Positions 1 to 64,000 of a DNA stretch of 64,000 nucleotides are shown here, one piece after another. The first letter of the stretch is position 1, and every line of letters starts with the position of its first letter. Under the pieces are notes generated by a model, which saw only the letters and a list, made by a program, of their open reading frames with translations, was not told the DNA's origin and did no database searches. Location of the stretch: positions 12,340,001 through 12,404,000 of the forward strand of contig CM075989.1 of the NCBI GenBank assembly GCA_038087875.1, written 5' to 3'. The translations under genes were made by a program, and so were the position numbers. Source of the DNA: Malacoraja senta. Taxonomy: Eukaryota.

Positions 1-1049
1 TAGCCTACAAGTATGTATCCTTATCACCTGTTCCATTACACAGTGATTAAGTTGGTGCTGGAATACAATGTTATGGTCAAATGTGGTTCCTGGTGATAGG
101 GCTTATGAAGTTGTCTGATATCTTGCAGCAATTTATGGAGCAAAATATACTTGCTGCCTAAGTTGAAGATGTGTACTGCTTTATACATACAGTCCTGCAC
201 CAGCACATGCATTGCTTTTTTTGTTATGAGCAGATATTGCTCAATAATTCTCGAAATACGGTGCATTAATTGTAAACCACGTTCACTGTCGTACCGATTC
301 GATCTAAAAGAAAATTAAGTTTTACTCTTGCAATTTCATTTATTTCAAAGTTACTTGAACACGCTCTCCTAATTAGAGTTTAAGGTGATAAAAAGTTGAT
401 TATCTAATTAAACCATGCTGAAATTTTACGCATTGAGGGATTATGGTGTATTAGAGGTTCCATCCTGCCATTGTGACCCAGTCTGCCTCCTTGGGTGGTC
501 CATGCAGTACCATGACTATATTCAAAGAGACAGCTTATTTCTAAACATCATTGAGTGTGAATTAAAAAAAATGTAGCCAGCTAGTTAATCTGCTCTGATT
601 TGTAGATTTGAATCAAGACACTTCATTTCTGTAAACTCTACCCCATATTTGTTCTGTACAGCTTTGTGTGAAACTGTCTAATTTGGCAGGTAAAAAAATG
701 ATCTAAATGGTTAAAAAATGCTGAGTGATCTGGGTGTTCTAGTTCACGAATCATCAAACGCATACAGCAAGTAATTAGGAAAACTGAAAACTTTACTACA
801 AGGAGTTTAGTACAAAAAGGGATGTCATACTTCATTTAAATGGGCCATTGGAGAGATCACAGCTTGAGCATAGGGCAGGGAAATTCTCATTACTTGGGAG
901 AGAATGATAAGGCTAGAAGAATGTGTGCAAAGGAGATTTACTTGATTAATACCTGGCAGACAAGCTCAGCTTGGATCTTAAATTCAGAAGAGCGAGAGGG
1001 GATGATTTAAATGTAAATGATCCTGAGGGGTCTTGGCAGGGTAGATCTG

Positions 1050-2365
1050 GAGAGATCTTTTGTACAAGATGTTGGGTGAGGCTACATTTGGAATATTGTG
1101 TTCAGTTTTGGTCACCCTGCTATAGCAAAGACGTGTTAAGCTGGAAAGAGTACAGAGAAGATTTATAATTTTGCCAGGACTTGAGGATCTGAACTCTAGG
1201 GAGAGGATGATCAGGCTAGGACTTTATTATTTGGGGTGCAGGAGAATGAGAGGTCATCTTAGAGGTGTATAAGATCATCAAAGGAATAGATAGCAAAAAC
1301 AGGAAGGCAGATTATTATCTAAATGGTACCAAGTTGGGAAAAGGGGAAGTAGAACAGGATCTGGGGGTCCTTGTTCATCATTCAATGAAAGTAAGCATGC
1401 AGGTTCAGCAGGCAGTGAAGAAAGCGAATGACATGTTGGCCTTCATAACAAGAGGAGTTGAGTATAGGAGCAAATAGATCCTTCTGCAGTTGTACAAAGG
1501 CCTAGTGAGACCACACCTGGAGTATTGTGTGCAGTTTTGGTCCCCAAATTTTAGGAAAGACATTCTTGCTATTGAGGGAGTGCAGCGTTGGTTCACAAGG
1601 TTAATTCCCGGGATGGCGGGACTGTCATATGCTGAGAGAATGGAGCGGCTGGGCTTGTATACTCTGGAATTTAGAAGGATGAGAGGGTATATTATTGAAA
1701 CATATAAGATTATTAAGGGTTTGGACACACTAGAGGCAGGAAACATGTTCCCAATGTTGGGGGAGCCCAGAACCAGGGGCCACAGTTTAAGAATAAGGGG
1801 TAAGCCATTTAGCACGGAGATGAGAAAACACTTTCACACACAGTTGTGAGTCTGTGGAATTATCTGCCTCAGAGGATGGTGGAGGCCGGTTCTCTGGATA
1901 CTTTCAAGAGAGAGCTAGATAGGGCTTTTCAAGAGAGAGCTAGATAGGGCTCTTAAAGATAGCAGAGTCAGGGGATATGGGGAGAAGGCAGGAACGGGGT
2001 ACTGATTGTGGATGATCAGCCATGATCACATTGAATGGCGGTGCTGGCTTGAATGGCTGAATGGCCTACTCCTGCACCTATTGTCTATTGTTTAAGATGA
2101 AAGGGGAAAGATTTAATAGGAATCTGAGGGGTGACATTTTCACACAGAAGGTGGTGGGTATATGGAAAGAGTTGCCTGAGGAGATGATTGAGGCAGTCAA
2201 TATAACGGAATTTAAAATAAATTTAGGCAGGTAACATGGACAGGAGAGGTTTAGAGGTATATGAGCCAAACATGGGCAGATAGGACTAGTGTGGATGGGG
2301 CAGAATGGTTCACGTGGGCAAGTTGGACTGGAGAGCCTGCTTCAGTGTTGTTTGACTGTTATGGG
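1050..2365 (+). mobile_element. Nested CR1 LINE 3' fragments (young copy ~1290-2085 inside an older one)
   Basis: LVRPHLEYCVQFWSP, YKIIKGLD and RTRGHSL peptides; CR1 3' UTR. Confidence 0.9.
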
Positions 2366-2501
2366 GGAATCTAGAACTGCATATTAAGTAATTCTAAAGT
2401 GCTCGTTAGCTGAGAAGTATAATTCCCAATCTCAAAGACACCCATTTGAATTAATTAGTGCCTGCAGATTACTCAGGAACATTTTCCCCATTGTATTTCA
2501 G

Positions 2502-2734
2502 ATCAAGGAGATTCCCAGTGCCTGAGTCAGTCCATGGAGCCAAATAAAAAGATGTTGCTTGATCCTGATTTGTTTGAAGATGAAAATGTAAAAAGTAAAA
2601 CTTTGGAAGAGGTAACCAAAACTGCACTCTCTGAGCCACTTGGTGAATTTCAAATTCCAACAGAGATCAGTCTTGCTGTGAAAATTCCAAAAGACTTAAC
2701 AGTTATAGACAAAGCAATTGACTCCTTTGAATGA
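2502..2734 (+). CDS. TIPIN: Probable terminal coding exon of the convergent neighbouring gene (TIPIN by synteny)
   Basis: Polypyrimidine acceptor ttgtatttcag ends at 2501. Phase-1 open frame (D)QGDSQCLSQSMEPNKK...DSFE* is acidic and low-complexity. AATAAA follows at ~3183 and 3362. Identity is inferred only from the conserved tail-to-tail TIPIN/DIS3L arrangement, not from sequence similarity. Confidence 0.55.
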
Positions 2735-3599
2735 ACACAATTCTGAAACTACAGAAAGCCACTGAAGTGCAGAAAATGAACATTGATGGGGATGCTTCTT
2801 CATCAGCAGCTGGAAACCTCCACAGATGACAATTAAACATGTCAGAGAGTTTTGTTTTTTGAAGTATGACATTGCAATTAGGTGAGAAGTGAAGAATTTA
2901 ATGCAATGTTTGTTTTGGCTATGCAGTATTTCACAGAGATTCTGAACTGCTACAGTTGTAAAAATACTAAATCACTATATTGCAAATAGAATTTGGGAAT
3001 CTAATCATGGCTGTGTTCTCACCACAGTTTTACCACTGGTGCCTAGAAATGTCACTGAAGCTAATGTCTCAAACCATGTTTTGTTTCCTGGTAAGTTAGG
3101 GGAGGGGGAAATACGGTATTGAGCTCCCAAAAAGATTTTCTTCCTGATATGAAACTTAGTTTTTTAAGCTTACTGTAAGCTTAATAAACCTGCTTTATCG
3201 GAAAGTTCTAGCGAACATGATGGGAAAGTGAATTGTATGCTGTGTATGAGTAAACAAAAATTCAAACCAGCTGTAAGCACAAAACAAAACAGACTACTTA
3301 TTAAATTAGTTTATTTTCTAACCCATGTTAACCCAGGTAAAACCGTGTGCCAAATATATTGAATAAAATTTAGAATATATACATCTTGTTCAAAACAACA
3401 TCTCTACATCTTTTGCATTGTTAATTACCATGTTTTGTATTTCAAATAACATCAAACTGCATTCCTATGGGTTGGTTGAATAACTGGCACCAGCTACTTA
3501 GTTCTGACTACCTTGGCATCAAATATGCTAAAAAATCTGTTACTATTAGTGGTTTTGATTAAGATATTTAAAATGGACCCAAAGTCTTGGCTATGATAC

Positions 3600-3902
3600 T
3601 TATCCCACTGAAACATCTTGAAGAGCCATTTCCTTAATTTCTTCCAACAATGAGTAGAGGCTGTTACCCTGAGTTTGACAATATTCTCTATCTTCATCTC
3701 TGATCAATGTTCTTTTTGCATGCTTTTGGGCAAGTTGTGCTTCTTCAGCAGATCTGATTACATCCCGAACCAAGTCAGTCTTTGAAGTGTGAGATGTTCC
3801 ATGTGCAGGTTCAGTACCAGCCTTGGTACGAGGTTGGTTGTTGATGATGTCCAGTTTGATGCTGTCAGGATGTGACCGGGATGAGAATTCTGAGATTCTT
3901 AC
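3600..3902 (-). CDS. DIS3L: DIS3L exon 17 (terminal)
   Basis: VRISEFSSRSHPDSIKLDII...EEAQLAQ...EYCQTQGNSLYSLLEEIKEMALQDVSVG*; TAA at 3602-3600. Confidence 0.95.
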   Translation of the reverse strand, partial: VRISEFSSRSHPDSIKLDIINNQPRTKAGTEPAHGTSHTSKTDLVRDVIRSAEEAQLAQKHAKRTLIRDEDREYCQTQGNSLYSLLEEIKEMALQDVSVG

Positions 3903-5418
3903 CTATTTGAGCACAAAGGTTTACAAAAATTAAATGATATGCAAGTCAATTATAAGAAGAATCTTGCTTATTAAAAATTGTAGAGACTAGGTTGTTGAGT
4001 TAAGACATTACTCAAATAAACTACAGCAATGATGGCAGGAAAATGTGCACAAGTGCACATAAAGTCAGTACCTGAATGTTTGAACAAGTGAACAAAATCA
4101 GCTCCCTTCAATAAGGTGGGCCATGCTAGGCACCCAGTAAACTACACAATGGTTAATTATTAAATTGCATCAAAGATTGAATCCACTTAATGGAGAGCTT
4201 GGGGTGGAGGCACATGGCTGAATTGAGAGGAGTGCTATGTGAGAGAAACAGCAAGGATGGTTGAATTTCTGTGGGTAACATGGTTTTATGATAGGAATTT
4301 GGAAATAATGCTTTTATTATTTCAAGGATTAAAAAGAGCAGGCCATTCAGGCCCTCCTGCATGCTTTGTTCTTCAGAAATGTAGCTGATCTACCTTGTCC
4401 CACATTCACTTTCCCACCCTCTCCCCATAATCCCCCTCCGTTTCCCTTGCTGGTTTAAAAATCCATCAATCTTCACTTCAAAGATTCAGTAAAACAGATT
4501 TTCTTCTCTTCATTAACTTGTTGCTTTAAACATAGCCTCTCAGTAGTCTGAAGACGGGTTCTGACCTGAAGCGTCACCTGTCTATTTCCTTCCACAGATA
4601 ATTCTTGGCCTGAGTATTTTTTTCCTAAAGATTCCAGCATCTGCAATCTCTTCCCTCCATCTCACATTTGAAGTTCTCCAAAGGATTAAGAAAGACTATT
4701 TTAAACACAATCAAAACTGCTGATGTTGGAAATCTGAAGTAAAAATGAAAAATGCTGTAAACACTGCAGTCTGACAGCATGTGAGAGAAGATAATGTTCA
4801 AGGTTGATAACCCTCAATCATGAAAAGAGAAAACAAGTCCATTTCAATTTGCAGCAAGGGTGGGGAGGGTGAGGAGAAGGTTGCCCAGTTTAGAGATTCT
4901 GAGAAAAGTTTAAAATAAACAAAAGGGGCAGGTCAGGCCAGCTGTTGAAACCAAAAGGAAGGTATTCGAAAAGGATGTCAAATCAGGCAGTGTATGGGAA
5001 GTTCATGTTACAAATGGGGAACATTGCAACAGAACAGTCCTGATACAGAGAAAGCAAGTTGACTGAAATTGTTGAATTAAGTCCTGGAGGCTGCTAATTG
5101 CCTAGATGGAAGGTGAGGTGCTGTTCCTCAGGCTTATGTTGGAACAGTGTAGGAAGTCACAGACAGATTAGAATAGGATGGAAAACTAAAGTGACTGGCA
5201 ACTAACTGCTCAAAAAATCTCCGGTGAATGGAAGTGGTTTGCATTGTGGTCACTCAAGTTGCTGGACGTTGTGTATTTAAATAAACAACGTCATTGTTGG
5301 ACGTTGTGTATTTAAATTTGACTTCTTTTTAACTCAAATGTTTAATATTTGCTCTTATTTTTGGAACTTAATTTGTGTAGTTTTGCCCAATTATGTATGC
5401 ATACATTTGTATACTTAC

Positions 5419-5593
5419 TGTGATGTGTTCAAAGAGAGAGAAGGTAATAGATTCCCCACCAGCTGTAGTGGAGATAATTTTGTCTCTAAGGCGTCGGAGA
5501 GAGCCAGGTTTCCATTCACATGATCCGTCAGGCTGTGCTGTGATCACAAGTCCCTCTTTATTCTTTAGGAATGCTGCAGATTTTATACCATAC
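5419..5593 (-). CDS. DIS3L: DIS3L exon 16 (S1 domain)
   Basis: [17 protein letters not shown]...WKPGSL...FSLFEHIT; 175 nt. Confidence 0.96.
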
Positions 5594-6883
5594 CTAGGTT
5601 CATACACAGAGCACAATTTTATTTTTCTATTAACTTACTTACATAGGTAGATTTGGTCTAAAAAGAAATCTACACAGAGTAATGTAATTCAAATTAATGT
5701 CAGCTTTCAAATGATGTTTTTTAAATGACACTAGTGCAGTGCCAGTTTGGTGTGGATCATAGTTATGGGTGCACGTAAGGAAAACTTGACTGTTATTCTT
5801 GTCTATTAGCTAAATTACTGACACAGACGTACTCTACCACTGAAGGTCATCCAATTTATTGTGTCAAGCATGCTCTCATTTTCACCACTAGTTAAAATAA
5901 ATGGGCATTTATTTAATGTTATAATTACCAAAACTTTCACAGTTGATAAAGGACTGAAAGTATAGTTAAGTTTCAGACAATTTACAAGCCAATTTACAAA
6001 CTCTAATATGGCACGGAAAAAATAACCTAAATTTAATTGGTAAGTCCGATTGGTTCAGAAATAGATTATAGCCAAGGCATAAGAGTATTTTCAAGTTAAC
6101 CTTTGAAATGTCATGGCATCTTCTCTGTCCATTTGAGAAAGCATGCAAGGCCTTGACCTAATGTCTCAATTGAAAGATGGCACCCTTGATACTATGTTGG
6201 GCGAGTGTTTGCTCATCCCTGTAGTAGAATCTACAACCTGTTTCCTACTTTCCATTGCAAGATCACAACACAAACTCTAACAACATGGGATAATGGATCA
6301 AAGCACAATTACGTGGATGCTGGAAATCTGACACACAATCTGTATTTATGGAGACAGTCAACATTTCAGGAATATGACCACAAATGTGTCATGTGCCTTG
6401 GTACTAAATGAACATATAATATATCATATCTCTATCTGCTTTACAGTTGAAGCAAACAAAAAGATTATTTTACAAACAAAATCAAGAAACCAGCTGCTGC
6501 CTATAAAACAGTAACAAAGTTTAATGACTTTCCAGTAGCTGTGGAATATACCGTGAAAGTTACTAAATAGAGCTTTGTGATTGCTGCATGCCCTATTCTG
6601 CCATAAATATTTCTTGTAAACCATTGTATTTCCTTAATATTACAAGACAAAGAAACAAACCCCATGGTTACGGAGGTAAAAACAGAAAAGGCTGAGAAAT
6701 CTCAGCCAAACAGGCAGCATCTGTGGTAAGAGAAACAGTCAATGTTTCAGTTCTACAAGTCTGTTCCAGACCTGAAATGTTGACTGCTCCTCTTTCCACA
6801 GATGCTACCTGACTTTCTCAGTTTTTCTAGCATTTAGTTTTTGTTTCAGACTTCCATCTGGATGTTTTATTTTCACAGATCTA

Positions 6884-9800
6884 CAGTGCCCTCCATAATG
6901 TTTGGGACAAAGACCCGTCATTTATTTATTTGCCTCTGTACACCACAATTTGAGATTTGTAATAGCAAAAATCGTATGTGGTTAAAGTGCACATTGTCAG
7001 ATTTTAATAAAGGCCATTTTTATACATTTTGGTTTCACCATGTAGAAATGACAGCAGTGTTTATACATAGTCCCCACATTTCAGGACACCATAATGTTTG
7101 GGACATATGGCTTCACAGGTGTTTGTAATTGCTCAGGTTCGTAATAATTGCCTCCTTAATGCAGGTATAAGACTGTTCTCAGCACCTAGTCTTTCCTCCA
7201 GTCTTTCAATCACCTTTGGAAACTTTTATTGCTGTTTATTAACATGAGGGCCAAAGTTGTGCCAATGAAAGTCAAAGAAGCCATTATGAGACTGAGAAAC
7301 AAGAATAAAACTGTTAGAGACATCAACCAAACTTTAGGCTTACCAAAATCAACTGTTTGGAACATCATTAAGAAGAAAGAGAACTGGTGAGCTAACTAAT
7401 CGCAAAGGGACTGGCAGGCCAAGGAAGACCTCCACAGCTGATGACAGAAGAATTCTCTCAAATAAAGAAAAATCCCCAAACTGTCCGACAGATCGGAAAC
7501 AAGCTTCAGGAGTCAAGTGTGGGTTTGTCAATGACCACTGTCCGCAGAAGACTTCATGAACAGAAATACAGAGGCTACACTGCAAGATGCAAACCACTGG
7601 TTAACTGCAAAAATAGGATGGCCACGTTACAGTTTGCCAAGAAGTACTTAAAAGAGCAACCACAGTTCTGGAAAAAGGTCTTGTGGACAGATGAGACTAA
7701 GATTAACTTAGATCAGAGTAATGGCAAGAGCAAAGTGTTGAGGAGAGAAGGAACTGCCCAAGATCCAAAGCATACCACCTCATCTTTGAAACAGTGGTGG
7801 GGGTGTTATGGCATGTATGGCTGTTGAAGGTACTGTCTCACTTATTTTCATTGATGATACAACTGCTGATGGTAGTAGCATAATGAATTCTGACATGTAT
7901 AGACACATCCTATCTGCTCAAGTTCAACAAATGCCTCAAAACTCATTGGCCGGCGGTTCATTCTACAGCAAGACAATAATAATAATAATAATAATAGATT
8001 TTATTTATATAGCGCTTTTCAGGACTCAAAGTCGCTTTACAATTGAGAGTCAGGAATAAACAAAACAAAATAGAGCAGTAAGACAGAGGGGGGGGGGGGA
8101 ACATGGGACTAAGGGTATGCAGAGGTGAAGAGATGGGTCTTGAGGCGGGACTGGAAGATGGTGAGGGACTCAGAATTTCGGACCGGTTGTGGGAGGGAAT
8201 TCCAGAGCCTGGGAGCTGCCCTGGAGAAGGCTCTGCCTCCAAAAGTGCAGAGGTTTGATTTCGGAGTGGAGAGGAGACCAGCTGATGTGGATCTGAGGGA
8301 CCGTGAGGGTTGGTAGGGGAGAGGAGGTCAATGAGATAAGGGGGGCCAGGTTGTTGAGGGCTTTGTAGGTGAGGACCAGGATTTTGTAGGTGATCCGGTG
8401 GGAAATGGGAAGCCAGTGAAGTTCTTTGAGAACTGGGGTGATGTGGTGCCAGGATTTGGTGTGGGTAATGAGTCGAGCGGCTGCATTTTGGACCAGTTGG
8501 AGTCGTTTGATGCTGCTGGAATTGATTCCGAAAAGAAGAGAGTTACAGTAGTCCAGTCGGGAGGAGATGAAGGCATGGATGAGTCTTTCAGCAGCGGGGG
8601 GTGTGAGAGACGATCTGATTTTTGCAATGTTGCGGAGGTGAAAAAATGATGTTTTGACAACATGGCGGATGTGAGGCTCAAGGGAGAGGGTTGAGTCAAG
8701 GATCACGCCAAGGTTGCGTGCCTGAGGAGATGGGGAGACAGTGGTGCCGTCGATAGTGAGAGTGGGGTTGTTAATTTTAGTGAGTGTTGATTTGGAGCCA
8801 ATGAGGAGAAATTCTGTTTTGCTACTGTTTAATTTAAGGAAGTTGAGTTGCATCCAAGATTTGATGGCTGATAGGCAGGAGTTGATATGGGAGAGAGGGG
8901 GGTGGTGGGGGGACTTGGTGCTGAGATAGATCTGGGTGTCATCAGCATAGCAGTGGAAGTCCAGGTTGAAGTGACGGAGTATATGACCAAGGGGGAGGAT
9001 GTAGATGATGAAGAGGAGGGGACCAAGAACGGAGCCTTGGGGAACGCCTTGAGTGACAGTGGCTGTGGCAGAGGTGTGGTTATGGAGAGAGATGAAGTGG
9101 GATCGGTTGGAAAGGTAAGAACGGAACCAGCTGAGTGCAGAACCTTCAATGCCAAGGTCCCTAAGTCTGTTGAGCAGGATGTTGTGGTTGACGGTATCGA
9201 AGGCTGCACTCAGGTCGAGGAGGATGAGGATATTGAGGGAGCCAGAGTCAGCAGAGGTAAGGAGGTCATTGAGGACTTTGAGGAGAGCAGTTTCTGTGCT
9301 ATGGAGGGGGCGAAATCCAGATTGGAGGGGTTCGAATAGGTTATATCGAATGATCCCAAACATACTGCTAAAGAACAAAAAGAGATTTTCAAAGCTAAAA
9401 AATGGTAAATTCTTGAGTGGCCAAGTCAATCACCTGATCTGAACCCAATTGAGCATGCCTTTTATATGCTGAAGAGAAAACTGAAGGGGACTAGCCCCCA
9501 AATCAAGCATAAGCTAAAGATGGCTGCAATACAGGCCTGGCAGAGCATCACTAGAGAAGACACCCAGCAACTGGTGATGCCCATGAATCGCAGACTTCAA
9601 GCAGTCATTGCATGCAAAGGATATGCAACAAAATACTAAACATGACTACTTTCATTTACATGACATTGCTGTGTCCCAATCATTATGGTGCCCTGAAATG
9701 AGGGAACTATGTATAAACACTGCTGTAATTTCCACATGGTGAAACCAATGTATAAAAATGGCCTTTATTAAAACCTGACAATGTGCACGTTAACCACATG

Positions 9801-9892
9801 TGATTTTTTTCTGTTACAAATTTCAAATTGTGTAGTACAGAGGCAAATAAATAAATGACGGGTTTTTGTCCCAAACATTATGGAGGGCACTG
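6884..9892 (+). mobile_element. Tc1/mariner IR/DR-type DNA transposon, full length, decayed transposase
   Basis: TA flanks at 6882-6883 and 9893-9894. ~220-bp TIRs start CAGTGCCCTCCATAATGTTTGGGACA and carry an internal direct repeat. Transposase remnants run 7244-9639 (KSTVWNII, WTDETK, QQDNDPKH, SPDLNPIE, ATKY*). Confidence 0.95.
7978..9348 (-). mobile_element. 5'-truncated L2 LINE inserted in the Tc1 transposase
   Basis: RT motifs QSGFR, LDLSAAFDTV, GVPQGSVLGP, YADD, SRLDYCN and HITPVL..LHWLP; (ATT)n tail at the left end. Confidence 0.93.
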
Positions 9893-10062
9893 TACATCGA
9901 TTTGTATTTTGGTTTTTGCTTTCCTCTTTTGTCTATGCATTCTAAGCACTTTGATTTCCGAATAGCTGAGAAATCTCAATTTGGGAATAATGAGAATTAT
10001 TGATATTTATCAAACTTAATTTAAAAGATAATTAGATATTCTGACTTCGGTAGACAACTTAC

Positions 10063-10208
10063 TTCGGTACAAATACCAGCACACCGTTTGCTCGTATTGA
10101 GTATATGATACCATCTGCTACGCAACGTTCATCAGAAGTGGAATCTTTATCCTTAAAGTACATGCACTGAAATAACTCTACGGATTGTTTCTGCACGCGC
10201 TGAGCAGC
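10063..10208 (-). CDS. DIS3L: DIS3L exon 15
   Basis: [48 protein letters not shown]; 146 nt. Confidence 0.96.
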
Positions 10209-10995
10209 CTAAACAATGGGATAAGAATTTTAATTAGGCAATAGTATGCAATTCTGCAAACTGAAGTTATATAAAACATTGATTTTTCAGACTTTGTGCA
10301 AGGCAGCTTTTTACAAATTGCCTCTGTAAGCAAAATACTCATTAACAGGCTCACAGTAAAGAATAGCTTCCACCAAAAAGTACTGTCAAGACCTATAGAG
10401 GTGCTCCAGCTTCAGTCACAGCTTAATTAAAAACAGTATTTGGCATAGTAATTTCAAAAGCAACATTACGCAAGATACCATTCACAAAATTTAATCTTTC
10501 TATTTAAAAACTAAGCAATCTTGTCGGGTCTTGAACAGGTTCCTTGTATTAACGGTTAGTCCTTTCTCAAGCATTCTTTCCTTAAGTAACTGGTTTCTGC
10601 CCAAGACCTTCCCTGAATGTTCTTGTAAACATCAAGCAATACTGCAGCATGTACAATAGCTGGGAACGTATGAAGGGGTATAATCTCTAACAAAGCTTGA
10701 TATCCACTTTTATTTTTGAAACATGTTCTCTTCCAAGCGCGATGACATTTTTTTCAAAAATGCTGTTGCCAGATTAGACGCCTCTTCCTTTCTGGCTCAG
10801 GGTGTGTTTTTGCTTCCAGCGATAATTTGATTACTTTCTCGCTGATAGAATGAGTAAAATTTCCAATTTTGAATGAAATTTTGGGAAACTTTTATCCAGT
10901 GGATCCACTCTAGCTGTCCAAGCTTCAAATGTAGGTGAGAAGGATGGGAGGTCTATGATAAAGTGTTGCATTCCCTGTTGTCAAAGTCACTTTCT

Positions 10996-11049
10996 GGGGT
11001 GGGAGATTGCAACCTTCACGTGGTCCGCCCTGTTTCGACGAATGCAATC
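10996..11049 (+). ncRNA. Minimal HDV/CPEB3-like self-cleaving ribozyme
   Basis: P1 GGGGUGG/CCGCCCU with G1.U wobble; P2 GAUUGCA/UGCAAUC; P3 ACC/GGU; L3 UUCACGU; J4/2 CGAA; P4 reduced to a UUCG loop. Confidence 0.8.
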
Positions 11050-11133
11050 AACCTGGTGTGCACAATCAAATAAGATCAAATAGAACAAGTTGCCCTACAA
11101 CGTTAGGCTGTGCAAGCCATACGCAAGAAGAAG
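10996..11133 (+). mobile_element. Short non-autonomous retroelement with a 5' HDV-like ribozyme and (AAG)n tail
   Basis: TSD agtcactttct(g) at 10985-10995 and 11134-11144; ends CATACGCAAGAAGAAG. Confidence 0.85.
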
Positions 11134-11319
11134 AGTCACTTTCTGATGAGCTATCTGGAAGGTTTTCCACCAAGTGCTGCCAGCACAAAATGATATTAGC
11201 AGAATCTGACAGTTCTTTGGCCATACTCCTTCCCTAATGTGAATGTAATGATACCTTTACATTTATGTTATGAATTAAAATAAAATAATAAAAAGCCTAC
11301 TGAGTTATTCTGTACTCAC

Positions 11320-11498
11320 CCTATTCTTCTTGTTGATATGATGACATAATTCTTCCAAATCCTTCTGGCTGAGCAATGGATTTTCAGGTTCTAATTTCTT
11401 ATCTTTTAATAAAGCTGCCATTAATAGTCGATGGACTACTATGTCTGCATATCTTCTGATTGGAGATGTGAAATGAGTATATTTGTCCAGAGCAAGTC
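11320..11498 (-). CDS. DIS3L: DIS3L exon 14
   Basis: [25 protein letters not shown]...HINKKNR, the RNB signature; 179 nt. Confidence 0.97.
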
Positions 11499-13081
11499 CT
11501 GTGATTTAAAAACAAATGCAACATCTGTTGGGATGTATAAATAGTCCAGACTTTGTCAATTTGGTTTCATAATAGAGATATAAATCAGCAGGTAGACACA
11601 GAATTCTGGAGTAACTCAGCGGGTCAGGCAGCATCTGTGGAGAGAAGGAATGAGTGAATAAATCAGCAACTCGAGGAGGTAAAATATCCTACTATTATTG
11701 GTGTGATTTTAAAGCTCCGACTTTATTTCCAATCTACCAACTCGATGTTTTGTCAAGGCCATCATCTAAGCCGTGGCTAAGACATTTGCATTCTTTTTCT
11801 TATTTCATCCTGCTATTGACTCACCAAATAAACTAGGAATCTCCCACCATGATTATGCAGCTCAACTAAAAGGTTCAAAAATCTAGTCTCCCGTTAGAAG
11901 CCAGCAATGTGTCTGAAAAATATTTGGCCTTCACAAAGGAGAAGTGTATGTTACAAGTGACTGTATAGAGAGCAGATCTAAAAACATTTAAAGTCACACA
12001 ACTTTAATCCTGATGTGTAACAAAGGAACCACTCTCCTTCCCTGCAGTTTCAGTGAAACATTATTGATTTTTAAAAGTATTTCTCCCAATCAACTTGAGG
12101 TCACGTGTAGCTGATGTAAAGGTATACAACGTTTTAAAAATGAAAAACTTGCAGTTGTAGAATTCCTTCGATAAGACTTTATAAAGTACTTTATAGTCGA
12201 TAGGTATGCCCACTGTTGCAATACTCAAAATATATTGATTATAAAATACATTTCTCTTCTGATCTCTTCTTAAACCATTGGCTGTCTGAGGGCCATTCTA
12301 TAGGCACTATTGATCTAATGCCTTGCCCAAGAGTCCATTCTTTATGATTAAACTTGGATGAAATGTGCCTCACCAGTTTTCTTTCCAAGAGAGAACACTG
12401 GAAGGGTACATGATCAGGTCTGTGCCCTTGAGATAAAGATAGGTATTTATTCAGGAGCACAGAATCCAACAGTAACACCCCCTCCCTGCTGATATAACTC
12501 TGGCTCATCATCTAGTTCAGAACATCCCAAATCCAAGATTTCTTTAATCCCTTCACTCTCCTTTACTCTTAGGATTTTATAAATAGTAAAATAGAGTATT
12601 ATCTTGAAACATGTAAGAAGGAACTGGCCTGATTTAAATTATTGTTGATAATCTTCTGACAAGAATGTGGGAAAATCATTTAAGGGAGTCATTCCAGACA
12701 CCTCCCATTAGAAGCTGTTGGCCCACTGTGTTCATGTCAGCACCCAGTCATCCCTTAAACCCTTGCAGTAGCCAATTTGCCTCCCAACCAGCATGTTTTT
12801 GCAATGTGGGATGAAACCGGAGAACCCAGAGGAAAGCCACATGGCCACAGGGATGAATGTGCAAACCACACACAGTATCAAACCAGTTCATAGGCGCTGT
12901 GAGAAAGGTGTATTGACTTACCCTAATATTCCAACAACATAAGGAAATGGGAGGAGTAAGCCACGGCCCCTTTAGCCTCCACCACTTTCCAATATGATCA
13001 TGCCTGATCCTTGCTGACTTCACCACATTGATGTTAGCTCCCCATAGTCCTCAATTCCTTGATCTTTCAAATAATTGCCAT

Positions 13082-13409
13082 GGCCCTATCCTAAGGTATG
13101 AGTTCATTCCAAGAGCTCTCCCGAGTTTGCCCTGATTCGAACTCGGAGATTTACGGTAATGGCCGCTCGTCGGTACTCGGGGCTCTCGTGGACATTTTTC
13201 AACATGTTGAAAAATCTTCACGAGTCTTCCTGAGCTTACCTGCCGTTAGCGAGTTTTCCCGAGTACCTGCCGTTAGCGTTATGAGCCGCTAAGAGACGTC
13301 CCCGAGCTCCGACGTACCCGCTACGTTCATTCTCCGTGCTTACCACGAGTTTGATTTTTTTTAAACTCGGGAGAGCTCTTGGAATGAACTCGTACCGTGG
13401 GACAGGGCC
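13082..13409. mobile_element. Non-autonomous TIR element (PIF/Harbinger-like MITE)
   Basis: ~47-bp imperfect TIRs (GGCCCT..CC..GGTA.GAGTTCATTCCAAGAGCTCTCCCGAGTTT); central palindrome atttttcaacatgttgaaaaat; CpG-rich. Confidence 0.8.
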
Positions 13410-13519
13410 ATTGGTCTCTTCCTTAAATATACCTAATGACATGGAACCATCTTTCTTAAGGGTTGGGAATCCCAGAGATTCTCCACTCTCCGAGAGAAGT
13501 TGTTGCTATACTAGGTATT

Positions 13520-14385
13520 GTTGAGAAAGCAGGGACTCTGCGGAAGGGTTGGGAGAATGGACAGAGAAGTGGCAGATGGAATATGGTGTAGCAAAGTGTG
13601 GAGTCATGCATTTTGGTTGTAGGTATAAAGGTGTAGACTATTTTCTAAATGGAGACGGAATTCAGAAATTGGAGGCGCAAAGGGACTTGCGAGTGCAGGA
13701 TTTCCAAAAATTTAATCTGCAAGTCGAATCAATAGTATAGAAAGCAAACTCAATGCTAGCATTTATTTCAAGAGGGCTAGTATACAAAAACAAGGATGTA
13801 ATGTTGAGGCTGTATAAGGCGCTGTTAAGGCTGCATTTGGAATATTGTGAGCAATTTTGGGCACCATATCTGAGGAAGGATGTGCTGGCTCCGGATAAGG
13901 TCCAGAGGAGGTTTACAAGAATGATCCCACGAATAAGTAGGTTAACCTATGATGAGCGTTTGTCAGCACTGGGCCTGTACTCGCTGGAGTTTGGAAGAAT
14001 GGAACCTCAATGAAATATACAGAATAATGAAAGGCTTGGATAGAGTGGAGATGGAGAGGATGTTTCCACTGATGGGAGAGTCCAGGACTAGAAGTCATTG
14101 CCTCATAATTAAAGGGCATTCTTTTAGGAAGGAGACGAGGAGTAATGCCTTTAGTCAGAGGTTGTTGAATCTGTGGAATTCTTTGCCACAGAAGGCTGTG
14201 GAGGCCAAGTCAGTGGATAATTTTATGGCAGAAAAAGATAGATTCTTGAGTGGTACAGGTGTCAGAGGTTATGGGGAGAAGGCAGAAGAATGGGGTTAAG
14301 AGGGGAAGATAGATCAGCCATGATTGAATGGCAGAGTAGACTTGATGGGCTGAATGGCCTAATTCTACTCCGATCACTATGACTT
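13520..14385 (+). mobile_element. CR1 LINE 3' fragment
   Basis: KWQMEY..KC.VMHFG and LYKAL.R.HLEYC.QFWAP peptides. Confidence 0.9.
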
Positions 14386-15877
14386 TATCCTAGGAATTAG
14401 CCCAGCAAATCTTCTCTGAACTGCCTCTCTCATTCGTTGTCAAAACCAACATTGAATAGGGGGAGAAGAATCAATTTGTCACAACCTTTACCTCTTGAAT
14501 ACAAATCCTGCTCAGGCCAGAGTCGTCAGAGAAAAGGGAGGAATTTGGATGAAATTCTATTTACATAGATCCCATATATATAACTCATTTACCGTGGAGC
14601 AAACCTCTGGGTGGAGCTACCCTGATTTTTTATGTTGTTACTTGGTTCCAATGGATTATGAGTCATATTATTGGTACTGTATGTGACAATAAAACATTAT
14701 GAACATCGTCAACTGTATAAAGAGGACATTAATCAGTCTTACTTTTGGCCCCTATCAATATTGGTTTTTAAAATCCATAGTGGGGCCTTGACTCAGCGTT
14801 TCAGCAGCACCATCTGGCAAAGCTTCTGCTGCACGACTATCACCGTTGCTTTTGAATCCCATGGCCTCACTCCTTACTTTATCTAATAGATCTCCTCAGT
14901 GAGAGTGAGAGCAAGTGAGACTGAGAGAGCAAATGGGAGAGAGAGCAAGCATGGGAGGGAACGGAGGAGGGAGCGCTCGAGAGCTATGTGCACCGCAATC
15001 TCATGAGATTTGTAAACTCTCTCAAATCCTCCCTCTTATACTTTGCCAATTCCACTGGCACATAACGGTGATCATGGTCATGCCCAAAATTAAACCTTTC
15101 TGCCTCTATCCTGATTTCTTTCTTAAAAATTTACCTCATTGACCAAACAATTTGGACATCTGTGCAAATTTCTTATCATATTGTTCAACTGTCAAATCTC
15201 AACTGTTAAAGTTCCCTTAAATAATTTGTGTGTTTTATTATGTCACAATAACCAAATGATTGTAAATTAATCAAATAAAAAGCTCCACTACAAGATGTTC
15301 ACATTAAAAATGATTTTTCAAAATAACTTTTTTATTAATTGTGTGTTCATTGCAAATATACAATCTAATCCAGTTTTGAAATCGTCATTCCCATAAGTTA
15401 GCATGGAAAACCTGTCAGACAACTCACAGGCATCTGCAATGCAGTGTTAGGCACAAGCACTGACTAATGCAGCCTGAACACTGCATAACACAGAGGCTTA
15501 ATGGAATGAATGCTGCAGTGAATGTGTGGGTGTTTTTGCAGAAAAAATAATCTTATTTCACTACCAATGCACGTACCAATGGTGGGAATATTCAACATTT
15601 CAAGATGACCTTTCACTCGGAAAATAATTGTGAAAAAATATTTTCCAGGCATTATTTAAAAGACATAAAAAGATCCTGTTATAACTGAACTTAATTAATG
15701 TTCAGATATGGGAGCCTTGTAAAGGAAAAACATAAGAGAAATCAGCACAGATGGGCACAATACTTGTTGCAAAATGAAGCCCTCAACAAGTTCCACAATG
15801 TAATATCATACTATTACATTGCTTTTATCTACTCCACAACCTTACAAAAAAAAAGAAATATATATAATATTGTTTAC

Positions 15878-16032
15878 CGTAATGATAAAAGAGATCCTCT
15901 GAACAGGAGCCAGTAGAAAAATAAAGGGCATTGGACATTGCCTGCGTGGCCATGGATCGCAAGAGTTTATTCACCAGAGGATCATCTGGATCTTCTGCCA
16001 TGTCTAGTGAATCTGCCAGAGCTTTGTTGGAG
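15878..16032 (-). CDS. DIS3L: DIS3L exon 13
   Basis: [51 protein letters not shown]; 155 nt. Confidence 0.97.
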
Positions 16033-16850
16033 CTAAAAATTACCAATGTAAATTTTAAAAATTAGTATTGTTTTTTTACAAACATCTGTGAACACAAAGA
16101 AGAATCGGAAAGATAGAAATCAGAAAAACTCCTACTACAAATTAATTCTTTACCGGATCCCAGAACTGTGGTCCACTCTTCTCTTCCCCTCACCAAATTT
16201 TCTTATTATAACTTTTAAATTGGTTGTCATCCAATTGTCATGAATTGGACAACCTAATAGCTGAAAGCACAGTTCAGGTTTTACCAGAAGTAACATTTCT
16301 GTAAAATAGGCTCAGGATTTTCTACCTCTTCCTAAATGCAACCAAGGGGCAATGGTTAAATCAGTCTTATTTTTCTTTGTTTGTTTTTTCTGGATATAGA
16401 TGCTGTTGGAATAGCCAGCGTTTATGCCAGTCTTTAATTGCCCTTGAAAAGGTGGAGTGAGCTGCACTCCTGGATACTGCAATCCTTCTGGTGAAGTTGC
16501 TTCACAGTGCTGTTGAACAGAGCAATCTGGGATTCAAACTCAATGAAAGGACATTGGAATGTTTTCAGGTCAGAACAGTGAACAAATTTGAGGGAAACCT
16601 GCAGATGGCAGTATTTTCATGCACCTGCTGTTCCCGTCTTTGGTGCTACAGGGTTTAAGAAATACTGGCAGAGTAGTGTATGCGAGTTATTGTAGTGCAG
16701 TTTGTAGATGGCAAAAATGATAGGCTGTTAACGGGCTATGCATTGACTCAAAGCATGAGGATTTCATTGACATAAGAAACCAAGAGCTACTGTATGATCT
16801 TTCTCCATAAATGAAAACATGCAAACTGGCACTTCCTATCCATACCTTAC

Positions 16851-17381
16851 CGTGTGTCTATTTTGAATCTCTTTGCCTTTGCACACTCAACCAGTGCAGC
16901 GAAGGACTCCTGTCGTGGTGGAGGATGGCATCGTAGCAAGCCTTGGTGAGGCAAGTTCTCAGTAATTTTCTTTGCTACCCAGTGGTTTGCCATAATCATG
17001 CATTCTGCTACAGTCTCATGCACCTCCAGGGGTTGTTTGGGCACCAGGTCACTGATGTTCTTCTTCTCATCTAACTGTACTCGGATTTCAAAATCCTCCA
17101 ACTCTAGGCCACCTTCAAGGGAGCGCTTTGTCCGGGTGCGACGAGCTATTTCAGTCAGCTTCTCCACTGCCCATATCAAGTCATTCAACCTTCTACATTT
17201 TTCTTTCTCTTCAAGCCCTTTGAGCTCAGGGATATCCACAACATTGCGATCCCCATCCAACAAGGCTTGAGCTGCTTCATAGAATATCTTGTAAGTAGAC
17301 CTTATAATGGTTCGTCCAAACCACACTTTAAGGACTTCATAATTAGTTTTATCTAATTCCCATAACACACTGACTGCATAC
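16851..17381 (-). CDS. DIS3L: DIS3L exon 12
   Basis: [11 protein letters not shown]...[16 protein letters not shown]...LLRCHPPP...IDT; 531 nt. Confidence 0.97.
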
Positions 17382-17818
17382 CTTAAAAAGACAATGAATA
17401 TGGACAATTAGCTTGCAGCTTGAAAGATGAATTAAAACTACAAATACCATGCAGTAAATTAATGACAATTAAGAATGAATCTAGCATTCTAGCATAGTTA
17501 AAAGGTGGCCAAAGTCCTGCTGATGTTTAACAATGGTGCCACAATTCCTTCCTGCAGCAGGATTGTGATGGCAACAGGAGTTCAGTGGAAGCAGTAAATA
17601 AAAGTCTGACACTATCCTCTGTAGGAGAGGGATAAAATGAACAAACAATAATTTGATTGAGCATCCTTAGCCTCCTCTCCAGAATTCCAATGAAATGTAG
17701 TTATAAAGTTCCAGCATTAAATATGCAAAGTTTCCTGCTTCCTCTCCCTGGGCAAAAATATAAATACATCCTTCCTTTGTAAAAAATGAGATTGGCTTCA
17801 GATATCATTGAGACTCAC

Positions 17819-17911
17819 CTGTCAGCACCCCCAAGTAAAGAACATCGATCAGCACTTAGGATGGCAGGTAACATGTCATAGCGTCTGTCTGCTAAATAAC
17901 AAGTTGTTGCC
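17819..17911 (-). CDS. DIS3L: DIS3L exon 11
   Basis: [30 protein letters not shown]; 93 nt. Confidence 0.96.
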
Positions 17912-18345
17912 CTGTAAAGAAAGTAGTTTGCATCAATATTAATTTTGTGGCCAAAATGTATAACAACTTTGCTGAAAAATACTCAAGGGTCACATTGACA
18001 TAACCCAAGAACAGGATCTTGTGGCAGGTGCTCAATACACTTTCATTGTGAACTTGTATATCTAAAGCAATGTCCCCATCTACAGCCTGCTGTGTTCAGG
18101 TCTGAGATCTGAAGCTGTCCAGACCCAGCTGCTTCCTTTGCTTCCCACCAGTAACATTATCGGCGTGACCCAGAATGGCTGCTCTACATACCAGAAAAAA
18201 AAAATGGATATAGAAATTCCAAAAACATTTTCTATAAGTAAATTATCTTTTATTGTAAGGAGTACTTTGAATGAAAATTATTCCTCCTAGGTTTATTTCA
18301 GCTTCGATCATTTGAGCGTTTATTATGATTTTTATTTCGCCATAC

Positions 18346-18593
18346 CTCGATCGAGCCTCCAGATCTGTGTATGAATTTAATTTGACGAAGTGCGTGACAT
18401 CTGCAATATGAACGCCCAGCTCCAAATTTTCATTTGCTAATTTGCGAACAGACAGTGCATCATCCACGTCTTCACAGTCCTTGGGGTCGATGCTGAAGAC
18501 CAGGTGAGTGTTTCTTAAATCCACTCGCCTGCCTTGCTCCTCTGCATCAACCTTCCAGGGATTCTCAGGAGTGTTCACTGGTATTTCACGCAG
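18346..18593 (-). CDS. DIS3L: DIS3L exon 10 (RNB catalytic motif)
   Basis: [13 protein letters not shown]...[19 protein letters not shown]...[10 protein letters not shown]; 248 nt. Confidence 0.97.
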
Positions 18594-19697
18594 CTGAAAA
18601 AGTGGAAAAAACAAGCTGAAATATTTAGATTGGTTTTTATACCTTTATATCCGAACAATATTTTTCTGTTAAAATTAAGACAGAAATACTTTCCCTGGAA
18701 AAGTTACTGGAATGAAGGAAAGATGAACCTTGAGCATCCCTTCTAAGGGATTAGAAGAGAGGATAACTGCCCTTCAGTTTTTGCTCTTCCCCAGATATTG
18801 TGCCTGACATTGGTAAATTCACTACTGTGAACTGTGGAGAAAAAAATAAACGCATTGAGCCACAGGCAGCAATTTATAACACCACTTCTAAACTGCTAAT
18901 GTGGGCGTATGGTTTTTCTCCAGGACACAGATTTGCCACAACTATATTCTGAGACTTGAACGTTCTCTCATGAATTTTCTGAAAGGCTTCAAAAGGCTCA
19001 AAGAGTAGCACGTTTCACAGCAAGTTATTTTCTTTTTTCTAAATATTACTTTTTTTCTCAAAGTGCTGGAGGAACTCAACAGGTCTGAGAGCATCTGTAG
19101 AGGGAATGGTGACGTTTTGGATCAGACAGGAAGGTCCAAATCCGATGTCGTCAGTCCATTCCCTCCATGGATGTTGTCTGACCTGCTGATATTCCAGCAT
19201 CTACAGTTCACTGTGTTTCTACAAATTAGTGGTGTAAATGACGAGTGTGTTTCTGATTGTGGCTGTCAATAATCAGGTATCAGCCAGACATCAGTAGAAA
19301 CTCCACAGTACCCATATTAGCATCTTCACAATGAGGCAGACAAAACCTTGTTTAGAGATGGACTCTCCAACAGTGTTGCACACTCTCAGAAAGGGGTGAA
19401 GTATTAGCCTAGATTTAACATTAAATTGGAGGGTTTGAATGTGACGCTGAAACCAATGAGTTAATTTGATTTGCAACTTTTAACATACAAATATTTTTAG
19501 TGTTTAATAAACTGATAAGCTCCTTCAACACAGAAATCACCATACCTAAACACAATCTCAGCATATATGTGCAATCAATAATTTCCTTTGTCATACATTT
19601 TAAAACTGGATAAAACCACATGTACAATTCAACTGTTTACAACAATAATTAAGGAATCACGTCTCTTACATCACGTACAATGAACACTAAGATTTAC

Positions 19698-19859
19698 CTG
19701 GGCTTCAGAGAAAGGGCCAATCGAAATGCCGTTTTCAACAAGAATAGCTGCAATTTCTGTCTCTAAATCACCAGCTCTTCCAAGAACCTTCACAAAATGT
19801 CCATTGGGATAAAGAGATGTAGAATCCCAGGAATCAATTCGTACAATAATTCGGAAATT
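19698..19859 (-). CDS. DIS3L: DIS3L exon 9 (CSD2)
   Basis: [54 protein letters not shown]; 162 nt. Confidence 0.96.
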
Positions 19860-21012
19860 CTATGTGATTGGGGAATAAAAAAGATTAAGTATTCTGTATG
19901 AAGCCATTACATCACTGAACAGGTTCATTCTTTTATGTAAGCATATGATTTAAACAGAGTGCAGCAACTTGCTTTATTGCAGGTGCTTTTTTGCTTGATT
20001 AAAAGTTCTAAAACAGGAGTCTCAGCTGTATTTTATATTTGGGTTTGGTATAAAGAAAGAAAACATAAAACCATTAGGAATCACACATTAGTTTTACACT
20101 TCATATAAAATTAGTTCCTTGTGTTTTCAAACTTTAAATGGCGTTAGTCCACTAAACACATATTAAAAATAAGTGAAATTTAAATGTTTTGTCTTATCTC
20201 AGGAGTTCAACATAACCAAATGGAAAATAGATAAAATGATTCTTTAGTCAGAGGGTGGTGAATCTATGGAATTCTTTGCCACAGAAGGCTATGGAGGCCA
20301 AGTAAGTGGATATATTTAAGGTAGCTATAGATTCTTGATTAGTACAGGTATCAGATGTTATGGGGAGAAGGCAGGAGAATGGGGTTAGGAGGGAGAGATA
20401 GATCAGTTATGATTGAATGGCGGAGTAGACTTGATGGGCCAAATGGCTTAATTCTGCTGTTATCACTTATGATCTTATGATTCACTTGAATAGTCAAGAT
20501 TGGTATAGAGATTAATTTATGGGAAATAATCTATTTTTAATGTCCACAATTAAGTGAATGGAATAAAGCACAATCCCTGAGACTATGACCAGATGGTGTT
20601 CCAGATTTAGTTGCATTGGGCATTGTGTTGGTTCTTCTCAGCTGGTTCGGTGTAAAAAGTGCTACATCTGACTTAACAACCTAGGATTAGAAAGACAAAA
20701 GTAAACCAGCACTCCTGGCTGAGATTTCTATCCACTGCTCCGCATCAGGAAGTATACACATCTGGATCAGCAGTGAGCTATGAAAACGATAGCTTGGTTT
20801 GTTGGGGCTGTGAGTAAACCAAATATGAACAAAAAGTTTAAAAAACAAGGACTATCATAGCATTAGAAAACGAGCATTAAGGAACATCAATTCTAAGGAG
20901 TGGAATTTAGAATGACTCAGTCCACGAAAATTATGCAGATATGGTCTTCACAATGTTCATAAAACATTATAAATTATATTACTTTTTAAAAGAGTAAATT
21001 TATGACATTTAC

Positions 21013-21182
21013 CTGCAGTGATTCAGCTTGCTGAGTGCTGATCCTTATTTTAGGAATTCTGTAATCCCAAGGCGTAACTAGGATCTTCCGAACATTTTTA
21101 CCCTGAGATTGTATGTCTTCTTTGGGCGGAAAGGTCACAACATAATCTCGCCAATTGCGCTGAATAATGCCAACAACCTTAC
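21013..21182 (-). CDS. DIS3L: DIS3L exon 8
   Basis: [20 protein letters not shown]...[22 protein letters not shown]; 170 nt. Confidence 0.96.
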
Positions 21183-21341
21183 CTATAAAAAAAAGATACT
21201 TAGTCTGAATCCTTTAATTTGTTTTTGCCTCATATTGAGTTAATATTCATTAAAACAAAAAAAATGAATGATCTCATGTATAATGTGATTTAACTATAGA
21301 ACTTACAACGTGGTCCTACCCCTTCACCTGTCCCTATTATA

Positions 21342-21522
21342 CAGTGCCCTCCATAATGTTTGGGACAAAGACCCATCATTTATTTATTTGCCTCTGTGCT
21401 CCACAATTTAAATTTGTAATAGAAAAAAAATCACATGTGGTTAAAGTGCAAATTGTCAGATTTTATTAAAGGCCATTTTTATACATTTTGGTTTCACCAT
21501 GTAGAAATTAGAGCTGTGTTTA
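21342..21522 (+). mobile_element. Truncated left TIR of the same Tc1 family as 6884-9892
   Basis: TA followed by CAGTGCCCTCCATAATGTTTGGGACAAAGACC..., near-identical to 6884 onward, breaking off into C-rich low-complexity sequence. Confidence 0.9.
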
Positions 21523-21820
21523 CCCTCACCCCCCTCCCCCTCACCCCCCCCTCCCTCCCACACACACACCCTTCCCCCACCCACCCATCCCCCACACACA
21601 CCCTTCTCCCTCATCCTCTCTCCCCCTCCCACATCCTCCCTCCCCCCACACCCCCCCTTCCCCGCCCACATCCTCTCTCCTCCCTCCTCTCCCCACCACC
21701 CACCCTCCTCCACATCCCCCCTCCCACCCACACGTCGCTCCCCTGCCACACCCCCCCTCCCCCCACACGACTCTTCCCCCTCTCCTACACTCGCCGCCCA
21801 CACACCCCCTCCCCTCCCTG
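21523..21820. repeat. C-rich low-complexity tract
   Basis: Poly-C/CT/CA runs. Confidence 0.9.
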
Positions 21821-22234
21821 GGGAGCTTTCTTGAATGTGACTGTGTTAAACATTCAGAACAAAGATGGATGAAGAAATTTCTTCCCAGAGTGTGATGGGT
21901 CTTTGGAATTCTCCACCCAAGAGGACCCTGGAGGCTCAGTCACTGAGTTTATTCAAATTACAGATCAATAGATTTTTGGACTTAAAAGAATCAAGAGATA
22001 TTAGATTAATGCAATAAAATGGATCTGAGGTAAACGATGCCATGATCTTATTGAATGGGTTGTACAGGCACAAGGTTCAAATGGCCTATTTATGCATTTC
22101 TTTGTTATGTCTTTATAAGAAACGACTGCTTATATACATGATTGAGCAGGGAAAAGAAAACTAAAGCAATTTAAAAAATGTCCAAAGATAATACTTAAAA
22201 TATTTGGTTGCGTACTTTACCATTAAGCTCATAC

Positions 22235-22414
22235 CTGTAGGCATTGGCTCAGTTTCGGTTTCCTCAGTGGCTTTCTCCTCAGATTCATTCTCACACAGTA
22301 TTGAAGCTCTACCTTTCCATTCATTCCTTGGCAGTAACTCAACAGCTACCACATCTCCCTCGATAGCACGATTTCGAGCCTTTGTGCCACAGATAAGTAT
22401 GTCTGTTTCCAGTT
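22235..22414 (-). CDS. DIS3L: DIS3L exon 7 (CSD1)
   Basis: [34 protein letters not shown]...EPMPT; 180 nt; preceded by an 82-nt intron. Confidence 0.96.
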
Positions 22415-22496
22415 CTAAGAGACACAAACAACACACTTTTACAAACAAATCAATTTTGGCAAAAATATTTATTTTAAAAAGATTTTAAAAAGTTAC

Positions 22497-22575
22497 CTGA
22501 TCTTTTATTAGGTAATCCCTGAATGCGAACAAAGGCTTCCAACTGAGATCTGTGCTTGTTGACATTTACAATACC
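22497..22575 (-). CDS. DIS3L: DIS3L exon 6
   Basis: GIVNVNKHRSQLEAFVRIQGLPNKRS; 79 nt. Confidence 0.95.
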
Positions 22576-23892
22576 CTAAAACCATAAAGAAATCTGCTAA
22601 TATGTACATTAAACGTAAGAGAATTGAGAAACAGTGGAATTATTTTACAGCACAAATTTCACTGTTTGCTGTGTGCCATTTGCATTTTTTCAATATTATT
22701 GACGAAAAGAAAAAACTGACTGGAAGTATTTAATTTAATACATTGCTGAAACTCAGTTAACATTAGCAGACAAATATTCACTCGGGATAGTTTCTGTGAT
22801 CTCATCTTTTTTCAACCATTTTGACTAAAATGTTGTAAATTGTTAAGGTAAAATACATGCTGGCTACATGCTATTCTACACTCCCACTTTATATATCAAA
22901 TGCAGCTACTTATTAAATGACATTAAAGACTAAAACATTAAAGACAATAAGGCAATGCGATCAGCTTCTGTGCAAAGTTGTTGAGCTGCACAGAGTTCAT
23001 CGTATGTCAGTCATGGACGGAGGTCCTTCGGCCCAGAGTCCGTTTTAACCATCTGTACAAATTTCTTTCATGACACAAGAGGACAATAAAATAAAAGACG
23101 ACAATAAAATAGAAGCCAACAGACTCTTCAAGTCTGCCCCCACCCCCTCTTATTTAATAGGATTATGGATGATCTACACAAGCCTCAATTCGTCTTCTGT
23201 GCCATTTCTCCACGCTCTATTTTTCGATCTTACAAATATTTACCTACATCCATTTTAAATGCTTCTAATGATCCAGTTCTCACACTCGCCAAAGCAGTGA
23301 ATTCCAGAGATTCAACTCCCTCAGCAAGAAGTAGTATCTACAGACCTCAGTTTTAAATGACCAGCCCCTTATCTTGGAGTCAATGTCCCTCGTTTAAGCT
23401 CCCACAGGTGGAATCAGACTAATATCTATCCTGTCTTGGAATGTTATATGTTTGAATAAGGTCACTCCTCATTCTTCTAAACTTCAAGGAATATAGGCCC
23501 AAACTAGTCTCTCTTGGTAGGGTATCTCTCTCATCCTAGGAAATAGAAAAATGCTACTATATATTTTTTGTAGGCACTTCCCACATTTCCATCATTCTCC
23601 CCTTCCCTTCCCCAGATTTTACCACCCACATATTCTAAGAGCAACTTAAAGTGATCAAGTAACCTACCAACGTGCTTGTCTTCGGGAGGAAACCAGAGCA
23701 CCTGAAAGGAACTCACATGGTCACAGGAAGACCATGCAAACTTCTCATTGGCATTGAAAGTCATGATTGAGCTTGAGACATTGGTGCTGCGAGGCAACAT
23801 TTCTACCAGCTCTATTACTGTCTATCGTAGTGCGCACTGGGTTCAAACATGAGTTCACGACTGCCATTTCAAAACCAAATGTGTCAGTTTAC

Positions 23893-24069
23893 CTGAATAT
23901 ATCTCCCAGATTTGATACCAGCCTCCAGTATTTCCAAAGGCAGATGTTCCAAATATTCCTTTCCATTCTTCTCCTGAATTTCATTCTCTCTTTCTTTCCG
24001 AGACTGAACAATAGACTCATACAGCTCGTGCACTGCTTCCAGGTCAGGCCAAAAATTCTCCAAGTAGCT
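23893..24069 (-). CDS. DIS3L: DIS3L exon 5
   Basis: [16 protein letters not shown]...[12 protein letters not shown]; 177 nt. Confidence 0.96.
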
Positions 24070-24808
24070 CTATAAAGAAAAAACCCGATAAACGTGATTG
24101 TAGCATGCTCATCAGCATTTCATTGCTTACAAATACAAAATTGCAAAGTCTGCATAAAATGCAACACAGGATTAAAATATATGTACAGAAAGACTTAAGA
24201 GTAACAAACTGTCACAAATTAGCATCTTTCTGTTGTGAAGGTTTGAATCTACCCAGATGAAAATGTTCATTTACTGGTGCTGGATGATGTTCATTAAATA
24301 ATGCCCAATAGACACAACCAAAACATTCACTCCAACTAGAAACGAATGACTGAAATGGGAAAGATGCCACTGATGAAACTGAGACAGTTCAAATGGGATA
24401 AAGCTTACTAATGGATAGGATAGAACATGTTTAATTCAATTCTACCACTACTATGCCAGTCAGTGATGCCCAATTCATTTTACATTCGAGTCTTTTTGAA
24501 GATACCTGACAATTCACAATCTGTAAGTAAACTTCCAAAATCCCAAAATTAGACCAAATTTTGTCATGTTTTACCCAAGAAAAGCCTTTTTTTGCAAATA
24601 GTTTTATCTTGTTTATTTGGGATCTAAATCCAAGTTTATACTGAATAAATATTTTCAGTAACGCTACTGCCATCTGGGGACAACCATAGGAATTACGAAC
24701 AAAAATATTATACCATATTCCAAATATTGTTTCTCCAGCAGAGATTTTTGCTTATATTGTAGTATTCATTTAACTAATTTGTGTAATTGAAATTAAAAAG
24801 GTTGAATC

Positions 24809-24809
24809 T

Positions 24810-24852
<43 letters not shown>

Positions 24853-25148
24853 CAGAGAGAGAGACAGAGAGAGAGAGACAGAGAGAGAGACAGACACAGA
24901 GAGAGACAGAGAGACACACATAGAAAGAGACAGACACAGAGAGACACACAGAGAGAGACAGACACAGAGAGAGACAGACACAAAGAGAGACAGACACAGA
25001 GAGACAGAGAGAGACAGACAGAGAGAGACACAGAGAGAGAGAGAGAGACAGACAGAGAGAGACAGAGAGAGAGAGAGACAGAGAGAGAGAGAGACAGAGA
25101 GAGACAGAGACACATAGAGAGACAGACACAGAGAGAGAGCGAGAGACA

Positions 25149-25243
<95 letters not shown>
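24809..25243. repeat. (GA)n/(GACA)n compound microsatellite
   Basis: Directly visible. Confidence 0.97.
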
Positions 25244-25246
<3 letters not shown>

Positions 25247-25926
25247 TATAAATTGGCAGACTATCTCTCAACTGTTAGAGACATAAAACAGAGACAGACC
25301 CTCACCAAATACAGGCTAAGTGACCACTATTTGGCAGTTGAAAAAGGAAGACAGAAGAGATTCTGGCAACCAAGAGAAAACAGAATATGCGGCCACTGTT
25401 TGACAGATGAGGTTGAAACAGAGGTGCACTTCCTCATAAAATGCAAAAAAATTGACAAAACAAGGAAAACATACTTTGACAAACTCAATCTGGCAACCCC
25501 TGATTTTAAAGAACTAGATGATACATCAAAACTAAGAATAATCCTTGGTGAAGGAAATACGGCACATCTTGGTGCACAATACGTAACAGCATGCCATAAC
25601 CTGAGAGACGGTGAATGACCAATATGCGCGTATGTACGCACACACTAATTGACATTAACTGACACTAAGAAATTAATATTGAATTGCTAAACTTGCTATC
25701 CTGTTGTACTGCTTACGGCTGCAAGAACGTGTAGCAATCAATAAAGGGCTATAGGCCTCTTGCGAGTTTATGTACAGGGACATATCTATCCATGCACTGT
25801 ACACTTGTATTTATACTTATGCATTTTAAATATGTATGTCATGTTTTATACTTTGGCAATATAACAATGTATTTTTTATCATGCCAATAAAGTTTTTAAC
25901 TTGAAATTGAAATTGAAAATTGAATT
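25244..25926 (+). mobile_element. 3' end of an RTE-X-like LINE embedded in (GA)n
   Basis: ORF end LTKYRLSDH.LAVEKGR...ICGHC...ETEVHFLIKC (CCHC); AATAAA then (TTGAAA)n tail; GA repeats on both sides. Confidence 0.7.
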
Positions 25927-26299
25927 GAGAGAGAGAGAGAGAGTGAGATGTGATACAGAAAGTGAAATAGGTATAAGGACAAACAGAGACATGGAAGGAC
26001 ATAGAGTAATATAGTCATTGAGCTGTGCATCATGGTAACAGGCCTTTCGGCTCACCCTGTCCATACCGACCAAGTTGTCATGTTGGGCTACAGAAACAAA
26101 GAACTGCAGATGCTGGTTTATACCAAAGATAGGCACAAAGTGCTGGAGTAACTCAGCGGGCCAGAGAGCAGGGATAGGTGAACTGCGGAACTGGTTAAAT
26201 AACTCGGGTGGAGAAAGGGGGCAAGAGGGGAGGGGAGGAGAGTGTAGGTAGACGTTACTTAAAATTAGTGAAATTAACATTCATACCGCTGGGTTGTAA

Positions 26300-27125
26300 G
26301 CATATTAGAATCCCATTTGCTTGCATATGGCTCATAACTCTCTAAACTTTATTTCCAAATGTCTCTTAAAAATCATAAATGTATTCTTCTATTGCTTCTT
26401 CTAGCAGCTCATTCCAGATACAGGCTACCCTCAGAGTTAAAAAGTTGCCCGAGGTCCCTCTCTCCTTAAATCTCTGCCCTCTTACCTTAAGCCTATGTCT
26501 TCTAATTTTAGAATGGCAAAAAGACTGTGAGAGTTTGCTTTATCCATGTTCTTCATTACATTGGATACCTCAGTAAGGTCACCCCTTAGCTTCCGATGCT
26601 CAAAAAAAAATCTTAGCCTATCCAACCTCTCCCTTTAATGCAAGGCCAGAAAACATCCTGGTGAATCTCTTCTACACCCGTTTCAACTTAATGACATCCT
26701 TCCTGTAGCTGGGCAACCAGAACTGCACAGTTTTCCAAGAGTGCCCACACAATCGACTTGTACAGTTGAATCATGACGTGTCAACCTTTGTATTCCATAC
26801 CTTCCCAATGAAGGCAAGGGTACTAAATGCCTTCTTCTCCATACTGTTCACTTGACTTGCCATTTTTAAGGAACCAGGTACCTGTACTCCCAGCACTTTC
26901 CAGGGCTCTACCATTCACTGTGCAAGATCTACCCTCATTTGACATGCCAAAGCACAACATCTTGCACTCGTCTGTGTTAAATTCAATTTGCCATGCCTTG
27001 GCCTATCTTCCCAACTAACCTAGATATTCTTGTAAACTTAAGATATCTTTCCTCACTCTACTATACCACTAAATTTGGTGTCATCAGCAAATTTGCTAAC
27101 AATGCTATCTATATTGTCATCCAAA
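26300..27125 (-). mobile_element. Decayed CR1 fragment
   Basis: Minus-strand FADDTK-like sequence and CR1 3' motifs. Confidence 0.75.
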
Positions 27126-28120
27126 TTTGTCCTCTTTGTTCTCGGCATTCCCTGTATCTAAGTTCTACCCATATAACCTTACTGGACTATCACCCATGAA
27201 CGTGGGGGATAGAGAGATCAGTGTGAGGGATACTAATATGCTAGGGCAATTATTTGATCAAGAAGTGGATGAATTGGGTCTCTTGAAAAAGCATTAAAGT
27301 GGATAAATCCCCAGGGCCTGATGCGATCTATGACAGGTTATTAAGAGAGAAGGACAAGTGAGAAGATTGCAGGAGCCTTGATGAAAATCTTTGTATCTTT
27401 TCTTGCCATAGGCAAGGACCTGGAGGATTGGAGATTTGTTCCTTTGTTTAAAAACGTAAGTAGAAATAATCCAGTATGGGAATGGGAGGGGGAGTTAAAG
27501 TGTTCAGTGACCGGGAGATTACATAAGCCTAAACGGACTGAGCGAAGGTGTTCAGCACAACAATCACCAAGCCTGCGGTTGGGTGCTTAGAATGCAATGC
27601 CAATGGTGACTGTGGAACCATTAATATCTTGACATTTACAAGGCTTTTTGAAAGGCACATGGATATGCAGGGACTGGAGGAATATGGATCATGCACAGGC
27701 AGAAGAGATGAGTCTAGCTTGGCAGCATGATCAGTGCAGACATTGTAGGCAGAAGGGCCTGTTCCCATGCTGTATTTTTCAATGTTCTATGCTCCTTTGT
27801 GTTTCAAGAGCTTCTGGTTTTTGCTTTGAAGATTGTGGCACAGTTAGCACTTCTGGAAAATAGACAAAATACAATAATCATTCACCCAATACCGAGTCCA
27901 CCTGGTCTATATGGAGCTGTCTGGAATGTTCCCTTTGGACACTAATTCCTTCTCCAGTGTTCAAAGGTATAATCCCCACTTTTGCTATTTCCTCCATCTT
28001 CCTAAAACTGTTGCCAGAGCTACTGTCTACAGTGTTTCGTAAGATTTCGATACACCATTTCACAGCAATATTCTGGTTCATTCAATGGTTCCAGTCCTAT
28101 ATCATTGGACTACTTATTAC

Positions 28121-28256
28121 CTTAAATGATACAACAAACACTCCATCTGTTTCACTCCCATATTTCTGAATGGCTTCCGCATCCTCAGTAACCATAACAA
28201 CTGGCATTAGTCCTGCAAGATGATTATAATACCAGACTGTGGCATAGTAAATGCAC
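28121..28256 (-). CDS. DIS3L: DIS3L exon 4
   Basis: [45 protein letters not shown]; 136 nt. Confidence 0.96.
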
Positions 28257-29085
28257 CTAGAACAAATAATTAACATTTTTATTAATTTTGTTTGCATGAC
28301 TTAAAATTCAAATATTTTCACAGCATGACAGGACTGTAAGACCAATCAGTTTCAGAAAAAGCTCAGAAACCTTTTTTTCCTAATTTCAAACATCCCCTAA
28401 TTTCCCAAATATATTCCAGCAAAACAAAAATTCTTATATTGGTTAAATGCCTCTGACTTGGATAAAAATAAAATTTACATTGCAACATTAAAATATGTAC
28501 AAATTCACCCATAAATCTCCACCTTTCCAGAGCATAACAAGATGTTGCACATTCTGCATTCCCTGCCATGCATTACAACTGCTACATAATCATGTGACTT
28601 TATCATTCGAAAGTCATCTATAATTGCTCTTGTCAGCCGCAGGTGACATTCCACCATAAAAACGACAGGAGCTGCAATAAAGTTCAATGAGACAAAGATG
28701 CCCAAGAGCACCACAGTCTCATAGCCGCTTTTCTTCTCAGTTCCAAAACCACTGGAAATAGTTTGCCTTGTTCCAGCCTTAGTAACTATAAATCTTCATA
28801 AAATAGTTTAGTTTAGCTATAAACTGTGTCAATCCTTGATTAGATTAGCAGCTCGATAGTTAGCGATAGCACTAGTGGTTCTGGATCAACTCCAAATTGT
28901 TTTCTGCAAGACTGAATTAAATGTTTTTCTGCCAAATTATATATTAATATATTTCCATTCATTTTTTCCAAAATATTTTAAAGCGCCAGAGTGAATTAAA
29001 GACTAGCGAGATGAGTGTAGAATATTTTACCATAATTAGTTTCCTTAAACAGGTAGAAAGATTTAAATGAATTTTAAAGACAAAC

Positions 29086-29214
29086 CTGGTCTGCCATTTT
29101 TCTGGAGACTCTCCTTGCTCTCTCGGGACATACGAGTACAACTGAAATTCATTGAAGAACATAACGCATTCATGACGAGCATCCCTCAGCAGGTTCCGCA
29201 GCTTGTTATACTGC
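29086..29214 (-). CDS. DIS3L: DIS3L exon 3
   Basis: [42 protein letters not shown]; 129 nt. Confidence 0.96.
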
Positions 29215-29919
29215 CTGCAATGAAACAATTTATGATACAACCATGCCAGCTCCAATGGTATTTCCATAATTGCTCATTTAAAAAAAAAAGAACATTCCAT
29301 TCCGATTCTTCCACCATCACAACTATGAGATTCCTACCTTTTTGCGCTGAAAGTGGAGCCAATTGACATCACCACCGTGATATTTTGTTCCCAGTATATT
29401 CCTAGCACTTTCATCAGTACACAAGGCATTTCTTTTATTTTTTAGATCTGGGCATCACTAAGGCCATTATTTATCACCAATCTCAAATTGCTCTGGAGAA
29501 GATGGTAGTAAACTGCCTCCTTGAACTGCTGAATCCCTTGTGATGAAGGTGTAGCTAGTCACAGATGGTGCGCAGAAGCTATTGGGATGGTTTTTCCTTC
29601 CTTTCATTGTGAACGTTTAAAAGGAAAATGTTTAAAGGAAAATTATTGAAGCCGTTCCTCTAATTCCTCAATTTCCTTTCTTAATCCAACTGCATAGAGA
29701 TGGCCTGGAATGTTGCTGTGAACTCGTGACTAAGTCTCATTTTCCCTATTTCACCATGGTAGAGGTCTCAGTCTTTGTCAGGTTGCTTTCCACTGGTTTC
29801 CTCGCTAAACACAACCCCACAAGCAATACCTTGTCTCCTGATTGATAGAAATATTTCACTCTCAAATTATTAATGACTTTCGTCTGCATTAATACCACTT
29901 TATAAAATTCATTCTTGGG

Positions 29920-31870
29920 ATCTAGGTGTCACTCACAAGGCCAGCATTTATTGCCCATCCTTAACTAACTTTGAGGAGATGCTGATGAGCCACCTTCTTG
30001 AACTTCTGCAGTCCTTCTGGCAAAGGGACTCCCACAGTGTGGTTGGAGAGGTTGGTCCAGGAATTAGATCTGGGGCAATGAAAGACCAGGAAGGTATGCA
30101 ACAGGAAGGAGTGCATAGTGTTGGCAGTGTTCCCATGCATCTGCTACTTCTGTCCTTGGTGGTACAGATCACAGGTTTGGGAATGCTGTCAGAGTGGGCT
30201 AAATGACCCATTTCAGTGCACAGCACACACAATAGGCACAGTGCACTGGCGGTGAAGGGAATATATGTTTAGGTGGTGCATAGGGTACCAATCAAGCAGA
30301 CTGTTAGGTCCTCGATGGTGTTGAGCTTTCCATGAGTTGTTGGAGCTGCACTTATCCAGGCAGAGTAGAGAGTATCCCCTCAAACTCCTGAACTGTGTCT
30401 TGTACATGGTATAAAGATTTTAGAGTGCCAGGAGGTGAATCATTGACACCTAGTCCATAACTTTGCCTTGTAGCCACAGTAGCTATGTGGCTGGCCCTTT
30501 TGAATTTCTGTTGAAGATCTGAAGATGGCTGGGCCTAGGTCACTACCCCAAGGAATTCCTGCAGTAATGTTTATGGGGCTGTATGATCAACCTCCAACAA
30601 TCACAACCATCTTCCATTGTGCAAGCTATGGCTCCATCTATTGTATTGTTTTCTCCTAGATGCTCATTGACTTAATCTTTATCATTGTGTTGTATTGCAC
30701 ACCCATATGCTAAATGAGGCAGATTGTGACACAAATCTAGCAATTTAAGACTGAACAACCAGCGCTGTGGGCCATCAGCAGCAGCAAAATTGTACTCAAA
30801 CACAATCTGCAACCTTATGGCCTGGCATAAACCCTGTTCTACCATCACCATCAAGCCACAGGATGAACCTTAATTCAATGAGAAGGAGGACATGCCAGGA
30901 TCAGCATCGGGTATACCTCTAAATGAGGAATCAACCTGGCTACAAAATAGTACTATTTGCACACCAAAGAGAATAAACAACATGCAATAGACAGAGCTAA
31001 GCGGTCGTACAATTGATCAATAGATCAATCAATCAATCAATCAAAACTTTATTGTCATTCAGAAATACATCAATAAATGCAATTCTAAACGAAATTTCGT
31101 TGCATCTGGCTCCCCGTGCAACACAAAAATAACAGAAGGATAAAATGGATAAAAAAGATAAAATGGGTAAAAAGATAAAATAGATAATGGTGGCGGCCCA
31201 TTACATCTAATCCGATCCGATCTAACCCCTGCAATCCTGCCTTCAACCAACGATTCACTCCATGTGACATCAAGAATTAGCAAATGGCATTGGGTACAAC
31301 AAAGGCCTGGGGCCCTGACATTCTGGCAATAGTACTGAAGGCTTCAGCTCCAGTACCTATTGCACCCTTGGCCTAGTGTTCCAATACTACAACAAATGTG
31401 GAAAATTGCCCAGGTATGTACTGTCCACAAGAAGTAGGACAAATCTGACCCATGCAATTAGCGCCCTATTAGTCTACTCTCGATCATCAACAAAGTGATG
31501 GATATCAAAAGCTCAGTTTGTATTCCAGCAAAATCACTCAACTCTTGACATTACAACTTTGGTCCAAACATGGACAAAAGAGCTGAACTCCATAGGTGAA
31601 GTGAGAGTAACTGCCCTTGACATCAATGCAGCAAAGAACAAGGGCAGCAATAGCATAGGAATCGTCACCTTGCAATTTCTCTCCAAGCCATACACCATCC
31701 AGACTTGGAAATATATGTCCATTTCTTCACCTTCACTGGGTCAAAATCTTGAAAATCTCTCCCTAACAGCTCAAGAAGAGCAGCTATTTAAGGCACAACT
31801 CACCACTACCTGCTCAATGGCAATTAGGGACGGGTAATTAAATACTGGTTCAGCCTTCAAAGCACACATT
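29920..31870. mobile_element. Back-to-back decayed CR1/L2-group LINE fragments (minus ~29920-30680, plus ~30690-31870)
   Basis: The same 3' motif (ggcaattagggaYggg..ataaatgctgg) points outward at both ends; RT remnants KA.GPD and PISLLSII.KVM. Confidence 0.6.
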
Positions 31871-32504
31871 CCTTAAATGAATAAAAAGGGCATCTTGGTG
31901 TCACTTCCAGTCAAAGCCTGCCTTGAAGTCAAAGGCTGTGAAAAAGTATTGTGACTGTACCTGATCAGCTTGGCTAAGGAATCAAAGACCAAATTAAAGT
32001 TAGGAAATAAATTTGGTGATACAATAACCCCGTACAAGAATGTTTTGATAACAAAATAAAGGAGTTACAACAATCTCATTAGCTTAGAAGAAATGTGTTT
32101 ATTGGTAAGAATCAATATATATTATCAGAAGAACTAAATGTGGAATGGGATTTAATTAGATTCTCCTTAACAATTATATTTTATCTTTAGGCATAGTCAT
32201 GCAATGCAAGGATGTGTTGAGAGTCAGCTAATAGAGGTAAAGGGATGTAGTATGAGACTGTAGAAAGCAAAATATTACTATCTTCACTCATGTCAATCCA
32301 TACAAATACTGTAAAACTACCCATTACTTTGCAGTTTGAAGATGCAAATCTATACAAGTAAAAAAGATGTGATCAGGTCTGTGTATATTGACATTTTGAT
32401 AAGGAAAGTGACAGAAGGTAATGAGCTTTTCGATTTCAACTTGATCAATATAAATACTCAGCTCAGTACCAGAATATATTAGAATCTCCAGCCACCAATT
32501 ATAA

Positions 32505-32815
32505 GTGTTTAGTTATACAGCATGGAAACGGGTCTTTCGGCCCATCGAGTCCACGCCGGCCATCAATCACCGCTTCACAATAGTTCTATGTTATCCACTT
32601 TCACATCAACTCCTTACACACAAGGGGTAACTTATAGAGGCCAAATAACCTACAAGCCCGTGCGTCTTTGGGATGTGGGAGGAAATCAGAGCAGCCATAG
32701 GAAACCCGGGGAGGCCACAGGGAGTGTTACCACCACACAGATAGCACCCGAGTTCAGGATCGAACTCGAGTCTCTTGCGTTGTGAGGCAGCAGCTGCGTC
32801 ACTGTGCCACACTGT
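32505..32815 (-). mobile_element. tRNA-derived SINE (family also at ~23600, 33200, 44100, 49340, 54740)
   Basis: B-box-like gagttcgatcc head; conserved body; CR1-like tail. Confidence 0.75.
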
Positions 32816-35321
32816 GTTTTATTTTAAGTGTATACCGAAGTATCAGTATCTCTTAAACCCGGAACAAAATTATAAATAAGTGACCTCAATGCTTCTAAAA
32901 ACTTCTAAGACCTTCGGGAATAGACAGAACATTTAAATTAGAAAATAAAATGTTCATCCAAACAATTGATAGCTTTAAAATAGCAAAACCAATGGATTTC
33001 TATTAAGGGGAAAAATAATTTGACATTTCAGAACCACAATAGATTAAGTTAAAGAGAATATTCTTCTATGACTTCTGATAACATTTGGTGAATTAGCAGA
33101 AGACTTTACACTGACTTTACAGAGCTGTTTTAATTGGGAGCTTCATGGAAGTGAGAAGCTGCATTAAAAAGCCACACTGCTTTACAGGTCTATCTACTCG
33201 GGTTCAATGCTGTCCTTGGGTGCTATCTGTGTGGAGTTTGCATGTTCTTTTTTGTCACTGCCTGAGTTTCCTGTGACTATTCTGGTTTCCTTCCACGTTC
33301 AGACTTGCTGGTTGGTTAATTAGCTATCGTGAATTGCCCCTAGTATAGATGCATGATGGTGGGTTAATTGGCGGGAAACAAAGGGTCTGTGAGAGAGTTT
33401 ACATGGAATTAAGTGGGAGAAATAGGGCAATGGGTGTACTCTGAAGCTGGGCAGAGACTCCAGGGACTGAATTGCCTCTATCCTGTGACACAAGGAAATG
33501 TCAGAAATATAAAACACTATGCAAATCCAAAGTGCTGGGGGTTTTTTGTTTCTTTAATCATATTTGCCTTTTCATATAATGCTATATATGAGTCGAGCTC
33601 AAACTTTTATATACATCAAAAATGAGTTAGGAAGAATCTTACAACCCTTAAATATTCCAACAGAAACAGTAAAGAAAGAAAATGGTCCCAGGCACAGATA
33701 TCCATATAACACACAGTGGGAATCAACTGAACAACAGGGACACAATGAACAGCAATCTGTTAAATTGAGCAGCTTTGATTAAAATAGCCTGGGGCTTTTA
33801 ACAGACGCTCAGTCCTCAAGGGAAAAGTTCACAAAATGTCATTAGTAAGTTAATTTAACTGATTGTAGGTTTAACCATTTACACCTTCTGGAAAATTGAA
33901 AAATACAATTAAATACTTTGATTTATTTAAAAAACCTCCAAAGCCAAATACTTATTATTGACTGTGGATAAATAAATCAATAATTGTACATTTTCTCCAT
34001 CTCCTGGTTTCAAGTTTGTTTGAACCATGTATCCACATGGATAGGAGGAGGAATGAGATACAGATAAGAGCTTGGAGATCTAGGAAAGATGTTCAATAGG
34101 TGACAATCTAAGGGTTACTCTCAGTGTCCTGTGCCAATATGTAAAGACATAGGAGAATAAAGCAGATGATGGTGTGGCTGGAGAGACAGTGCCAGAGGAA
34201 GACTTTACACTCTGAGGCATTGGAACTATTGTTGAGACAGGTTGCACCTGTAAACATCAAACAGATTGCTCTTCACAGAGCCAGAACTTATCTCCTTGCA
34301 GAGGGGTTTGCAAGTGTTACTGGGGAGAACTGCTGTGTGTTACGAGAGACATAATAGATTGCAAATGCTAGCACATCAGGTGCAAAACACAAAGTGCTGG
34401 AAGAACTCAGCGGGTCTGTGGAGGAAAATGGACAGTTGACCTTTCGGGTCGAGGCTCTTCCTCTGGACTGAAATAATGCTGGAGAGGTGGCCAGTATAAA
34501 AAGGTGAGGGGAAGTGGGGCAAGAGGTGACATGCGGCAGGTGGATCTTGGTGAGAACAGGTGGATTGAGTCAGGTGAGAGAGAGAGAGAGGGGTGGAGAT
34601 AATGAGAGAGGCTGGAATGTGATAGGTGGAGGCAACTGAGGGCTCCAGATGATGAAATCTGATGGGTAAGTAAGATGTGGAAAGAGACCAAATAAGGGAG
34701 GTCAGATGGGAACAGTGGAGGTAGGGAACCTGATGGGAAGAGTGTGTGAGTAAATGGGCAGATGGTTTAGGTGGGAAAGGAGCTAGGGGATGGGTGTTCT
34801 GGCAGGATCTGGGTGCATAGAGGCACTGAGGGGGAGCAGGTTAATGAAACTAGAGAAATCAATGTTTATGCAATCAAGATGTACACTACCAAGACAGAAT
34901 AAAAAGTTCTGTTCCTCTAGTTTGCGCTTGGCCCCACTTTTTAAGTTTAGGTTTATTATTGTCATGTGTACTGAGATATAGTGAAAAGCTTTGTTTTGCA
35001 TTCTATCCAAACAGATCAGATAATACCATACATAAATCAAATCGTCAAATTTGCAATAGATAAAGCAAAGGGGAAGATACAGACTTCAGAATATAGTTCT
35101 CAGCATTGCATTGCATCAAATCCATAAATAAAGATCAATATTCACAATGGGATAGAGGTGAAACGAACAGTACCCTAACTTGTGGAAAGACCGGAAACCA
35201 GGAAAAAGAAGGGAAGTCGTTGTTTCTGAGTCTGGTAGTTCATGCTTTCAAGCTTCTGTATCTCTTCTGGACAGGAGCAGGCAGAACAAGGAATGACCAG
35301 GGTGGGACAAGTTTTTGATTA

Positions 35322-35812
35322 TAGACACAAAATGCTGGAATAACTCAGGACAGGCAGCATCTCTGATAGGAAAAGGTGACGTTTCGGGTTGAGACCCATC
35401 TTCAGACTGTGAGTCAGGGGAGAGGGAGACAGAGATAAGGACATGTAAGGTGTGAAAACGAGACATCAAAGGGGATGCACATCAAGGAAAAATGTAGAAA
35501 ATATCATTGTTAGCTAGAAGATGACAACAAAGCATACATGAAAATTAATCAGGGGGACAGTCAGACCGGTTGGAGAGCTAGGAAGGGGGAAGGATGGAGA
35601 GAGAGAGGGAAAGCAAAGGTTACTTGAAGTTAGAGAAGTCAATATTCATGCCACTGGGGTGTAAGCTGCCCAAGCGAAATATGAGTTGCTGCTCCTCCAA
35701 TTTGCACTGGGCCGCACACTGACAGTGGAGGAGGCCCAGAACAGAAAGGTCAGTGTGGGAATATGAGGGGGAGTTAAAGTGTTTATCAACCAGGAGATCA
35801 GGTAGGTATTGG
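35322..35812 (-). mobile_element. Penelope-like element 3' portion
   Basis: KLEEQQLIFRLGSLHPSGMNIDF (GIY-YIG C-terminus) followed by a CTGAAGA...GAAACGTC repeat. Confidence 0.7.
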
Positions 35813-38800
35813 CAGAGGAAAGAATCTGGAAACTGGAGGTGCATGTGATAGTTGTGTTATTGCAATCATGGGAGACTTTAACTTGCTTGTAGACTGGACT
35901 GCTCAAATTTACTGTATTAACTTGGAAAATGAATTCCTGAGTACACACTAGATGCTTTTTACCTCAATATGTTAAGGAGAAAACTAGGTCAAAACTAGAT
36001 AACCCGTTGTTGAGGGATCTTTGGCAAAGAATGACAACAAAAGTAATAGAATTTGATAAGTTTGAAAGTGATGCAGAAATAAAGTATTTATTTTTTGCAA
36101 AATATCCAATAAGGCTCAAAGTCCCAACAGGAAATGTGATCCATCTGTGACGGACAGGTGAAATTAAAGAGCATTAAATCCAAGGGAGAGGCTTATAGCA
36201 TTATCAGAAATAGCACAGACCTGAGTATTGGGAGGAATTTTCAGAAAAGGCGGACAAAGAAATAGAACATAAACCAGCACAATACAGGAACAGGCCATAC
36301 AGCCAATGTGTAACATGATGCCAAATTAAACTAATCCCTTCTGCCTGCGCATCTCCATATTCCTCCATTCCCTACATGTTCAAGTTTCTTTATGCATGTT
36401 AAACACACTATAACATGTTTCCAGGCACCTACCACTCTGTGTAAAATAACTTGCCTATCACATCCCCTTTAATCCTTTAACAGTTATACCCCCTAGTATT
36501 TGGCTTTTGGGAAAAAGGTTCTGACTGTCTATCCTACCTACATCTCTCATAATTTTGTAATCGTCCATCAGGTCTCCTCTCAACCTCCAACATGTAAGAG
36601 AAAATAATTCAAATTCATCCAAACTCTCTTTACACCTAATACCCTCTAATGCAGACAGCATTCTGATAAATCACCTCTGCACGCTCTCCAAAGCGTCCAC
36701 ATCCTACTTGTTATGGGGCGACCAGAAATGAATAAAATACTCCAAACGCCTCGATTCTCAATTTGTTGATGATACTGAACTACGTGAAGCTGTGAGTATG
36801 GACGATGTAAGAGCAGATATAGAGAAGCTGAAAGAGCAGCTGAGAATGCGGAATTAGGAATGTAGGTTGGAAAATGTGAGGTTATCTGCTTTGGTATACA
36901 TATGTGGACACAAGAGGAAAAAAGTGTTTATGAAAGTGTGAGATTGGGTGTTGATGTTCAAGGTGACCCAAGTGGGCTATTACACAAGTTGCTCGAAAAC
37001 AACATTGATATAGATAATGATTAATAGGGAAAATAGCCTTTTTATAAATAAGGGTTTGATCTCAAGAGCAAGGAAGGCGTATTGCACAAGGACTCAGTGA
37101 TTCTGCACCTGTTTCTGAGGTAGATGTCAGACCAGGCTCAAATGGCTGGATGGCCTACCCCAAAGTTCTTTATGCACTAATTCAGGATGCTGTATCATTA
37201 CACTGTCAGCAGACAAATTAGAGGTCATTTAATAAGACTGCTTGGCAACATACAAGCAGCTTCTATTGAATACTATTACCTCATAACAAATTTTAATTTG
37301 TCCTGTTCAAATGAAGCCTCACAATAATACAATAACTTTATAAACCACATTTAATTTATTTTAAATCCTTCCACTGGACACTACAGACATAATGGTGAGA
37401 GTAACAGAATGGCAGGCTCTAGAGTTTAGATGAAGGTGCAAATAAATTAATCACATAATGCATTTTAGATAACATTTTACAAAATAAAATGTGGGGAAAG
37501 AGAGAAATTTAAGGAAAATATCAAGAGCAGGCTCCCTATGACCAATGGAGTGTATGAAGTGACAGACAATTAGAAAGCCAGAGTTTGAAAGCCAAAGTAG
37601 TAATTTTAAATTTAAGATGCTAGAGGTAGATAGGTTGTCAGAGCTGCAAGTGATGGGAGATGAACAAAATGAAGACAAATGTGGTTTGGGATTTTAAGGA
37701 ACATAGATGAAGACTTGTGAGGAAAGCACTAAAATGATTGATCATAGTTGCAGAAGCAAAGCTCAGGCAAGGATTTTCAGTGATGGGAGCCCAGAGACAG
37801 GGTCAGAGAGGAGCAATGGCCCAGAGACTTTGTAAGGAACAGTATCTTGGATTTGAAATACTGAACAGATTCAAATTATCATGTTTTTGTAGAACTTTAC
37901 TCAGCCTTGGCAAGCTATCGAGTAGTAGAAATAAATGTGACAATATGACAGAATTGATGGCTACCAGCAAAAAGAAGTTCCAAATAATCTATGATTTGAA
38001 CAATCTGCCTTGTAGAGAATTCCGAGGATGAATTTACAATTCAAATTTAGAAAATAATGCAATGTACCAAGATATCTTTCTGATAAGTTACCTGAAAAAA
38101 GTGCCCTCATTTTCCCTGTTCACAGATGGCACCTTCATTCAGCCTTCAACATAGCATTAAATTTAGAAAATTGACAGAAGTTAAGCTTGGCTCCCTACGT
38201 TCTTTAGCTGGAAGCTACTGGCAAAAGAAATAGAATGGAACAGAGTAACATTTTGAAAAATCTTGCTAGGCTCCATTTCAACAGAACAAATATTGCATCT
38301 CCATAAGAAAAAACAGGATTTTGGAATATGTAATGCTTTTTCAACCAAGGTGATCATTATTTTACATTCTTCATAAAGCCAAAGGGATTCAGAAGGAGAA
38401 ACATCAATCAGACTTACAAAAGGCCCCTGACAACGTTCCACACGTAAATGGAAATCTCTGGGAATTCAGCATAAATTATGAGTGGACAAAAATCAAATTA
38501 AGTAGCAAATATTTATTTGTTGGAGTAAAATAAATAAATTAATGGTGAAAAAAAATCAACGCTCTGTGCTTCATCTACTATTAATCAAATTAATAATAAG
38601 ATAATAGCAATGTGACATTAGAAAATGCATATTGTAAATTACCAAACAAATTAAAATATATATCGGAGTTCCAAACAACAAATAAGATTTAAGATGGACG
38701 CAATCGAAAAAGTAAAAGAAAAACATAAATATTTCACAATGGGATCATATTAACTGTGGATGAGCTCAAAAGTAATCATGGAACCTCGGCTTAATGCTCA

Positions 38801-39099
38801 ACATATACAACTGAAACGCAGCAGAAATATATGAGGCTAATTTAATGATAACTTGCATAACTAAAACGGTTAATAAATTAAGTTTTGTTCTTAGAGACGG
38901 TGAAATATTAGAATTATTGCAAAGAGCCATAAAACTGACCTGTACTTATGAGTTACAACTGAGTGGTGAGCAAAAATTGAAGCAAGTTGACCTTTTCAGC
39001 ATGGAGATGTAGTATCCAAGGTTTTTTCATATCAAGGTTGTTAAGGAAATGAATAAGTTAAAAGGAAAACAATAAAATGGCTGAGACAGAGGGTGAGTC

Positions 39100-39970
39100 T
39101 GAGTAAAGACGAATTACAGATGGTGATGAGTCAGAGTATAGAAGTGAGTTCGATCGATTGACCAAATGGTGCCAGCACAACAACCTGGCTCTCAACATCA
39201 GTAAAACCAAGGACCTGATTGTGGACTTTGGAAGAGGAAGGATGAGGATCCACAATCCTGTTTATATCAATGGGACGATGGTGGAGAGAGTCAAAAACTT
39301 CAAATTCCTGGGCGTGCATATTTCCGAAGATCTTTCCTGGACCCAGCACACTGATGCAATTATAAAGTAAGCACATCAGCGCCTCTACCTCCTGAGAAGA
39401 TTATGAAGATTCGGTATGTCAAAAAGGATTCTCTTGAACTTCGACAGGTACACAGTAGAGAGCATACTGACTGGTTGCATCATGGCCTGGTTTGGCAACT
39501 TGAACGTCCAGGAGCGGAAAAGATTGTAAAAAGTTGTGACCACTGCCCTGTCCATCACCGTCTCTGACCTCCCCACCATCGAAAGGATTTATCGAAGTCG
39601 CTGCCTCAAAAAGGCAGCCAACATCATCAGAGACCCACACCATCCTGGCCACACACTCATTTCACCATTGCCATCGAGAAGAAGGTACAGGAGCCTGAAA
39701 ACTGTAACGTCCAGGTTCAGGAACAGCTTCTTCCCTTCAGCCATCAGGCTATTAAACACGACAACAAATAAGCTCTGAACTACAATAGACTATTATTATT
39801 ATTGCACTATAATTGTTTGTTTATTGAGTATGTGTGCATGTATATCTACACACACTGAACTTTTTTTTCCTCCTGTTATGTACTATATTTACATATTCTG
39901 TTGTGCTGCAGCAAGTAAGAATTTCATTGTTCTATCTGGTACATATGACAATAAAACACTCTTGACTTGA
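39100..39970 (+). mobile_element. Rex1/Babar LINE 3' fragment (others at ~47790-48280, 54160-54610, 61520-61960)
   Basis: WCQHNNLALNISKTKDLIVDF, FKFLGVHISEDLSW and RFRNSFFPSAIRLLN; AATAAA then (CTTGA)n tail. Confidence 0.88.
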
Positions 39971-39974
39971 TTCT

Positions 39975-42900
39975 CTTGATAAGAAAAGTAATAAAAAGGG
40001 TAAAACTAAAGGCTCTGTAACTGAATGCACATAATATGCAAAACAAAGCAGATGAGCTAAGAAAATGAAAAGAAATAAACAAACTGATTGTTATTACTGA
40101 AATAGCTGCAGGAGGATATAAATTCGGACTGAAATATCAGCAAGTACACAAGATCTAAGAAGGATGGGGAGCCAAGAAAGTGGAATGTGGCTCTGTTAAT
40201 TAATGATATTCTTTCAACAATAGAGAGGGGTGTTCTAAGATCAGGAAACCAAGTTGTAGATACGGTTTGTTTTGATACGAGTAATAATGAAGAGAAAAAG
40301 TCCTTTAACAGTGACTACACAGTGGGACAGAGTGCAGAAGAAGAAATATTGAGAACCAATCAGGTAAGTATGGTTATAATTGCAGTGGATATTGATCTAC
40401 GTATAGACCAGAAACCTCAGGTGGGCAGATGTAGACTGGCTAACAAGCACTCAGAATAGTTTGGGATAGTTTCTTAAAACAGTGCATTCTGGAGCCAACT
40501 GAAGAGCAGCTATACGGGGCGTGATATTGTATAATGAAGATTCATTAAAGCTCATGGTTGAAGGCAGAAATCATGACATGTTTGCTTTTTGCATTCAGTC
40601 TGAAGGGGAAATAAATGGGTCCATGATCAACAGTTTAAACTTTAAAAACAGCACAAAAGCAGAGTTACTCAAGATGAACTAGCAAATCAGTTCAAGGAAT
40701 AAGTCACAACATTTAAGAGGATTTATCAGAATGCATAGAATATGAAAAAAATATTCCACGGAAAGGACCACTGTCTGTGGTTGACAAAATAGTTAAAGGT
40801 AGGATCAAACTTAAATAGAAAGAAATAGAAATTAAATAAAAATTAAAAGATTACAAATAAAATGAGAGTATAAGATGAAGCTAGCCAGAAATCTAAAAAT
40901 TATAGTTTCTGTAGATTTTTAAAAGAATAAAAAAGAAAATAGAATGTTGTTCTTGCAGAAACAGGGGATGGAGAATTAATAATAAAAAACAATGAATGGC
41001 AGAAGAACGAATCAGGCATTTTGATCAGTTTTCACGACCTATTTCTGTATGTATTCTCCATTAATCAGAAATTAAAGGGAGGGTAACTCAGAAAATTAAA
41101 ATCTTCAGGACTTAGTAGCAATGAGCTGCAGGCTGACAAGTCTCCAGGTCTTGATCAGCTTCTTCCCGGCTGGTTTTTACAATATACCATAGATTGCGTA
41201 GAAAACTTGGTTAACATTTTGTCATAGGAAAAATGGTAGAAGCTTTAATCAAAGATGTTACATCAGAGTATTTCGAAAAATTATCGAGGTAATAGGCAAA
41301 GCCATCATGGCTTAAGGCAAGGGGAATCATGTTTGACCTATATACTGGAGTTCTGAGAAGAAGTAAAGAAATGTACTGTACCTAGATTTTCAGGTTGTTT
41401 AATAAGGTGCCACATCATAGGTTAATGAGGAACATTAAAGTTCACTGTGCATTTGCCTGGACAGAAAATTGAAAGGCGAATACAAAACAAAATAAGCATT
41501 AATAAACATTTTTCTGGGCGTCAAGGTGATGTGCTAACAGGGTCAGTAGCAGGGCCTCAACATTTATGATTTATATTAACAGCTAAAGATGTATAATGCT
41601 AAATTTGTTAATGACGCAAGGAAAGGTGGGAAAGTAAATTTGAGGAGGAGATGAGGTGGTTACAAGGGGATAATAGGTTAATCCAATTGCAAAAATCTTA
41701 ATTATCATGTGGGAAAATTTGACATTTTTCATTTTGGCAGAAAAAATTAAAAAGCATATTGCCTAAATGGTGAAAGATTGTAGAAACAGATTTTGGTATC
41801 CCAGGTGCATGATATATTGATTAATTTGAAAAGCTAATAGAATGTTTGTTGTCATTTGTTGAACAAGAATTTATTACAAAAGAGGGAAATTGTGCTTGTT
41901 ATGCAGTGCAACACTGAGACAATATTTAGAGTACCATTTTCTCCTTATTTAAGTGTATTAATGTGTTAGCAGTTCAAAGGAAGATTAACAGGCAAGTCTT
42001 CTGAGGAACAGTTGGACTGGCCGAGCTTTAATATCTTGGAATTGAGAAGAGGGAGGGAGAATGGAAACAAACAAGACCCTAAGGGGTTTTGAAAGGGCAG
42101 CTGCAAAAATGCATCATATCATTTATTATATAAAACTCTCTTCGTGCGTTTGTTTGTTTTCTTGTCAGTCACATCTCCTCCAAACCCGATGCGGTAACGG
42201 AGAAATGTTTACATTTTCCGGTAGAGATTTACCTCATGTACTCAAAAATCTCCTCATCTGAAAATGTGGTTAATTATTTCCTGAGTTTTTTTTACTAAAA
42301 ATTGTTTTAAAATATAACTGCTGCATGACGTCACAATGCCTTTACTCCTCTCAACCAGCTGCGCAGACTTTTCAATGCGCAGCCAGTTACGTGGATTGAA
42401 GCCCGTGAATACGTGATCAAGTCGTCCAGCGCGCTCCGCTGGGCTTCTAGAAGTCCAACAACATGGCGGCGGCGGTCGTTATTGCAGAAAGAACGAGCAA
42501 GTTCTGCATATCCAAAGGTCACCGGAGGTCACCGGCTTGCTTTTGAATCCTCTCCCTCTCCCCGTCCGATCGTCTGTCACGCTGGTGAGTGCGCTGCCGG
42601 CCCTCAGCTGTTTTTCACAGTCCGAGCTGCTGCCTCTACCCCCTCCCCCTCCCTCATTACCCCCTTCCCGAGACAGAGAACGAGAGGGGGGGGGGGGCGC
42701 CACAGCCCTGCCAGGGGCCTGCGCCCTGCCACCCATAACTGCCCCCCGCATAGCTCCTTCCCCTCCACCTCTCCCCCTCTTCTCTCCTCCCCTCTCCCTC
42801 CCCCCACCCCCTCCTCTCTCCCCCCTCCTCCCCCTCCTCTCTCTTTCCTCCTCCCTCCCTCTCCCTCCTCTCCCTCCCCATCCCACCCTCTGCCCCCCCT

Positions 42901-43590
42901 CCCCACTACCCTCCTCCACCCCCGCTCGCCCTCCTCATCCCCTCTCCTCCTCCACCCCCCCTCCCTTCCTCCAACCCCCCCTCTCCCCTCCCATCCACCC
43001 CTCTCCCCCATTCCCCCTCCTCTCTACCCCCTCCTCTCTCTCCCTTTCCCCCCCTCTCCCTCCCTTTCCCCTCCTCTCTCTCTCCACCTCCCCCCTCTCT
43101 CCCTCTCCATTTCCTCCTCTCTCCCCTCCCCACTCTCTCCCCCCTCCCCCCCTCCTCTCTCTCCCTCACCCCCCCTCTCCCCTCCCCTCCACCTCCCTCC
43201 CTCTACCCCCGTCTACCGCCCTCCCCCCCTGTGTGTTTGGGGGGTGGTTTGTGTGTGTGTGTGACCGCCGCAGGCCCCCCCCAGCAACCGTGCGTTGAGG
43301 GGACGGGACCCAACGGGTCCCCCTTGGTCTAGTATCCCCTTAAAGATGAATTTAGAACCAGCAGTTACGATTTAATAATGAGGGGTTATTTTTCTGAAGG
43401 CCATGAGTTTTTGGAACTCTCTTCCTCAGAGAGTGGTAAAAGCAAAGTCTTAGAAATTTTTTAAGATGGCAGTAAACAAATTCTTGATAAGCATGGGCGA
43501 AAGATTATAAAACATGCATGGGAACGCATAGTTGAGACTACAATTTAAAAAACTGTGATCTTACTATATGCCTCAGTAGGTTTCAGGAAC
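39975..43590 (+). mobile_element. Long decayed CR1 (endonuclease to 3' end) split by the Helitron
   Basis: Remnants of KSPG.D, HGL.KG.SCLT, YLDF and GP motifs with many indels. Confidence 0.7.
42119..43332 (+). mobile_element. Non-autonomous Helitron
   Basis: A|TC 5' end and CTAG|T 3' end; subterminal hairpin gggaccc-aac-gggtccc at 43305-43321; no TSD; internal CT-rich tract; splits a CR1 remnant. Confidence 0.88.
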
Positions 43591-44765
43591 TTCTCCTGAT
43601 CCTAATTGGTACATAAGCATTCCATTTACAGTAATTATCCACTCCTGCCTGCATACTTAACAGACATAATAAACCTGGCATAGTGATTGAACCCATTCCC
43701 TTATTTACTTCCAGCTCTGTAACACTGTATCCCATCTTCAATATACCAATGCAAAATACTCATCCTTACTCTCTCGCCTCTAAAACAGTTATCTAACACG
43801 TAAACTCACATTCTCTACTCTCCATAATTTCTTTTTCTCAAAAAATGTTATAACCCATAACTACATCAAGTTACTCTGTTCCTTGTCCATCTACATTAAC
43901 AACTGCTCTCTCCATCTCTCACTTCAGAAATGTCACATTTATTTCCATATTTCAACACCATATAGAAAGAAGCCATTTGGCTCATATCAGCTCACAGAAC
44001 AATCTGATTCTTCCCAATATTTTTTCCTGTAATATGTTCCCATAAACTACCCCCCAGATTCCATTACACTCTTACACCCGTGCAATTTACAGTGGCCAAA
44101 TAACCTTTCAACTTCCATATCTTGGGATGTGGGAGAAACCAAACCACCTCGAGAAAAACCATGTGTCACAGGGAAAACATTCAAGTTCCACGCAGGCAGC
44201 ACCAGGAATCAGAATCAAACCCAGTCCTTCAGAGTTTTGAGGCAGCAGTTCCACTGGCTGTGTCATTCTACTGCGCATGGCATGACACCCAACCTTCTGT
44301 TCAAATAACCAACTATTTCCTTGCTCCTCATCTCTGTAACATCCTCTGTAATTTACCACTTGTAAACTAAAATTCTTTATTCAATTTAGGTCCTTTCTCT
44401 TCTCCCTCCTCCCCTGTCTTTGTTGCCCGATCTCACAATATTTTTTTCTGTAAATGCTTCCTTTGCTTCAACCTTTTAACATATTTTTGTAGGTCAAAGA
44501 TTTTTGCCGGCCGTCTTAATCTCTCCAACTGCCAACTTGTTTTTCTTTATTAAATTGGCTATGAGTTGTACATAAATGTGAATACTGGAATACAAATTAA
44601 TTAAATACTTAAACTAAAAATAGTGTGTGCATTGCTTTGCTGTTATAGATGCAAAGTAGAGGTCAGTTAGTCTGGAGCTATTTATTTTCCAAGCACTGAC
44701 TATCCTACATTTGATGTCATTTTTAGAACCATCATACAATCTAAAGAAAAAGAACCAGCACTAAC

Positions 44766-44919
44766 CTGCGTCCCTTCTGGTGTTGGACAGCCTGACAGGC
44801 TGTCTGCATGAAGACAATCCCTCTTAACTCCGGAAACTCAAGTATCTCCAGATAATCTTGCACCACTTTCCAGTCAGGTATCACATAATGTGTTGCACTT
44901 TGTGAGAGCAATTTCCCTT
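44766..44919 (-). CDS. DIS3L: DIS3L exon 2 (PIN domain)
   Basis: [54 protein letters not shown] boundaries; 154 nt. Confidence 0.97.
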
Positions 44920-45704
44920 CTGAAACATTAAGTTAATATAGAACTAAGTGTAAGCAAATTAAAAAATGAAAATTACACTAACCAACGGGATGTTAGCTGC
45001 AGAGAAAAAATAACTGATTTTCAAATGGGGCATTAACTTAATTTGCCAGATAGATCAGTTAAACAGCTTATTTGTAGATAAGCTGCAAATTTCCTTATTA
45101 GAAATGTTTTAATCAGTCAATTTTTATATGTATTTTAATTTAATATTGCGTCAGCCATGGCAGTGGTAACCTCTAAGTCATGACATAAGCCATTGAGATT
45201 ATGATCATTTATGATCACATTCCACAATAGGATTGTGGGAGTGCTGAGGGGTGCTACCTTTCGAAGATGTTTTACGTGGTCCCAATCGATCTCTTGGACA
45301 GAAAAGATTCCGCAATGGCACTTAAAGAGTAAGCACCAGCAGCTAACATTTATTCCTCAAACACCATCACCAAAACAACCTAACTGATCCTCAATGCATT
45401 TTGCGTCGTGGGATCATGATTGTTTTGCATTTGTAATATTAAAACGGTAATTGCATGAAAGCACTTTTGTACTTATAAAACTGTTTGGGGTCGCCTAAAA
45501 GACACAAGAACGGTTTTTGAGTTCAGGCGAAGTAATCATCATTTTCTCAGTAGACGCTGCCACACTGCTGAATATTTCCAGCATTTTCAGTTTTTATTTC
45601 AATTTCCAGCATAAGCAGCTTTTTGTTTTTTACGTAGTCTTTGAGTTCAACACTTGCCGCGAGCATTTACGTTTCGGCTGAATCCCCCCGTCCCAATGCT
45701 TTAC

Positions 45705-45834
45705 CGTTGTGGCACTGAGCCTCGCACAAACAGCTGTTGCATGGCACCGACTCCCGCAGGTAATGCTCCCTCACAACACGCACAGACCTCCCCTTACAGC
45801 TCCTCAGGTGCAGCACCTTCTCCGTTTTTATCAT
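45705..45834 (-). CDS. DIS3L: DIS3-like exonuclease 1, exon 1
   Basis: [43 protein letters not shown] with REHYLR and CR3 cysteines; donor g|gtaaag; 130 nt. Confidence 0.95.
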
Positions 45835-45889
45835 TGTGCCGCTGAAAAATATATCCAGAGGTTGGTGCCCTATTCAAACTCGACTACCC

Positions 45890-46030
45890 GCCAAGGGCTG
45901 AGGGAACCACGCTTTCCGGACGTAAATAACTCGGACAACCTCCTCCCTCCTTCTTGGCGCCCATTTTCTGCCCACCTCACCCGGAAATATTTGCCTGCAT
46001 TACCCGGAAATACAATTTCGCACTGCGGGG
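45890..46030 (-). promoter_or_regulatory. DIS3L proximal promoter
   Basis: CpG-rich stretch just upstream of the ATG with two CCGGAAAT ETS/GABP-like sites (~45980, ~46004) and a YY1-like motif (aaaatgggcgcc on the minus strand). Confidence 0.55.
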
Positions 46031-49000
46031 CAAGCGATGCAGTCTGAAAGGAACAACAACAACAAAACAATGGGGTGGAGAGACATGGAGAGGCGAGGTT
46101 TCGGATCAACACCTTTCATCTGCACTGAAGGCGGGGAGATAGCCAGTACAAGAAGGAGGGGGGAGGCAAAGGGCTGTCAAGTGACAGATGGACCCAGGTG
46201 AGGAGGGGTTGATAGGCAAATCGGTCAGGTTAGGAGATGGAGGCGTTGAGATAATAATCAAGGCTGAAGGAGATAGGTGGAGGCCACAAAGGACTGTTGA
46301 TGATGGAATCCGATAAGAAAGTAAGACATCACAGAGACCAACTGGGGAAAGAACGGGGGACAGATGGAAACGGTATGGTTGGGAGATGGGCAGTGGACAG
46401 ATGGGCTAAAGAGCATCGAAGCAGGCCCTTTGGTCCAACTCGTTGTGCTGACCAAAAGTTAGTCCCAAAATCTGTTTGAAACGTTTACTATCCATCTACG
46501 TGTCCAAGCGTCTTTTGAATGTTGTGATTGTATCTGCCTCCATCTCTTCTTCTTGACAACTTGTTTTATACACGCAGCACCCCTTGCTGCGCCGAAAGTC
46601 CCCTTTCCCATTTAATCTTCAACCTTAAAAGACATAAAGTGCTGGAGCGACTCAGCGGTCAGGCAGCATCCCTGTCGAACAATGGATGTGATGTATCGGG
46701 TTAGAACCCTTTTTCTGACTCACTGGGGGTGGGGGAGAAAGCTGGCAGAGAGGAATGACTGGACAAAGTATGGCAGGTGAAGGGGAGGGTGGTATTTGAT
46801 ATGCATATTGGGTTGTAAGATACACAGGCGCAACATAAATAGCAGACAACAGAGGCCTCAGCACCAATCCATGTGGCACACCACTTGTTACAAATCTCCA
46901 GTCTATGAAGCAATTCTACCAAACCCTCTGTCTCCTACCTTCTTCAGTAAATCAAAAACAGAGAGAAATGGATAAGGGGCAGGGGATTACCTGAAATTGG
47001 AAATGTTAATGTTCACGCTGTTGGGTTGTACCCAGGCACAATATAAGGGCTGTTCCTCAAGTTTGCATTTTGCCCCACTATGCAATCATTTTCACAAGTG
47101 TTGGCACAACTCAATAATTTGAGGTTTGTCTCACATCCAGTCATTACAAAAAAATATAAACTGGCAGTTTCTTGTGATAGAATTCAATGTTAATTCAATA
47201 ACAATAATCATAAATTGGAAATTATATGAACAAAAGTACAGAAAAAAATATTTTCCTAATTCATGTCTTGAGATAATGAGAGTGAGAATATCTCATTATC
47301 GCATGTGGAAGAAGGATTTTTACTCGCAGACTGGCCTAATATTGTTGTTACTGATGCAGATCATTATTCATCATAGATGAATTATTTGATTGCAGTTGAG
47401 TTTGCAACCAGGTATCTGTTCTATTACCAGGCTACCTATTAATCTCCTTTTTGGTGCCTGCCTTTTCCTTGCCTAACTAATACTGTCCAGTTCACCCACT
47501 TCCCACCCCTCTGTACTTCTCCTATGTCCCTGACCTACAAAACTTTCAGTTTTCAAATTCTACCTCTTCAAATTGTTTGTCGAATCCCTTCCTGTCTGCC
47601 CCCCAAATGACTGTGGAGACTGCAGATGCTGAAATTTGGAGCAAAAGAACAAGTTGCAGGTCGAACAAGTTACTGGTAGTGGCGACAAATCCAACCGAAA
47701 AGACAGAGAGGTGGGCAGAAGGGGTGGGGTAGCTCTGCTGGTAAGATGAAATTCAGTCTTTAGCGAGGGGTGACATAGGATCAGAAGATGTTCAAGATTC
47801 AAGATTCAAGAGAGTTTATTGTCATGTGTCCCTGATAGGACAATGAAATTCTTGCTTTGCTTCAGCACAACAGAACATAGTAGGCATTGACTACAAAACA
47901 GATCAGTGTCCATATACCATTATATAAATATATACACACATGAATAAATAAACTGATAAAGTTCAAATAACAGATAATGGGCTATTAATGCTCAGAGTTT
48001 TGTCCGAGCCAAGTTTAATAGCCTGATGGCTGTGGGGAAGTAGCTATTCCTGAACCTGGTCATTGCAGTCTTCAGGCTCCTGTACCTTCTACCTGAAGGT
48101 AGCAGGAGATGAGTGTGTGGCCAGGATGGTGTGGGTCCTTGATGATACTGCCAGCCTTTTTGAGGCAGCGACTGTGATAGATCCCCTCGATGGAAGGGAG
48201 GTCAGAGCCGATGATGGACTGGGCAGTGTTTACTACTTTTGTAGTCTTTCCTCTCCAGGGCGCTCAAGTTGCTGAACCAAGTTGACGAATAAAGATGTAG
48301 AATCCTTGTGGGTAGAGCTAAGAAATCGCAAGGGTAAAAAGACCCTGATGGGAACTATATGCAGGCCTGAAATGTAGCCTGGATGTAGAGAACAAATTAC
48401 ATCAGGAGATACAGTTGGCATGTAAGAATGGCAATATTACAGTGGTCATGGGGGATTTCAATTTGCAGGGAGACTGGGAAAAACAGATTGTGCTGGGTTC
48501 CAAGCAAGGAATTTGTAGAGTACATATCGAGCCTACTTGGGAAAAGGCAATTCTGGATTTAGTATTGTGTAACAAACTGGATTTGATTATGGAGCTTAAG
48601 GTAAAGAAGGTAGTGACCATAATATGATAGAGATTATGAAGGAATTGGTGGTGATCTTTTAATAATCACTATTGTCAGGAGTGATTCCAGTGAACTGGAA
48701 AATTGCAAATGTTACTCTGCTGTTCAAGAAGGGAGTGATGCAAAAGAGGCCGGTTAGCGTGCCTTCAGTAAGATTTTGGTAAAATGAGGAGGAATTTCTT
48801 TAGTCAAAGGGAGATGAATCTGTGGAAATCATTGCCACAGGCCGCTATGGAGGCCATTGGGTATTTTTAAGGTGGAGATTGACAGATTCTTGATTGGTAA
48901 TGGTATCAAGGGTTATGGGGAGAAGACAGGAGAATTGGATGGAGAGTGAAAGATAGATCAGCCATGATTGTATGGCAGAGTGGACACCATTCTCCCTGAT

Positions 49001-52000
49001 GGATAGATGGGTGGAGAGATTGACCAAGGCTGGAGATCTGTAATATGATAAGGAAGTGAAGTTATTTCTGAAGGATCAAAAAGGGAGGAGAGGGGGGAAT
49101 AGGGAGGGGAAGTTGAGCAGATGGAGGAGGGGGAGAAGGGAAAGGATCTATAGCGAGGCCAGGGGGAATTGAGAGTAAGGTGTGGGGGGGGGGGGGGGGG
49201 GGTTGGCGGATGACTGAAAAGAAGAGAGGTGGGGGGGGGGGGGGTTACGTTGGGACAGAAGGTTTTTCCAGAAGTCTCCATTCAGCTATAGATAAATAAC
49301 ATTGTCGGTTCCATTAGTATATTTCCATAGCTCCGTACAGCCGCATAATACCTCTCTGTTGCATCACGGCCCGCAACAACTCCGGTGCTGTCCGTGTTGG
49401 AGTTAGCGCATATGGTTCCTCCCACACATCCCCAAAATGTGAGGTAGATTAATTGTCCATCGTGGATTGGTAACAGATTGTTTTGGGAGGGGGAAGCGTG
49501 GAATTTTATGAGAATGCGGAGAGAATAGGTCGCAGTGAAAAAGCAGTGCGATAAATGGCGTTGCTCTGTGAACCGGCATAGACCCGATGGGCAGAGTAGT
49601 CTCCGCTATAATTCCTTTGGGTCTTCAACTATCTATTCCCTCCTGAAAACCACAATTGAATCTGCAATCTTCAAACATTGAGGCAGTTCGTTTCAAATGA
49701 TATGCCCACAATAAAGTTTTATTCACGTCAACCGTTTTTCTTTGCTGATTATTTTTGATTCCGAGCTCCCTGGTCATTGTTTATTTAGTATTCTATCCAC
49801 GTTCCCTTCGCCTTTGCCAACGTTACCTTTTCAGTCTATGCTTGGCCTCGCCTTTTAGTTTACTACCTGGTTACCATTTATATCGCCGAGAGATCTCTTG
49901 GTTTTCTTTTCTTTACTCGCTGGTCATACTCTTTGTGCCCGTACACTCCCATTGTTACTTTCTCTGGGCAAAACTGCACTCAGTTCGTCTGGATGTTAGA
50001 TTGCTGTTGGACACTCAAGATAACAATGGACAATGAAGGAGTTTTAAATGCACACTGAGATGAAAGAACTCTATTAGGTCAATACAAAAGTGACATTACA
50101 AATACTACCTTAAGATAAACATGGCTACTAATATTAAAAGGTGATATTGTAAAATGTGTTAGAAACCGAAATATCACATTGGCATATGCGATTTGTTTAT
50201 GTGGTCACTAGGCGGTATTTCGTGTATTAAAGTAAATTGTATTCACTATCCGGGGAAATTTTGGAGGTTTGTTACAAATGTTAAAGTTAAAGTTCTAATT
50301 CCTTGCATTCTGAAAACGCCAAATGTAATCAACTTGCAAATGCACAAATTGAAATGTGTCAATTTATTCCATCTAAAGAACAACCATCCTTCCTAAAACG
50401 TGTCTATTCCCCACCAGTTTTCTCCACGACATCTTCCCGTTAGAAATATCAGTCGGGTAAAGGAGAGCGAACCAAACTTCCCTTTCTCTACATTCCAGAA
50501 TTTGGGATTGAGGGGAATCGCAAGCGGAAGACAATTCGTCAGCTTCAGCTCACTGTCAATAAAATATTCTGGGGTCGCTCGACTGCTAGTGTGCAAAGAT
50601 TTCTAAAACAATTTGCATTTTTGTTATTTGGCAGATCTTTGTGTTTATATTAAAATGCGGCGCATCGATCATTTTCGCGTGGGGAGAGGAGAAAGGGTTA
50701 ATGTTTCGATTGACCCAGAAGATGGATCATGGCTCCAGTTTTAACCTTTCTTTGTGGAGGAATGATCGACGATTCTCAGTACGTTTTATTTGAGCTGATT
50801 TTTTTTCGACGGGTGGGGGCGCTGGCTCCTCAGAATCGCACAGAGCCCTTGTTGAAACTAAAGCAAATACATTAAGATGTAACTTTATTTTCGTCTGGAA
50901 AGTAATCGTTCCACAAAAACCTGAACACAACCAATCTCCAAGAGTTGTGGCTCAATGTTCAGCAGAGTGAAAGGGAATTTGGGGGACGTAGAGTTCCGCA
51001 GAGACAGAATTTTGGGAGTTTGCTAGTCTGTCCGAGAATTTACTAAACACTGAATGAAAGCCACGCCGTCTCCGTGGTATGTTGCTCATCATATCTTGTC
51101 CAAAGCTTCAGTACGCAGTGCACTTTTCGGAAACCTATAAAAAGTATATACAAATTTCCATTCATCCAACCAGAGACAGGCTAGATGGGCAAGTACCAAG
51201 CACCAATAGGAATTCTCTGTGACCAGTTCAATGAAAAATAATTCCCTGAGGCGTTTGCAGTACAGTGTAAGGGACTACATGCTGAATGTATAAGTGCATC
51301 AATGCAATGGCCACGTTATAGCGTCCAGGGACTGACATACATCCTGGACAAGCTACCGTGTTCATATCAGGATCGTCTTCTGATTCCATCCAGTTTAGAA
51401 CAGTGATGAGGACGTGAAGTGGAACGTAAGTACAGTACTTCTAACCATGTGTGCTTTCTATCCCATCCCCTATGTCTGGGAACTTCGGATCATATGCGTA
51501 ATTTAAAATCGGAGAACTTTAAAGTAAAGACAAATGATCTATGTAGTTTGAAATACACATTTTCTTTTTGTACCATTGGATGAGTCCGGTTTTGTCTTGT
51601 GTTTGTTGTTGAACATTCTTGATATCAATAATGCTACCGAAGTGGTTGCAAATATTAAGTTAAATGTATTAGATTTGCAATTTTGAATCCGAGAACCATT
51701 TACTTATGGTAATTATTTTTGGATTAAGTCATCAAGACTTCGCAAGAACAGCTTGAGCTACTGAACCTTACCTCAGCGAAATTAGCTTATTTGGTGAAGT
51801 GATAATTGTCGATGAAAAAATGCCATACGAAGGCAATTGAGACTTTTGGCTCGTTTCACTGACTTCAACCACGAGATGCAAATAAATAACATTACATTAC
51901 TAACTTAGTCAGTTTGTTTTCCTGCAACTGCACTTCGCGCAGTATCGCGTCGGGACGTCCTGAATCGTAAGGCGTGCTAGCGAAATACAATATTTTTCTT

Positions 52001-55000
52001 TGCAGTCACTCAACTCTGATTGAGTATTTGCTTATGTTCGTATATGGAGTGAAAGGGACGATGTTATAAGTTGTTTGAAGTCCACAGAAGGGTTGCGTTA
52101 GAATATTGAAAGTATAATCCGAAATTTCCAGCTGTATCATCATGATGGTTTTGCGGTGGAATGTTTTATTGTGCATTCTGCATAACTGCTCTAAAAGCAG
52201 TCAGTGTAAATATTATACGTTCTACTCCGTCGAAAGAGGTCCTGAACGCAGGTCGATATAACTATAACATGTTAAAAATGCAGGTATCTGACAGTTCATT
52301 TTTTCTCCTACAGTGGTGCACTCATTCTTTAAAACAAGCTCCCCACAAGCCTTTCTTAGTTTTCAGTAATTCATTATTTCCCTACCAGTCACACGAAGAC
52401 CGAAGTTAAAGGCGGGATGATGGTGGCATTGAGGGATGTGTTGCCTATCAGACAGAAGGTTTATATATAGGATGTCACAACGCAGATCAAACAGAATTGG
52501 GATGGATGTTGCGATGTGTTGCAGTTGATGCCTTGTTTAAGCTAAGCACCGGTGCTCAGATAGAGAGACACGGGAAAGGACGCTAAATGCTGGAAACCTG
52601 ATAATATTGGAAACGTAATTGAAAGAAAATTGTTCATGTAATCCATTTCGAAGTGTGTAGAGCATTGGGAGCAATTGCATTCAATATTGAGTTTTTTTTA
52701 GCACTGTAGCTTTTACATTCAATATTTAACACGTAATGCAGCAAAATGTGAAGGCATTAACAGCACCACTTATGAACATCTTTGTCGCAGATAATAGTTC
52801 TGGAAAGGTGAAAATTGAATTCTGAACGAACGAGGAACGTCAGTTTAGAATCTTTGACGAAAACTTCACTCAAATGAATGGTACGCCGAGGGAACAAATA
52901 CTCTTTCACAGTAATCCAGGCGCCTTGTCGGTGTCTCTGCGCACCCTCTTTCGCGGAGTTACCATTTTACATTCTCGAGAAATAGCTATTCTGTCAGATA
53001 TTTAAGAAGACTACAGTTGCAGAAGAGAAACTAAACGGATCATTTAATATAATTTGTCATTAAGAAGAAGCATGCTGCATTCACAGCAGCGTCTGCGCCT
53101 CGCCTGGTCTAATGTAACCTGACCAGAATTGACGTTGAGACAAAGCCGGGACTGAAGATTGCTGCCTCTCGTGGTCCGGTGACCGACAGCAGCCGGAGGA
53201 ATACCTCGGACCGCAGCACCATGATACCCGGAACCGCATTGCTAGCTTGGCACTATTCCTGTTTTAGCAAAAAAGCGAAATCATGAAAATATACAGTTTA
53301 ACACGTAATTAAAATATAAATGTGTATGTTTAAGTAAGACCGTCTTAGCAAGGAGAGGGGAAGGTGTGCTCACTCTGAGCATTTTGGAACCAAGGTGCAC
53401 GACGCATTGTTCAAACCCACTTTAATTCATTTCATTAATTAAATTACACTTGAAAGCTGCACAATGACAAAGCCATTCCTTCCCCAGAATAGTTAGAATC
53501 AGATTGAGCGGATAATAAAAGGCTCCAATTACAGTTTAAGTAAAATACTGACTTCATTATCTGTGGTTCCTTTTTATATATAAATGCGTACTTTAATACT
53601 TAAACGATTTTACATGTTCAAAGGGAAAGTTAATAAAACAGCCTGACAATGAACCAACCATATCATTTTTATCAGTACATTGAGAGACGTAGAATTGTCC
53701 CAATGTTGTACTTTAAAAAACCCCAAAAAAACAAATCCACTGAAAGTATAAGAGAACCAACATCAATGTGTGCTTGAATTATTCTTGAACCCATTCCTTC
53801 TCTCCGGAGATGCTGCCTGTCCCACTGAGCTACTCCAGCTTTTTGTGTCTCTCTTCGGTTTAAACCAGCATCTGCAGTTCCTTCCTACACACTCAATGTC
53901 TGCTCACCGGCTAACAAACCCAGTTACGTGGTCCCAATTGCAATCAGTTGGCTCAACTGGGCAGCCCATTTCGTTCCCATGTCCAGCATCATACTTACCA
54001 CGCAGACATTCTATCACTGGAAGTAATTATCAATTGGACAGAGAAAAGATTTTAACAATGTTCCAATTGACTCCTGTGAATTTCTTGATCGTGGACATTC
54101 AAAGTGAAGAAGTTTCTATTGGACACGTCCCGTGGAAGAGTCTGCAGTTCCTTCACTAGTGGTGGTTGGTGATGGAGAGTTCTCAGCATCTAATTCCTGA
54201 GCATTAACATCTCAGATGACCTGTCCTGGGCCAACACATAGATACAGACATAAAGAAAGCGTGCCAGCACCTTTACTTTCATAAAGGTTTACAGTGATCT
54301 TGATGTCTCCGAATACTCTAACAAGCTTTTACAAATGTACAGTAGAAAGTATCCTATAACCGGGTATGACAATTCAAATGCACAGAAATGCAAGAGGCTG
54401 CAGAGGGTGACAAGCTCACCCTGATCCATCACAGGCACAGACTTGCCCTCCGCTGCTTAAGAAAGCGGCATCTATCATCAATGATTCCCACCATCTGGGC
54501 CATGCCCTCTTCTCACTGCTCTCATAAGACTCAAATCCCACACCACCAGACACAGCTACTTTCCTACATCGATTAGGTTCTTGATCCAACCTACACAACC
54601 CTAACCATACTTCGATGATGAAGCACCACGGCCCACTTGTGTCACTTCCATAGATTTTTTTTCTCAACAAAGAAAAAAAGAGTTGAAATATATTAATAGT
54701 TATTGGCTTTCTTCTTACAATTTTTGATTGATTCAAAGATGCAGCATAGAAACAGGCCCTTCGGTCCACCAAGTCCACACAGATCATCTATCTATTACAT
54801 TAGTTCTATGTTATCCCACTTTCGCATCCACTCCCTGCACACTAGGCGCAATTCAGAGGCCAATAAAATCGACAACCCCGCACGTTTTGGGGGATGTGGA
54901 AGGAAACCGGTACAAACCCACGCGGTGCCTGGGAGAACCTGCAGACTTACACACACACATAGCACCGGAGGTCAGGATCGGACGCGGACCCCTGGCGCTG

Positions 55001-55104
55001 TGACGCGGCGGCTCCACCAGCTGCACAACTACTTTACAAAGTTTTTCCTAATTTACATCAATGATGTAAGATAACTTCACTTTCAATCATTTTTGGGTGA
55101 CTTG

Positions 55105-55335
55105 TAGCGTCGAAAGACGCGCTAAAGTTGAAAATGTCGCAGCAGACTCAACGCCTCGCGCAGTTCGAGGCTGAAGTGACACGTGGTGGCCGGCAGCGCG
55201 TGCGCACGTGGGCGGCGGGGCGGGCGGGGGGGGGGGGGGCGGGGCGGGGCGGGGCGGGGGAGAAGGAGGACGTCACGTGGTATCTCCACGCTCACGCGCT
55301 GCGTCCGTTGGTCTTTCCACGAGCGCGGGGGGTGT
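55105..55335. promoter_or_regulatory. CpG-island promoter-like cluster of E-boxes and GC boxes
   Basis: CACGTG at ~55160, 55205 and 55274; CACGCG and CACGAG variants; tandem GGGGCGGGG. Confidence 0.55.
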
Positions 55336-57039
55336 CAGATAGTCCCAACTACTCCCCCCCCCGGCCCCTTCCCTCTCCCCCCCCACCTCGGATCCTGGCC
55401 TAGACAACCCCCCACTGCCGACCCCGTACCCCGACCCCTGTTCTCTCCTCCCAACCCCGGAACTCCACTCCACCCCCTCCCATCCCCGGCCCCCTTACCC
55501 CACCCTCCCCCTCCCATCCCCGGCCCTCTTCCCTCACAACCCCGGCCCCTGCCCTTTCCCCCCCACAAACCCATACCTTGAGCTTCACAAACCCGGCCAA
55601 CAACGCAGCGGTATGAATATTGATTTCTCTAACTTCAAGTAACCAGTGCTTTCCCTCTCTCTCCATCCCTCACCCACCCTAGTTCTCCGACTGGTTTCAA
55701 TGTCCTGATTAATTTTACTGTTTGTATGTCTCGTAGTCAGCTTCCCCACATCCAACAATGAACCATTCTACATTTTCTTGAACATTGTCTGCTTCGATCT
55801 GTTCTTTTCACACCTTACATGTTCTATGTACCTTCCATATCTCTAGTTTCCCTCTCCCCCGACTCTCAGTCTGAAGAATGATCTCGACCCAGAAACGTCA
55901 CGCATTCTGTCCAGAAATGCTGCCTGTCACGCGGCCTTACTCCAAAAATCGGTGTCCAACCTCATCCCAGGTTCCTCTCCCTTACCCATTCCTCACCCTT
56001 AATCAACAAAAGTTTCACCTGGTAAACACAAAATGCTGGAGTAACTCAGCGGGACAGGCAGCATCTCTGGAGAGAAGGAATGGGTGACGTTTCGGGTTGA
56101 GACCCTTCAGACTCGACCCGAAATGTCACCCATTCTTTCTCTCCAGAGATGCTTCCTGTACCGCTGAGTTACTTCAGCATTTGGTGTCTACCTTCCATTT
56201 AAACCAGCATCTGCGGTTCTTTCCTATACAACAGTTTCACCTGACCGCAGATTCCAGTCCTCTCATGCCTGGTCTTCGTTCCTCAGCCAGGCACTGCTCT
56301 CCACCCTCTCCTTTCCCCGGACACACTAAGGCACACATCGCGCCACCCCAAGGTTCTGTGCCCAGTGACCCCCCCATCCCCCCCCCGGTTTGGAGTTTAT
56401 CCAGTGTGGGCTCCCCGTATCGCCTTTTCCCCACCCACCACCCTCCCCTCTTCCATAAGTTATAGGAGCAGAATTAGGCCATTCGGCCCATCAAGTCTCC
56501 ACCATTCAATCATGGCGGATCTATCTTTCCCTCTCAACCCCATTCTCCTGCCTTCTCCCCATAACCCCTGACACCCGTACTAATCAAGAAACTGTCATTC
56601 TGAGCCTTAAAAATACGTTATAGTAGAATTAGGCCATTCGGCCAATCCCCACGTGCCAGTCCCCCACCCCGCCTCTTCAACCCTCGCCTCCCCCTCCATT
56701 TACCCCCATGCCTCTTCCCCACCCACCCCATTGCCTCTTCCCCACCCACCCCTCTCCTTCACCTGTTCCCCACCCACCCCATTGCCTCTTCCCCACCCGT
56801 CCTACCTCTTCCCCACCCACCTCGCCACTTAGCCATCCACTCCACCTCGCCTTTTCCTCGCCCCCCACCCCTCATCTCTTTCCCATCCCTCGCGCTGCCC
56901 TCCCGCACAAGGTGCCCAACTGTAAAATGGCACCAAACAGGAGCGAGTGGAGGCGGCCAGCCAGGTCAATGATTGCCTCCCGCAGGTGACTCAGACTGCG
57001 CCCAGATTCGACATCGTGCACAGTGCTCGTGTAGTGGGG

Positions 57040-57530
57040 TGTTCTCCTCCGGTACCCCTGGCTGATGACAACTAGGTACTGCATTCGCCCCCTGTTTGTA
57101 AATAGTCTTGACTCCGTCCAAGGACCCCGAGGCGAGACCAACTGCAGGCTCGGCGATCGTTTCGCTGAACACCACCGCTCAGTCTGCCTGGACCTACGCG
57201 ATCTCCCAGTTGCTAAACACCAACTCCCCTTCCCATTCCCGCACTGACCTTTCCGTCCTGGACCACCCCCACTGTCAGAGTGAGGCCCAATGTAAATTGG
57301 CTGAACAGCACCTCATATTTCGCTTGGGCAGTTCACAACCCAATGGTACGAATATTAATTTCTCACTTCAAGTAACCATTGCTTTCCCTCTCTGTCTGTC
57401 CCTCCCCATCTTACTTCTCCGACTAGTTTCACTGCCCTCCTGATTAATTTTACTGATTGTGTGCCTCGTTGTCAACTTCCCCTCAGCCAACTATGAACCA
57501 TTGTACATTTCCTTAAGCATCATTTACTTT
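57040..57530 (+). mobile_element. Penelope-like GIY-YIG endonuclease fragment
   Basis: YCIR...GETNCRLGDRFAEH and KLAEQHLIFRLGS.QP.G.NI.F. Confidence 0.75.
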
Positions 57531-58401
57531 GACACCGGTTTGGAGACGTTATTTATGCCGACACTGCATGAGATTGCATAATAAGCCGTCTAAATTGAAT
57601 TGTTTGGTTTAAAAAAACTTATATTTTGTACTGGTATTCTGTTCCATTTTAAGTTAATTAACTTCAGAACCAGAACAACTCTGTCGAAGACGGTCGGCAT
57701 CTGCGGTTTCATGGATCTATTGAGCTCAGGTCAATGAAATCCACTGCACATCGTCACCGCTGCAACTTTCAGAATCGGTTTATGGGGGTGGGAGGGTTTT
57801 GGCCTGATTGAATTAAAAATCAAGCTATTTTACGAATTGACTGCTCAGGAATTCGCTGTGGTCAAGTATTATTATTGAAATGTCCGTGACCGTGCACATT
57901 AACGTTGCAAATTGGAAGTCTGCCATTCTTCACTTTCGTTTTCATTGAAACCACTATTTAAATTTTCGGGAATTATCAATCGAGGGTTGTTAATTTAACT
58001 TAAACGACGAGCCAGCCAGGAATAGAGTTGTTTGCCAGGAGTTTAGGTTTTTTTTTTGATGTGTCAAAAATAGCAAGTAATTTTGGCACAATGAAAGGAA
58101 AGTAGAAAGTGAACTATGTGTAGAAAGAAAAATGTGTGGGACGATGATTGCTTTATGATTTTCTTGTGTTATTTATTTCTTGTATATTGGTGGTGAGCTA
58201 GCGCATCATCACACAAGTTTATTACTTAATTCCACTGGTGAATTAGTAGTTAAGAGAAGCAGCATGGGGAAGTTAAAGGGCAGTCGTTCGTGTGAGGCCA
58301 GGTCAGTTTCAATTGAATTCAAAAGACGAAGAACAATGCGGAAGATTTAAAAAAAAAAAACGCCTAGCACGAAGCCAGGTTGGTTTCTGGAGCGAGTGAG
58401 C

Positions 58402-60013
58402 AACTCGGAGGAAATGCAGCGCGGGAGATTGAAACGGCAGCTGTTAATCTCTGGGAATGACTGCTCCTCCTGGTATAGGGGGGTTGCACGTAAGGTCACC
58501 GGGTCATAGGGCTTGACGCACGGAGCCGCTCAATCCATCTGGAAGGCATCCGTCACTTCCGGTATATGTTATTAATACAAGAAACACGTACTTTCCTACC
58601 TGTTAAAAACCGCCAAAATGTTGAATTTTTTCGCTGTAAAAAATTGTGGAAGTCGGGGTAAGTGTGAGAGACATGTACCCAACTTCAGAATTCCAATAGT
58701 GAAGCGAAATGACGGTAAAGAGAAGCGAGAGCTGAAGGGACAACAACAGCAAAAGTGCTTGGCGAACATTGGCCGTGCAGATATCGGAATTGGAAATATC
58801 GGGATTTATCGCGTTTGTTCGCTGCATTTAATCAACGGTAAGGCATTATTTTTTTTTCTTTAGTATCTAAAAAGTCTCAGAAGTGGTAAATCTGGTTGTA
58901 AATTTTGCTTCAGAGGCGTTTTATTTTTGTATGTAAAAACCCACGAGAACCAGGGGCGATTATCCCTTCTGAAACTTTTTAGATGCCAAAGGAATCAAGA
59001 AAAAACACAAATAATGCCTTAGTTGATGAAATGCAGTGAGCAAACGGCCAATGTTCGCCAAGCACTCTGGCTGTTGTTGTTCCTTTCAGGTCTCGCTTCT
59101 ATCTACCCTCATTTCTCCTCACTTTTTGAATTCTGAAGTTGGCTAAATGTCTCTCACGCTTATCCCGATTTCCATAATTATTTACAGCGCAAAAATTGAC
59201 CATTTCGGCGGGTTTTAACGGGCCCGCTACGCTGGAAACAATGGTAAGTACCTACCTGCAGTTCATCGCGTGTACTCCACTTGGCGTAGCGTAGCAACAG
59301 TACGGGTCATGGGGTCGTGACCCGACTGCCGTGAAACCTCCCTATATAAAAAGAAGGTACACAAAAATGCTGGAGAAACTCAGCGGGTGCAGCAGCATCT
59401 ATGGAGCGAAGGAAATAGGCAACGTTTCGGCCGAAACCCTTCTTCAGACTGCCTGGTATATAAAAAGAAGGCAGGCATTAGCAGCCACGCTGGCCCTCTC
59501 TCGAAAGGCACAGACCACTGAATCCCACCTCCTGCATCTGATCGTCACAGAGACACCACGACGAGTGCACCTCAAGTCACGGCACCCCTTTTTCCACGCA
59601 AGCCCAAGAGCTGCTCTGCACAACACCGGCTGATGCTTCTAAGGCTGCCTGGATCAAGACGAGATGGAGAGACCAGTGGAAGTCAGCGGAACCATCTAGG
59701 CTACACCATTACATCGATGACCCCATGGACGTCCTTGGCCAGGACCTGCCCCCGAAAGCAGTGGACAACCCTCAACCGCTTGAGGACAGGCATCGGACGC
59801 TATGGAGTAGCGATGAAGAAGTGGGACCTCGTGGACAGCACCTCATGCGAGTGTGGGGACCCAACACAGACAGTGGAGCACATTGTCACCAATTGCCCCA
59901 AACACCGGCCACCGAATGGTGAACGAGGTCTGATTGACCTGGACGAAGACACGTTGGCCTGGCTCGCCTCAACGGAGCTGCAGGTCTAAAAGACACACGA
60001 CAGAAGAAGAAGA
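58402..60013 (+). mobile_element. 5'-truncated Ingi/Vingi-like LINE, interrupted by two insertions
   Basis: C-terminal peptides HLLH...LKSRHPF and WTTLNRLRTG.GR...KW...CECG.PTQTVEHIV.NCP (CCHC); (AGA)n tail; candidate TSD agtgagc at 58395-58401 and 60014-60020. Clade name comes from motif recall. Confidence 0.65.
58477..59343. mobile_element. Foldback non-autonomous DNA transposon with THAP remnants (ISL2EU/Harbinger-group-like)
   Basis: Termini AGGGGGGTTGCACG...CGTGAAACCTCCCT with AT (or TATA) duplication; inverted arms ~58600-58895 and ~58958-59220. Confidence 0.8.
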
Positions 60014-61959
60014 AGTGAGCCGTTTTGGGAGAGGCTGCGCGCCGAGGATAAGTGTTGAGGCTTTGGCTCGATAGGCTTCAGCGAGGGTGCAGAGCAGACA
60101 TAGAAGGCAAAACAATGCAAGGCCTTATTTTCCAGATGACACTGAAATAGATGGTATCATAGACAATGAAGATGTAATTAAAGTGGGATATTGAATAACT
60201 GGACAAGTGGCGAAGGAATGGTAAATGGAGTTTAATTCGGATAGATGTGGGATGTTCTAATTTGGGATGTCAACCCTGGGCTGGACCTTAACAATGAACA
60301 GTAGGGTCCTGTGGAGTGTTATGGAGTAGAGGCATCTGGGAGTACAGATCCATAGTTCCCTGAAAATGGCATGGTAGGTAGACAGGGTAGTGAAGAGGCT
60401 TTAGGCCCTCTGCCCTTTGTCAGTCAGGGAATTGAGAATGGAAGTTGGGATGTTATTTTAGAGTTGTGCAAGATGTCGGTGGCTGCACTTGGAATACTGT
60501 ATCATGCTCAGTTTTGGTCATCCTGCTATAAGAAAGATGCCAGTAAGCTGGATAGGGTATAACAATATGGGCCAGATGCAGGCAAAGTGGACTAGCTTGG
60601 AAAGGGCTTCTTCGTCACCAAGGGCGTATTGGGCTAAAGAGCCCATTTCCGTGCTGTGTGACACTGACTTAAATGTCAGTTCTCTCCAATAGATGAAAAT
60701 GAGCTTGTTTATGTAATTTCAAATTAAATGTTGTGACTAAACAATAAATTATGAAGGGGAGTTGAATATATCTATGGAGTGTAGTTAATAAAACAACATT
60801 ATTGTGTAGCGTATAATCTTTATAGTGTCCTTTGAAGTTCTAAATGGTCTATTTTAATCTTATGCTATGGTATGCATTTGGGTTTGTTTTGCACTACGAA
60901 AACGTCATGATATGAATATAGTTTCATCTGTGGGTACATTTCACATAAATCAATTCATAGGCAATTCTAGCTAATATTATTTGTTTGACATTGATTAAGG
61001 TTTCTGCATCGAATAAAGTTAACAATATTTTGCATAAATTGTAACAGATAAATGAAAAATGTTTAACAAGAATCTCCACCACAAATCAGTAGTACATCTT
61101 TGAGGGAACTGAGTTATTGTCAAATAAAGGGCATTAAGTTAACTCAGATACCAACTGTGTTGCATTCAATAATCCATTTCAGGGAGTAAGTTAGTGCCAC
61201 TTTTAAAAAAGCATTAAAACAGCTATTGTTAACCATTAAATAAATGTTTTTCAGTTTTTCTTTATCTTGTTTTCTCAAACATTAAGCAATGACATTGTCA
61301 TAAAAAGAACTGAACAGATTAGAATTCTGCGCTAAACAGCGCAATCTTTACCGCCATTAAGACAAATTTATTAACTGCCCACACATTGTTCACTGTTACA
61401 TTTTGTTGCAGTCAGTCCTGCTGATTGATATCTTTTGGCTTGTGATGTCTTGATTTTTGTGCAGCATCAGCACAATGTCCACAGATATCCACAATGTGGT
61501 ATAGTTGAATTGGATAGTACACTAGTTTAAGGAAGAACTGTTCCGCAGCCTAATAACGGAGGGGAAGAAGCTGTTCCTGAGTTTGGTAGCGCTTTCAAGC
61601 TTCTGTACCTGCTACTGGGCGGTAGCAGGGAGAAGAAGGAATGACCAGGATTTGGGACAAGTCTTTCATTATGTTCACTGCTTTTCTGAGACGGTGTGAA
61701 GTGTAGATAGATGGAGTCAATGATGGAAAGTCTGGTCTGTGTGATGGACTGTGCTACACCTAGAACTCTCTGCAATTTCTTGAAGTCTTGGACAGAGCTG
61801 TTCCCAAGCCAAGCTGTGATGCAACCTGACATTATGCCTTCTATTATGCCTCTGTCAAAGTATTAAGAGCCATCGGAGACTTGCTCAATTTCCTCAGTCT
61901 CCTCAGGAATTGGAGGCATTGGTGTGCCTTCTTGGCTGTTGCATCAATGTGGTTGGTCA

Positions 61960-62290
61960 ATAGACAATAGGTGCAGGAGTACGCCATTCGGCCCTTCAAT
62001 GTGATCATGGCTGATCATCCCCAATCAGTACCCCATTCCTGCCTTCTCCCCATATCCCCTGACTCCGCTATTTTTTAAGAGCCCTATCTAGCTCTCTCTA
62101 GAAAGCATCCAGAGAACCTGCCTCCACCGCCCTCTGAGGCAGAGAATTCCACAGACTCACCACTCTCTGTGAGAAAAAGTGTTTCCTCATCTCCATTCTA
62201 AATGGCTTACTCTTTATTCTTAAACTGTGGCCTCTGGTTCTGGACTCCCCCAACATCGGGAACATGTTTCCTGCCTCTAGCGTGTCCAAG
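61960..62290 (-). mobile_element. Young CR1 3' end
   Basis: Near-identical to 1720-2080 in reverse (DTLEAGNMFPMLGESRTRGHSL). Confidence 0.9.
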
Positions 62291-63794
62291 CTGTCTGGAT
62301 TTTGGCAATGGAGTTGAGGATGCTGTCCAGATGCTGTCTGGATTTTGGCAATGGAGTTGAGGATGCTGAGGGCCAGGAAATTAGGTTTGCTGTATCTGCC
62401 TCGAGTAACAATGGCTGTATGTGGATTATTGGCACGTGAGCAGTAGGCCCAATTAGTATGAACTTACCCATGAAATACAACCATTGGTACAGTGCAAGGG
62501 ATATCATTGATGCAGAAGAGAACATGTTGCATGGAAAGGGTAAAGAGCTAGAAGTTGTTACAGATTCATTGATATGCAGACAAAAACGGAGGTGCTTCTG
62601 TCAGGGATTCTGAAGAAAGTTGAAAAGCAAGTTCCCAAAGTTGGTAAACTCTTGATTGCTCCCAAAGCCTCACTCATGAGAGTAGAATCACATTATGGTA
62701 GATTAATGTAAGGCTCTGAAAGAACTGCAGCGGACATGATGGCCTGATGGCCTCTTGAGATGTTGTGATTCTATGATTCTGAGGGCTCTTTACTAAATAT
62801 TCTGAACCTTTCAAATGTAACATGGAAAGGTTTTGGTGCCAACATTTTTGGAATACCAATTCAATAGTAATTATTTGTTCTCCGACTTTGCCTATACTTA
62901 AATACAGGTTTGCTTATGTTGAAATTTCCCTGATGATAAGATCAGAATGGAAAGTTCACTTTATGATTAATAATGCTGTATCATCCCCCCCCCTACCCCT
63001 GGGAGACTTACCTCCTGGCATTTATACATGTTTTAGTTTAGTTTCTCTCCTTCAAGGCTAGTTCTTCTGTTTGCCTTTATTTGCTTCAGTTTTATTTAGT
63101 ATTATTTATCACGTTGTGGTTGTAGCTTTTGAATGATTTAAACGTATCGGATTTTTAAAATTCATATAAATTCATAGCGTTGCCTGAATCAGCTATACCT
63201 GCAACTAAAGCTAAGGGTGGATTAGTAAACCTTGAAGTGGCATTGTATGCATGTGGCAATTATGGCTCATGGAATTTTCTCCCACACTACTAGTTATATT
63301 CGTAACTACATATTTAAATACATGAAATGTTCGATCTTTCTCAACCCCTTAAAAAATGCCTGAAGAAGGGACCCGACCTTAAACATCGCCTAGCCATTCC
63401 TTCCATAGATAGACACAAAATGCTGGAGTAACTCAGCGGGTCAGGCAGCATCTCTGGAGAGAAGGAATAGGTGACGCTTTGGGTCAAGACCGTTCTTCAG
63501 ACCCTCCATAGATCCAGCCTGACCTGCTGAGTTCTCCAGCACTTTATGTTTTGCTCTTAAAATAAATCCATGGTCCGTTGAAGAAACAACACGATAGACC
63601 TCTCTGGAAGTGCAAGTTTTGCTGTACACTTCGCACTGTAGAACACATCATAATACACCCTGAATGATTCAATGGGGTTAGATTATTTTTTTAATCTGTT
63701 GTCTAGAATTAACCGATACCTTATATCAGAATTAAATCGGAATTCCGATTTTTTTTGTTTTCCTCTTTGTTAGTTTTTTGTGCCCGATTATTTG

Positions 63795-63980
63795 GCGGCC
63801 AATCGCTGTCCCTAAGGGGGTTGCGTCCAATCACCGACCAGCTTCCTTTATAATTCCCGTCCAATCAACAAATCGGTCTCCTCCCGTCCAATCAGCCGCT
63901 GTCTCTACGGGCATTGTGTCCAATCACATAATACAGTTTTATGGTAATTAGCACCTATGGTAAAGGTTGGAAGCCAATGG
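63795..63980. promoter_or_regulatory. Array of CCAAT (NF-Y-type) boxes
   Basis: CCAAT at 63799, 63827, 63861, 63888, 63920 and 63974, all in the same orientation. Confidence 0.6.
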
Positions 63981-64000
63981 AGGTACTGACCATCAGACGA

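What the first reader, a model, noticed from the sequence alone, without database searches (positions are those of the whole stretch)
10996..11049. Intact minimal HDV/CPEB3-like self-cleaving ribozyme at the 5' end of a tiny retroelement
Seen: 54 nt fold into the full nested double pseudoknot. P1 is 10996-11002 with 11025-11031 (7 bp, G1.U wobble), P2 is GAUUGCA 11005-11011 with UGCAAUC 11043-11049, P3 is ACC/GGU around L3 UUCACGU, P1.1 is one pair (C11017-G11032), P4 is shrunk to U-UUCG-A, and J4/2 is CGAA with C11039 at the catalytic-cytosine position. Established, from memory: the mammalian CPEB3 ribozyme has the same L3 UUCACGU, CCCU-GU junction and CGAA, and HDV-like ribozymes process the 5' ends of R2, RTE and L1Tc/Ingi retrotransposons. 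Inference: this is a naturally P4-less active ribozyme whose predicted cut site coincides with the element boundary.
Basis: partly seen in the sequence, partly recalled or inferred. Interest (0 to 1): 0.92.

Follow-up and report, generated by a model that had tools for sequence, protein, structure and literature searches.

The report
Self-cutting ribozyme heads a tiny retroelement
The 54 bases fold as a stripped-down hepatitis-delta-type self-cutting RNA at the first base of a 138-base jumping element that has thousands of copies in a cartilaginous-fish genome. Larger relatives in the same genome look strikingly like the ribozyme in the mammalian CPEB3 gene.

Summary
Cleavage itself was not tested.

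- **Fold:** Window 10996-11049 has the stated P1, P2, P3, L3, P1.1 and J4/2.
- **Chance:** The fold alone is only mildly unlikely (20 of 615 shuffles).
- **Boundaries:** The 54 nt are the first bases of a 138-nt non-autonomous retroelement with an (AAG)n tail. 28 of 30 copies start at G1, and 25 of 30 have a repeated target site touching G1 (median 11 bp). The genome holds 5,708 near-identical heads.
- **Relatives:** A second P4-less element family, an intact RTE-like LINE with the same tail type, and three more families all start with ribozymes that share the same core.
- **Covariation:** Across 33 natural copies, 93% of cells pair (slid controls 34-45%). 18 of 27 pairs change on both sides.
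- **CPEB3 link:** The relatives score 37-64 bits on Rfam's mammalian CPEB3 model (cut-off 35). The window copy scores 11. The host is a cartilaginous fish.
- **Likely mechanism:** Co-transcription, self-cleavage 5' of G10996, then copying by a LINE enzyme.
- **Novelty:** The kind is known (R2, RTE, L1Tc). New here are the P4-less form on vertebrate SINE-like elements and the CPEB3-type sequence outside mammals.

The parts
10985..10995 (+). 5' copy of the target-site duplication (AGTCACTTTCT)
   Evidence: The same 11 nt recur at 11134-11144.
10996..11133 (+). Whole non-autonomous retroelement ('family F'), 138 nt including its tail
   Evidence: Genome copies are 96-100% identical over 1-139/141 with unrelated flanks. 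Contigs of four other organisms cover only 10995/6-11134.
10996..11049 (+). Minimal, P4-less HDV/CPEB3-type ribozyme. The predicted cut is 5' of G10996.
   Evidence: There are 5,708 genomic matches with at most 3 mismatches.
10996..11002 (+). P1 5' strand, pairing with 11025-11031 (G10996.U11031 at the cut site)
   Evidence: Alignment columns 1-7 with 31-37: 89.5% of cells paired, and 3 pairs change on both sides.
11005..11011 (+). P2 5' strand, pairing with 11043-11049
   Evidence: Columns 10-16 with 73-79: 96.1% of cells paired for the helix, and 6 pairs change on both sides.
11012..11024 (+). P3 (11012-14 with 11022-24) around L3 UUCACGU. C11017 pairs with G11032 as P1.1.
   Evidence: P3 is 94.8% paired and 2 of 3 pairs change on both sides. 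The C-G of P1.1 is kept in 32 of 32 distinct rows.
11033..11038 (+). Linker that stands where P4 is in larger relatives
   Evidence: Aligned against 24-41 nt of P4 in families A-D. Family E has a different linker of the same length class.
11039..11042 (+). J4/2 CGAA, with C11039 at the catalytic-cytosine position
   Evidence: The column is at least 90% C across families. The second base varies: G, U or C between families, and G>U at 17-46% in other organisms.
11050..11124 (+). Element body, which folds as a long-range stem enclosing a hairpin. It is a candidate recognition structure for the reverse transcriptase.
   Evidence: A consensus-like copy folds at -22 kcal/mol, z -3.08, 1 of 200 shuffles as good. 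Its function is inferred.
11125..11133 (+). (AAG)3 tail
   Evidence: Tails of 1-5 AAG units in other copies. The LINE in L072 has the same tail type.
11134..11144 (+). 3' copy of the target-site duplication

Best explanation
The 54 nt are a genuine HDV-type self-cleaving ribozyme of the CPEB3 sequence type. It has lost P4 and forms the 5' end of a 138-nt non-autonomous non-LTR retroelement.

Proposed cycle:
1. A copy is transcribed as part of a longer host or read-through transcript (inferred).
2. The first 54 nt fold into the nested double pseudoknot. C11039 in J4/2 catalyses cleavage of the bond 5' of G10996, which frees an RNA that begins exactly at G1. This is inferred by analogy with HDV and CPEB3 ribozymes and has not been assayed.
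3. The endonuclease and reverse transcriptase of an RTE-like LINE with the same tail type recognise the 3' end of that RNA: the (AAG)n tail and perhaps the body stem. They copy it into a nicked target, leaving an ~11-bp target-site duplication. The boundaries, duplications, tail and LINE are shown. The partnership is inferred.

Every part of the ribozyme lies downstream of its own cut. Each full-length cDNA therefore carries a complete ribozyme into the new site, which accounts for the exact shared 5' end.
For: - **Anatomy:** The fold is as described. The best two of 4227 Rfam families on the 58-nt stretch are HDV-type.
- **5' boundary:** 28 of 30 copies begin at G1 with unrelated upstream DNA. 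25 of 30 have an exact duplication of 7 nt or more touching G1, median 11.
- **Other organisms:** Contigs of four other organisms (851, 668, 149 and 11,991 laid) match only 10995/6-11134. Their loose ends are unrelated to one another.
- **Copy number:** 5,708 heads with at most 3 mismatches, against 0 for the reversed pattern.
- **Sister families:** All start with the same kind of ribozyme.
  - An intact 940-aa APE+RT LINE of about 3.15 kb with an (AAG)n tail and a target duplication.
  - A second P4-less SINE-like family with 2,290 matches.
  - Three more families.
- **Covariation across families:**
  - 33 natural copies: 93.2% of cells paired, against 34-45% with partners slid by 1-3 columns. 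18 of 27 pairs change on both sides. 0 of 500 shuffles reach the covariation score.
  - The 19-row set gives the same picture.
- **P4-less form is maintained:** Families E and F share the P4-less linker layout but differ at 5 of 7 P2 pairs and 2 of 3 P3 pairs, with both sides changed. The form has therefore been kept through divergence.
- **Variation in other organisms:** Places in the ribozyme that vary in at least 10% of depth are G11027A (turns U.G into U-A), G11037A (linker) and G11040U/A (second base of J4/2, which also differs between families).
- **Precedent:** P4-less HDV-like ribozymes that self-cleave in vitro are known (PMC10879173, abstract and introduction passages).
Against: - There is no cleavage assay and no RNA 5'-end data. 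No listed run is on record as RNA, and all laid data were contigs.
- The fold alone is weak evidence: 20 of 615 shuffles match the descriptor, and the nested MFE has z +0.92.
- The window copy scores only 14.4 and 11 bits on Rfam HDV-type models, far under their cut-offs.
- Within the family, loss of the catalytic C by CpG decay is not clearly rarer than at control CpGs. My hand count of the 100 rows listed gives G>A 12 against C>T 5 at J4/2, 15 against 8 in the linker and 14 against 10 in P1'. Single copies therefore decay neutrally and give no sign of selection.
- The 19- and 33-row alignments use copies that I picked from Rfam CPEB3 hits, which are enriched for that fold.
- No LINE shares more than the tail with this element, so the partner is not identified.
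Confidence: 0.82

Rival explanations
1. The fold is an inactive relic. The element arose from a ribozyme-headed ancestor, and loss of P4 killed catalysis. Its exact 5' end now comes from a transcription start at G1 (its own Pol II or Pol III promoter) or from some other processing.
For: No activity data exist. The window copy is far below Rfam cut-offs. Individual copies show no purifying selection on the catalytic C (hand count).
Against: - Two P4-less families, with 5,708 and 2,290 matches, keep P1, P2 and P3 through compensatory changes and keep L3, P1.1 and the J4/2 C.
- A scan of 10940-11160 against all 4227 Rfam families at E up to 10 finds no tRNA, 5S or 7SL likeness.
- Natural P4-less HDV-like ribozymes cleave in vitro (PMC10879173, passages).
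Confidence: 0.1
2. The ribozyme is real, but its main role is not 5' processing. It might instead serve as a structured 5' end that the LINE enzyme needs for second-strand steps, or protect the RNA.
For: The review PMC6765202 (passages) describes HDV-like ribozymes of R2 and L1Tc as also promoting translation initiation. In the LINE here the first ATG lies about 30 nt behind the ribozyme.
Against: The small elements have no reading frame to translate. The exact match between the predicted cut site and the element start in three families is what 5' processing predicts.
Confidence: 0.06
3. The fit to the HDV architecture is a chance match in a repeat.
For: The descriptor hits 20 of 615 shuffled windows. 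The MFE is unremarkable.
Against: The start of the fold coincides with the element start. The core strings are identical to the Rfam CPEB3 consensus. Covariation is seen with five sister families.
Confidence: 0.01

Closest known systems
HDV-like ribozymes at the 5' ends of non-LTR retrotransposons (R2, RTE, Baggins, R4/Dong, L1Tc)
   Same: The ribozyme is the first sequence of the element. The cut site equals the 5' junction, so the element is released from a co-transcript. RTE elements lack their own promoter and carry simple-repeat tails. (PMC6765202 and PMC3774820, passages. Ruminski 2011 was not held and is recalled only.)
   Different: - This is a 138-nt passenger with no reading frame.
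- It comes from a cartilaginous fish.
- Its ribozyme lacks P4.
- It has a CPEB3-type core sequence.
Ribozyme-bearing non-autonomous derivatives: NARTc of Trypanosoma cruzi and the R2 SIDEs of Drosophila
   Same: These are short non-coding elements that keep the parent's 5' HDV-like ribozyme and a 3' end usable by the parent's enzyme. (PMC3383444 and PMC3414825; search listing and start of abstracts only.)
   Different: Those are internal-deletion copies of a known parent. Here the body has no detectable likeness to the LINE found: only the tail matches. No LINE carries this ribozyme's 3' half or the element's last 25 nt. The copy number is in the thousands and insertions are dispersed.
Mammalian CPEB3 ribozyme (Rfam RF00622)
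   Same: L3 UUCACGU, CCCUGU and CGAAU are identical. Sister families in this genome score 37-64 bits against a cut-off of 35. Family C also shares the P2 and P4 sequences with the mammalian consensus, at roughly 83-85% identity by my reading of the alignment.
   Different: - It is not in a CPEB3 intron and not in a mammal.
- It is multi-copy and mobile.
- The window's own ribozyme has no P4 and different P1-P3 sequences, and scores 11 bits.
Minimal P4-less HDV-like ribozymes (drz-Mtgn of metagenomes, theta ribozymes of gut phages)
   Same: The double pseudoknot has P4 replaced by a few nucleotides. (PMC10879173, introduction and abstract passages. Riccitelli 2014 is cited there and was not read.)
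   Different: Those come from microbial and phage DNA and sit next to tRNAs or have no known role. This one is eukaryotic and heads a retroelement. Its larger P4-bearing relatives are present in the same genome.

Membership tests
HDV-like self-cleaving ribozymes | Nested double pseudoknot: P1 and P3 nested, P2 crossing them, P1.1 between L3 and J1/4 | tested here: met
   Across 33 copies of six families, 93.2% of cells pair, 18 of 27 pairs change on both sides, and slid controls give 34-45%.
HDV-like self-cleaving ribozymes | Catalytic cytosine in J4/2 | tested here: met
   C11039. The column is C in at least 90% of rows.
HDV-like self-cleaving ribozymes | G at +1 forming a G.U wobble at the base of P1 | tested here: met
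   G10996.U11031. G.U is seen in 17 of 20 cells that have letters at that pair.
HDV-like self-cleaving ribozymes | P4 helix | tested here: not met
   P4 is replaced by the 6-nt linker 11033-11038. P4 is not required for membership: natural P4-less members are described (PMC10879173, passage).
HDV-like self-cleaving ribozymes | Divalent-ion-dependent self-scission 5' of +1, leaving a 5'-OH | not testable with these tools
   The only proxy is that element 5' ends coincide with the predicted site.
Rfam RF00622, mammalian CPEB3 ribozyme | Score at or above the gathering cut-off of 35 bits | tested here: not met
   The window copy scores 11 bits. Sister families score 37.4-64.2 bits.
Rfam RF00622, mammalian CPEB3 ribozyme | Single-copy element in an intron of the CPEB3 gene of mammals | tested here: not met
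   The element has thousands of dispersed copies. The host's DIS3L exon is closest to batoid and shark proteins (80-85%) and about 70% identical to mammalian ones.
Non-LTR retroelement mobilised by target-primed reverse transcription | Target-site duplications, a simple-repeat or A-rich 3' tail, dispersed copies with unrelated flanks | tested here: met
   25 of 30 copies have a duplication of 7 nt or more. Tails are (AAG)n.
Non-LTR retroelement mobilised by target-primed reverse transcription | An autonomous partner LINE sharing the 3' end | tested here: inconclusive
   An intact RTE-like LINE with an (AAG)n tail exists. It shares only the tail with this element. No LINE carries the element's last 25 nt.
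Classical SINE | Head derived from tRNA, 5S or 7SL with an internal Pol III promoter | tested here: not met
   No such Rfam match at E up to 10 over 10940-11160. The head is the ribozyme.
RTE clade (for the LINE in L072) | About 3.2 kb, a single APE+RT reading frame, short untranslated ends, a simple-repeat tail | tested here: met
   A 940-aa frame with Exo_endo_phos and RVT_1 domains, about 3.15 kb in all, and an (AAG)n tail. Clade placement by phylogeny was not done.

The most novel reading that the evidence does not exclude
The mammalian CPEB3 ribozyme may be a domesticated 5' ribozyme of an ancient vertebrate RTE-type retrotransposon lineage.

That lineage would still be mobile in cartilaginous fishes. 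There it has produced LINEs and at least two high-copy P4-less passenger elements, which would be natural 'minimal CPEB3 ribozymes'. [quoted passage not shown]
Probability: 0.5. Interest if true: 0.8.

Novelty: new variant of a known kind. Interest (0 to 1): 0.64.

Why it matters
**Minimal P4-less ribozymes.** These were known only from microbial and phage DNA, with largely unknown roles. Here such a form has a clear job, and its larger relatives sit beside it in the same genome. That makes it a natural series for asking what P4 contributes.

**Promoter-less spread.** The element shows how a 138-nt element without a promoter can reach thousands of copies while keeping an exact 5' end.

**Origin of the CPEB3 ribozyme.** Ribozymes that pass Rfam's 'mammalian CPEB3' model occur here on mobile elements of a cartilaginous fish. 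Whether the CPEB3 ribozyme came from a retrotransposon therefore becomes testable by comparative genomics. My searches of the held library found no paper linking HDV-like or CPEB3-type ribozymes to cartilaginous fishes. Key subscription papers were not held (Webb 2009, Ruminski 2011, Webb and Luptak 2011), so prior description cannot be excluded.

Tried and rejected
- **Rfam on the whole window:** nothing at gathering thresholds.
- **LINE with this exact ribozyme:** patterns that demand the ribozyme's 3' half followed by non-element bases gave 17 hits. All are element copies with internal deletions or rearrangements.
- **LINE with this exact 3' end:** the same method on the last 25 nt gave 16 hits. 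None was inspected further and no LINE emerged.
- **BLAST of elements F and E against the LINE in L072:** only the tail matches for F, and only the ribozyme for E.
- **Genome search with a family C copy plus its downstream DNA:** it hit only an unrelated repeat at query positions 98-217, and loci could not be cut out. Five family C copies share only the ribozyme plus about 35 nt, so that element is undefined.
- **RNA evidence:** no RNA holder was listed. All runs laid were contigs, which cannot show RNA starts.
- **Selection within the family:** a hand count of CpG decay in the 100 rows, plus a look-up in stored loci, gives no significant sparing of the catalytic C.
- **Thermodynamics:** the nested MFE is not unusual.
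- **Protein atlas on the LINE protein:** it gave only 'reverse transcriptase, Chordata'.
- **Earlier notes of this scan:** nothing on this genome or sequence.
- **Papers not held:** PMC3308841, PMC3256349 and PMC3159031.

Full report
**What is in the sequence**

Window 10996-11049 reads GGGGUGG GA GAUUGCA ACC UUCACGU GGU CCGCCCU G UUUCGA CGAA UGCAAUC.
- P1 has 7 pairs, with a G.U wobble at the first base and a U.G wobble inside.
- P2 has 7 Watson-Crick pairs and P3 has 3.
- C11017 and G11032 are placed to form P1.1.
- Six bases stand where P4 would be.
- J4/2 is CGAA, with C11039 at the catalytic position.

The remembered likeness to CPEB3 also holds. The Rfam CPEB3 consensus printed by cmscan carries the same UUCACGU, CCCUGU and CGAAU.

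**Is the fold more than chance?**

By itself the fold is only weak evidence.
- A descriptor of my own hits 20 of 615 dinucleotide shuffles of the window. It asks for P1 of 7 bp, P3 of 3 bp, P2 of at least 7 bp, G.U at the cut site, G after P1' and C..AA before P2'.
- The nested minimum-energy fold equals P1+P3 at -12.4 kcal/mol, but 168 of 200 shuffles fold as well.
- No Rfam family reaches its cut-off in the window.
- On the 58-nt stretch, the best two of 4227 families are both HDV-type: RF02682 end to end at 14.4 bits and RF00622 at 11 bits. Both are far under their cut-offs.

The case therefore rests on comparative evidence.

**The 54 nt are the head of a small retroelement**

- A genome search with 10996-11136 gave 1,711 first-look candidates. 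All 40 that were scored are 96-100% identical.
- Of the 30 loci fetched, 28 begin at G1 behind unrelated DNA. The other two lack the first 2 or 3 bases. L023 and L024 are one insertion in duplicated DNA.
- 25 of 30 have an exact target-site duplication of at least 7 nt touching G1, median 11 nt. Tails are 1-5 units of AAG.
- In the window the duplication is AGTCACTTTCT at 10985-10995 and 11134-11144, so the element is 10996-11133.
- The 54-nt head occurs 5,708 times with at most 3 mismatches, against 0 for the reversed pattern.
- A scan of 10940-11160 at E up to 10 shows no tRNA, 5S or 7SL likeness. This is not a classical Pol III SINE.

**Host and spread**

An exon on the minus strand (16850-17407) encodes DIS3L. 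It is 83-85% identical to ray proteins, 80-82% to shark proteins, 79% to chimaera and about 70% to mammals. The genome (1.94 Gb) is therefore that of a cartilaginous fish, probably a batoid.

Coded sequencing runs of at least six other organisms hold part of the stretch. I laid contigs of four of them (851, 668, 149 and 11,991 contigs).
- They match only 10995/6-11134.
- Their loose ends at 10994-10997 and 11131-11134 are unrelated to one another.
- The element therefore has the same boundaries in those organisms.

No run is on record as RNA and all runs laid were contigs, so nothing can be said about RNA ends.

**Relatives of the ribozyme in the same genome**

A search of the genome with Rfam's CPEB3 model listed 60 matches, 39 of them over the 35-bit cut-off. 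The best scores 64.2 bits. The 28 hit loci that I fetched and read fall into five families, all with unrelated DNA upstream of the G-rich start.

| Family | What it is | Ribozyme |
|---|---|---|
| A | LINE of about 3.15 kb | Full size, with P4 |
| B, C, D | Not defined further | Full size, with P4 |
| E | SINE-like element of about 170 nt | P4-less |
| F | The window's 138-nt element | P4-less |

- **Family A.** One copy (L072) has an intact 940-aa frame with endonuclease and reverse-transcriptase domains. It ends in ...ACGAAAAGAAGAAGAAG and is flanked by the duplication ACAGAACAAAA. That is RTE-like architecture with the same tail type as the window's element. I did not place it by phylogeny.
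- **Family E.** It reads GGGG(U/C)C AA GGAAAGA GCG UUCACGU CGC GGCCC(C)U G UUUCCAC CAA UCUUUCC. It has an (AAG)n tail, and target duplications are visible by eye in 7 of 8 copies. Its core has 2,290 genomic matches with at most 2 mismatches in 27 nt.
- **Rfam check.** At gathering thresholds, seven of these loci hit only RF00622, at 37.4-61.3 bits.

**Covariation**

I aligned natural copies only and built no consensus. On 19 rows, 91.2% of cells pair and 18 of 27 pairs change on both sides.

On 33 rows:
- 93.2% of cells pair, against 34-45% when partners are slid by 1-3 columns.
- 18 of 27 pairs change on both sides.
- None of 500 column shuffles reaches the covariation score.
- The P1.1 C-G pair is kept in all 32 distinct rows.

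Of the 28 fetched Rfam-hit loci, the 33-row set leaves out only L080, L082 and L087, which are truncated or garbled. Its F rows are the window plus 7 chosen copies.

The window's family supplies many of the compensations. It differs from the others in P1 positions 5-7, in six P2 pairs and in two P3 pairs.

Caveats:
- The rows come from hits to a model of this fold.
- The copies are decayed relics.
- The tool itself warns that related sequences can beat shuffles without any structure. The slid controls are the fairer comparison.

**Is the P4-less form functional?**

Families E and F share the layout CCCUG-UUUC-NAC-NAA but have different P1, P2 and P3 sequences that still pair. The P4-less form was therefore kept while the helices diverged, which a dead relic would not do.

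In the four other organisms, the ribozyme places that vary in at least 10% of depth are:
- G11027A, which turns a U.G into U-A.
- G11037A, in the linker.
- G11040U/A, the second base of J4/2, which also differs between families.

P4-less HDV-like ribozymes from metagenomes and phages are described, and the phage ones self-cleave in vitro (PMC10879173, abstract and introduction passages).

Against a claim of selection, individual copies decay neutrally. In my hand count of the 100 rows listed, CpG decay that removes the catalytic C (5 rows) is not clearly rarer than the matching change at control CpGs (8 in the linker, 10 in P1'). Among stored loci the counts are too small to use.

**Mechanism**

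- *Shown:* the fold and its conservation, the exact 5' and 3' boundaries, the target duplications, the tail, and an intact LINE with the same tail type and the same kind of 5' ribozyme.
- *Inferred:* the element is transcribed within longer transcripts, the ribozyme cuts 5' of G10996, and a LINE enzyme copies the freed RNA by target-primed reverse transcription.

Because the whole ribozyme lies behind its own cut, each full-length copy inherits it. This is the scheme described for R2, RTE, Baggins and L1Tc elements and their non-autonomous derivatives (PMC6765202 and PMC3774820, passages; PMC3383444 and PMC3414825, listings).

The partner LINE is not identified.
- No LINE carries this ribozyme or the element's last 25 nt.
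- Family A shares only the tail.
- The element body folds into an 11-bp long-range stem around a hairpin, at -22 kcal/mol and z -3.08. The common T>C at 11057 in other organisms turns a U.G of that stem into C-G. This may be the recognition signal, but that is a guess.

**Comparison and novelty**

The kind of system is known. Three things appear to be new:
- A P4-less ribozyme in a eukaryote with an evident role.
- High-copy ribozyme-headed passenger elements in a vertebrate.
- CPEB3-type ribozymes outside mammals.

Family C matches the mammalian consensus not only in the core but also in the P2 and P4 sequences, at roughly 83-85% by my reading of the alignment. The other families show those helices are free to vary, so this argues for common descent rather than convergence. 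A 2021 study states that the CPEB3 ribozyme had not been found outside mammals (PMC8233481, passage).

My searches of the held library found nothing linking such ribozymes to cartilaginous fishes. Webb 2009, Ruminski 2011 and Webb and Luptak 2011 were not held and may bear on this.

**Verdict**

Two corrections apply: P4 is replaced by a linker rather than shrunk to a UUCG hairpin, and activity is untested.

The element works like the ribozyme-headed RTE and R2 elements and is an HDV-like ribozyme by every feature that could be tested. The window's own ribozyme is not a member of Rfam's CPEB3 family by score, though its sister families are.

Noticed in passing
L083, L085, L089-L094 (hit at 501 onward; minus-strand loci L083, L089, L092, L093): A second P4-less, ribozyme-headed SINE-like family ('E'). 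It is about 170 nt, ends in GATAAG(AAG)n, and target duplications are visible in 7 of 8 copies. Its core has 2,290 genomic matches. It scores 35-44 bits on Rfam's CPEB3 model despite lacking P4.
   Followed up: partly
L072:86-3237 (+): An apparently intact RTE-like LINE. It has a CPEB3-type ribozyme with P4, a first ATG about 30 nt behind the ribozyme, a 940-aa open frame with APE and RT domains, an (AAG)n tail and an 11-bp target duplication. Two other copies (L073, L074) have broken frames.
   Followed up: partly
L076, L077, L079, L084 (about 500-570): The family C ribozyme is close to the mammalian CPEB3 consensus even in P2 and P4 (GUCAGAUUCU...GAAUCUGCGAAU). The five copies share only the ribozyme plus about 35 nt (ACCACACCACACACUGUAUUCAUCACU...), so what the element is remains unclear.
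   Followed up: partly
window 11054-11119 (better preserved in L004:1559-1624): The element body forms an 11-bp long-range stem enclosing a 7-bp hairpin (z -3.08). In other organisms, T>C at 11057 (82-92% of depth) turns a U.G of the stem into C-G.
   Followed up: partly
window 11040: A variant with U instead of G at the second base of J4/2 (CGAA to CUAA, as in family B) makes up 17-46% of contig depth in four other organisms. It looks like a subfamily marker.
   Followed up: no
family F copies listed: At all four CpGs of the ribozyme, G>A on the element strand outnumbers C>T. My hand counts are about 12:5, 15:8, 14:10 and 9:5. The cause could be subfamily structure or a strand-biased mutation process during copying. 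It is unexplained.
   Followed up: no
first bases after P2' in all six families (window 11050-11053): The ribozyme is always followed by an A/C-rich string. This is ACCAC in families B-E, AAACAC in A and AACC in F.
   Followed up: no
window 16850-17407 and 18243-18644 (-): Exons of the host gene DIS3L lie on the minus strand. The element is on the plus strand about 6 kb beyond the 16850-17407 exon, so if it lies inside the gene it is antisense to it.
   Followed up: no
window 7396-7827 (+), 8170-9429 (-), 24770-25290: Other repeats in the window: a Tc1/mariner-like transposase fragment, a 419-aa LINE reverse-transcriptase fragment, and a long (CT/GA)-type simple repeat.
   Followed up: no
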